64,000 bases of DNA from Heterodontus francisci (lineage: Eukaryota), in the NCBI RefSeq assembly GCF_036365525.1, contig NW_027140825.1, forward strand, positions 1,240,001-1,304,000, read 5' to 3'. Below are positions 1 to 64,000 of this stretch, piece after piece. The stretch's first letter is position 1. Each line of letters opens with the position of its first letter. Made by a program: the position numbers and the translations under genes. Below the pieces are notes generated by a model. That model saw nothing but the letters and a program-made list of their open reading frames with translations. It was not told the DNA's origin and ran no database searches.

Positions 1-159
1 CAAAGAACCACATACAGACTGACCTCAAACTCACGTAATTTTTCCACGAACTCAAAGAGCAGGGCCTGATCCACAGTTTTATCATCATGTACCTGGGTTC
101 CAAAATTGGAATTTGCACATGTTTGGCCTCCAACCTCCTTGGGTAAAACACACTGGGTG

Positions 160-720
160 CACTGTGAACATTTCAGGACTCCTCATTCCTTGGTTAGACT
201 TCATTTGGAGAACTGTGCACTGTTCCATTCTCATTATACATTGGTTAGATCACAACTGGAGCACTGAGCACAGTTCTGGCGTCTATATACATTGGTTAGA
301 CCACATTTAGATCACGGTATAATTATACATAACAGTAGAGATCGAACAGGCAGGGGTCCTTCTCTAGAAATGAGGGGTGCCCAGATAAGAAGTCTTTAAT
401 ATTATTAATAGGTTTGATAGGATAGTCGTAGAGAAGATATTTTCACTTGAGGCCCAAGACCAGAACTATAAGGTATAAAATACTCAGTACAAATCCAGAC
501 GTGAATTCAGGACAAACTTCATTACCCAGAGATTGGTGAGAATGGGGAACGAACCACCATAGGCAGTGGTGGAGGCAAATAGTATTCAGTGGGATACTAG
601 TAGACATACGAGGCAGAAAGGATTGACAGGAGATGCTGAGAAGATGAGATAAAGAGGGATGAAAGGATGTATCTGTGGAACATCAACACCTGTATAGATC
701 CGTTCACCTGATGCTGTGTT
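160..720 (+). mobile_element. Degenerate CR1 LINE 3' fragment (duplicated at ~4755-5315)
   Basis: LVRPHLE/YCAQFWS-like remnants and FFTQR-like segment. Confidence 0.6.
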
Positions 721-1034
721 CTATATTGTCTGCAATTCTATATAGTCAACGTCAGTATCTGAAAGAGGGGAGAAAGTTGGAAAGCCGATCTGGAACTTCC
801 CAAGGAGTTCTACAGCCAATGAAGTGCTTCTGTTGAATTTCAGGCATGTTGGTCTTTATTGCAAGGGGGATGGGAGTACAAGAATAAGGAAGTCGTATTA
901 CATTTGTATTGGGTCTTGGTGAGAACACACCTGGAGTACTAGGTGCACATATTTGGAGAGAGCTCCGAATGATCGGGCTGCAGATGTCAATGACACAGAA
1001 CTGCAGTTCCAGAAAGCGATTACCAGGAGTCTAA

Positions 1035-1180
1035 CATTGGTCCCTCCCCGGAAATGAAAGAAAACTGGGTCCCGCCTATCCGAATGATAAAGTGATGGAG
1101 AAGGAAGCTGTGAATTTCAGTCTGTGCCCAGAACTTTGAGATACTCGACAATAAAAGTGCTCAGTCATTTCATATAAAAC
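1035..1180 (+). promoter_or_regulatory. Putative V1 promoter (paralogous copy at ~5628-5773 for V2)
   Basis: Reverse CCAAT (CATTGG), GGAAATGAAA (ETS/IRF composite-like), CCCGCC, TGATAA, CTCAGTCA and TATAAAA ~30 nt before the ATG; motif matches only. Confidence 0.5.
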
Positions 1181-1205
1181 CACACGGATCCTTCACCCTC
1201 CAGAG

Positions 1206-1819
1206 ATGTCTTTGTCTCAGCTCTGGGTTGTGTTGTTGGTGTTAACGGGTAAGGAGGTGTCTGAACTGTGAGGTGACAATGATGTACATGTGTCTCTGCT
1301 TCTCAGTCTCTGTCTGTCTTTGTCTCTCTCCTTCTCCCTCTATAATTCTTTCTCTGTCTCTCATTCTCTCTCTATCTCTCTCTCTGCCTTTATCTCTGCC
1401 TCCAACTGGTCCCCACCTCTCTCTTTATCTCTCTGTCTGCCCGCCTCTACCTCTTCTTGTTGATATCTTTATTGACATTGTCCTTGGGTTTATCTCCCTC
1501 GTTCCCTCTCTGTTTTACAGAAGTGGGGGCCGTGTTGATCCAACAGACTCCTGCTTCCATATCCCATTCCCCAGGATCTCCAGTCAGGATCCAGTGTATT
1601 TACACTGAAGCAACTGCTACGTCCTATTTCTACTGGTACCGGTGGCATCCGGACCGTGAGCCCGAGAATCTTTTCTATTCCTACCCCGCCGGAACGGTCA
1701 ACCCCTCCGGTGAGGTGGACGGTTTCACCACTAGGATACCCGACAACACCCATTTTTACCTGGAGTCCTCCAGCCTGTTGGCGAATCAATCAGCAGTGTA
1801 TTACTGTGCCTGGAGTCAG
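1206..1819 (+). CDS. TRBV: TCR beta-type V gene segment V1 (CAW/TRBV30-like clade); leader exon 1206-1248, V exon 1521-1819
   Basis: Leader MSLSQLWVVLLVLT with phase-1 GTAAG donor; acceptor TTTTACAG at 1520; V domain IQQTP..C..YWYR..YYCAWS followed directly by a 23-RSS. Confidence 0.92.
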
Positions 1820-1858
1820 CACAGTGACTCAGAAAGGCGCCGGAGTTCAGCAAAAACT
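1820..1858 (+). other. Recombination signal sequence, 23-bp spacer (V1)
   Basis: CACAGTG + 23 nt + GCAAAAACT. Confidence 0.95.
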
Positions 1859-3899
1859 CTAAACATTGACAGAACTCACTTATGGGAGATAGACCTGTCT
1901 ATCTGGGGTGTCATTCTATCACTCTGACTATCTGTCAGTTTCTATGTCTGCTGTTGAATGAACTGGCTCTTTGACAGAGTTGTCTGACTAGTTCCCATTC
2001 ACTGACTAGTTCTCCATTGCACTAATAAATCTCCCCTTCATCTACTTCTCCAATTGACATCTGGAAGTTACTATTGGATGGTCTTCCACCGCCCTTTCAG
2101 TCAGTGTCCTCCACATGATAACAATTCACTGAGGAGAAAGATTCCACTCATCTCCCACTCTGGTTCCTTTCCCAATTACCTTCAATTCTTGGTCCCTGGT
2201 TTATCGACCCTCCTGACAGTAGATACTACCCTCTGGATACAGTTTCTCTATCAAGACACTTCTGACCACATCTTGAAAATCTCCCCTTATCCTCATTACT
2301 CTAATGGACACAAGTCCATACAAATAGGAAATGGTTGATCTTGGAACCTTTAATCATGTCTCTGATGATTCATACAGTGCAAAGTCGAAACACCTCTCCA
2401 GATCCGTCTCTGACTGGAACACCTGCCTCCAGACGGCGGCTTCAGCATCTGTTCAAAACTGTTAACCCACTTGTCTCTCAGTCTCTCGGTGTCTTTTGAA
2501 GAATTTTCACAATGACTGGAGTTCAGTGCGGTGAAGAACTTAACCCTTTAGCTCCCGTTTAGCACAAGTGGGCGGGGGTGGGTGGGGAATGAAACTGTCT
2601 TGGATCTGAAACAAGGCAGCAGGCTGACGGGTCTTATTGGGTCATCGTGTCATGCAGGACAAATCCAGGCCATTCAGCCCATCGATCCAGGCCTGGCTGT
2701 TCGAAAGAGCGACCTCCTCCCATCTCTCTTCATCTTACCCTATCAACAGATTCTCCTATTCCTTTCTCACTCATGTATTTATTCAGCTCCCCCCTTAACA
2801 GTATTGTCTCTATTCGACCTCAACCCATTCCATTTGGTCTGTAATTCCACATTCTCACCGCTCCCTGGGTTAAAGAACCTCCTTCTGAATTCCCAATTGG
2901 ATTTATTAAGGACAACCTTACATTTATGATCCCTGGTTTTCATCTTCCCTGTCCAATTACTCCCACTCCCTGTTCTTTCTGAATAACCCTGCACTTGATC
3001 TTGCAGCTTGTCTGCCTCCTTCCCGACATTACAACAGTGACTGCACTTCAAAATGTATTTGACTGGTTGAGGCTTGAGTGAAGCAGAGAGATGTCGGGCC
3101 GAATGGCGCGGAAGAGTGCATTAACTTCCATCTGGTTCTATGCCACAAGCGCAAACGGGAGTCGAGTAGGAGGATAAAGCCAATGACTGATACAATTTTA
3201 GAGTCTGAGACTGAAACGCCTGCAGAATCGGTGCTTGCAGTTGCACGTGGAGCCACTAGGTGCCAGTGTTACTCCACTGTCGCCGCTGCCCACAACATGC
3301 TCAGACAGAGTGAACTTTACCCACAGCAGCTCTGCAGGTCAACTTGGCTGCTTCTGAAATGTTTCACTTCTCAACTATTTCACACAAAATATTCTGGCGA
3401 TGTCAAACAAATCAATGATTTGATATCAGGTAAATGAGCTTTAAATCTGATCCTTTTGGGGGCATTAAGTGACATTAATATCAGTCCAACCTTGAAATAG
3501 TTGCACCCAGATGCCAGTTTGCAGATTTCCAGTTTCTATTTTACAATTGCACTGTCCCAGGAGTTTATAGGAAACTAGGAGAGAGTCTGAATGTCCATCC
3601 TGACTTTAGCACAACTCCCACATCTATCGTGCCAAGTGTAAAGTAGCATTTTGCCCCCCATGCTCCCTGTTTCCAGGTGGAATAACGGGAGATCTGGTGC
3701 TCACTTCATGTGATCAAGTGAGAGACAGTTTTCAGAACAGAAGGCTTCACACTGACATGTTGTGATATCCTCACCCCGCCGGTCGAGGGGCTGTATTACT
3801 CAGGTCTGTTCATTGAGGAGGTGAAACTCAGTATGTTGAGGTTTTCAGAGCGGGTTTGCTTTTGCAGAATGGTGCAAAACAATAAATTAACCAGGAAGC

Positions 3900-4515
3900 C
3901 GGAAAGAGTTCCCCTTCTTAGGCATTCCCCCGGGATTGAGGATGACTTGCTTCCACTCCGGTTCAATGGGTTCTGAGATGGCTGATGAGACCAGTGTATG
4001 ATCTGCAGACTCTGGTACATGAGGGGCAGGTGGTGCTTGTAGGATCAGGTAGGTGAGTAGTTTGCAGGTTTGTGTGCTCCCTCCGATGCCTCGGCCTTAC
4101 CTCTGCATGTTCCTTAAGTTCCTCGAGGTGTCCAATGCCTTCCCGTATGTCCTTTCTCCATCTGGGATGTTCAGGAGCCAGGGTCTCCAAGGAGTCGACG
4201 CGGATGTTTCATCTCTCCAGGGATCCTGTGAGGACATCTCTAAAGCGTTTCCGCTGTCCTCCTGGGAGTCTCCTGACACGGCTAAGTACTGAGTAGAACT
4301 GCTGCTTTGGGGAGTCTGGTGGCAGGAATGTGAATGTCATGTCCCAGCCAGTGGAGCTGGTTTTGGGTGATTCGCGCCCTGACACTAGACAGGTTGGTTT
4401 GGGAGAGGACGATGCTGTTGGACTACCTGTCTTGCCACTGGATTTGGAGGTTAATGCGGAGGCACCTCTGGTGTTACTTCTCCTGTGCCTTGAGGTGTCT
4501 ACTGTAGGATCTCCA
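3900..4515 (-). mobile_element. RTE-clade LINE 3' fragment
   Basis: Minus-strand peptides PKQQFYS..GGQRKRFRD and CPSCTRVCRSYTGLISHLRTH, typical of the RTE ORF C-terminus; frameshifted. Confidence 0.75.
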
Positions 4516-5798
4516 AGGTAAGGTCAATGTGGAGGTGTATTTATGTAAAGTGACTGATGGGACAAAGCAGTTCAGAGCTATCCACTGTCTAGACAAAGAA
4601 CCACACACAGACTGACTTCAAACTCACGGAATTTTTCCAAGAACTCAGAGAGCAGGGCCTCATCCACAGTTTTATCTTCATGTACCTGGGTTCCAAAATT
4701 GGAATTTGCACATGTTTGGCCTCCAACCTCCTTGGTTAAAACACACTGGGTGCACTGTCAACATTTCAGGTCTCCTCATACCTTGGTTCGACTTCATTTG
4801 GAGAACTGTGCACTGTTCCGCTCTCATTATACATTGGTTAGATCACAACTGGAGCACTATGCACAGTTCTGGCGTCTATATACATTGGTTAGGCCACATT
4901 TAGATCACGGTATAATTATACATAGCAGTAAAGATCGAACAGGCTGGGGTTCTTCTCTAGAAATGAGGGGTGCCCAGATAAGAAGTCTTTAATATTATTA
5001 ATAGGTTTGATAGGATAGACGTAGACAAGATATTTTCACTTGAGGCTAAAGACCAGAATTATAAGGCATAAGATACTCACTAAAAATCCAAACGTGAATT
5101 CAGGACAAACTTCATTCCCCAGAGATTGGTGAGAATGGGGAACTCACCACCACAGGCAGTGGTGGAGGTAAATAGTATTCAGTGGGAAACCAGTAGACAT
5201 ACGAGGCAGAAAGGACTGACAGGAGATGCTGAGAGGTTGAGATAAAGAGGGATGAAAGGATGTATCTGTGGAACATTAGCACCTGTATAGATCCGTTCAC
5301 CTGATGCTGTGTTCTATATTGTCTGCAATTCTATATAGTCAACGTCAGTATCTGAAAGAGAGGAGAAAGTTGGAAAGCCGATCTGGAACTTCCCAAGGAG
5401 TTCGACAGCCAATGAAGTGCTTCTGTTGAATTACAGGCATGTTGGTGTTTGTTTCATGGGGGATGGGAGTACTAGAATAAGGAAGTCGTATTACACTTGT
5501 ATTGGGTCTTGGTGAGAACACACCTGGAGTACTGTGTGCACATATTTGGACAGGGCTCCGAATGATCGGGCTGCAGATGTCAATGAAACAGAATTGCAGT
5601 TCCAGAAAGCGATTACCAGGAGTCTAACATTGGTCCCTCCCCGGAAATGAAAGAAAACTGGGTCCCGCCTATCTGTATGATAAAGTGATGGAGAGGGAAG
5701 CTGTGAATTTCAGTCAGTGCCCAGAACTTTGAGATACTCTACAATAAAAGTGCTCAGTCACTTCATATAAAACCACACGGATCCTTTACCCTCCAGAG

Positions 5799-6422
5799 AT
5801 GGCTGTCTCTCAGCTCTGGGTTGTGTTGTTGGTGTTAACGGGTAAGGAGGTGTCTGAACTGTGAGGTTACAATGATGTACATGTGTCTCTGCTTCTCAGT
5901 CTCTGTCTGTCTTTGTCTCTCTCCTTCTCCCTCTATATTTCTTTCTCTGTCTCTCATTCTCTCTCTCTCTCTCTCTTTGCCTTTATCTCTGCCTCTCTGC
6001 CTCTAACTGGTCCCCAGCGCTCTCTCTCTCTCTCTCTCTCTGCCCACTTCTACCTCTTCTTGTTTGTAACGATAGAGACAATGTCCCTGGGTAAATCTCT
6101 TTCTCTCTCTCTCTGTTTTACAGATGTGGGGGCCGTGTTGATCCAACAGACTCCCGCTTCCATATCCCATTCCCCAGGCTCTCCAGTCAGTATCCAGTGC
6201 GTTTACACAAAGGCAGATGTTGGCTCCTATTTCTACTGGTACCGGTGGCATCCAGACCGTGATCCCGAGAACCTTTTCTATTCCAACCTCGCTGGAACGG
6301 TCATTCCCTCTGGTGAGGTGGACGGTTTCACCGCCAGGAGACCCGACAACACCCATTTTTACCTGGAGTCCTCCAGCCTGTGGGCGAATCAATCAGCCGT
6401 GTATTACTGTGCCTGGAGACTG
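5799..6422 (+). CDS. TRBV: TCR beta-type V gene segment V2 (CAW/TRBV30-like clade); leader 5799-5841, V exon 6124-6422
   Basis: Leader MAVSQLWVVLLVLT, GT-AG phase-1 intron, open V exon ending YYCAWRL, 23-RSS. Confidence 0.92.
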
Positions 6423-6461
6423 CACAGTGACTCAGAAAGGCGCCGGAGTTCAGCAAAAACT
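6423..6461 (+). other. 23-RSS (V2)
   Basis: CACAGTG + 23 nt + GCAAAAACT. Confidence 0.95.
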
Positions 6462-7634
6462 CTGAAGGGGGAGGAAAGCACTTGTGGGAGATAAACCTGT
6501 CTGTCTATCTCAGTGTCTTTCTGTCTCTCTGACTATCTGCGAGTTTCTGTGTCTCNNNNNNNNNNNNNNNNNNNNNNNNNNNNNNNNNNNNNNNNNNNNN
6601 NNNNNNNNNNNNNNNNNNNNNNNNNNNNNNNNNNNNNNNNNNNNNNNNNNNNNNNNNNNNNNNNNNNNNNNNNNNNNNNNNNNNNNNNATATTGCACCAT
6701 TTATCTATCTATTTATTTTGATCATATATATATATTTGCCATCGATTTATCTCTCTGTCTCTCACCTCTCTAAATATGCATCCACCATATATCTGACGTT
6801 TATCATCAATCTAAGACCATTATTTACACCATACCAGTTTAATTATTGATATATCATGATTTGTATTTTACTGATAGTTTCATCTTCTTGCTCTCCTTCG
6901 ACTCAGAGTACATCAATACATTATGAATTATTAAAAATGCTGCAGCAATGTGCTCAGATCCTTCTCGTTAAGGCAGCCTCTACCTGTAAAGAACAGATTC
7001 CGAGGTGGGGTAAATGGGTTCATGGTCCTGTTGAATGAGCTGTCTGTGGTATGTGACAAGAGTTACACATAGCTCCCTGTTGTACATGTCCCCAATGATT
7101 CATACAATGCAAAAGTGAGACACCTCCCCAGATAGGTCTCTCACTGGAACACCTGCCTCCTGACGGCGGTTTGAGCATCTGTTCAAAACAGTTAACCCAC
7201 TTCTTCATGACACTGTCGCTTTTCAAAGTATCTAAGATTTCACCCCAATGTAAAACATAACCCTTGAATTGTCGTTTAGCCCAGGGGAAATAAATTTTGA
7301 TCTGCCTAATACAAACAAGCAACTTGATGTGTCTTATATATTTATAGAATCCTACAGCAGAGCCGAGGTCATTCAGCCCATTGAGCCTGGCCCGGTTTTT
7401 CGAAAGAGCTACCCAATACAACACCAATCAGACACAAGCAACGAGAGCCAGATACAGACGGGAAGCAGTTCCTTGTTCAAGCTCCTTCCGACCAGTGGGT
7501 GTTATTATTCTGTCATACCCAGAAGTGAGGGGTCAGAAGGAAACCCTGCTTCCAGTGCTGTCATTTCCGCTCTCTGCTTTATCTTCAGCCGCCTGATATT
7601 GATTCATGAACAGATTCAGCCCTCAGTCTGCAGG

Positions 7635-8450
7635 ATGCAGTTAGTCAAACTCTTCCTAATCGTCTGTTCTCTTCTTCCATGTAGGTATTCATCGTTCATA
7701 AAGATACCTGTGCTAAAATAGATGCTGTGTTTTCATTCACTACTAACTTCTATCAAACTAGATTGATAAAACATCATTGAAGTCGATTTTCTGTCATTTC
7801 TTGAACTACATAACGTAATTTCACTGTAAATAATATTGGCTTAATGAAATTTTTGACTGAATGAAAGTTACTTATATATTCGTGACGCTACTACAGCTAT
7901 CTTTAACCGATAAGTTTGCCCTAATTCTGGGTTAATTTGTCTCTCTCATATCACTTGCTACATTATTTTTCAATCTCTATATCTATCTGTTTATTATCTA
8001 TATATCTACCAATATATCATTTAACTATATATTGTCTGCCTATATAGTTATCTAGTATTATCTACTTAACTATTTTGATAGTTATAGTTGGTTATCATAT
8101 GTCACAATATGTTCTAAACTTTTTAAACTATTCTCCTTATTTCTCAAGGCAAAACTCTAGCAGAGGTGATACACCAGTGGCCAACTCTGGTGGTGGTGAA
8201 TGGAAGTGAACCAGCAGAATTAAACTGTTCCCGGAATGACAGTAGAAAGAGCATTCTGCTGTGGTATCGGCAGTATGCCGGGCAGGGGCTCACCCTAATG
8301 GGTCATTCTTACACTGGAAGCTCACCCATTTACGAAGGAAGATTTGAGGAGGAGGTGAAGATTTTGAGGCACGAGGAGAGACGATGCAGCCTGAGGGTCC
8401 TCAAGGTGAAGGCTGTGGATGCGGCGGTGTATTACTGTGCAGCCAGGGAG
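7635..8450 (+). CDS. TRBV: TCR beta-type V gene segment V3; leader 7635-7680, V exon ~8149-8450
   Basis: Leader MQLVKLFLIVCSLLP with phase-1 GTAGGT donor; V exon VIHQWP..LNC..WYRQ..DAAVYYCAARE. An alternative in-phase acceptor exists at 8160. Confidence 0.9.
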
Positions 8451-8489
8451 CACAGCGCTGCAGACTGCCTTAATGCCAGTACAAAAACC
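8451..8489 (+). other. 23-RSS (V3)
   Basis: CACAGCG + 23 nt + consensus ACAAAAACC. Confidence 0.95.
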
Positions 8490-8844
8490 AACAGGGTGAA
8501 CAACACAACTGACTGACATACAGGAGCAGTGACAATGGTTAATGTCTCTCCCTGCCTCACCGGCCGTTTTCCAAGCTGGTGATACCCGGATTCCGGAACC
8601 TTCATCAAGGGCTGAATGACAGGGAATAGCAGAAAGTACGAGGAAGAGAGAGAAGGAAAGAGAGAGATGTGTCTCAGATCCTCTGCAAAATTTCAAAGTC
8701 CTCGTCTACACTGTTTAATTTCTGGCACTGAGTATGTTAAAACTGAGTCACAGTCTCTGTCCTGTACTTGATTAATTTGAAGTTTAATTAATGATCTAAA
8801 TAAGACAGATAGTTAGCATCACCATTGTGAAGTGATGTATAGAG

Positions 8845-9385
8845 TATCAATCATCTACAAGGCACAAGGTAGGAGTGTGATGGAATACTCTCCACTTGCC
8901 TGGATGGGTGCAGCTCCAACAACACTCAGGAAGCTCAACACCATCCAGGACATAGCAGCCCGGTCGTTCAGCAACCCATCTACCACCTTCAACACTCACT
9001 TCCTACACCACAGTGGAAGCAGTGTGTACCATCGACATTATACACTGCAGCAAAGCATCGAGTGTCCTAAGACAGCACCTTCCAAACCCACCAACTCCAT
9101 CACATGGAAGGGCAAGGGCAGTAGACTCATGGGAACACCACCACCTGCATGTTCCCCTCCAAGTCCTACACCATCCTGACTTGGAACTATATCGCCGTTT
9201 CTTCACTGTCACTGGGTCAAAATCCTGGAACTCCCTTCCTAACAGCATTGTGGGTGTACCTATCCAACATGTACTGCAGCGGTTCAAGAAGGCAGCTCAC
9301 CACCACCTTCTCAAGGACAATCAGTTTTGTGAAATAATTGCTGGCCTTGCAAAAGAAATTCACGTCCCATGAACGAATAAGAAAA
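8845..9385 (+). mobile_element. Non-LTR retrotransposon (CR1/L2 group) 3' fragment
   Basis: YKAQ.RSVMEYSPLAW...LNTIQD and KSWNSLP peptides, A-rich end; frameshifted. Confidence 0.7.
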
Positions 9386-9684
9386 GATATATATATATAT
9401 AAGGTCTTCCACGACTTCAAGATGCCCCAAAACAGCCAATTAACAACTGGAAAATGATGGTCAGATCCTCTGCTATCTCTTCTCTTGCTTTATTTTATTT
9501 TTATTCATTCTGGGTGCCTGGGTCTGAGAAAGTCAGTAGTTATTCATCATCACTCATTGCCCTGGAGAAGGTGTGTGCTGCCTTGTAGATAACTGAAGAG
9601 TTTGCTAGGTCATTTCAGAGAGCAGTGTACTTAAAACACGGAAGCCAATTGGTGTGCGGCACCATGCAATAGGCAGCATAAAGA

Positions 9685-9721
9685 GGCAGATAGATAGCAA
9701 GGAAGGCAGACAGACAGACAT

Positions 9722-9770
<49 letters not shown>

Positions 9771-10665
9771 CGACCGACAGATAGATCGATAGACAGACAG
9801 ATAGGTAGCTAGGAAGTCAGACAGACAGACATTAGATAGACAGACAGACAGATAGATAGTTAGACAGACAGATAGATAGCGAGGAAGGCAGAGAGACTGC
9901 CATTAGATAGATAGATCGATAGACAGATAGATAGATAGACAGACATTTGATCGATAGACAGGCAGATAGATCGACNNNNNNNNNNNNNNNNNNNNNNNNN
10001 NNNNNNNNNNNNNNNNNNNNNNNNNNNNNNNNNNNNNNNNNNNNNNNNNNNNNNNNNNNNNNNNNNNNNNNNNNNNNNNNNNNNNNNNNNNNNNNNNNNN
10101 NNNNNNNNNNNNNNNNNNNNNNNNNNNNNNNNNNNNNNNNNNNNNNNNNNNNNNNNNNNNNNNNNNNNNNNNNNNNNNNNNNNNNNNNNNNNNNNNNNNN
10201 NNNNNNNNNNNNNNNNNNNNNNNNNNNNNNNNNNNNNNNNNNNNNNNNNNNNNNNNNNNNNNNNNNNNNNNNNNNNNNNNNNNNNNNNNNNNNNNNNNNN
10301 NNNGACATTAGATAGATAGATATACAGACAGATAAATAGAAAGACAGATGGGTAGACAGATAGGCACACAGATAGATCGATTGACAGACAGATTGATTGA
10401 TAGACAGACAGATAGGTAGACAGATAGATAGGCAAATGGTCAAATAGATAGATAGACAGACAGATATGCAAATAGGTAAATATGAAGACAGACAGACAAA
10501 AAGATAGGTAGGTAGACAGACAGACGGATTCATACAGATAGAGAGACAAACTGACACAGATCGAGAGACAGACACACAGCCATGCAGATAGATAGATATA
10601 GAGAAAGTTAGACAGATAGCTACAGTGATAGATAGATAGATAGCTATATAGATAGACAGACAGGC
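9685..10665. repeat. (GATA)n/(GACA)n microsatellite with N gap
   Basis: Direct inspection. Confidence 0.95.
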
Positions 10666-10799
10666 ATATCTTTTTCTCCCTCTCTCCATCTATCTCTATC
10701 ACTGCCTCTCTTTTTCTCTAACTGTTTTTCTCCATATCATCCTCTGTGACTCTGTCTCTCTCTCATTCCTTGGCACTTTCACATACACTCTATCACTCC

Positions 10800-12410
10800 A
10801 ATAGTCTCATAGAAAGTTTAAGGCACAGAAAGAGGCCACTTGGCCCATCACATCAGTGCCGGCCGAAAAACGATCCACCTATTCTAATCACACCTTCCAG
10901 CATTTGGTCCGTAGCCCTGCAGATTACAGCACTTGAGGTGCAAATCCAGACTCCTTTTGAATGAGTTGAGGGTCTCTGCCTCAACTACCCTTTCAGGCAG
11001 TGAGTTCCAGACCATCACCACCCTCTGGGTGAAAAATGATTTTCCTTATCTCCCCTCTAATTCTTCTACCAATCACTTTAAATCTATGGTCCCTCATCAC
11101 TGACCTCTCTGCCAAGGTGAATAGACCCTTCACATGCACTCTATCCAGGCCCCTTCAATATTTTGTACATTTCAATCAGATCTCCCCGCAGCTTTCTCTG
11201 TTCCAAGGAGAACAACCTCGGCCTATCCAATCTTTCCTCATAGCTGCATTTTCAGTTCGGGAAACATGCTTGTTAATCTCCTTTGTAACCTCTCTAGTGC
11301 AATTACATTCTTTCTGTAATGAGGTGACCAGAACTTCACACATACTCAAGTTGTGGCCTAACCAATGAGTTATGCAGTTCCAGCATAACCTCCCCGCTCT
11401 TGTATTCTATACCTCAGCTAATGAAGGAAAGGATTCCATATGCCTTCTTAACCACCTTATCGACCTGTCCTGTTACCTTCAGGGATCTGTAGACATTCAC
11501 TCCAAGGTCCCTCACTTCCTCTGCACTTCTCAGTATTTTCCCATTAATCGTGTATTCCTTTGCCTTGTTTGACCTCCCCAAATGCATCACCTCACACCTC
11601 TCCAAGTTGGATTCCCTTTGCCACTGTTCTGCCCATCTGACAAGACCATCAATATCTTCCTGCAGCCGACAGCTATCCACCTCGCGATCTACCACACGGC
11701 TAATCCTTGTGTTGTCTACATACATTTGGATTATGCCCCCCTACATTTACATCCAAATCGTTAATAAATACCACAAAAAGCAGGGAACCCAGTACTGAGC
11801 CCTGTGCAACGCCACTGCAAACAGCCCTCCAGTCGCTAAAACACCCATCAACAATTACCCTTTGTTTCCTGGCACTGAGCCAATTTTGTATCCACCTTGC
11901 TGCATTTCCCTGGATCCCATGGGATTTTGTTTTTTTTTGAACCAGTCTGCCATGTGCAGCCTTTTCAAAAGCCTTGCTAAAATCCAGGTAGACCACGTCA
12001 ACTGCACTACCCTCATCTATCTTCCTTGTTACTTCTTCAAAAAATTCGATCAAATTGATCAAACAAGAACGTCCCTTAACAAATCTATGCTGACTATCCT
12101 GGATTAATCTGTGCCTTTCTAAGTGACAGTTTATCCTGTCTCCCAGAATAGATTGCAATACTTTGCTCATTACGGAGGTCAGACTGACTGGCCTGTAATT
12201 AGTCAGTCTATCCTTCCCTCCCTTTTTAAACGGAGGCACAACGTTAACAATTCTCCAATCCTCCGGCGCCACACCTGTGAGGACTGCAAAAAGATGGTCA
12301 GACCCTCTGCTATTTCTTCTCTTGCTTCTATTTGCAGCCTAGGATTCATTTCATCCTGCCCTGGTGATTTATCAACTTTCAAGGATGCTAATCCCATTAA
12401 TGTTTCCTCC
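10800..12410 (-). mobile_element. CR1 LINE ORF2 (reverse transcriptase) fragment, degenerate
   Basis: NYRPVSLTS, YLDFSKAF, GVAQGSVLG peptides in broken frames. Confidence 0.9.
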
Positions 12411-12472
12411 CTCAGCTTCGCTCCCTTAAACCCAGAGCAACCAGCAGAAAGTGTCTTAGATCCGCCGCAAAC

Positions 12473-12519
12473 ATGCCATTCAATTTCATCGACGTTTGCT
12501 ATTTTCCTTCTGTCGCTGA
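12473..12519 (+). pseudogene. Orphan frameshifted V leader exon (V4/V6 family); intron homology runs to ~12810, V exon absent
   Basis: ATGCCATTCAATTTCATCGACGTTTGCTATT... aligns to the leader at 13558 with a 1-nt insertion; 5'UTR and intron are homologous. Confidence 0.8.
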
Positions 12520-13557
12520 GTATGTTTAAATTCTGTCACAATCACTGTTTTACATTTGATCAACTGATTAATGATCTCAACAAGACTGTGCGGCGGTGAC
12601 TTGTGAAATCAGCAATCAATTATTGAATATAAGACAGTGAACTCATTAATCTGTTCCCCCTTTTTTGGCAACAAAATTGTTAAGAATATACTGTTAACCA
12701 TATAACATCTACACCCACTTTTACTCATGTAGATTTCACTATTCTGCTTTACATCTGTACAGATACTGGCAGGAAATTAGGACAAAGACTGAATTTGTAT
12801 CGTTAATTCTGCGGGTAATAATCCTCTGCAGGAGAGGATGAAACACTGAGAAGGAGGATGAATTTCGGGAAGTGACTTGAAGAAGCCCACAGCATGGGTT
12901 TCACTGGGAAAGTAACAAACACAGCTTGTTGCAGTTGCACCATGCTGCCACTGGTCGGCGCAGTGGCTCCACTATATTTCGCGCCACCACAGGCTTTGGC
13001 GCCGCTGATCAATGAGTCAATTCCTCTGCTTCTGCAATCTTTTCACTTTAAAGGCTAAATGCAGTTAGATTGCCACTTTACAGTGATGTTATATGAGCCG
13101 CTGCCATCGAACTATCCACCTTCTCTTCCTCCACTACTGATTTTCATTTGCAAAAGGATGTTAATAATCCCCTGTTGTGCACCATAAGCTCTGGAGTCAC
13201 TCAAAGCAGTTATCGTTGCACCGCCCCTTGTTTTTTTCACCTACCCTCTCCAACACCTCGCTACCTTCAGAATTTCCCTCGCCGCAGCATGAAAGCAAGC
13301 TCACAAAGGGACGGGAATGAAGATATTGGCAGCAGAGTAGAAAGTGGGGTGGAAGGAGGGAAATGGAGAGAAGAAACAAGTGGAAAGGGGCGGAAGGAAG
13401 CAAACAAAAGAATGGGGGACAACTTAAAGGTAGGGGCGGGGATCATTGCCTTGAGATAACTTCCTCCTATGACGGTCCGCTCTGCCTACACCTCATCTCT
13501 CTCCCTCCCTTAAAACCCAGAGTAACCAGCAGAAAGTCTCTCAGATCCACCGCAAAC

Positions 13558-14263
13558 ATGCCTTTCAGTTTCATCGTCTTTGCTATTTCCCTTCTGGCGC
13601 TGAGTAGGTTAAAATTCTGTTCCAATCACTCTTCTACATTTGTTTAACTGAAAGGGATGATTAATGATCTCAATAAAACTGTGAAATTCAGCAATCAATC
13701 ATTTAATATAAGATAGTGAACTCTATCCCCTAGTCCCCTCGTTTGGGAAGATGATGTTAACTCTTTAATGTTTGCACCCACTTGCAAGCTTGTGGATTCC
13801 ACAATTCTATTTTACAGTTGTAAAGATCCAGGTTCTTGTAGGAAATTAGGACACAGACCGAATTTCCGTCATTAATTTGGTGCAACACCGACGTCCATCG
13901 TCTCAATTGTAACTCCATCGATACTAGTTCATTCCCTCTAATTTCTCTTTCTAGGTGTTTGCCGGGGTGATGTGATACATCAATGGCCTCAGTCACTGGC
14001 TGTTAAACAACCAGGACCCGTGGAAATGAACTGTCTGCAGATAGCAAAGATTCGCAACTCCATGGACTGGTATTGTCAGTCCCCCGGCAGAGGATTCCTG
14101 TTAATCGGGTTTAACTTTCTAAGCAATGAACCTCAGTATGAAGATGGTTTTAAGAGCGGGTTTGTTATTACCAGGACTCTGGACAATAAGAAATCCACTC
14201 TGACGATCGAGAGTGTGAACGCCACGGACGAGGCGGTGTATTTCTGTGCAGCTGGTGATGGGA
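13558..14263 (+). CDS. TRBV: TCR beta-type V gene segment V4; leader 13558-13603, V exon 13955-14263
   Basis: Leader MPFSFIVFAISLLAL, phase-1 intron, DVIHQWP..MNC..WYC..DEAVYFCAAGDG, 23-RSS. Confidence 0.9.
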
Positions 14264-14302
14264 CACAGCGGTTCAGAGTCATTGGCCGCCTTGACAAAAA
14301 CC
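14264..14302 (+). other. 23-RSS (V4)
   Basis: CACAGCG + 23 nt + ACAAAAACC. Confidence 0.95.
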
Positions 14303-14629
14303 CTCACATGTCTCCCTTCAAACGGGTGCATTTAACCCAGCATTCGGTGTAGAGGAGCTCTGGGTGAGGGATGCGGATCTGCATCTGTTCAGTGCCCGTT
14401 CGAGTCGCAGAACGCCCATGTTCTAACTCCCCACAACCTCCAGACAGGCAACACACACTGTCTGTGCCCACACCTGAATAATGGCCCTTTGAAATACAAT
14501 TCAACCCGAACCTCAGATAGACCACACCTGGACAATTATGCACACTGGGCACAATTCTCAGCCCGATATGCCTTGTGTAGATGACGCCTGAAGTGCTGAG
14601 GACAGTTCAGACTTACAAATACCTTACTT

Positions 14630-15900
14630 AGAGCGCTTCTGGAACCCTGTGTACAGTTCTGGTCTTCATCGACCTTGGTTGGTCCAAATCTGCAGTGCTG
14701 TGCGGAGTGCTGGTCTCCATATTACACTGAGAGGTACGAGCAGAAGTGCAAAATGATTTACAAGAATGATACCAGAGCACAAAGGTTATAACTATCAGGA
14801 AAGATAGAAAAGTCTGGGATTCTTTTCCCCAGTCAAGAGAAGGCTGAGGGGTGACCTGATAGAGGTGTTCAAGATTATGAAGGAATATGATAGGGTAGAG
14901 GTGAGAAGATGTCTGCACTTGTAGGGAAGGCCAGGAATACATCATACTCACTAATAACTCCCAGAAATGAATTTATACAGAGTGGTGAGAATGTGGAATT
15001 CGGTGGCACACAGAAAAAAATGATGTGTATAACCAGATATATGTAAATGGATGCTGGATAAAAACATTAGGGAGCAGGAAATAGCACGTCATACTGATAG
15101 GGATGGATGAAGACATTGTTTATGTTCTTTCATCAGATGTGGGAATAAAATGTGAGAATAAGCTAACCAGCAATATAAACACAGATGGTAGGAGCTTTTA
15201 CATAGAAAGCAAGAGAGTAGCTAAAGTTGACGTTGGTCCCTTAGAGGTAAAGACAGGAGAAATCACCATGGGGAATGGGGAAATGGCAGTGGAATTGAAC
15301 TAATATTTTGTACCTGTCTTCACAGTAGAAGACACAAGTTCCAGACCAGAAATAGGCAGTAATCTGGGGCCTAAAAAGAGTGAGGAAATTAAGGATATTC
15401 ATATCAATTGAGAAAATTTCTTGGAGAAACTCGAGGGATTAAAATCTGACAAGTCCCCTGGACCAGATGGATTACATCCTAGAGTTCTAAAAGAGATAGC
15501 TGCAGAGAGAGTGGAGGCGCTGGCTATGATTTTCCAGAATTCCTTAGATTCAGGAATGGTCCCATCGGATTGAAAGCTGACAAATGTTACACGGCTTTTC
15601 ATGAAATAAGGCAGCGAGAAATCTCAGGATAAGGGATCAATCATTCCGGACTGAGATGAGGAGAAATGACTTCACTCAAAGGGTTGTGAAACATTGGAAT
15701 TCTCTATCCCAGAGTGTTGTGGATGGTCCTTCATTGAATACATTTAAGGATGGGAGTTTTGATCCCTCAGGAAATCAAGGGATATGGGGAGCAGGCAGGA
15801 AAGTGGAATTGAAGCCCAAGATCAGCCATGATTGTATTGAATGATGGAGCAGGCTCGATGGGATATATGATCTACACCTGCTCCTATTTCTTGTGTTCTG
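14630..15900 (+). mobile_element. Degenerate CR1 LINE fragments (paralog ~21020-22070)
   Basis: RLRGDLIEVFKI, DKSPGPDGLHPRVLKE and FTQRVV..WNSL motifs. Confidence 0.8.
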
Positions 15901-16170
15901 TGGGTCTCAAGTCACATGTAGGTCAGACCAGGTAAGGACGGTGGATTTCCTTCACTAAAAGACATGAGTGAGCCAGCTGGGTGACAGGGCCCCTTAACTG
16001 AGACTAGCTTTCAATTGCAGATTTTCTGATGAAATAATTAAATTTATTCATTAATTGAATTTAAATTCCACCATCTGACCTGGTGGGATTCGAACGCATG
16101 TCGCCTGGAGATTAGCCCCATCCTCTGGATTACCAGCTCAGTGACATGACAAGTACACCGCCATCTGCCC
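15900..16170 (-). mobile_element. tRNA-derived SINE-like fragment (paralog ~22075-22340)
   Basis: Reverse B-box-like GTTCGAATCCC (GGGATTCGAAC on +). Confidence 0.55.
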
Positions 16171-16804
16171 CAGGCTAGTCTGGAACATGGTCCCATCGGG
16201 CCGAATAGCCTGAATCTGTGCTGCATCTTCTATCAAATTCGATGTCACTAGCGTCACCAGCCGAAGCAATGGATAAAAAATGGGAAGACGGAGCAATTTC
16301 AAAGCATGTCTTCATAATGCCTATTTTATCAATTGCACTGTGCAAACCACAGGTGCCTGTAGTTACACATGACAGCCACGAGGTGGAGATGGAGCTCCAC
16401 CGCAGCCTGAGTCCCACTTGCTTCTGTAAAGACTGAGCGAGCAATGCAGCAGTGACTTGACCAATCTACCCAATAGTCAATTCCACTAACACTGAAACAG
16501 ATTAAAATCATAACCATTCCACACAAAATAGACAATTGGATTTCCCCAAGTCTGCTCGTTCATAGTAAATGGTTTGAGCAAACACTTGTGATATACTAAA
16601 ACAGATGATCGGAAGGAAGTAAAGAGAAGCAAATTCAGAAAACAGTGAAAGAAAAATGGAGAAGGAGGAATTTTATATAAAAACACATATTAAGGGATGT
16701 GCACATCACTGACAAGGTCAGTATTCATTACCTATGCCGAATTGCCCTGAACTGAATGACTTGCTAGCCCATTTCAGAGGCAGTTAACAGTGAAGTACAT
16801 TGCT

Positions 16805-17570
16805 ATCAGGTGATACATTTTCGCAGAAGGGAGACAGAGAGGAAATACAGACTTAATGACACAGGCCTAAAGAGTGTTCAAGGGCAGAGGGACCTGGGGG
16901 TTAATGTGCATAGATCTTTGAAGGTGGCAGGACATATTGAGATAGAGGTTCACGAAGCTTATGGGATCTTGGGATTCATGAATAGAGGTATAAAGTACAA
17001 AAGCAGGGCAGTTATGCTCAACATATATGAGGTTTTGGTTAGGCCCCAACTTGAGCATCGAGCCCGGTTCTGGTCACCACACTTTGGGAAGGATGTAAGG
17101 TCCTTGAGAGGGTGCAGAGTCGATCTACCGGGATGGTTCCAGGGATGAGAGATTTTAGCTGCATGGTTAGTTTGGTGAAGCTGGGGTTGTTCTCCTTGGA
17201 GCATAGGAAATTGAGGGGAGATTTGACAGAAGTGTACAAAATGAAGAGAGGTTGCAGAAAATAGACAAAGAAAATCTGTTCCCATGAGCTGTTGGATACA
17301 AGGACTGGGGGACACAGATGTAAGGTTTTGGGAAGAGATACAGGGGCGATGTGAGGAATATCTTGTTTACGCAGCGTGGTGTAATGATGTGGAACTCACT
17401 GCCTACCTGGATGCTGGAAGCAGAGAGAATGAATGATTTCAAAATGTAATTGGATGTGAACTTGGAGAGAAATAAACTTGCTTGGGGAATGGGACTAATT
17501 GGATTTCTGTATAGAGAGCTCACACGGACTCGAAGGGCCGAACGTGCTCCTCCTCTGCTGTTCTGACTCT
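16805..17570 (+). mobile_element. CR1 LINE 3' fragment (paralog ~22980-23480)
   Basis: QRDLGV, LVRPQLE, FWSPH peptides. Confidence 0.85.
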
Positions 17571-18077
17571 GCCCTCCTCGCATTCCTGTTCACATATGCT
17601 ATTGCTAATAGAATATTTTAGAATTCGCTGACAGATCTGCAATCGACTCCCAGAATAACTGTGGTTTATTGTAAATCGATGGCTCTGATCACACGTTTGC
17701 AGGCGTTATTTTATTCAGCAACTCCTGCTCTGGGCTCCCCTATACCAACTAATACCTGATCACACCGTGGACCCTACTCAACCCATTGAATGAAATAGAA
17801 GTAATTCCACTCATGCCCCACAATTGTTTTGTGGAACGAGGATCTGAGTGAGTTAACAACACTTCAATCTCAGATGACCGTGGACTGGAAGCTCAACAGT
17901 TGAAGCAATCCCCTGCCATGATAACTCACTTCCTCTCCCTTACTTTCAGGCTTGCAATATCCGTGACGCCATTTCCAGTCGTCTATGTTGCACTTTTTCC
18001 CCCATGTCTTCAACAAGAGGCGCCACATTCTTCCCACCTCTCCTGCTGCCAGACCACATCTTGGTTACCTCACCAAG

Positions 18078-18883
18078 ATGGAATTCAAACTCCTGCTCTG
18101 GGCCTTTTCATTGCTGATGCCGCGTAAGTAACTTCAGAATGCTACTATTGTTTCATTTAACGTGAGTTTCTTTAAGAAATACACTTACTGATCCGTATGT
18201 AATATCGTTCATTGATGTTGTCATTGTCCCCTTCATATAGAAACAGACATTGAGTTACTTTGCACTGATATTTGCTTCTATAACCGGTGCATGATCTGCC
18301 AGACAGGACCTCACTCTTATTCTTAGAAAACTGGAATAAATTACATTTAAAACTAAATTGAGATGAGAAAAGTTGGGGAATGAACTCATTGCATAGCTTT
18401 TTCAAAGAGCTAGCACAGGCCTGCTAGGATGAACGGCCTCCTTCACATGTTGGATGATTGTCTGAGCTCATATTCGATCAGAAAATGCACTGGGATGCAC
18501 TGCAGACTTTTCCTGATGTGGCTGCGTTAACTGAATCTTGGACCCTTTCCTTTCTTCCTCCCTTCCCACTACCCTAGATTGTTGTCGATGTGCCTCAGTG
18601 TCCCAGACACCCAGTGAACTGACTGTGGGACATGGGGAGAGCGCAACACTGACCTGTCAGCAGAAGGACACGGAGCACATCACCATGCTCTGGTACCGCC
18701 AGCACCACGGGCAAGGCCCCCAGCTTCTGGTGACGGACGTGTCTGGGAGCAAGCCTACTTTCCAGGAAGAGTTCGAGAGGCGATTCGAGGTGGTGAGAGC
18801 TGACATTCAAAGGAGCACTCTGAAAATTCAGACTGCAGGCCCCGGAGATAGGGCGATGTATTACTGCGCCGCCACTGAAGGAG
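18078..18883 (+). CDS. TRBV: TCR beta-type V gene segment V5; leader 18078-18123, V exon 18578-18883
   Basis: Leader MEFKLLLWAFSLLMP with phase-1 GTAAGT donor; SVSQTP..LTCQQ..MLWYRQ..DRAMYYCAATEG; 23-RSS. Confidence 0.92.
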
Positions 18884-18922
18884 CACAATGCTTCAAACCC
18901 CTTCCACACTATGACAATAACC
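18884..18922 (+). other. 23-RSS (V5)
   Basis: CACAATG + 23 nt + ACAATAACC. Confidence 0.9.
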
Positions 18923-19953
18923 ACTCAGGTTCATTGCTACAGCTATCCTCTTCTGTTCATCTCCTCGCCGTCTCGGGGTCTGACTTTGTCTGGTTGCCTT
19001 TGGAGTCTACATCTGTATCTTTCAGCTGCCAACCAGCTCTTATAGAGATAAATAGATGGCTCGGTAGCCTGAAAGACAGAGATATAAACAGACCAATGGA
19101 TAGATACATCTTAGTATCTTAGAATATCATCCTGTAACATTTGAATCCATCAGAAATATTACACAATATTGATCATCTGGTTAACAATTGAAATCAAAAT
19201 ATTGCCAGTTGTCATCGACATTCATAATCGCTGAATTGTTACAGCGCAGGAGGAGGACATTCGGCCCATCGTGTCTGCACTGGCTCTCCGAAAGAGCAAT
19301 GGGTTTCACTGGGAAAGTAACAAACACAGCTTGTTGCAGTTGCACAATGCTGCCACTGGTCGGCGCTATGGCTCCACGGTATTTCGCGCCACCACAGCCT
19401 TTGGCGCCGCTGATCAATGAGCCAATTCCTCTGCTTCTGCAATCTTTCCACTTTCAATGCTAAATGCAGTTAGATTTCCACTTTACAGTGATGTTACATG
19501 AACCGCCTCCGCTGCCATCGAACTATCCACCTTCTCTTCCTCCACTACTGATTTTAATTTGCAAAAGGATGTTAATAATCCCCTGTTCTGCACCGCTACC
19601 TCTGGAGACACCCAAAGCAGCTCTCGTTGCACCGCCCCTTGTATTTTCACCCACCTTCTCCAACACAGTTCCCCTCGCCTCGGCATGAAAGCAATCTCAC
19701 AAAGGGAAGAGAGTGAAGATATTTGCAGAGGAGTGGAAAGTGGGGTGGAAGGAGGAAAATGGAGAGAAGAAAAAAGTGGAAAGGGGCGGAAGGAAGCAAA
19801 CGAAAGAATGGGGGACAACTTAAAGTTAGGGGCAGGGCTCATTGCCTTGAGATAACTTCCTCTTATGACGATCCGCTCTGCCGACACCTCATCTCTCTCC
19901 CTCCCTTAAAACCCAGAGTAACCAGCAGAAAGTCTCTCAGATCCACCGCAAAC

Positions 19954-20687
19954 ATGCCTTTCAGTTTCATCGTCTTTGTTATTTCCCTTCTGGGGCTGAG
20001 TAGGTTAAAATTCTGTCCCAATCACTCTTCTACATTTGATCAACTGAAAGGGATGATTAATGATCTTAATAAAACTCAGCGGTGGTGACTTGTGAAATCA
20101 GTAATCGATTATTTCATACAAGACAGTGAACTCATTAATCTGTCCCCTAGTTTGGGAAGACAAGTGTTATTAATATGATGTTAACTCTTTAATGTTTGCA
20201 CCCACTTGCAAACTTGTGGATTCCACAATTCTATTTTACATTTGTAAAGATCCAGGTGCTTGTCGGAAATTAGGACACAGACCGAATTTCCGTCGTTAAT
20301 TTGGTGCAACACCAACGTCCATCGTCGCAATTGTAACTCCATCGATACTAGTTCATTCCCTCTAATTTCTCTTTCTAGGTGTTTGCCGGGGTGATGTGAT
20401 ACATCAATGGCCTCAGTCACTGGCTGTTAAACAACCAGGATCAGTGGAAATGAACTGTCTGCAGAAAGGAAAGATTCGCGACTACATGTACTGGTATCGT
20501 CAGTCCCCCGGCAGAGGATTCCTGTTAATCGGGTTTAACTTTCTAAGCAATGAACCTCAGTATGAAGAGGGTTTTAAGAGCGGGTTTGTTATTAGCAGGA
20601 CTCTGGACAATAAGAAATCCACTCTGACGATGGAGAGTGTGAACGCCACGGACGAGGCGGTGTATTTCTGTGCAGCTGGTGATGGGA
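19954..20687 (+). CDS. TRBV: TCR beta-type V gene segment V6; leader 19954-19999, V exon 20379-20687
   Basis: Leader MPFSFIVFVISLLGL; V exon with canonical MYWYRQ and DEAVYFCAAGDG; 23-RSS. Confidence 0.92.
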
Positions 20688-20726
20688 CACAGCGGTTCAG
20701 AGTCATTGGCCGCCTTGACAAAAACC
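20688..20726 (+). other. 23-RSS (V6)
   Basis: CACAGCG + 23 nt + ACAAAAACC. Confidence 0.95.
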
Positions 20727-23599
20727 CTCACACGTCTCCCTTCAAACGGGTGCATTTAACCCAGCATTCGGTGAAGAGCAGCCCTGGCTGATCGGATGCG
20801 GATCTGCATCTGTTCAGTGCCCGTTCGAGTGGCAGAACGCCCATGTTCTAACTCCCCACAACCTCCAGACAGACAACACACACTGTCTCTGCCCACACCT
20901 GTATAATGGTTCATCGAACAGCTCTTCAACCCGTACCACGGTTTGACCACACCTGGAGCACTGTGCACAATTCTCAGCTCTATATACTTTGTTTAGACGA
21001 CACCTGAAGTGCGGAGGACAATGCTGAGGGGTGACCTGATAGAGGTGCTCAAGATTATGAAGGAATATGATAGGGTAGAGGAATAGAAGATGTCTGCACT
21101 TGTAGGGAAGGTCATTAATACATCATACTCACTAATAACTCCAAGAAATGAATTTACACAGAGTGGTGAGAATGTGGAATTCACTAGCACACAGAAATAA
21201 ATGATGTGTATAACCAGATATATGTAAATGGATGCTGGATAAAAACATTAGGGAGCAGGAAATAGCACCTCATACTGATAGGGCTGGATGAAGACATTGT
21301 TTATGTTCTTTCATCGGATGTGGGAATAAAATGTGAGAATAAGCTAACCAGCAATATAAAAACAGATGGTAGGAGCTTTTACATAAAAAGTAAGAGAGTA
21401 GCTAAAGTTGATGTTGGCCCCTTAGAGGTAAAGACAGGAGAAATTATCATGGGGAATGGGGGAATTGAACTAATATTTTGTGTCTGTCTTCACAGTTGAA
21501 GACACAAGTTCCATCCCAGAAATAGGAAGTTATCTGGGGGCTAAAAAGAGTGAGGAAATTAAGGATTTTCATATCAATTGAGAAAAAGTGTTCGAGAAAT
21601 TTGAGGGATGAAAATCTGACAAGTCCCCTGGAGCAGATGGATTACATCCCAGGGTTCTAAAAGAGATAGCTGCAGAGATAGTGGAGGCACTGGCTATGAT
21701 TTTCCAGAATTCCTTAGATTCAGGAATGGTGCCATCGGATTGAACGCTGACAAATGTTACACGGCTTTTCAAAAAAGGAGGTAATGAGAAATCTCAGGAC
21801 AGGGGATCAATCATTCCGAACTGAGATGAGGAGAAATTGCTTCACTCAAAGCGTTGTGAATCTTTGGAATTCTCTACCCCAGAGTGTTGTGGATGCTCCT
21901 TCATTGAATACATTTAAGGCTGGGATTTCTGATCCCTCAGGAAATCAAGGGATATGGGGAGTAGGCAGGAAAGTGGAATTGAAGCCCAAGATCAGCCATG
22001 ATTGTATTGAATGACGGAGCAAGCTCGATGGGATATATGGTCTACACCTGCTCCTATTTCTTGTGTTCTGTGGGTCTGGAGTCACATGTAGACCAGACCA
22101 GGTAAGGAAGGCGGATTCCCTTCCCTAAAAGACATGAGTGAGCCAGCTGGGTGACAGGGCCCCTTAACTGAGACTAGCTTTCAATTGCAGATTTTCTGAT
22201 GAAATAATTATATTTATTCATTAATTGAATTTAAATTCCACCATCTGACCTGGTGGGATTCGAACGCATGTCCCCTGGAGATTAGCCCCATTCTCTGGAT
22301 TACCAGCTCAGTGACATGACAAGTACACTGCCATCTGCCCCAGGCTAGTCTGGAACATGGTCCCATCGGGCCGAATAGCCTGAATCCATGCTGCATCTTC
22401 TATCTAATTCGATGTCACCAGCGTCACCAGCCGAAGCAATGGATAAAAAATGGGAAGACGGAGCAATTTCAAAGCATGTCTTCATAATGCCTATTTTATC
22501 AATTGCACTTTGCAAATCTCAGGTGCCTGTAGTTACACATGACAGCCACGAGGTGGTGATGGAGCTCCACCGCAGCCTGAGTCCAACTTGCTTCTGTCAA
22601 GACTGACTGAGCAATGCAGCAGTGACTTGACCCATCTACCTAATAGTCAATTCCACTAACTCTGAAACAGATTAAAATCATAACCATTCCACACAAAATA
22701 GACAACTGGATTTCCCCAAGTCTGCTCGTTCATAGTCACTGGTTTGACCAACACTTGTGATATACAAAAACAGATGATCTGAAGGAAGTAAAGAGGGGAA
22801 GCAAAGTGAGAAAACAGTGAAATAAAAATGAAGAAGGAGACATTTTATATAAAAACACATATTCAGGGATGCGCACATCACTGACAAGGCAAGAATTCAT
22901 TACCTATGCTGAATTTCCCTTAACTGAATGACTTGCTAGTCCATTTCAGAGGCAGTTAACAGTGAACTACATTGCTATCAGGTGATGCATTTTGGCAGAA
23001 GGGAGACAGAGAGGAAATACTGACTTAATGACACAGGCCTGAAGAGTGTTCAAGGACAGAGGGACCTGGGGCTTAATGTGCATAGATCTTTGAAGTTGGC
23101 AGGACATATTGAGAGAGAGGTTCGCAAAGCTTATGGGATCTTGGGATTCATGAATAGAGGTATAAAGTACAAAAGCAGGGAGGGCATGCTCAACATATAT
23201 GAGGTTCTGGTTGGGCCCCAACTTGTGTACTGAGCCCGGTTCTGGTCACCACACTTGAGGAAGGATGTAGGGTCCTTGAGAGGGTGCAGAGGAGATTTAC
23301 TGGAATGGTTCCAGGGATGAGAGAGTTTAGCTGCATGGTTAGGTTGGTGAAGCTGGGGTTGTTCTCCTTGGAGCAAAGGAGATTGAGGGGAGATTTGATA
23401 GAAGTGTACAAAATGAAGAGAGGTTTAGATAAAGTAGACAAAGAAAAACTGTTCCCATTAGCTGATTGTACAAAGACTAGGGGACGAAGTGGATAGGAAT
23501 AAAACAGAGAATAAAAGCTGCGATAAACTGAAATCTGGTGGGGAATTCACGAGAATTCTTTACCCAAAATACAGAATTCACTGTCAGCAGAAACTGCTG

Positions 23600-23940
23600 A
23601 GACAAAGACAGGGAAAGGAAGAGGCCATTCAGCCCCTCAAATCTGTACCACCATTCAATGAGATCATGGCTGATCTGTGATCTAACTCCATATTCCCGCC
23701 TTTGCCCCATATCCCTGAATATATTTTGGATCACAAAAACCTATTCATCTCCGATTTCAAATTAACAATTGATTCAGCATCAATTTCCGTGAGCAGAAGA
23801 GAGTTCAAACCTCTCCACCCATTGTGTGTAAAAGTGTTTCCTAATTTCACTCCTGAAAGGTCTGGCTCTAATTTTTAGTCTTTGCCTCTTAGTCCTAGAT
23901 TCCCAAACCAGCGGTTATAGTTTCTCTCTATCTACTCCCA
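23600..23940 (-). mobile_element. CR1 LINE 3' end fragment
   Basis: GAGGCCATTCAGCCCCTC..GATCATGGCTGATCTG 3'UTR-type sequence shared with other CR1 ends in the window. Confidence 0.7.
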
Positions 23941-23956
23941 AAGACTAAATAAATAC

Positions 23957-24064
23957 AACTTCAAACTGGAGACCTCCAGCCTGCGGGAGAATCACTCGGC
24001 CGTGTATTTCTGTGCCTGGAGAGATCACAGTGACTCAGAGAGATGGAGCAGTTCAACAAAAAAA
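23957..24064 (+). pseudogene. 5'-truncated V pseudogene (V8 paralog) retaining its 23-RSS at 24026-24064
   Basis: NFKLETSSLRENHSAVYFCAWRD then CACAGTG + 23 nt + ACAAAAAAA; the upstream V sequence is replaced by CR1. Confidence 0.9.
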
Positions 24065-24459
24065 ACAAAGGCAGCAGGAAACACCTGTTTCAGATAAAAT
24101 TGCTCGGTACCTTGACCTACTGTTCCCTTATTCAGAGTGACAGTGTTTATTGCAATAAAAAGAGTTGAGTTATGATTGTAGTGACACACTAGATTTACAG
24201 GTACTGCCGAGGGTGCAATGAACGATTAATAAGGATGTCACGAGATTTCAGAATGTAACTATCAGGAATCAATGACAATAATCTGGGTTTTTATGCACTG
24301 GCCCTGTGTTTACCTTCTCCACAGGGACAGCAGAGGGGGATCCAGCACCATGGACCGGACAATGGCTTTGAGAAGGATTTAGTGAGAAAACTGAAAGAGC
24401 AGGAGATCATGTAGATCCAGCTTGATACACATCAACAGGACAAGGACACCCACTTCGTT

Positions 24460-24970
24460 AGAGAGAGAAAGAGAGTGTATGTGTGTGTGAGAGAGAGATC
24501 TAGTGAGAGAGAGGAAAAACGACAGGTAGAGTTAAAGAGACTGAGACAGAGAGGGAGACGGAGATAGAGGCAAAGACAGTGAGACAGCAAGAGACACATA
24601 ATGAGAGAGAGAAAGACACTGAGAGAGAAAGAGTGACTGAGATAAAGAACCTGCGACAGATAGGGAGATAGATCTAGAGAGAGACAGAGAGAGGGAAAAA
24701 AACTGAAGAGATAAGAAGAGTAAGAGAGAGGGAGAGAGAGAGAAGGAGGGAATGGGTGACATAACCTTAGATACATGAGGAGACAGAGAGTCAGAGAGAG
24801 AAAGTGAGTGAAGATAAACTGAGTTAGAGAGGGAGAGAGAGTCTGAGAAAGGAAGAGAGTGAGAGACATAAACCTAGACACATGAGGGGGAGAGAGAGAG
24901 AGAGACAGAGAGAGAGTGCAAGAGAGCGGAAGGTAAACTGAGATAGAGATAGATAGAGAGAGAGAGAAGC
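24460..24970. repeat. GA-rich low-complexity tract
   Basis: Direct inspection. Confidence 0.85.
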
Positions 24971-25156
24971 AGAATGGCAGCCAATTCAATTCTGATTTGT
25001 TGAACTGGGTGAATGGGCGTCTCCAACATTGTATCACATCCTAATGCTCTTCATGTTCCTCCCAATGATTTGAAAAGAGTGGATTTGGACCGTTACAAGA
25101 CTCTAAGCTCCTGATCTCACTCCTGTGTCTATTAAGAGAACAAGTTGTAGTGAAAG

Positions 25157-25609
25157 ATGAATCTGTTACTGGGTCTGATAATCCTGTTTCATTGTAAGTG
25201 AGTGTGAAATACAAAAACTATCGTTAATAACTTTCCTCTCTTCTCCCTGTCTCCCTTTCATTCCCAGAAGTTTCCTGTTTACTGATCTGCTCTTCTCTCC
25301 ATCTCTCTCCCAGATGTGAACTCACAGACTATCCACCAGACTCCCGCCGCTGTCTCCAGATTGCGTGGAGAGGCAGTGGAACTGAGGTGCACATTGGAGG
25401 GCACCAGTACTGCTAGAATGTACTGGTACAGACAATACCCGGGGAAGGAGCCGCTGTTGATGTTTTACTCCAGTACTGCTAACTATGTAGATCCAGAGGG
25501 GACGGTGGGCGGTTTCACCGCCGAGAGACCAACTGACTCCCAGTTCAACCTTGAGTCCTCCAGCCTGCGGGAGAATCACTCGGCCGTGTATTTCTGTGCC
25601 TGGAGTCTT
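25157..25609 (+). CDS. TRBV: TCR beta V gene segment V8, strongly TRBV30-like; leader 25157-25193, V exon 25314-25609
   Basis: Leader MNLLLGLIILFH, GTAAGT donor, 120-nt intron; SQTIHQTPA..CTLEGTS..YWYRQ..MFYS..AERPTDSQF.L..CAWS; consensus 23-RSS. Confidence 0.93.
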
Positions 25610-25648
25610 CACAGTGACTCAGAGAGATGGAGCAGTTCAACAAAAACC
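25610..25648 (+). other. 23-RSS (V8), perfect consensus
   Basis: CACAGTG + 23 nt + ACAAAAACC. Confidence 0.97.
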
Positions 25649-25944
25649 CCAAAGGCAACAGGAAACACCTGTTTCAGATAAACCCAGACGGTGCTGCATC
25701 CTGCTGGGTGTTTTTGTCATTGGGAACATGTTTTTCACAAGAAGACAGGGCGGATTTAGATAGAAAGAGATTAGATTTCGAGACAGTGGAAAATTGCGAG
25801 ATAGAATTTCGAGGAATGATACCGATACTGAGAAGTTATAGCGATCAAAGTAGTCTGAACCAGAAAAGAGAAGACTGAAGGATAAACCTTTTGTGTTCTT
25901 CGAGAGATTCTGAAAGGGTTTAATGTGTGAAGTGCAGATTAGGT

Positions 25945-25946
25945 AC

Positions 25947-26004
<58 letters not shown>

Positions 26005-26780
26005 CGATAGATAAATAGACAGACAGACAGACATATAGACAGGTANNNNNNNNNNNNNNNNNNNNNNNNNNNNNNNNNNNNNNNNNNNNNNNNNNNNNNN
26101 NNNNNNNNNNNNNNNNNNNNNNNNNNNNNNNNNNNNNNNNNNNNNNNNNNNNNNNNNNNNNNNNNNNNNNNNNNNNNNNNNNNNNNNNNNNNNNNNNNNN
26201 NNNNAGATANNNNNNNNNNNNNNNNNNNNNNNNNNNNNNNNNNNNNNNNNNNNNNNNNNNNNNNNNNNNNNNNNNNNNNNNNNNNNNNNNNNNNNNNNNN
26301 NNNNNNNNNNNNNNNNNNNNNNNNNNNNNNNNNNNNNNNNNNNNNNNNNNNNNNNNNNNNNNNNNNNNNNNNNNNNNNNNNNNNNNNNNNNNNNNNNNNN
26401 NNNNNNNNNNNNNNNNNNNNNNNNNNNNNNNNNNNNNNNNNNNNNNNNNNNNNNNNNNNNNNNNNNNNNNNNNNNNNNNNNNNNNNNNNNNNNNNNNNNN
26501 NNNNNNNNNNNNNNNNNNNNNNNNNNNNNNNNNNNNNNNNNNNNNNNNNNNNNNNNNNNNNNNNNNNNNNNNNNNNNNNNNNNNNNNNNNNNNNNNNNNN
26601 NNNNNNNNNNNNNNNNNNNNNNNNNNNNNNNNNNNNNNNNNNNNNNNNNNNNNNNNNNNNNNNNNNNNNNNNNNNNNNNNNNNNNNNNNNNNNNNNNNNN
26701 NNNNNNNNNNNNNNNNNNNNNNNNNNNNNNNNNNNNNNNNNNNNNNNNNNNNNGATAGATAGGTAAATAGATATACAGAC
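25945..26780. repeat. (GATA)n microsatellite with N gap
   Basis: Direct inspection. Confidence 0.9.
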
Positions 26781-26825
26781 ACTGTTGTGGTTTATTCACT
26801 GACAGTGTTGTCTTTCTCCACAGTG

Positions 26826-26840
26826 ACAGCAGAGGGCGGT
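26826..26840 (+). promoter_or_regulatory. Candidate CTCF site, forward (similar motifs at 2426, 3253, 7156, 12948, 19353, 24327)
   Basis: ACAGCAGAGGGCGGT resembles the core CCASYAGRKGGCRS; motif match only. Confidence 0.5.
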
Positions 26841-27510
26841 GTTGGACCGTGATAAGGATCAGATTATTGATGATGTTTCAATAGGGACTTTGAAACTTGT
26901 CTATGAACCGCTCCTGATAATTAAATAACTACATCCCTGTTACAGACTGGTGAACTGAACACAAGGTACCGCAGATGCTGGATGGTTTCGGTTCTGGGTG
27001 CTCTGTCACTATATTGGTGCTCGTTGCATTTCTGGGTTATAAATAAATAAGGATGGAAATGTTAATCAGATCAGACAGCCTCTGTGGAGGGAGAAAAAAT
27101 ATTAGCATATCAGGTCGTAGATCTTTCAGCAGAACTGGAAGGATTTACAGATCTATTAACTTTTAAGCAGCACAAAGTCAGAGAGACGGGGAATGGGAGA
27201 AATGCAAAATAGATTGAATAACAAAACTGAGGCTGGTGCAAGACAAAGGGGAAGTTAGTGGGTCAAGTAAAGAACAAAAGATGGGTCTAGAAGAGGCAGA
27301 ACTGGCAGAAACACAATCATTACCAACAAGCCTCTGTCCAAATAAACCGGAGCAGTGGTTATGATCAGAAATTGTTAAACTAGCTGTTGAGTTCAGAAAG
27401 CTGTAAAGTGCCCAATTGAAAGATGAGGTGCTGTTCTTCGAGTTTCTGTTGAGCTTCATTGGAGCAGAGAAGGAGGTCGAGGACAGAGAGGTCAGGGTGG
27501 GAGTTTACAG

Positions 27511-29450
27511 AGTATCTGCACCCCGTGCAGATACTATAATAACAGACCCACTCAGTGACTCTCCCTGTGGAGATATTATAATAACAGACCCACTCAGTGA
27601 ATCTCCCAGTGGAGTCGGTCTGTTATTAGTGTATCTCCAAAGGGAGAGTCACTGAGTGCGTCTGTTGTTATAGTATCTCCACAAGGAGAGTCACTGAGTG
27701 GGTATGTTATTATAGTATTTCCACAGTGAGAGTCACTTTGTGGGTCTGTTATTATTGCATCTCCACAGGGAGAGTGAATGATTGTGTCTGTTATTATTGC
27801 ATCTCCACAGGGAGAGTCACTGTGTCTCTCTGTAATTATTGTATCTCAACTGGGACATTCATTGAGTGGGTCTGTTCTTATACTATCACCACAGGCAGTG
27901 TCAGTGAGTGGATCTGAAATTACAGTGTCTCCACAGTGAGAGTCACTGAGTGGGTCTGTTATTATAATATCTCCACAAGGAGGGTCACTGAGTTGGTCTG
28001 TTATTATAGTATCTCCTGAGGGAGAGTCTCTGAGTGCGGCTGTTATTATAGTATCTCCGCAGGGATGGTGAATGATTATGTCTGTTATTATAGTATCTCA
28101 AGTGGGAGAGTCAGTAAGTGTCTCTGTTGTTGTAGTATCTCCACAGGGAGAGTCACTGTGTGAATCTGTTTCTTTAGCATCTGCACAGGGGGAGCCACTG
28201 AGTGGGTCTGTTTTTGTATTATCTACACAGGGAGAGTCACTGAGTCTCTCTGGTATTATAGTATCTCCACAGGGAGACTGAATTATTGTGTCTGTTATTA
28301 TAGAATCTCCGCAGGGAGAGTCACTGAGTTGGTCTGTTATTATAGTATCTCCACAGGGAGTGTTTCTGAGTGGATCTGTTATTATAGTATCTCCACAGGG
28401 AGAGTGTATGATTGTGTCTCTTATTATAGTACCTCCTCGCGGAGAGTCATTGAGTGGGTCTGTTATTATAGTATCTCCACAGGGAGAGAAACTGAGTGTG
28501 TCTGTTATTATGGTATCTCCAGTGGGAGTGTCACTGAGTGTCTCTGGTATTACAGTATCTCCACAGGGAGAGTTAATGATTATGTCTGTTATTGCAGTCT
28601 CTGCACAGGGAGAGTCACTGAGTCGGTCAGTTATTATAGTATCTCCACAGGGAGAGTCACTGATTGGGTCTGTTATTATAGTATCTCCACAGGGAGAGTC
28701 ACTGAGTCGGTCTGTTATTATAGTATCTCCACAGAGAGAGTCACTGAGTGGGTCTGTTATTATAGTATCTCCACAGGGAGAGTCACTGAGTGGGTCTGTT
28801 ATTATTGCATCTCCACGAGGGGAGTCACTGTGTCGGTCTGCAATTATAGTATCTCAACTGGGACAATCATTGAGTGGGTCTGTTGCTGTCGCATGTCCAC
28901 AGGGAGAGTCACTGAGTGGGTCTGTTATTACACTATCTCCACAGGGAGAGTCACTGAGTGGGTCTGTTATTATAGTATATCCACAAGGAGAGTCACTGAG
29001 TTGCACTGTTATTATAGTATCTCCACAAGGAGTGTCACTGAGTTGGTCTGTTATTATCGTATCTCCACAGGGAGAGTTACTGAGTGGGTCTGTAAATATC
29101 GTATCTCAACTGGGACAATCATTGAGTGGGTCTGTTCTTAAACTATCACCACAAGGAGAGTCAGTGAGTAGATCTGAAATTGCAGTATCTCCACAGGGAG
29201 ATTCACTGAGTGCGTCTGTAATCATAGTATCTCGACAGGGAGAGTCACCGAGTGAGTCTGTTATTATAGTATCGTTAGAGAGAGAGTCTGTGAGTGTGTC
29301 TGTTATTATAGTATCTCCACTGGGAGAGCTACTGAGTGGGTCTGTTATCATAGCATCTCCACAAAGGAGAGTGACTGAGTGGGTCTGTTATTATAGTATC
29401 TCCGCAGGGAGTGTCTCTGTGTGGTTCTCTTATTATTGTATCTCCACCGT
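27511..29450. repeat. 42-bp minisatellite (~45 copies), first ~2 units inverted
   Basis: Unit ATCTCCACAGGGAGAGTCACTGAGTGGGTCTGTTATTATAGT; gives 14-aa periodic ORFs. Confidence 0.95.
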
Positions 29451-29899
29451 GTGATATCTCTCTCTCTTTCTCGCTCTCCCTTTCTGTGCCTCTCCTTCTC
29501 TCTTTCTGTCTCTGTCTCTCTTTGACCCTCTCCTTGTCACTGTCTCTCCCTCTCTCTGTCACTCTTATTCTGTCTGAATACTTTACTCTGTTTTTCTCTC
29601 ACATCATCTCTCCCTCCCACGCTGTCTCCTNNNNNNNNNNNNNNNNNNNNNNNNNNNNNNNNNNNNNNNNNNNNNNNNNNNNNNNNNNNNNNNNNNNNNN
29701 NNNNNNNNNNNNNNNNNNNNNNNNNNNNNNNNNNNNNNNNNNNNNNNNNNNNNNNNNNNNNNNNNNNNNNNNNNNNNNACTTTGCCACTGCCTGCCCCTC
29801 TCTCTGTTTCACCTTCTCTGTCTCTGTCTCTCTCACATGCTCTCTCTCCCTCTGCCTCTCTCTCTGTCTCTCCCCTTCTCTCTTTCTCTGCCTCTGTAT

Positions 29900-31290
29900 C
29901 AGAGTTGTTGCAGTGCTTAAGGAGGCCATTCGGGCCATCTTGTCTGCACTGGATTTCCGAGAGTGCAATTCTCTCAGTTCCATTACCCTGCCTTCTCTTC
30001 ATAACCCTGCACATTCTTCCTTTTCATATCACTGTCTAATTCCCTTTTGAATGCTTCAATTGAACCTGCCTCCACCACGTTCTCAGGCAGCGCATTCCAG
30101 ACATTAACCACACACTGCATGAAAAAGATTTTCCCCATGTCACTTTTGCTTCTCTGACCAAATATTTTCTGTCTGTGTCATCTCGTTCTCGATCCTTTCA
30201 CAAGTGGGAACAGTTTCTCCCTATCTGCTCTGTCCAGATCCCTCATGATGTTGAATACTTCTATCAAATCACCTCTCAGCCTTCTCTTCTCCAAGGAAAA
30301 CAGTCCTAACTTCTCCAATCTATCTTCATAACTGAAATTCCTCATCCCTGGAACCATTCTCGTGAATCTCTTCTGTACTCTGTCCAATGCCCTCACATCT
30401 TTCCTAAAGTGTGGCTCTCAGAAATGGACGCAATACTCGTGCTGAGGATGAACTAGTGTCTAATACAAGTTCTACATAACCTCCTTGCTCTTGTACTCTG
30501 TGCCCCTATTAATAAATCCCAGGATACTGTATGCTTTATTAACCACTCTCTCAACCTGACTGCCACTTTCAATGACTTCTGTACATTTACACCCAGGTCC
30601 CTCTGCTCCTGCTCCCACTTTGGAATTGTTCCCTTTATTCTATATTGTCACTCCATGTTCTTCCTACCAAAATGAATCACTTCACATTTCTATGCATTGA
30701 ACGTTATCTGCCACCTGCCTGCCCATTCCACCAACTTGTCTATGTCTTTTTGAAATTCGTCACTATCGTCCTCACAGTTCACAATGCTTCCAAGTTTCGT
30801 ATCATCTGCAAACTTTGAAATTGTGCCCTGTACACCGAGGTCTCGGTCATTAATATACATATGAAGAAACTCAAGGGTCCCAACCCTGACCCCTGGGGAA
30901 CTCCACTACAAAACTTCATTCAGCCTGAAAAACATCCATTAATCACAACTCTTTGTTTCCTGCCACTCAGCCAATTCCGTATCCATGTTGCTACCGTAGT
31001 ATTTATTCTATGAGCTACAAGTTTGCTCACACGTCTGTTGTGTGGCACTGTATCAAACGCCTTTTGAAAATCCATGTACACCACATCAACAACATTGCCC
31101 TCATCAACCCTCTCAGTTACCTCCTCAAAAAACTCCAGCCAGTTTGTTAAACATGATTTTCCCTTATGAAATCCATACTGCCTTCCCTGAATTAACTCAC
31201 ATTTATCCATGTGACTATTGATGGTGATCCGAATTATTTTTTCTGGATATTTTCTACCACCAAAGTTAAAATAACTGACCTAAAGTTGCT
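29900..31290 (-). mobile_element. CR1 LINE ORF2 fragment
   Basis: VYMDFQKAFDTVPH, RRLRGDLIEVF. Confidence 0.9.
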
Positions 31291-31299
31291 CTGGTAGTC

Positions 31300-32135
31300 T
31301 GCCCACTCTCTATCTCTGTCTCTCTCTATTTTTCTATCTTTACTCTCTTACTCCCTCTCTCTCTCTCTTTGCCCTGTCTCTCTCTCTCTCGGTCTCCCCG
31401 TCTCTCTCTGTCTCTCTCTCTGTCTCTCTGTCTGTCTCTCCCTCTGTCCCTCCCTCTGTACCTCCCTCTGTCTCTCCCGCTCTGCCTCGCTCTCTCTTGG
31501 TCTCTCCTGCTTTCACTCTCCCTCTCTCTGCCAATCCCTATCTCTCCCATCTTTCTCTTTGTCTCGGTCTCTCCCTCTACCCTGTCTCCCCAAATCTCTG
31601 TCTCTCCCAATCGTTCTCTCTGTCTCTGTCTCTCCGTCTGCATCTGTCCCTCTGTCTGTCTTTCCCTCTCCCTCTGTCCCTCCCTCTCTCCCTCTACCGC
31701 TCTATCCCTCTCTCTGCCACTCCCTCTCTGTCTGAATTTCCCTCCCCTCTGTCTCCCTTGTCTCTATCTCCCCTGTTTCTGTCTCTCCCACCTTCTCTGT
31801 CTCCCCTCTCTGTCTGTCCCTCCGTCTGTCTTTCCCTCTCCCTCTGCCCCTCCCCCTCTCCCTCCCTCTCTCTCTGTGCCGCTCCCTTTCGGTCTTTCTT
31901 TATCTCCCTCGCTGTCTCTGTCTTCCCTGTCTCGATTTCCGCTGCTTCTGTCTCTCCCTCCTTCTCTGTCTCTGTTTCTCTTTCTCGCTCTGTCTCTGTC
32001 TCCCCCCTGTCTCTCGGTCTGTTTCTTCCCTCTCTCTCTGTCTCTCCCTCTCTCTCTGTCTCTCCCTTCCCCCTATTTCTCTGCCTCTCTCTCGCTCTCT
32101 CTCTCTTTTCATCTCTCCCTTCCTCTCTCTGTCCC
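31300..32135. repeat. CT-rich low-complexity tract
   Basis: Direct inspection. Confidence 0.9.
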
Positions 32136-32194
32136 AGGACAGCAATGCTTTCAGACATGTCTTTGTTAATTTAGAACCAGTAACTCTTTCCTTT

Positions 32195-32795
32195 AGAATC
32201 ACAGAAATTTTAAGGCACAGAAAGAGGCCACTTGTCTCATCGTATCTGTGCCAGACAAATAACGATCTTCCTACTCTAATCCCACCTGCCACCCTTTGTT
32301 CCGTAGCCCTGTAGATTCAGGCACTTGAGGTGCATATCCAGACTCCTTTTGAATGACTTGAGGTTTTCCGCCTCAACTCCCCTTTCAGGCCATCTGTTCC
32401 AGACCCTCACCACCCTCTGAGTGAAAAATATTTTCCTCATCTCCCTTCTAATCTTTCTACCAATCACTTTAAGTCTATGCCCCTTCATCGCTGAGCTCTC
32501 TACTAAGGTGAATCGACCCTTCACTTCCACTCTATCCAAGCCCTTCACATTTCAGTCAGATCTCCCGTCAGCCTTCTCTGTGCCAAGGAGAACAGCCACA
32601 GCCGATCCAATCTTCCCTCATAGCTGCATTTTCCAGTTCTGGCAACATCCTCGTAAATCTCCTCTGTACCCTCTCCAGTGCAATTGCATCCTTTCTGTAA
32701 CGATGTGACCAGAACTGCACACAGTACTCGAGTTGTGGTCTAACCAATGGGTTATGCAGTTTCAGCATAACCTCCAAGCTCTTCTATTCTATACC
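32195..32795 (-). mobile_element. CR1 LINE 3' fragment
   Basis: LVRPQLEYCVQFWS, FFTQRVVRVWN. Confidence 0.9.
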
Positions 32796-33165
32796 TGCCT
32801 TGTTGGGAAGGTCACTGCAGTGTGAAAATATCAAACACTGATCCAACACTCACGCGTAAAACATTCACACTAAACTCCCAACACAGGACTGGGCAGATAA
32901 TGAGGATTGTTACTGACTGTTACATCTTGTCTCATCCTCTATTTGTCTCTGCCTCTCATGTCTGTCTCTCTCCATCTCTTTCTCTCTCTCCCTCGATCTC
33001 CTTCTCCCTCTTTCCCCGCCGCAGTCCATGACTGTGCCTGTGCCTCTCTCACACCATCTCTCCCTCTCTCTCTCCTTGGACAGAAATGGTTTCGTCCATT
33101 TATTGGTTAATTTTGAACCTGCAATTCTTGCCCTTGCTGGGGACGTCCCTGCAGTTTGAAAATAT

Positions 33166-33508
33166 GTGGGTGGCACAGTGGTGCAGTGGTTAGCACCGCA
33201 GCCTCACAGCTCCAGCGACCCGGGTTCAATTCTGCCTGTGTGGAGTTTGCAAGTTTTCCCTGTGTCTGCGTGGGTTTCCTCTGGGTGCTCCGGTTTCCCC
33301 CGACATGCCAAAGACTTGCAGGTTGATAGGTAAATTGGCCATTATAAATTGTCCCTAGTATACGTAGGTGGTCGGGAAATATAGGGACAGGTGGGGATGT
33401 GGTAGGAATATGGAATTAGTGTAGGATTAGTATATAAATGGTGGTTGATGGTCGGCACAGACTCGGTGGGCCGAAGGGCCTGTTTCAGAGCTGTATCTCT
33501 AAACTAAA
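33166..33508 (+). mobile_element. tRNA-derived V-SINE (shark HE1-like), apparently full length
   Basis: A box TGGTGCAGTGG, B box GGTTCAATTC, V-domain TGTGGAGTTTGCA..GCGTGGGTTTCCTC.GGGTGCTCCGGTTTCC, CR1-like tail ending CTAAACTAAA. Confidence 0.88.
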
Positions 33509-34284
33509 CATTTATTGGTTAATTTTGAACCTGCAATTCTTGGCCTTGCTGGGAACGTCACTGCAGTTTGAAAATATCAAACACTGATCAACACACGCTC
33601 CCTAAACTCTCACACTAAACCCCCAATACAGGACTGGGCAGATAATGGGGATTTTTACTGAGGTTCTGTCAAGGTCCCCTCACACCCTGTCTCCCTTTTC
33701 CCCTACTTCTAAAGTTTGTCAATTTTTGATAATATATTGTCCACAATAATAACTGTCCCTGCAGTTTGAAAATATGAAACACTGATCCAACAGTTCCCTC
33801 CAAAACACTCACACTAAACCCCAAATGTTTCCTTTCAAATTTAGTTTTTGCACACAGCCAGTTTTAGTTTTTAATTTTCTCTTTTTTCAAACATTATTAG
33901 ATCTAAAGTTTCTCATTTAATCCCGCCCTGTCACACTCTCTCTGTCTCTCTCTCCCTCTGTCTCTGTCCCATTCTGTCTGTGTCTCTCTCCCTCCATCTC
34001 TGTTTCCCTCTCTCCATGGACAGCAATGCTTCGAGCCATTCCGTTGTTAATTTTGAATCTGTAACTCTTGCGCTTGTTGGGAATGTCACTTCAGTTTGAG
34101 CAAAAACTCAGCCCTAAAGCACTCACACTAAATCCCCAATACCAGACGGGTCAGACAATTGACATTGTTTCTGGGGTTCTGTCAAGGTCTAATTTTACTA
34201 ACTCTACTGTCCCTCAGTCTTTCACTTCGTTTTTCTCTCCAATACTCCATTTGTTTACATTTCCCTCTCTCCTTTGTCCTGACT

Positions 34285-34765
34285 CGCCCTCCACTTTATA
34301 CGTAGAGCGAGAGCTCCCTCCACTTTATACGTAGAGAGGGAGCTCACTGCACTGTATACATAGAGAGGGAGCTCGCTCTACTGCATACGTACAGAGGGTG
34401 CTCACTCCAGTTTATACGTAGAGAGGGAGCTGCCTCCACTTTATACATAGAGAGGGAGCTGCCTCCACTTTATACGTAGAGGGGGAGCTCCCACTATTTT
34501 ATTCATAGAGGGGGAGCTCGCTCCAATTTATACATAGAGAGGGTGCTCCCTAAACTATATACATAGAGAGGGAGTTCCCTCCTCTTTATACATAGAGAGG
34601 AAGCTCCCTCCATTTAAGACATAGAGAATGAGCTCCCTCCACTTTATACATAGAGAGGGAGCTCCCTGCACTTGAAACAAAGAGAGGGAGCTTCCTCCAC
34701 TGTATACATACAGAGGGAGCTCTCTCCACTTTATGCAGAGAGAGGGAGCTCCCTCTATTTTATAC
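34285..34765. repeat. 29-bp minisatellite (~16 copies) with internal palindrome GAGGGAGCTCCCTC
   Basis: Unit CACTTTATACATAGAGAGGGAGCTCCCTC, head to tail. Confidence 0.93.
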
Positions 34766-35423
34766 AGCTGCCAAGGTGAGTTTTGAACCCTGTCCCCAGC
34801 ACATCAGGTTGGGCCTCTGGATTACTTGAGCAGTGATATTATCAATATGCGACTGCCTCCCTAATGGCTGTGTACAGTGTCTGACCCCCAATATCACCCA
34901 CAGTAGTTTCTGGGCTGTAACCCTGAACACTGTCCTGAATCAGATCCACAAAGTTCACATTTTAACTGGGGAAAAGACAGGAACAGAGTGAAACGTAATT
35001 GCTTTTGTCCCTGGATTCAGTGTCCACTGCAGACAGATCAGTTACATTTACAACAGAAATGCCAGGAGTGAATAAGGTCAATACAATAATATGGCAAATA
35101 TAAATGACGCCTCTCATAATTGTAGCATCCGTGCAGTATGAGGACGGTTTTCAGGTTCATTCCCGAGAGAGGCCTTACAAAGAAAATGTCATTGACATTG
35201 AAATGATTGTGTTTTATCCACCACATTATTTACATCAGCATCAAAGCTGCTGATGTAATGTGTTTGTTGAGGTGAGTATAACTAATAGCAATGATTAGGA
35301 GTATCACCGTGTCAGTGGAGACTTATCCCCTGTATAAATTAGGACCCAATGGATTGGATCAGCTCAGAGTGCCTGGTGGAGCTGTGGATTCCAGGCTAAT
35401 AGAAGCCTCTGCTTCTCACAGGA

Positions 35424-38400
35424 ATGGGATATCCAGTAATGTATCAGTTCATATTCATTTACTATCCAGTACTTGCAGCAATTGGAGTTCCTGGTAAGCA
35501 GAATCTCAGCTGTTAATGGTGTAAATCGATGTTAACTGTGCTGCTGTACTCGGTATTATTTCTCACTGTGTGTGTTACACAGCCACCTATTCTTTTCCAG
35601 CAATTTACTGATGGAATCTCCTCATTGTCTATTCTTTCAGTGCTGCAGGAGATGTGTCATGTCTTTTATTGTATTGGTTTCAGTAACCGTGGCATTCTTA
35701 CTGGATTATTCTGTGTATTGACTGCATTCAAATCATGTTCTCTGTTACGATTAATAATCAGACCATTCGGAGTTTTTAACATTTTCATGATGTGGATCTA
35801 ACCGGTCCTGGAATATTTTTATGATATCTTTTTAGTGATTGATAATGAGACATCTCACAGTCTCAGTGTTACAAGGGAACAGAACAATATCCTCCCTCCC
35901 CAATAACATGGCTCAGTTTAACTGGGATTTCAATGTATTTATTGATTATCACTGTTATCAAACATTATTTCACTCTGTGTGTGTCTGACACTGCTTCAGA
36001 AGTCTGGCTACTGAACTGAGTTTGCTGCTGACACTTTCACTTCCCCTTCTCTGCTTCACTGTGGACCCTTCACTGTCACTGGACTACATTGTAAAATAGA
36101 AAGTATTGATATGATGTTTTATTGGTTTTCACTCGATCAGTTGGAATCAAGAGTCTTTCTGTAGATTATCAGCTGCAGCGCTGATGTTGGTGTTTTATTA
36201 ATTAAACAATCCCACATTCTAACAGATTACTTTATAATTCCAGGAGAAGTAATTTCAATGACTGTGAGGTTTGTCTGGAAGTAGCTTTCGATCCTGTTTA
36301 TTCCATATGTTGTAGATGAAGTGAAGAGTGCAGGTGAACAGGTGGAGACTTGAATGTTCTGTAGATGCATTAAATTATTCACAGAGGTTTCACCGTTGAA
36401 CAAACTTACTCTGAGAATAGAATAATTGAACCTGGGGCTGGTGAACAGAACACAGACGCAGAATGTTAGAAATAAATCCTATGTGAAAAGCATCATTAAG
36501 TAACAATTTACAGGGTGTGAGAGATAGGGAAGGAGAAAAGGAGCAGGGGGAACGAAACCGATGGAAAGAGATAAGCAGAAGTAAGGACAAAGAGAAAGAA
36601 GCAGCAGTGTAAATAATTCGCTATCATAAGGTGCTGGAATGTCCAGAACAATTAGTGAGAGAAACTGTGAGTTGAAGTTGTCTGCTGTCAGATTGTGTTC
36701 ATTTTCCTGTTGGACTTGATCATCTGTGATGATTTCTGTCAGGTCCTCATTTTGTTTTGTAGAAAGTTCCTATTCCTTACTTAGTGACTGAATAAACAGA
36801 ATAGAATCAGTTCTACACTGATAGAACATAGAACATAGAACATTACAGCGCAGTATAGGCCCTTCGGCCCTCGATGTTGCGCAGACCTGTGAAACCATCT
36901 GACCTACACTATTCCATTTTCATCCATATGTCTATCCAATGACCACTTAAATGCCCTTAAAGTGGGCGAGTCTACTACTGTTGCAGGCAGGGCGCTCCAC
37001 GCCCCTACTACTCTCTGAGTAAAGAAACTACCTCTGACATCTGTCCTATATCTATCACCCCTCAACTTGAAGCTATGTCCCCTCGTGTTTGCCATCACCA
37101 TCCGAGGAAAAAGACTCTCACTATCCACCCTATCCAACCCTCTGATTATCTTAAATGTCTCTATTAAGTCACCTCTCCTCCTCCTTCTCTCAAACGAAAA
37201 CAACCTCAAGTCCCTCAGCCTTTCCTCGTAAGACCTTCCCTCCATACCAGGCAACATCCTAGTAAATCTCCTCTGCACCCTTTCCATAGCTTCCACATCC
37301 TTCCTATAATGCGGTGACCAGAACTGCACGCAATACTCCTGGTGCGGTCTCATCAGAGTTTTGTACAGCTGCAGCATGACCTCGTGCCTCCGAAACTCGA
37401 TCCCCCTACTAATAAAAGCTAACACAGCATATGCCTTCTTAACAGCCCTATTAACCTGGGTAGCAACCTTCAGGGATTTATGCACCTGGACACCAAGATC
37501 TCTCTGTTCATCTACACTACCAAGAATCTTCCCATTAGCCCAGTACTCTGCATTCCTGTTACTCCTTTCAAAGTAAATCACCTCGCACTTTTCCGCATTA
37601 AACTCCATTTGCCATCTCTCAGCCCAGCTCTGCAGCCTATCTATGTCCCTCTGTACCCTACAACATCCTTCGGCACTATCCACAACTCCACCGACCTTAG
37701 TGTCATCCGCAAATTTACTAACCCACCCTTCTACACACTCTTCCAGGTCATTTCCAGATTGTGTTCATTTTCCTGTTGGACTTGTTCCTCTGTGTTGATT
37801 TCTGTCAGGGCCTCATTTTGTTTTGTGGAAAGTTCCTGTTCTTTACTTAGTGACTGCATGATCTGAATAGAATCAGTTTTACACTGATGGAAATTTTTTA
37901 TTTAAATACTGCACTTTAAAATCTCTGTGACTACTGAATTCAATAAAGAGCGAGGCTGATATCAGAAATATATTTAAATTTATATTTAATTGCCTCTACA
38001 AACTAAATATATTGACGATATTGTACAAACTGTGCTCCAACACCAATTACCACAGGGATTATTGTTTGAATGTATGAATTGAGTTGTATTGCTGGGATCT
38101 ATATATTAGATTTCCTCTAACACTCTGCTGCAGTCTCTCTCTGTGAATCTCAGCCTCTCCTCTCACTGTATTGAATCTTCAGTCTCCTCATCATCCATTG
38201 CTTCAGTTTATCCACATTCCCAAACCATTTGCTCCAGTCTCCCCTCCAGCTCCAACATGTCCTTTTCCTTCTCTCCCTCCCAATTACCCTCACTGGCTCC
38301 ACCTCCTGCTGCCTCGTCCAACCTGATAGGAATACAGTAACATATGAGTAGGAGGAGGCCATTCAGCCCTTCGGGCCTGCTCCACCATTCTAGATCATGG

Positions 38401-39744
38401 CTGATACTCAAAGTCAGCGCTGCAGTTTTCAGCCTTTTCCCATTTGATAACAGTCCCTAAACCCAGAGCAACAAACCATCCCGCTCTCCACAAACCTTCC
38501 TAACCAACAGTCTGGAGACATATTCTCAATTAACACATTGGATTCCATCTCTGTAAAACCCCTTCTCATTTCCCCACTGACACTGCATCCTCACGCAGTA
38601 CTTCCAGTATATCCAGTGCTGACTTTATTCACTTTCTATATCAATTTCCCAATTCATTATTAATAATTGTGTTTTCAAACATTTCACTTTGACAAAGCAC
38701 TGCCCAGTTCAATGAATCAGTTTTCACTGCTCGATGCAGCAACAAAGCTGGAAATTTCAGCCCAGATCCTGTCAAACTGCTGCTTTGTCTCCAGGTCTGA
38801 TCAGTAATTTCTCTGCTTCCTTTTCTCTCTCTCTTCCAGTTAACTTGGTGGCGATTGTGATCCTGTCCCGAGGAAAGTGCGGTCTCTCCAAATGTATCAC
38901 TGTCTACCTGGTGGGAATGGCAGTGTCTGATCTCCTGGTCGTTATCACTAATCCCATATTGAGATGGATTGGATCAATTTATTTTCCATATTCATTCCTG
39001 AACATTACTCCTGTCTGTTCTCTCCTTGCCGTTTTGATTTCTGCATCCACAGTTGTTTCTGTCTGGCTCACAGTCACTTTCACCTTTGATCGATTTGTGG
39101 CCATTTGTTGTGAGAAGCTGAAAACAAAATATTGCAGCGAGAAAACGGCGGCTGTGGTTGTTGGAACAGTGAGTGTGCTGGGCTGTTTAGAGTCTCTCCC
39201 CTGGTACTTTACACAGGAACAATATTACATTATTAATAATGTTCCCATGGGTTGTGTTTATAAACTGAGTTTCTTTACTTCCCCCATATGGGGGGCATTT
39301 GAATTGTTTAATTACATTTTAACCCCTTGTGTCCCGGTCTTTCTGATGTTGCTGCTCAATGTTCTGACTGTCAGACGGATTTTATTCTCCAGTAAAGTCC
39401 GCAGGGGATTCCGGCGCCACAGCAATGCAGAGAATCACAAGGACGCAGAGATGGAGAATCGCAGGAAATCAGTTATTTTACTCTTCAGTATATCCGGCAG
39501 TTTTATCCTGTTATGGGTGATCCGAGTTGTGTTTATCATTTATTGTCGAATTGCAGATATTCTATATTATTCCTCCCTCACTGACCCTCTCTTTATCACA
39601 GAACAAACATCAAAGATGCTGCAGATTCTCAGTTCCTGCACCAACACATGTATTTACATTGTGACCCAGACTAAATTCAGACAGGAGCTGAAGAAGGGGG
39701 TGAAATACCCTCTCAATCTCATTGTTAAATTAGTGAAATCATAG
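35424..39744 (+). CDS. Class A GPCR, GPR139/GPR142-like; exon 1 35424-35493, exon 2 38840-39744; 324 aa
   Basis: Exon 1 MGYPVMYQFIFIYYPVLAAIGVP + GTAAG splices in phase 1 to TTCCAG|TTAAC giving GVPVNLVAIVILSRGKCGLSKC; MAVSDL (TM2), DRF (TM3), TM3/ECL2 cysteines, TM7 SCTNTCIY; AATAAA at ~40264. Confidence 0.9.
36823..37750 (-). mobile_element. 5'-truncated CR1 LINE in the GPCR intron
   Basis: 259-aa open ORF2 C-terminus; (TTCTATG)n tail. Confidence 0.93.
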
Positions 39745-39940
39745 AAAGAGCTGAAGGGTTTCAAACACTGTAACTAAATCCCATTCCCCCCTCCCCCCCC
39801 AGACCCCCAGCTCCACCTCCCACCCTCCACCCACCTTTGTGATTATTTGACCGGCGCCATCTTTAGTCCTGGCAGCTGCCTGCACGTGGCAGACCATGAC
39901 GTTTAATTGGAACAGTGTACATTTGCGCATGTGCTAGTAC

Positions 39941-39955
39941 AGCGCCACCTAGTGG
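39941..39955 (-). promoter_or_regulatory. Consensus CTCF motif, reverse (second candidate at ~39971-39984)
   Basis: Reverse complement reads CCACTAGGTGGCGCT. Confidence 0.65.
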
Positions 39956-40009
39956 TTGCCTTGTCAACAACCGCCGCCAGTGGACAAAGCTGCAAATGGC
40001 AGTGATTGT

Positions 40010-40170
40010 GAGGTGGGGAGAGGGGCAGTAACTGCAGTGAGGCAGGGACACCAGCAGATGGAGATGGTGAGAGGGGGCAGCAACTGCAGTGAGAGAGGGA
40101 CACCAGCAGATGGAGATGGTGAGAGGGAGACTGTAACTGCAGTGAGAGAGGGGCACCAGGAGATGGAGAT
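40010..40170. repeat. ~52-bp tandem repeat, 3 copies
   Basis: AACTGCAGTGAGAGAGGGACACCAGCAGATGGAGATGGTGAGAGGG recurs. Confidence 0.8.
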
Positions 40171-41989
40171 GCTGAGCCGTTGCTGATCGAGATTCTGTGT
40201 TGCTGAATGTTTGAAAGTTTTTACAAGTTTGCGGAATTTTCTTTCTGTAAACTTGAGATGCTCAATAAAATAATTTCAATACAGTTTGTGTAAAGTGGCT
40301 ATTTTACTACGATGTAAACACTTGTAACATTAAACTCGTTACTGTTTGGAAAATTATTTTAAATGATTAAAGGTAATGGATAAATAAATTAACAGCATCA
40401 AATTAAACTCAATCATTTTCAAATAAAAACTCTCTATATAAGTGGTGTTCAATTCTTCATCACTATGGTTATGGCATCTCTGTCTCGCTCTCACTTCTCT
40501 CTGCTGGTATCTTCTCTACTATAATTCAGAGAAATTGAAGTTTTGATCCGATTGTATTTTGAAAGTTAATATTGAATCTGCTTTCAGAAACCTGTCAGAC
40601 AGTGAATTCCAGACCAGAGCAACTCCCTGCCTATTTGTTTCTCCCCTCTGCTAGTGAAAACAGTCTCTCCTCATATCTCCAAACTGAGGGAAAGATTTTG
40701 AATACAATATAATTAATTTCTCCAGGACAGCAGCTGCAGAGGAATGTGGACAAACAATGAACAAAAATCCCTCTGAATCCCCCAGGAGAACAGAGGAAAG
40801 AAACAGTCAGGAAGCAAATGGAAACAAGTGACACTTTATTGCAGCAGTAAAAACTCTTTGTCAGAATGTAGAGGTCTTTATCACTGAACTTTATATAAAC
40901 TGGAGGTGAAAAGTGGAAGATCTTAAATATCATTTAAGATAAATGTCCATTTCCCAGCTTTGTAAACCCTTGTAACATTAAACTGGCGAATGTTCAGGAG
41001 GTTTTTTCGATTGATTACAGGCTAATGCATAAATACAGCAGCAGCAAATAAACTACAAAGAATCATTGACAAATATAACAGTAAATTTGGGTACGAATTG
41101 TTGTGTGAAATGTCACTGGTTATAAAAGTTCTCTTGGCTGCCGCATTAACCTGGCTCCAGTTTCACTCTTTGTCATACAGTGAAATTGAAAAACCGAATA
41201 AAAACTGCCTGTTTATACTGCAGTCAAACCGGCCTCTCCAGCAATAACACTTTGTCACAATTTCAAGGTAATTGCAGTGAGTCATTTTCTGAACTTTCTG
41301 TTAACTGGATGTGAATAGTGAAAGACATTTAATACAATCAGTGTTAAATGCCCATTATCCAAACCGGCCCCTCCAGGTTTTAAATGACAGCAGCTTTTCT
41401 GCTCTGTTCATGAGGTTTTTGGGGGAGGGAGAGAGAGACAGACAGACAGACAGGTTTCTGTCTGGAATGGTCCATTTGGGATATGGCTGGAATATCCCTC
41501 TCTCTACCATTCCCTGTTTGCACAGAAACTCACCTTGGACTGTCTCATACCTGGGAGGGAGTGTCCAGATGGAGGAAGCTTGTAGCTGGTTGGATAAGCT
41601 GTATTTTGGGTGGACTGGCTGTTTTGAGTGACAGGTTCTGGGATATATTAGGACAACATCAGCCTCCATTCTTTCTTTCCATGCGGCTGGTTTCTGAAGG
41701 AGAGTTTCTGTGTTTCAGTCTCTGTGTCTCTGTGCCCAGGTGAATTGCAAGCTGATTACAGTGTATGTGTGTGTGTGAATGTCCAGTCTGATTCCCCTGC
41801 TCTCTCTGTCCCAGTCCTGACGCTTATCTCCAAATCCCACCCCAATGCCCCTCTCCAGGATCCTTTCCCCATGGATGAGTTGATGGAGAGATGGTGTTAG
41901 AGTCCAACGATGGAACGCAGACGGTGTGGGATGGTGTGTATCACATCTTTATTGTCTCTCTCTCCCTTTCTCCCTCCTTCTGACTCAGT

Positions 41990-43345
41990 TTCTTTCACTC
42001 AGTCTCTCTCACTGAATCTCCCTATCACTGAATCTCCCTCTCACTGAATTCTCTCTCTCACTCAGTCTCCCTCAGTCAATCTCCCTCTCACTGATTTCTC
42101 TCTCTCACTGATTTCTCTCTCTCACTGAATTCTCTCTCTCACTGAATTCTCTCTGTCACTCAATCTCTCTCTCACTGAATCTCTCTCTCACTGAATCTCC
42201 CTCTCACTGAATCTCTCTCTCACTCAATCTCTCTCACTCAATCTCTCTCTCACTCAATCTCTCGCTCTCTCAATCTCTCTCTCACTCAATCTCTCTCTCA
42301 CTCAATCTCTCTCTCACTCAATATCTCTCTCACTGAATCTCTCTCTCTGAATCTCACTGAATCTCTCTCTCACTGAATTCTGTCTCTCACTGAATTCTCT
42401 CTCTCACTGAAATCTCTCTCTCTCTCACTGAACTCTCTCTCTCTCGCACTGAAATCTCTGTCTCTCGCACTGAAATCTCTCTCTCGCACTGAAATCTCTC
42501 TCTCTCTCGCACTGGAATCTCTCTCTCTCTCACACTGAAGTCTCTCTCTCTCTCGCACTCAATCTCTCCCTCTCTCTCTCTCGCACTCAATGTCTCTCTC
42601 TCTCTCGCACTCAATCACTCTCTCTCTCGCACTAAATCTCTCTCTCATTCTCTCTATTTCTCAATCTCTCCCTCACTTTGTATTTCTGACTCTGTTACTC
42701 TCTCTCTCTCTGTTCCTCAATCTCTGCTCTCTGTATTTCTCCCTCTCTGTGTTCCTCCATCTCTCTCTCTCTCCCTCACTTTGTGTTTCTCTCTCTCTCT
42801 GAGTGATTGTGCGTCTTTCTGTCTCAATGGCTTTCTCTGTCATCTCTTTCAATCTCTCTGTGATTCTCTGTGTCTTTCTCATTGGCTTTCTGTCTGTCTC
42901 TTTGGTGCCTGCAATTTCTTTGAGTCTTTGTTCTTTCCCTCCACTTTTTCCCCTCCTCTTTTTCTTTCTCTTTCTGTCCTTTTTCTTATTCTGACTTTCC
43001 TTCAATTCTCTATTTCTGACTTTTTCTGTCTTTTCTCTATTTCTGTCTCTCTGTCTTTTCTCTATTTCTCTGAGTTTCTCTCTCTTTTCTGTTTCTGTGT
43101 CTTTCTTTCTTTTCTATCTTCTCTCTTTCTATTTCTATCTTCTCTCTTTCTCTTTCTATCTTTTCTCTCTTTCTTTTACTCTCACCTTGTCTCTCTCTTT
43201 CTTGTCTACTTCTATCTTTTCTCTGTCTCTTTCTATCTTTTCTCTCCTTCTTTTTCTCTCTCTTTCTTTGTATCTTTCTGTCTTCTCTATTTCTCTTTCT
43301 ATCATTTCTCTCTCTCTTTCTGACTTTTTCTGTCTTTTTCTGACC
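41990..43345. repeat. ~16-bp CACTGAATCTCTCTCT repeat grading into TC-rich low complexity
   Basis: Direct inspection. Confidence 0.9.
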
Positions 43346-43539
43346 CTATCCACCCCATCAATTTATCCACCCCTCAATTTATCCACCCCCTGCAATTTTT
43401 GTGCACCAAGCAAATCTTTTTCCCTGCAATACTTCCCCCCCCCAGAAAACATCTCCCCCTTGCACAGACCCCCCCCAATCTAAATAATCCTCGTCTGCAG
43501 ACCCCGATCTGATATCTCCTGTTAACTGACCCCCATCTA

Positions 43540-44130
43540 ATACCCTCATTATCAACAGAACCCATCTAATTATCCCCTTCCCTCTGTTACAAGACAACCC
43601 ATCGAAATACCCCCAGACAGACTCCCATCTAAATATCCCCCCGCGAACAGACCCCCATCAAAATACCACACCCCCCCCCCAGACAGACTCCCATCGAAAT
43701 ACCCCCCGGGAACAGACTCCCATCTAAGTACCCCCCAGGAACAGACTCCCATCTAAATACACCCCGAGAACAAGCTCCCATTTAAATACCTCCCACCCGT
43801 GAACATACTCCCATCTAAATACCCCCCAGTAACTTGCTTCCATCTGAATAAACCCCCCCTCAGGACCAGACCCCCATCTAAATACCCCCCCAGGAACAAA
43901 CTCCCATCTAAATACCCCCACCAGGAACAAACCCCTATCTGAATACACCCCGGGAAAAATTTCCCATCTGAATAGCCCCCGGAACAAACACCCATCTAAA
44001 TACCTCCCGGGAACAAACTCCCATCTCTATACCCGTCCGCAACAGACCCCCATCTAAATACTGCCCCCTTCTGTGAACAGACCCCCATCTAAATACCCCC
44101 AGGAGCAGACTCCCATCCAAATACCCCCAT
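43540..44130. repeat. ~28-30-bp C-rich minisatellite
   Basis: Unit CCCATCTAAATACCCCCC-GGAACAGACT, ~20 degenerate copies. Confidence 0.85.
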
Positions 44131-46399
44131 TAACTGACCGTAATCTAATTCTGCCCCCTACCCTCCACTGTAAACACTTCCCCTTTCTGAATACCCTCCC
44201 TGTCGTGTAAAAGCAACCCCTTTATTTAATCCCACACTGTATCATCTCCCCCGTGAACAGCCCCCTCCCCGCACCCCTCCACCCCCCCCCCCCGTGTTAT
44301 TCCCACCTCCATCACTTACCTCGGTTTGGCTCCGTCTCCCGACAACCCTTCGTTCACTTTAATTCCTGATCTGGATAAGCCAGTGGAATTCCATCAACAG
44401 GCTCCCAGAGCACCGGCACCTTTAACTCATGTCAGGCCAAACACTGGGCCGGGCATAGAGCAAGGACCTTCAGAGGCTAACTGGCATTCTGAGCCTTTAA
44501 TGCACAGGAAGATCCCAGCTCCAGACACATCCCTCTCTGCAGAAAGGTGTTTCACCTGTTCTCCCCATCGGCTTCAGGGAATCAAACAGAGGGAGACACA
44601 CACAAACACTCACACACTGACTGGCACAGGGACGGGAGGAGGCCATTCAGCCTTTTGAGCCTGCCCACCCATGTTAGATCATGGCTGATCTGTCCCTTCC
44701 CCCATTGAGCCACAAGGAGACAGGCAGAGACAGTCAGGGAGCAGATACACAGAGAGTCAAAGAAACACTGGGCTGGACTCGGACTTGGTGCCAATGGTGC
44801 AAACCAGGATGGAGGGGAGGAGGGTGGTTGTGAATCGGCTGTCCGTTCAGCTCCTCCCCCCTGTTTTTACATCAATGGGAGCAAAACTGGGCAGAGATGG
44901 AAAGCAGGATCCCACTTCACAATCACCCTGTACAACACCAAGGCAGCGAGTTCAAATCCACCCCCAGACAGAGGGAGAGTGACACAGAAAACAGATCCCA
45001 GGATTAGGACAGAACAGAAAGAGAGAGAAATAAATGGAAATGGAGCTGGAGTCCGAAACCAGTGAGAGAAACTGAGAACAGAGGGACAGAAATACCGAGA
45101 AGGGCAGAGAGAGAGAGAAATGGAGACATACACAGAGATGTAGATATTGAGAAAGATCGCAGACAAAGAGAGATGCAGAGACAGAAAGAAGTGGAGGGGC
45201 AGAGATACAAAGTAAGACGCGTTTCCAGATAAGAGAGGGGTGTCCCGGGATGGGGGAAATGCAGAGATAATCTTGCAGGAAAGGAGGAGCAGAGATGGAA
45301 AGATTCAGGGATTTGGAAGTGAGTGGGAGAAGAGAGAGAGAGACAGATAAAGAAGCAGAGAATCGCAGAAAGAGAGTGACAATGGAAACCTGTGAGACTC
45401 TAGCGAGGGGCAGAGAAAGAAAGGATGTTGAGAGATAGAGATAGAGATTTAAAGATGTGAAGAAAAAGAACTAGGAACAAGGAGGAAGGTGCAGGGAACA
45501 TGTTGCAGCAAGAGATGGAGAAAGGGAAATCTACGGGATTACATTGACTGTTCTGGAGCAGCGCTTCCCAAACTATTCCCTTCGGGAGCGCCCTCCAGCC
45601 CCCTCCCTATTGGGAGAAAAGCCACAGACCCCCGAAAACACAAAATCAAAATACTGCAGATGCTGGCAATTTGAAATAAAAACCGTGCTGGAAATACTGA
45701 GCATTTCCAGCACTTTGTTTTTCTATCAGCCCCGAAATCACACACAGTCTTCTTTTTTGTATTTAGAAATGAACTTGACAATGACAAATATATATTTATT
45801 ATTATTTTCCCTCCCTGGTTAAAGCTCTTGTCTGAGAATTCCACGTGGCCTAAAGATTCTACCTTTGCATCATCACAGCTGCAGCTTCCGAAAAGATTCT
45901 CCTTGGGAATAAGAAATAAATTAGATTCAAATAAAGCAAAGCATTTTTGAACAGAAATAAAACACAGCGAGAGCCCAGGGCTCTTTCTCTCACTCACTGA
46001 CAGAAAACAATCTCCCAGTGACTCCCCATCTTACTAACACATCCCCGACACAGAGCCAGAGACTGGGAAGTGTGGATGTGTTTACCCTGTCATTTCCTGC
46101 TGTCTCTCCCTCCCTCTCTCTCTCTCTCTCTCTCTCTATTTCTCTGTGTGTCTCTCTACATCTGTTTCTGCCTCATTGTAAAAACACACAAACACTGGTG
46201 ACCCCCATCCTCTCTCCCATAGAAGGATAGAGAGAGAAATCCACATTCCCATCCCTGAAACTCTGCCAGGTGATTCATTTCACTGTCAAATTCAGCCCAC
46301 AGCCTAAGACACCAGCATTATTCGGGAATGAGAACAAGCCTTTCCAAACCTTCACATTTCAGCCATTTCATTGCTGATTCACAGAAGTATTTGACACTC

Positions 46400-46540
46400 A
46401 ATGAATTAATTTTTAAAGTGCTCGTCACTGTTGCAATGTTGGAAATGCTGCAGGCCATTGGTACACAGCAAGATCCCACAAGCAGCAGTGTGATAACAGC
46501 CGGCAAGCTGTGCACAGCAAGATCCCAGCAATGGTGCCAC
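46400..46540 (-). mobile_element. DeuSINE-type (SacSINE1/AmnSINE-like) fragment; more copies ~47340-47415, 49565, 49820, 50010-50090 and ~3000-3075 (+)
   Basis: GTCACTGTTGCAATG..GGAAA..CACAGCAAGATCCCACAAGCAGC is the reverse of the Deu-domain region as I recall it. Confidence 0.6.
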
Positions 46541-47410
46541 TTCAACCAAGGTTTTGCACCAAGGCTGCTCCTTTAACCCCAGGCTTTCAACCTATTTAAA
46601 ACAGCAGGGCCCCAATCCGACAGGAACTGGTTAGCCCAGGACCCCAGACATGAAATTAAACCACGGCCTAATAAACAGACACAACTCACGTGGGCCCTTT
46701 GGGTGCAGCCTGTGGACAAGGCCTCAGTCCGTCCCCTCAGGAGGAAGCTCCTGTCCAAGGATTCCTCGTCCCAAACTTTCCCTCTTTTCATCTTCACCAT
46801 GCAGTTTTCAGAATGAAAATTCCTAAGGCAAGACGGAGAGAGAGAAAATTGATTAAAATACATTGTTAAACAAAATAGCACAGCAAGAGCCCAGGAATTG
46901 CCCTCGGTTACACAGACACTCTCTCAGCAACACCCAAATACAAACAAATCACAGTTAATAAACCAAAGGATAAAAGGATTGTGACAGCAACTTCCACCTG
47001 TGTGTGTGTGTGTGTCTGTCTGTCTCATTATCTCTATCTCCACTGTCTCTGTATCTCTCTCTGTTCCTATCCCATTCGTCCCCTGTCTCTCCTTCTCTTT
47101 CTCTGTCCATATCTGTTTTTGTCCCTCTATCTCATATGTAGTGTTGACTGAAAATAGTTATGAAATACTTCTGTCTCACCATTTAAACCAACAACAAATC
47201 ACCCTGCTGTGTGTGTTTTTAACTATTAAAGGTTTAATTAGAGAGACAGAGGGAAAGAAAGCTGGAGTGAGACAGAGAGACAAATCGAAACTCAGAACTT
47301 CAGTAAAATGAACTGAAATGAATCGGGAACATTTGACACTCAGTGAATTGATTGTTAAAGTGGTCGTCACTGTTGCAATGTTGGAAACACTGCATGCCAT
47401 TTGGTCACAG

Positions 47411-49423
47411 CAAGAACAAAGAACAAAGAACAAAGAAAATTACAGCACAGGAACAGGCCCTTCGGCCCTCCAAGCCTACGCCGATACAAATCCTCTATCT
47501 AAACCTGTCGCCTATTTTCTAAGGGTCTGTATCTCTTTACTTCCTGCCCATTCATGTATCTGTCTAGATACATCTTAAAAGACGCTATCGTGCCTGCGTC
47601 TACCACCTCCGCTGGTAATGCGTTCCATGCACCCACCACCCTCTGCGTAAATAACTTTCCACGCATATCCCCCCTAAACTTTTCCCCTTTCACTTTGAAC
47701 TCATGTCCCCTTGTAATTGAATCCCCCACTCTGGGAAAAAGCTTCTTGCTATCCACTCTGTCTATACCTCTCATGATTTTGTACACCTCAATCAGGTCCC
47801 CCCTCAACCTCCGTCTTTCTAATGAAAATAATCCTAATCTACTCAACCTCTCTTCATAGCTAGCGCCCTCCATACCAGGCAACATCCTGGTGAACCTCCT
47901 CTGCACCCTCTCCAAAGCATCCACATCCTTTTGGTAATGTGGCGACCAGAACTGCACGCAGTATTCCAAATGTGGCCGAACCAAAGTCCTATACAACTGT
48001 AACATGACCTGCCAACTCTTGTACTCAATACCCCGTCCGATGAAGGAAAGCATGCCGTATGCCTTCTTGACCACTCTATTGACCTGCGTTGCCACCTTCA
48101 GGGAACAATGGACCTGAACACCCAAATCTCTCTGGACATCAATTTTCCCCAGGACATTTCCATTTACTGTATAGTTCACTCTTGAATTGGATCTTCCAAA
48201 ATGCATCACCTCGCATTTGCCCTGATTGAACTCCATCTGCCATTTCTCTGCCCAACTCTCCAGTCTATCTATATTCTGCTGTATTCTCTGACAGTCCCCT
48301 TCACTATCTGCTACTCCACCAATCTTAGTGTCGTCTGCAAACTTGCTAATCAGTCCACCTATACTTTCCTCCAAATCATTTATGTATATCACAAACAACA
48401 GTGGTCCCAGCACGGATCCCTGTGGAACACCACTGGTCACACGTCTCCATTTTGAGAAACTCCCTTCCACTGCTACTCTCTGTCTCCTGTTGCCCAGCCA
48501 GTTCTTTATCCATCTAGCTAGCACACCTTGGACCCCAAGCGCCTTCACTTTCTCCATCAGCCTACCATGGGGAACCTTATCAAACGCCTTACTGAAGTCC
48601 ATGTATATGACATCTACAGCCCTTCCCTCATCAATCAACTTTGCCACTTCCTCAAAGAATTCTATTAAGTTGGTAAGACATGACCTTCCCTGCACAGAAC
48701 CATGTTGCCTATCACTGATGAGCCCATTTTCTTCCAGATGGGAATAGATCCTATCCCTCAGTATCTTCTCCAGCAGCTTCCCTACCACTGACGTCAGGCT
48801 CACCGGTCTATAATTACCTGGATTATCCCTGCTACCCTTCTTAAACAAGGGGACAACATTAGCAATTCTCCAGTCCTCCGGGACCTCACCCGTGTTTAAC
48901 GATGCTGCAAAGATATCTGTTAAGGCCCCAACTATTTCCTCTCTGGCTTCCCACAGTAACCTGGGATAGATCCCATCCGGACCTGGGGACTTGTCCACCT
49001 TAATGCCTTTCAGAATACCCAACACTTCCTACCTCCTTATGCCGACTTGACCTAGAGTAATCAAACATTTGTCCCTAACCTCAACATCCCTCATGTCCCT
49101 CTCCTCGGTGAATACCGATGCAAAGTACTCGTTTCGAATCTCACCCATTTTCTCTGAGTCCAAGCATAACTTTCCTCCTTTGTCCTTGAGTGGGCCAATC
49201 CTTTCTCTAGTTACCCTCTTGCTCCTTATATATGAATAAAAGGCTTTGGGATTTTCCTTAACCCTGTTTGCTAAAGCTATTTCATGACCCCTTTCAGCCC
49301 TCTTAATTCCTCGTTTCAGATTGTGCCTACAATCCCGATATTCTTTCAAAGCTTCGGCTTTCTTCAGCCGCCTAGACCTTATGTGTGCTTCCTTTTTCCT
49401 CTTAGCTAGTCTCACAATTTCAC
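47411..49423 (-). mobile_element. Young 5'-truncated CR1 LINE with an uninterrupted 508-aa RT-containing ORF (47499-49025)
   Basis: DKSPGPDG, NYRPVSLTS, MDFSKAFDKVPH, GVPQGSVLGP, FADD; (TTCTTTG)n tail; frame break near 49027. Confidence 0.95.
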
Positions 49424-50859
49424 CAAGATCCCACAATTTCATTTCACCCTCAAATTCAGGGCACTGCCCAAAACACCATCATTACTCCGGAATTGTACTG
49501 GCTTCAAGCTCAGGACTTTAATTCCAGGCCTTCAGATAATGCAAATATGCAGATAATCTGTTTTTAGTGCACAGCAAGATCCCAGCAATGTTGACACTTC
49601 AATATTCAGTGTACCAAGCTTTTGAGTGTGGATTTCTCTCTCTCTCGCCCTCTCTCTGTCTTTCTCCATCTTTCTCTGCCTTCCCTCCCTCACCCACACT
49701 CTGCCTGTCTCTCTCTCTCTCTGTTTAACCTGCCACCTCCAGCTGTTTCTCACTCTCTCTCTTTTTCTCTCCATCTGTTTCTGCCTCAGTGTTGGATGCA
49801 GGAATTGATTCAGGGAATGTATGCACAGCAGGATCCCACAATGTGATCATAGCCAAATATCCCATCACAGTCCTCAGAAAATGCTAAACTCCATCGTTAA
49901 ACTAATGCCAAGTCTTTATACAGCTTCACGTTCAGCTCTTGCAATTATTGTAAAATTCTTCTAAAAACACAGATAAATCCACACTCAGACCCTCAGGAAG
50001 CTGAATTTGAAACTGTTGTCATGGAAGAAATGCTGCAGGCCACTAGATGCACAGCACGATCCCACAAGCAGCAATGTGATAATAGCCAGATTTCAGTCCC
50101 CAGAAAGAGCGAATCCCTCCTGAAACTGGGAACAAGCTGCTGATTCCGTCTCACTATTTCAAATCACGACAAATCGCATTGCTGTGTGTGGCATGTTTTT
50201 TTATTTGTTAAAGCTTTAAATGGAGAAGGCGAGTGTGAAACAGAGTCAGAGAAGAGAAAACATGGCGGGAGATAGAGACACAGGGAAAGAATGTGGAGAC
50301 AGAGAGAAAGCTAACTTCAGAACTACAGTAAAATGAATTAAAATGGGCATCGTGCATCTTTTTTCTCTAAGTTCACGAAGCATTGCCCAAAACATCAGCA
50401 AACCTCACAGACAGGGCTGGATGGAACAAGTGCAAATGGGACCCTCAGGGTTTTTTTGTGTGCTGAAACCTTTTTCAGTGTCCAGTCCCTTCAACTTTTA
50501 ATAAAATCTGTTGAACACAAATAAATGTAAGGTTTCTCCTACAAGCTGTTTTGTCCTCCTTCTTCCACTGTCACTTACCGTCACTCCCTATCTCTCTCTG
50601 TGTCTCTCACAGGACTGGGCAGACACAGGGGATTGTTACAGAGGTTCTGTTGGCCATTGTTAGTGTCATCAGTGTGGATTGTAAAATTTGTGTGTGTGTG
50701 TGTGTGTGTGTCTGTCAGTCTCTGTGTGTGTCTGTGTGTGTCTACATGTTTGTGTGTGTGAGAGAGAGAATCTCAGGGTCACCTCTCTGCATCTCTATCT
50801 CTCCTTCTCTCTCCGTTTCTCCTTCTCTCTCGATCTCTCCCTCTCTCAGTCTGCCCTTC

Positions 50860-51092
50860 TCATAGAAACATAGAAAATAGGAGCAGGAGCAGGCCATTCG
50901 GCCCCTCGGGTCTGCTCTGCCATTCAATAAAGATCATGACCAATGGGCTAATTCAGTACCCTGTTCCTACTTTCTCCCCATAGCCCTTGATCCCTTTGAC
51001 ACTAAGAAATATATCTCTTCCCTCCTTGAATATCTTTAATGACTTGGCCTCCACTGCCTTCTGCGGCAGAGAATTCCACAGGTTCACCACCC
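50860..51092 (-). mobile_element. Short CR1 3' end
   Basis: CATAGAAACATAGAAAATAGGAGCAGGA..GGCCATTCGGCCC tail. Confidence 0.8.
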
Positions 51093-54000
51093 CCTTCCCC
51101 ATCTCTCTCTCCCCCTCTATCTCCCTCTCCCCCTCTATCTCCCTCGCCCCCCTCTATCGCCCTCTCCCCTCTATCTCCCTCTCCCTCTTGATCTCCCTCT
51201 CCCCCTTGATCTCCCTCTCTCCCCTCAATCTCCCTCTCCCCCCTCGATTTCCCTCTCCCCCCTCGATCTCCCTCTCCCCCCTCGATCTCCCTCGGCCCAT
51301 CCATCTCACTCTCCCCCTCTATCTCCCTCTCCCGCTCTCTCTGCCTCTCCCCCTCTATCTACCCCTCTATCTCCCTCTCCCCCTCTAANNNNNNNNNNNN
51401 NNNNNNNNNNNNNNNNNNNNNNNNNNNNNNNNNNNNNNNNNNNNNNNNNNNNNNNNNNNNNNNNNNNNNNNNNNNNNNNNNNNNNNNNNNNNNNNNNNNN
51501 NNNNNNNNNNNNNNNNNNNNNNNNNCTCCCCCCTCTATCTACCCCACTATCTCCCTCTCCCCCTCTAGCTCTTTCTCCCCACTCTCTCTCCCTCTCCCCT
51601 CTTTCTCCCTCCCCCTCTCTCCCTCCCCCTCTCTCTCCCACTCCCCCCTCTCTCTCCCCTTTCTCTCTCTCTCCCCCTTTCTCTCTCTCTCCCCTTTCTC
51701 TCCCTCGCCCCCTCTCCCGCCCTCTCCCCCTCTCTCGCCCTCTCCCCCTCTCTCGCCCTCTCCCCCTCTCACCCCTTCTCACCCCTCTCTCACCCCCTCT
51801 CACTCCCTCTCACCCCCTCTCTCTCCCTCTCCCCTCTCTTTCATCCCCTCCCCCTCTCTCTCTCCCCTCTCTCTCTCCCCCTCTCTCTCTCCCCCCTCTC
51901 TCTCTCCCCCATCACTCTCTTCCCCCTCTATCTCTCTCTGCCCCCTCTATATCTCTCTTCCCCCTCTATCTCTCTCTCTTCCCCTACAACTCTTTCTCCC
52001 CATCTCTCTCTGTCGTTGTCTTTCGCTATCACTGTCTCTGTCTCTCTCTCTCACTGACGCTCCCTTTCTCTCTGTTTCTTTCTGTGTCTCTATCTCTCTC
52101 TTTCTGTCTTTCTCTCTCTCTCTGACTCTCTCTCTCTCTCTCTCTTTCATTCTCTGTTACTCTTTCGCTCTTTGCTTCTGTCCATGACTCTATTTGTGTC
52201 TCTCTCGCACCATCTCTGCCATTCTCTCTCTGTATCTCTCTCTCTCACTGTCTCTGTATCTTCCTCTCAGTATCTCTGTCTCCCTCTCTATTTCTACCGC
52301 TTCCTCTCAGTCTCTCTCTCTCTGTCCCTCCATCTGTCTTTCCCTCCCTGTCACTCCATCTCTCTCCTTCTCTCTCTGTCCCTCCATCTGTCTTTCCCTC
52401 CCTGTCACTCCCTTTCCTTCTGTTTCTGTCTCTCCCTCTCTCTCTGTCTCTCCCTCTCTCCCTCTCTTTCACTGCCTCTGTCCATAACTCTGTCTGTGTC
52501 TCTATGACACCATTTCTCCCTTTCTGTTTCCCCGTCTCTCTTTCTTTTCATCTCTCCCTTCCTCCCTCGCTCCCAATAGAGCAATGGTTTCAACCATATT
52601 TCCTTCTTTCTTTACCCCTCCCTCTCTGTCCCTCTCTCTCCTTCTATCTCTGCCTCTGCCTCTCTCTCTGTATCCCTCAGTCCCTCCATCTGTCTTTACC
52701 TCTCTGTCACTCCCATCTCTCCTTCTATCTCTGCCTCACTCTCTTTCTATCCCTCCATCTGCCCTTCCATTCCTGTCAATCCCCCTCACTCCTTCTCTCT
52801 CTGACTCTCTCTCTCTGTCCCTCCATCTGTCCTTCCCTCCCTGTCACTCCGTCTCTCTCCTTCTATCTCTGTCTCTCTCTCTGTCCCTCCATCTGTCTTT
52901 CCCTCCCTGACACTCCCTCTCTCTCCTTCTATCTCTGTCTCTCTCTGTCCCTCCATCTGTCTTTCCCTCCCTGACACTCCCTCTCTCTCTTTCTATCTCT
53001 GCCTCTCTCTGTCCCTCCATCTGTCTTTCACTCTCTGTCTCTCCCACTCTCTCCTTCTATCTATCGCTCTCTCTCTGTCCCTCCATCTGTCTTTCCCTCT
53101 CTGTCTCACCCCCTCTCTCCTTCTATCTCTCCCTCTCTCTCTGTCCCGCCATCTGTCCTTCCCTCCCTGACACTCCATTTCTCTCCTTCTATCTCTGTCT
53201 CTCACTCTATCCCTCCATCTGCCTTTCCCTCCCTGTCACTCCATCTCTCTCCTTGTCTCTCTATCTCGCACTCTATCCCTCCATCTGTCCTTCTCTCCCT
53301 GTCACTCCATCTCTCTCCTTCTATCTCTGTGTCTCTCTCTCTCTGTCCCTCCATCTATCTTTCCCTCTCCATCTCTCCCTCTCTCTCCTTCTCTCTCTGT
53401 CTCTCTCTCTGTCTCACCATCTGTCTTCCCATCCCCGTCACTCACTCTCTCTCCTATCTATATCTCTGTCTCTCTCTCTTTCCCTCCATCTGTCTTTCTC
53501 TCCCTGATACTCCCTCTCTCTCCTTCCCTCTCTGTCTTTCTTTATGTCGCTCCATTTGTCTTTCCCTGCCAGTCACTCCCTCTCTCTCATTCTATCTCAT
53601 CTCTCTCACTGACGCTCCCTTTCTGTCTGTTTCTTTCTGTGTCTCTATCTCTCTCTTTCTGTCTGTCTCTCTCTCTCTCTGACTCTCTCTCTCTCTCTCT
53701 GTTACTCTCTCTCTCTCTGTGCTTCTGTCCATGACTCTATTTGTGTCTCTCTCACACCATCTCTGCCTTTCTCTCTCTCTATCTCACTCTCTCACTGTCT
53801 CTTTATCTTCCTCTCCATATCTCTGTCTCCCTTTCTATTTCTACCTCTTCCTCTCTGTTTCTCTCTGTCCCTCCATCTGTCTTTCGCTCCCTGTCACTCC
53901 ATCTCTCTCCTTCTCTCTCTGCCCCTCCATCTGTCTTTCCCTCCCCGTCACTCCCTCTCTCTCCTTCTATCTCTGTCTCTCCCTCTTTCTCTCTCTCTGT

Positions 54001-57000
54001 CTCTCCCTCTCTCCCTCTCTTTCACTGCCTCTGTCCATAACTCTGTCTGTGTCTCTATGACACCATTTCTCCCTTTCTGTTTCCCCGTCTCTCTTTCTTT
54101 TCATCTCTCCCTTCCTCCCTCGCTCCCAATACAGCAATGGTTTCAACCATATTTCCTTCTTTCTTGATCCCTCCCTCTATGTCCCTCTCTCTCCTTCTAT
54201 CTCTGTCTCTTCCTCTCTCTCTGTATCCCTCAGTCCCTCCATCTATCTTTACCTCTCTGTCACTCCCTCTCTCTCCTTCTATCTCTGCCTCTCTCTCTTT
54301 CTATCCCTCCATCTGCCCTTCCATTCCTGTCAATCTCCCTCACTCCTTCTCTCTCTGTCTCTCTCTCTCTGTCCCTCCATCTGTCCTTCCCTCCCTGTCA
54401 CTCCGTCTCTCTCCTTCTATCTCTGTCTCTCTCTGTCCCTCCATCTGTCTTTCCCTCTCTGTCTCTCCCACTCTCTCCTTCTATCTATCGCTCTCTCTCT
54501 GTCCCTCCATCTGTATTTCCCTCTCTGTCTCACCCCCTCTCTCCTTCTATCTATCGCTCTCTCTCTGTCCCTCCATCTGTATTTCCCTCTCTGTCTCACC
54601 CCCTCTCTCATTCCATCTCTGCCTCTCACTCTCGGTCTCTCCATCTGTCTTTCCATCTCTGTCTCTCCATCTCTCTCCTTCTCTCTCTCTCTGTCTCTTC
54701 ATCTGTCTCCCCCCCCACATCGTCACTCCCTCTTTCTCCTTCTAACTCTGTCTCTGCCTCGCTCTCTGTCTCTCTCTCTATCCCTCCATCTGTCCTTCCC
54801 TCCCTGTCACTCCATCTCTCTCCTTCTCTCTCTGTCTCTCTCTCTGTCCCTCCATCTGTCTTTCCCTCCCTGACACTCCCTCTCTCTCTCCTTCTATCTC
54901 TGTCTCTCTCTATCCCTCCATCTGTCTTTCCCTCTCTGTCTCTCCCTCTCTCTCCTTCTATCTCTCCCTCTCTCTCTGTCCCGCCATCTGTCTTTCCCTC
55001 CCTGACACTCCCTCTCTCTCCCTTTTTTCTCTGTCTCTCTCTCTCTGTCCCTGCATCTGTCTTTCCCTCCCTGACACTCCCTCTCTCTTCTTCTCTCTCT
55101 GTCTCTCTCTCTGTCCCTCCATCTGTCTTTCCCTCCCTGACACTCCCTCTCTCTCCTTCTATCTCTGTCTCTCTCTATCCCTCCATCTGTCTTTCCCTCT
55201 CTGTCTCTCCCTCTCTCTCCTTCTATCTCTCCCTCTCTCTCTGTCCCGCCATCTGTCTTTCCCTCCCTGACACTCCCTCTCTCTCCCTTTTTTCTCTGTC
55301 TCTCTCTCTGTCTGTCCATCTGTCTTTCCCTACCTGTGACTCCCTCACTGCTTGCATCTCTGCCTCTCTCTCTCTTTCTCTCCATCTGTCTTTCACTCTG
55401 TCTCTCCCACTCTCTCCTTCTCTCTCTGTCACTCCATCAGTCTCGCCGCTCCCGCCCCCACCATCACCCGATCTCTCTCCTTCTCTCTCTGCCTCTCTCT
55501 CTGTCCCTCCATCTGTCCTTCCCTCCCTGTCACTCCATCTCTCTCCTTCTCTCTCTGCCTCTCTCTCTGTCCCTCCATCTGTCTTTCCCTCCCTGACACT
55601 CCCTCTCTCTCCTTCTATCTCTGTCTCTCTCTATCCCTCCAACAGTCTTCCCCTCTCTGTGACTCCCTCTCTCTCCTTCCATGTGTCTTTCTCTCTCTCT
55701 CTGTCTCTCCACCTGCCTTTCCCTCCCTGACACTACCTCTCTCCCCTTCTATCTCTCTCTCTCTCTCTCTATCCCTCCATCAGTCCTTCCCTCCCTGTCA
55801 CTCCATCTCTCTCCTTCTCGCTCTGTCTCCCACTCTGTCGCTCCATCTGCCTTTCCCTTCCTGACACACCACCTCTCTCCTTCTCTCTCTGTCTCTCACT
55901 CTGTCCCTCCATCTGTCTTTCCCACCCAGACACACCCTCTCTCTCATCTATCTCTGTCTCTCACTCCATCCCTCCATCTGTCCTTCCCTCCCTGTTACTC
56001 CATCTCTCTCCTTCTATCGCTGTCTCTCTCTCTCTCTGTCCCTCCATCTGTCCTTCCCTCCCTGTCACTCCATCTCTCTCCTTCTATCTATCTCTCTCTC
56101 TCTCTCTGTCCCTCCATCTGTCTTTCCCTTTCAGTCCCTCCCTCTCTCTCCTTCTATCTCTGTATCTCTCTCTCTCTGCCCCTCCATCTGTCCTTCCCTC
56201 CCTGTCACTCCATCTCTCTCCTTCTCTCCGTCTCTCTCACTCTGTCCCTACATCTGTCTTTCTCTCCCTGACACTCCCTCTCTCTCCTTCCATCTCTGCC
56301 TCTCACTCTCTGTCCCTCCAACAGTCTTTCCCTCTCTGTGACTCCCTCTCTCTCCTTCTCTCTCTGTCTTTCTATCTGTCGCTCCATCTATCTTTCCCTG
56401 CCTGTCACTCCCTCTCTCTCATTTCATCTCTGCCTCTCACTCTCTGTCCCTCCATCTGTCCTTCCCTCCCAGTCACTCCATCTCTCTCCTTCTCTCTCTG
56501 TCTCTCACTCTGTCCCTCCATCTGTCCTTTCCTTCCTGGCAATCCCTCTCTTTCCTTCTATCTCTGTCTCTGCCACTCTCTCTGTCTCTCTCTCTCTGTC
56601 CCTCCATCTGTCTTTCCCTCTCTGTCTCTCCGTCTCTCTATCCCACCATCTGTCCTTCCCTCCCTGTCACTCCCCCTCTCTCCTTCTCTCTCTGTCTCTC
56701 TCTCTCTGTCTCTCCATCTGTCTTCCCCTCCCCGTCACACCCTCTCTCTCCTTCTATCTCTATCTCTGTCTCTCTCTCTGTCCCTCCACTTCTCTTTCCC
56801 GCCCTGTCACTCCCACTGTCTGCTTCTATCTCTGTCTCTCTCTCTCAATCCCTCCATCTGCCCTTCCCTCCCTGTCACACCCTCTCTGTCCTTCTCTCTC
56901 TGTCTTTCTCTCTGTCTCTCCATCTGTCTTTCCCTGCCTGTAACTCCATCTCTCACCTTCCATCACTGCCTCTCACTCTCTGTCTCTCCATATCTCTCCT

Positions 57001-60000
57001 TCTATCTCTGTCTCTCTCTCTCTGTCCCTCCATCTGTCTTCTCCCCCCCTCCGTCACGCCATCTCTCTGCTTCTATCTCTGTCTCTCTCCCTCTGTCCCT
57101 CCATCTGTCCTTCCCTCATTGTCACTACATCTCTCTCCTTCTATCTCTCTCACTCCCTCTCTTACCCTCCATCTGTCTTTCCCTCTCTGTCCCTCCCTCT
57201 CTCTCCTTCTATCACTGTCTCTATCTCTCTGTCTCTCCATCTGCCCTTCCCTCTTTGACACTCCCTCTCTCTCCTTCTCTCTCTGTCTTTCTATCTGTCG
57301 CTCCATCTGTCCTTCCCTCCCAGTCACTCCATCTCTCTCCTTCTCTCCGTCTCTCTCTCTCTGTCTCTCCATCTGTCTTCCCCACCCCCTGTCACTCACT
57401 CTCACTCCTTTTATCTCTATCTCTGTCTCTCTCTCTGTCCCTCCATCTATATTACCCTCTCTGTCACTCCCACCCTCTCCTTCTATCTCTCTCCCTCACA
57501 CTCTGTCCCTCCATCTGTCTTTCTCTCCCTGACACTCCCTCTCTCTCCTTCCATCTCTGCCTCTCACTCTCTGTCTCTCCATCTGTCTTTCCCTCTCTGT
57601 CTCTCCATCTCTCTCCTTCTCTCTCTCTCTGTCTCTTCATCTGTCTCCCCCCCCACCCCGTCACTCCCTCTTTCTCTTTCTAACTCTGTCTCTGCCTCGC
57701 TCTCTGTCTCTCTCTCTATCCCTCCATCTGTCCTTCCCTCCCTGTCACTCCATCTCTCTCCTTCTCTCTCTGCCTCTCACTCTATCCCTCCATCTGTCTT
57801 CCCCTCCGCGTCACACCCTCTCTCTCCTTCTATCTCTATCCCTGTCTATCTCTCTGTCCCTCCACTTCTCTTTCCCTCCCTGTCACACCCACTCTCTGCT
57901 TCTATCTCTGTCTCTCTCTCTCAATCCCTCCATCTATCCTTCCCTCCCTGTCACACCCTCTCACTCCTTCTCGCTCTGTCTCTCTCTCTGGCTCTCCATC
58001 TGTCTTTCCCTGCCTGTCACTCCCTCTCTCACCTTCCATCACGGCCTCTCACTCTCTGTCTCTCCAACTCTCTTTCCCTCTCTATCTCTGCATATCTTTC
58101 CTTCTATCTCTGTCTCTCTCCCTCTGTCCCTCCATCTGTCCTTCCCTCATTGTCACTCCATCTCTCTCCTTCTATCTCTCTCTCTTTCCCTCCATCTGTC
58201 TTTCCCTCTCTGTCCCTCCCTCTCTCTCCTTCTATCTCTGTCTCTCTCTCTATCCCTCCATCTGCCATTCCCTCCCTGAAACTCCCTCTCTTTCCTTGCC
58301 TCTCTGTCTCTCACTCTATCCCTCCATCGTCCTTCCCACACTGTCACTCCATCTCTCTCCTTCTATCGCTGTCTCTCTCTCTCTCTCTCTGTCCCTCCAT
58401 CTGTCCTTCCTTCCCTGTCACTCCATCTCTCTCCTTCTATCTATCTATCTCTCTCTCTCTCTGTCCCTCCATCTGTCTTCCCTCTCAGTCCCACCCTCTC
58501 TCTCCTTCTATCTCTGTATCTCTCTCTCTGCCCCTCCATCTGTCCTTCCCTCCCTCTCACTCCATCTCTCTCCTTCTCTCCGTCTCTCTCACTCTGTCCC
58601 TACATCTGTCTTTCCCTCCCTGACACTCCCTCTCTCTCCTTCCATCTCTGCCTCTCACTCTCTGTCCCTCCATCTGTCCTTCCCTCCCCCTCACTCCATC
58701 TCTCTCCTTCTCTCCGTCTCTCTCTCTCTGTCTCTCCATCTGTCTTCCCCACCCCCTGTCACTCACTCTCACTCCTTTTATCTCTATCTCTGTCTCTCTC
58801 TCTGTCCCTCCATCTATATTACCCTCTCTGTCACTCCCACCCTCTTCTTCTATCTCTCTCCCTCACACTCTGTCCCTCCATCTGTCTTTCTCTCCCTGAC
58901 ACTCCCTCTCTCTCCTTCCATCTCTGCCTCTCACTCTCTGTCTCTCCATCTGTCTTTCCCTCTCTGTCTCTCCATCTCTCTCCTTCTCTCTCTCTCTGTC
59001 TCTTCATCTGTCTCCCCCCCACCCCGTCACCCCCTCTTTCTCTTTCTAACTCTGTCTCTGCCTCGCTCTCTGTCTCTCTCTCTATCCCTCCATCTGTCCT
59101 TCCCTCCCTGTCACATCATCTCTCTCCTTCTCTCTCTGCCTCTCACTCTATCCCTCCATCTGTCTTCCCCTCCGCGTCACACCCTCTCTCTCCTTCTATC
59201 TCTATCCCTGTCTATCTCTCTGTCCCTCCACTTCTCTTTCCCTCCCTGTCACACCCACTCTCTGCTTCTATCTCTGTCTCTCTCTCTCAATCCCTCCATC
59301 TATCCTTCCCTCCCTGTCACACCCTCTCTCTCCTTCTCGCTCTGTCTCTCTCTCTGGCTCTCCATCTGTCTTTCCCTGCCTGTCACTCCCTCTCTCACCT
59401 TCCATCACGGCCTCTCACTCTCTGTCTCTCCAACTCTCTTTCCCTCTCTATCTCTGCATATCTTTCCTTCTATCTCTGTCTCTCTCCCTCTGTCCCTCCA
59501 TCTGTCCTTCCCTCATTGTCACTCCATCTCTCTCCTTCTATCTCTCTCTCTTTCCCTCCATCTGTCTTTCCCTCTCTGTCCCTCCCTCTCTCTCCTTCTA
59601 TCTCTGTCTCTCTCTCTATCCCTCCATCTGCCATTCCCTCCCTGAAACTCCCTCTCTTTCCTTGCCTCTCTGTCTCTCACTCTATCCTTCCATCGTCCTT
59701 CCCACACTGTCACTCCATCTCTCTCCTTCTATCGCTGTCTCTCTCTCTCTCTCTCTGTCCCTCCATCTGTCCTTCCTTCCCTGTCACTCCATCTCTCTCC
59801 TTCTATCTATCTATCTCTCTCTCTCTCTGTCCCTCCATCTGTCTTCCCTCTCAGTCCCACCCTCTCTCTCCTTCTATCTCTGTATCTCTCTCTCTGCCCC
59901 TCCATCTGTCCTTCCCTCCCTCTCACTCCATCTCTCTCCTTCTCTCCGTCTCTCTCACTCTGTCCCTACATCTGTCTTTCTCTCCCTGACACTCCCTCTC

Positions 60001-62095
60001 TCTCCTTCCATCTCTGCCTCTCACTCTCTGTCCCTCCATCTGTCCTTCCCTCCCCCTCACTCCATCTCTCTCCTTCTCTCCGTCTCTCTCTCTCTGTCTC
60101 TCCATCTGTCTTTCCCACCCCCTGTCACTCACTCTCTCTCCTTTTATCTCTATCTCTGTCTCTCTCTCTGTCCCTCCATCTGTATTACCCTCTCTGTCAC
60201 TCCCACCCTCTCCTTCTATCTCTCTCCCTCACACACTGGCCCTCCATCTGTCTTTCTCTCCCTGACACTCCCTCTCTGTACTTCTCTCTCTGTCTTTCTC
60301 TCTGTCTCTCCATCTGTATTTCCCTCTCTGTCTCTCCATCTCTCTCCTTCTCTCTCTCTCACTGTCTCACCATCTGTCTCCCCCCCCACCTCGTCACTCC
60401 CTCTTTCTCCTTCTAACTCTGTCTCTGTCTCTCTCTCTCTATCCCTCCATCTGTCCTTCCCTCCCTGTCACACCCTCTCTGTCCTTCTCTCTCTGTCTTT
60501 CTCTCTGTCTCTCCATCTGTCTTTCCCTGCCTGTCACTGCATCTCTCACCTTCCATCACGGCCTCTCACTCTCTGTCTCTCCATCTCTCTTTCCCTCTCT
60601 GTCTCTCCATATCTCTCCTTCTGTCTCTGTCTCTCTCTCTCTCTGTCCCTCCATCTGTCTTCTCCCCCCCCCCCTCCGTCACTCCATCTCTCTCCTTCTA
60701 TCTCTGTCTCTCTCCCTCTGTCCCTCCATCTGTCCTTCCCTCATTGTCACTCCATCTCTCTCCTTCTATTTCTCTCACTCTCTCTCTTACCCTCCATCTG
60801 TCTTTCCCTCTCTGTCCCTCCCTCTCTCTCCTTCCATCACTGTCTCTATCTCTCTGTCTCTCCATCTGCCCTTCCCTCTTTGACACTCCCTCTCTCTCCT
60901 TGTCTCTCTGTCTCTCACTCTATCCCTCCATATGTCCTTCCCTCCCTGACACTCCCTCTCTCTCCTTCTCTCTCTGTCTTTCTATCTGTCGCTCCATCTA
61001 TCTTTCCCTGCCAGTCACTCCATCTCTCTCCATCTCTCCGTCTCTCTCTCTCTGTCTCTCCATCTGTCTTTCCCACCCCCTGTCACTCACTCTCACTCCT
61101 TTTATCTCTATATCTGTCTCTCTCTCTGTCCCTCCATCTGTATTACCCTCTGTGTCACTCCCACCCTCTCCTTCTATCTCTCTCCCTCACATTCTGTCCC
61201 TCCATCTGTCTTTCTCTCCCTGACACTCCCTCTCTCTCCTTCTCTCTCTGTCTTCCTCTCTGTCTCTCCATCTGTCTTTCCCTGCCTGTCACGCCATCTC
61301 TCTCCTTCCATCTCTGCCTCTCATTCTCTGTCTCTCCATCTGTCTTTGCCTCCCTGTCTCTCCATCTCTCTCCTTCTCTCTCTCTCTGTCTCTTCATCTG
61401 TCTCCCTCCACCACCCCGTCACTCCCTCTGTCTCCTTCTAACTCTGTCTCTGTCTCGCTCTCTGTCTCTCTCTCTATCCCTCCATCTGTCCTTCCCTCCC
61501 TGTCACTCCATCTCTCTCCTTCTCTCTCTGTCTCTCACTCTGTCTCTCCATCTGTCCTTTCCTTCCTGGCAATCCCTCTCTTTCCTTCTATTTCTGTCTC
61601 TGCCACTCTCTCTGTCTCTCTCTCTGTCCCTCCATCTGTCTTTCCCTCTCTGTCTCTCCGTCTCTCTATCCCTCCATCTATCCTTCCCTCCCTGTCACTC
61701 CATCTCTCTCCTTCTCTCTCTGTCTCTCTCTCTGTCCCTCAATTTGTCTTTCCCTTCCTGATACTCGCTCGCTCTCCTTCTATCTTTGTCTCTGCCACTC
61801 TCTCTGTCTCTCTGTATGGCCCTCCATCTGTCATTCCCTTTCTGTCTTTCCGTCTCTCTCCTGCTATCTCTGTCTCTGCCTCTCTCTCTGTGTCTCTCTC
61901 TGTCCCTCCAGCTATCATTCCCTCTCTGTCACTCCCTCTCTCCTTCTCTTTGTCTGTCCCTCTCTCTCCTTCTCTCTCTCCTTCTCTCTCTCTCTTTACC
62001 CCCCTATCACTCCTTGCCCTATCTCTCTGTCGCTGAGACTCTCTATATCTCTCCCCCTCTATCTCTCTCTGTCCCTCGTTCTCTCTGTCTTTATT
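51093..62095. repeat. ~11-kb polypyrimidine (CT-rich) cryptic satellite with higher-order duplications
   Basis: Recurring CTGTCCCTCCATCTGTCTTTCCCTCCCTGTCACTCC core; 1366-bp offset duplication (58150 vs 59516). Confidence 0.95.
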
Positions 62096-62197
62096 TCAGT
62101 TCCTTCAGGTATATGGATGTATTGGAGAGCTTGGGTTATTCTCCATCGGTCCTTCCGATCCACTCAATCTGGGCCCATCATCATTTTACACACCTCC

Positions 62198-62450
62198 ATT
62201 AAATCTCCCCTCAGCCTCCTCTGTTTCAAAGAAAACAACACCAGCCTGTCCAATCTTTCCTCATAGCTAAAATTCTCCATTCCTGACAACATCCCTTGTA
62301 AATCTACTCTGTACCCTCGCTAGTGTGATCACATCCTTCCTGTAATGTGCTGACCCGAACTGTACACAGTTCTCTAGCTGTGGTCTAACTAGTGTTTTAT
62401 GCAGTTCCAGCATAACCTCCCTGCCCTTATATTCTATACATCAGCCAAAA
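62198..62450 (-). mobile_element. CR1 LINE fragment
   Basis: Similar to the CR1 segments at ~11180-11420 and ~32560-32790. Confidence 0.8.
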
Positions 62451-62514
62451 TAAAGGAAATTACAATCGAAAATCCTGTGAGAAAAACAATCCATATCATT
62501 AAAAAATATATATC

Positions 62515-63440
62515 AGCAATTGCGGACGACACAAAGGTTGGTGGAGTTGCGGATAATAATGAGGATTGTCAAAGGATACAGCAGGACATAGATCGGTTGC
62601 AGACATGGGTGGAGAAATAGCAGATGGAGTTTAATCCGGACAAATGTGAGGTAATGTATTTTGGAAGGTCTAATGCAGGTGGGAGGTATACAGTAAATGG
62701 CAGAACCCTTTGGAGTATTGACAGGCAGAGAGATCTGGGCGTACAGGTCCACAGGTCACTGAAAGTGGCAACGCCGGTGGATAAGGTAGTCAAGAAGGCA
62801 GACGGCATGCTTGCCTTCATCAGTCAGGGCATAGAGTATAAAAATTGGCAAGTCATGTTGCAGCTGTATAGAACCTTAGTTAGGCCACACTGAGAATACT
62901 AAATGAAATTCTGGTCGCCACACTACCAGAAGGACTTGGAGGCTTTGGAGAAGGTACAGAGAAGGTTTACCAGGATGTTGCCTGGTCTGGAGGGCATTAG
63001 CTAGAGGACAGGTTGGAAAAACTCGGATTATTTTCACTGGAACGATGGAGGTGGAGGGGCGACATGATAGAGGTTTACAAAGTTATGAGCGGCATGGACA
63101 GAGTGGATAGTCAGAAGCTTTTTCCCAGGGTGGAAGAGTCAGTTACTAGGGGACATAGGTTTAAGGTGCGAGGGGCAAAGTTTAGAGGGGATGTGCGAGG
63201 CAAATTTTTTGCAGAGGGTGGTGAGTGCCTGGAACTTGCTGCCAGGGGAGGTGGTGGAAGCAGATACGATAGTGACATTTAAGAGAAATCTTGACAAATA
63301 TATGAATAGGAAGGGAATAGAGGGATATGGGCCCCGGAAGTGCAGAAGATGTTAGTTTCGGCAGGCATCTAGTTCGGCGCAGGCTTGGAGGGCCGAATGG
63401 CCTGTTCCTGTGCTGTACTGTTCTTTGTTCTTTGTTCTTT
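62515..63440 (+). mobile_element. CR1 LINE 3' fragment, degenerate
   Basis: ADDTKVGG, MEFNPDKCEVM, LVRPH; (TTCTTTG)n tail. Confidence 0.92.
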
Positions 63441-64000
63441 ATTTGTTCTTTGCAACACAAGTGTGATTTATTAAACTTTAACACAACAATGTTTGTTACT
63501 CAGTCGTGTAAAGTGCATTGCACTGTTACTGACCTTTACTCCAATCCCTCAATCCCACTTCATCTCGGGGAGATTGTTATAAGATTCACCCCATCCTTAC
63601 AAACATAAATATTACCCACATCAAACCAGTGCAATTAGAAATTGTACACAGCTGCTGATAGGTAGTAACAAGACCGAAGGGAATGTTCAGTCTTCCATCT
63701 CTAACCCAGGCAAATATATGTCTTCATTTATACTGATATCTGTCTGTCTGTCTGAATGGAATCAGATAGAGGCCAGACCTCTCCAATAACAACATTGTTT
63801 GACCATTTCACTTTTTATGGCAGACAGAAAGTTTTCATCTACCTTGTCTCTATTATTCTGCAGTGATGTCCTGGAACTGAGATGATTGACCTCCAACAAC
63901 CACAACCATCTTCCTTTGTGCTCAGTATAATTCCAACCAGCAGATTCCCACTGACTTCAGTTTTACTCGGTCTCCTCGCTGTCACACTCGGTCAAACGCG

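Follow-up and report, generated by a model that had tools for sequence, protein, structure and literature searches.

In mammals, the V segment that lies inverted 3′ of the T-cell receptor beta (TRB) constant gene is described in the opossum paper as orthologous across species (PMC2275272). According to passages of a more recent squamate study, inverted V segments form a weakly supported clade that extends to salmonids and some amphibians, with non-inverted members in the axolotl, and the V segments of TCR-epsilon are the sister of this inverted-TRBV clade (PMC11754216). The newt locus is presented as six C-J-D units with three inverted V clusters, expressed, and one divergent C, and the same source regards multiple inverted V segments as common outside mammals (PMC12698447). 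Among fishes, a supplementary table lists for the bamboo shark (C. punctatum) two opposite D-J-C units with 15 inverted V segments 3′ of each C, and for the bichir five V-D-J-C units whose C genes all lie on the same strand (Giorgetti 2023, PMC10322711 supplementary file 16). Shark TCR loci are described as translocons in a review (PMC6795676). A map of the horn shark (Heterodontus francisci) TRB locus, or a tail-to-tail second C-beta gene, was not found in a literature search that lay mostly outside subscription journals. Rast and Litman reportedly suggested in 1994 that the horn shark has several C-beta genes.

The window considered here is a 64-kb stretch of horn shark DNA (C779:1240001-1304000 of assembly G000, contig NW_027140825.1); bare positions below are those of the window, and prefixed positions those of the contig. 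A six-frame and RSS scan finds in it seven full V exons and one fragment, all on the plus strand and each with a 23-RSS (starting at 1820, 6423, 8451, 14264, 18884, 20688, 24026 and 25610). Along the window the order is CAW, CAW, V3, V4, V5, V6, a CAW fragment and again CAW, so that V segments ending in CAW are interleaved with other families on a single strand, as a first-pass annotation had stated. The last of them, V8, has a leader exon at 25157..25193 (ATG at 25157, GT donor in the sequence), an intact, stop-free V exon at 25314..25609 that we assign to the TRBV30 (CAW) lineage below, and a 23-RSS at 25610..25648 (CACAGTG-23-ACAAAAACC) with perfect heptamer and nonamer. The motifs for which V8 had been singled out are present, as are the cysteine, tryptophan and cysteine of a V domain, the leader intron and the 3′ RSS.

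The remaining segments, likewise on the plus strand and given with their 23-RSS, are V1 (1526..1858, the aligned part of the exon) and V2 (6129..6461; 90% identical to V1 in nucleotides), which form a second subgroup of the CAW lineage; V3 (8154..8489), V4 (13966..14302) and V5 (18589..18922), of other TRBV families; V6 (20390..20726), a tandem duplicate of V4; and V7 (23942..24064), a 5′-truncated fragment of V8 type that retains only the 3′ end of the exon, is 88% identical to V8, and recurs with the same truncation at C779:1016k and 1329k. V1, V2 and the V7 fragment (around 23957) share the CAW end and the spacer ends ACTCAGA...AGTTCA, as the annotation had noted. Its count of at least four copies holds for CAW pieces, of which one is a mere 3′ exon fragment and the others do not make one subgroup: the IMGT subgroup threshold is 75% nucleotide identity, and V1 and V2 are only 58-59% identical to V8. 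The pairs V1/V2 and V4/V6 both derive from recent tandem duplications (1-1949/4594-6554 and 12894-17313/19299-23485), whose duplicated stretches are 90-93% alike.

Beyond 26 kb no V segment was found in the window; that half holds tandem repeats, including minisatellites at 27612-29447 (42-bp x 44) and 34287-34766 (29-bp x 17) and, at 51526-62090, a CT-rich array of 10 kb whose period is 66 bp. The scan of the window detected no J segment flanked by an RSS, and the single FGxGT match has no adjoining RSS. CTCF-like motifs, matched to a general consensus without a control, occur at 3253, 26826 and 39955; by the same uncontrolled consensus, the strand of the motifs agrees with that of the V segments in blocks A, B and E of the array and is mixed in the window's block (22 plus, 20 minus).

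The window's V segments are TCR-beta V genes, with D-beta, J-beta and C-beta linked to them on the same contig. Among PDB matches to a single domain, V8 scores best with the beta V domain of the Mel5 receptor (1.3e-18), followed by a TCR alpha V domain (3.4e-12). We take the Mel5 domain to be TRBV30, and its aligned letters agree with rows named TRBV30. A D-beta-like pattern search matched the same contigs as the V family. Beyond the window, on the minus strand, lie a working C-beta exon 1 (C779:1375118-1375465), 17 J motif matches (about C779:1380376-1394935) and a D-beta segment with 12- and 23-RSS (C779:1395466-1395478); there is also a decayed J (C779:1375550-1375610, minus), in frame with and just ahead of the C exon. 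TCR beta chains are the top single-stretch PDB matches of this exon, and its identity to TCR-beta records named Heterodontus francisci, one of them titled 'T-cell receptor homolog', is 99-100%. A genome scan with the Pfam C1-set domain placed no TRB contig among its best 150 matches, a list crowded by matches on large contigs.

Four runs, whose type was guessed to be RNA and none of which is on record as such, provide splices and a junction that are not assignable to V8 itself. The GT..AG joint between the V8 leader and V exon (25193>25314) occurs in two of the four (X1 and X5); two of the four have C exon 1 spliced onto exon 2, and one has it spliced to a J. In one X5 contig a CAW-type V end runs into a J of the array, an identification made at family level. 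The J form at this junction is present in two of the three mapped units (DJC1 and DJC3) and not in DJC2. Full-length chains with a V8-like V are represented by four multi-V gene models and no cDNA.

By similarity and phylogeny, the CAW segments V8, V1 and V2 very probably have their affinity with the TRBV30 lineage. V8 is 44% identical (80 bits) to the human TRBV30 record P0182, with which the human motifs quoted in the first-pass annotation agree, and it is the best-scoring of nine shark representatives for the human and mouse V30-type rows. Its mean score is 78 bits against V30-type rows, 56 against TRAV8/9-like rows and 51 against other TRBV. A HMMER search seeded with V8 gave 1109 matches at E 0.001, of which the best 150 were listed and 20 of those looked up; among these 20, close single-V rows come from catshark, manta, sturgeon, gar, reedfish, mormyrid, newt, turtle and an equid cluster, those of the reedfish and the equid cluster being named TRBV30. 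For the trees, 417 extracted V domains were thinned to 152, joined by 14 shark rows and divided into hand-picked subsets; the reference rows come from the V8-seeded search rather than from IMGT, no row is identified as chicken, and the alignment spans only about 97 columns. The 'bony V30-type' group was named after a first quick tree, and most of its non-mammalian members carry no TRBV30 label.

In the TRBV-only tree of 46 rows, nine cartilaginous-fish CAW and 13 bony V30-type rows form a clade against 24 others (99/97), and V3-V6 group with other TRBVs. A 74-row tree recovers the clade at 96/95 with one long unrelated row inside. When four long rows are dropped (70 rows), a TRAV8/9-like pair is nested within CAW plus V30 (51/94); with six TRAV8/9-like rows (64 rows), these join the TRA rows, and CAW and V30 are left unresolved at the TRBV base. 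Thus, with TRA/Ig outgroups the clade is lost in two of three IQ-TREE trees, and support falls in two of four overall. A placement of the CAW segments as TRAV8/9-like was considered and rejected: the attraction reached only 47-51 bootstrap with two such rows and was gone with six, and the context is a beta locus.

It is conceivable, if decidedly improbable, that the TRBV30 likeness is retained primitive similarity, the CAW segments being a slow basal grade near TRAV8/9-like genes rather than part of a clade, and that inverted 3′ V segments arose separately in sharks. The 70- and 64-row trees fit such a view, as does the second-best score of V8, against TRAV8/9-like rows rather than other TRBV; additionally, all V families and not CAW alone are inverted, and local inverted duplications are common in the array. 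The mean score of V8 against V30-type rows speaks for a clade with TRBV30 instead, as do the strong clade among TRBVs and the likelihoods of the 64-row set itself, where a constrained CAW plus V30 clade exceeds the free tree by 5.0 lnL (p-AU 0.59). An all-shark TRBV clade is rejected in the same set (AU test p 0.007). Because V8, V1 and V2 group with bony-vertebrate TRBV30, the TRBV30 lineage is likely older than the shark/bony vertebrate split, as had been proposed.

About 23 D-J-C-beta units make up the locus. Instead of one V array ahead of few D-J-C, the assembly contains 23 D segments (control 0) and 23 full-length J-block matches among 42 rows (94-100% identity, mostly 94-98% to the query), in both orientations and with V arrays between them, along with 21 working (type A) C-beta exons; D, J and type A C-beta units occur on six contigs, with up to six on one. 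Most of these units could be assembly duplicates from uncollapsed haplotypes, a reading that we regard as very improbable indeed. The array is spread over seven contigs of 0.3-2.0 Mb, none chromosome-scale, the type A exons are 99-100% alike, and flank identity reaches 99.8% within one trio and within one pair, all of which would be expected of such duplicates. The predominant level of J-block identity and the presence of six units on a single contig point the other way, and J counts differ among the mapped units (19/17/21). Clustered at 99% identity, the flanks of 22 loci yield 19 groups, so a few units at most are duplicated by assembly. Beside this, C exon 1 is more uniform over the 21 units than the J blocks or the flanks of the dead cassettes described below (mostly 85-97%), which suggests strong purifying selection or gene conversion on C.

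Each unit pairs V(n)-D-J(n)-C-beta(A) with an opposing dead J-C-beta(B) and with a second V array that points inward; the window belongs to one of these second arrays. The about 23 units, each with its dead second C-beta, lay outside what the first-pass annotation had seen. Along C779:1010001-1666570, a V(+) block, a dead C(+), a C-J-D(-) and a V(-) block are followed by the window's V(+) block, a dead C(+), a C-J-D(-) and a V(-) block, and then by a 120-kb gap, a V(+) block and a D-J-C(+). The D-J-C unit nearest to V8, which that annotation had asked to be located and oriented, lies 110-130 kb past V8 on the same contig and on the opposite strand, with the window's V block 3′ of its C. The window's V segments therefore have the position of TRBV30/31, inverted and 3′ of C-beta. 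TRBV30/31 is characteristically flanked by EPHB6 and trypsinogen genes; no trypsin-like exon was recognised among motif matches in 656 kb of the array, whose ends lie outside that stretch.

The V8-like segment is not a single copy at the locus end here: V8-like matches number at least 150 on seven contigs. Classed relative to the nearest J block, the best 150 of 1497 candidates comprise 88 inverted 3′, 49 direct 5′, 10 inverted 5′ and one direct 3′, with two on J-less contigs, and copies of 98-99% identity occur in both orientation classes. Being single is a mammalian trait and not a lineage trait of TRBV30/31. The annotation had suggested that the solitary inverted position of TRBV30 may be derived, or that the whole block may recombine by inversion; the second option would fit the geometry. 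The solitary state does look derived, because the lineage has at least 150 matches in this genome and other sharks and rays also carry several copies; the inversion does not. Co-orientation with other families, offered as a sign that the inversion is derived, is no argument against an inverted position, because the whole block, all families included, is inverted 3′ of the nearest working C-beta.

Three further observations concern the V arrays. A CAASD V family, the type found in the horn shark 'T-cell receptor homolog' (P0224), occupies only the D-nearest position of 5′ blocks (4/4; C779:1116435, 1405536, 1623746 and 1626649), and other families occur on both sides. Stretches that mirror each other around DJC2 contain, at C779:1199726 and 1426066, an intact V that carries a 23-RSS, groups with Ig/TRA-side outgroups and not with TRBV, and adjoins a decayed V ending in CGAH. 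A lone intact CAW-type V at C779:1315049 lies on the minus strand inside a plus block, after a 50-kb V-free stretch, and possibly marks a duplication junction.

Our main reading, to which we give a probability of roughly 0.7, is that V8, V1 and V2 are TRBV30-lineage shark TRBV segments that lie inverted 3′ of the nearest working D-J-C-beta and would be joined to it by inversion. Inversion is the established outcome when a V 23-RSS recombines with a D 12-RSS in such an arrangement. RAG would join the 23-RSS of a V such as V8 to the 12-RSS of the D it faces across C, 130 kb away, and flip J-C; the away-pointing D lies at 159 kb and the next D on the same strand at 370 kb. Such use of the facing unit is, in our estimation, fairly likely. 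On the same anatomy, the window's V segments might instead be joined chiefly by deletion to the next D-J-C on their own strand, with excision of the opposite unit between. DJC3 lies on the plus strand, co-oriented with these V segments, and the sole junction seen, in X5, fits a J of the DJC1/DJC3 type; no transcript ties an inverted V to the adjacent J. This deletion would span nearly three times the distance, with 23 nearer direct V segments ahead of DJC3, and single-unit amniote loci can use a 3′ V only by inversion. In the bamboo shark, each inverted array has the orientation of the other unit's C gene (PMC10322711 supplementary file 16), which would suit deletion. Taken together, predominant use by deletion appears rather unlikely.

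The mapped loci are consistent with comparable preservation on both sides of C. Of 97 V-like loci, two fall in neither class; CAW-lineage segments account for 30/46 in 3′ blocks and 28/49 in 5′ blocks, and intact V segments for 29/46 in inverted 3′ blocks versus 30/49 in direct 5′ blocks. These equal fractions may come from recent duplication instead of use.

The second C-beta-like gene, on the V strand, separates each working C from the last of the inward V segments. In the window's unit the broken gene (type B) spans C779:1359147-1362234, with a relic J ahead of it at C779:1355594-1355713, both on the plus strand. The assembly holds 24 type B copies, and each type A gene with enough flank (18/18, three at contig ends left out) faces one 16-20 kb away. 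Of the 22 copies examined, every one is broken and preceded by one or more relic J segments. Within 8-11 kb upstream, no D-like motif was found at 22 loci, and no J RSS within three mismatches at 20 loci. Extra dead copies without an adjoining working C occur at C2233:402k, C1675:395k, C407:320k and C407:1362k, about 42-44 kb deeper in V arrays. An intact type B counterpart, with a V8-like V and a J, exists in the automatic gene model P0022 (not a transcript) of Scyliorhinus torazame and is 35-36% identical to type A. Because type A proteins are also present in five other shark genera plus Scyliorhinus, the two types likely diverged early in sharks or before. An Atlas search with type B returned beta-constant look-alikes only, and no tie to TCR-epsilon.

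This dead second C, facing the same way as the inverted V segments, may show how the backwards layout arose. The type B cassette may once have served the inward V segments directly, its decay leaving them 'inverted'; later segmental and inverted duplications would have spread all V families to both sides of C, and mammals would have retained a single lineage member. More broadly, the inverted 3′ TRBV30 of mammals could be the final remnant of a second V-(D)-J-C-beta unit, arranged tail-to-tail with the main one in the jawed-vertebrate ancestor. Sharks would then keep its constant gene as type B and amniotes only its V, squamate TCR-epsilon might be a moved survivor, and the horn shark would have multiplied the paired unit about 23-fold. 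We offer this last proposal tentatively, as unlikely but not far-fetched. If it is true, a T-cell locus must solve exclusion across dozens of C-beta units. Both allelic and unit exclusion are directly testable, because the J blocks differ enough to be distinguished, and the type B cassette offers a testable origin for the TRBV30 inversion. The TRBV30 lineage, and probably its inverted 3′ position as well, would date from before the shark/bony vertebrate split, earlier than the salmonid and amphibian record given in the squamate study (PMC11754216).

Set against the described systems, the horn shark locus shares its V lineage, the CAW end, the 23-RSS and the inverted 3′ position with human TRBV30, mouse TRBV31, opossum TRBV28 and the amniote 3′-inverted clade as described (PMC2275272, PMC11754216), and differs in its at least 150 matches, their presence on both sides of C, the mixture of families and the dead, co-oriented C-beta in front of them. 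The bamboo shark likewise has inverted 3′ V segments, but two units as opposed to about 23 and no second divergent C in the published table, where its V families are not placed against TRBV30. Bichir and newt have repeated units and several inverted 3′ V segments; their units are far fewer, the bichir C genes all share one strand, and the pertinent passages describe no tail-to-tail pseudo-C. Squamate TCR-epsilon (TRE) is comparable to the type B cassette as a second beta-like V-D-J-C whose V segments are sister to the 3′-inverted TRBVs, but it forms a separate, functional locus that its authors consider squamate-specific (PMC11754216). An array of about 23 TCR-beta units contradicts the view, in the review cited at the outset, of shark TCR loci as single translocons (PMC6795676), and resembles the shark Ig clusters in its many repeated, self-contained units; an Ig cluster, however, is V-D-D-J, whereas each horn shark TRB unit amounts to a small translocon of its own, containing tens of V and 17-21 J segments. 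The bamboo shark, bichir and newt descriptions already include inverted 3′ V arrays and repeated TRB units; what is new here is the count of 23 units and the regular, tail-to-tail relic C-beta.
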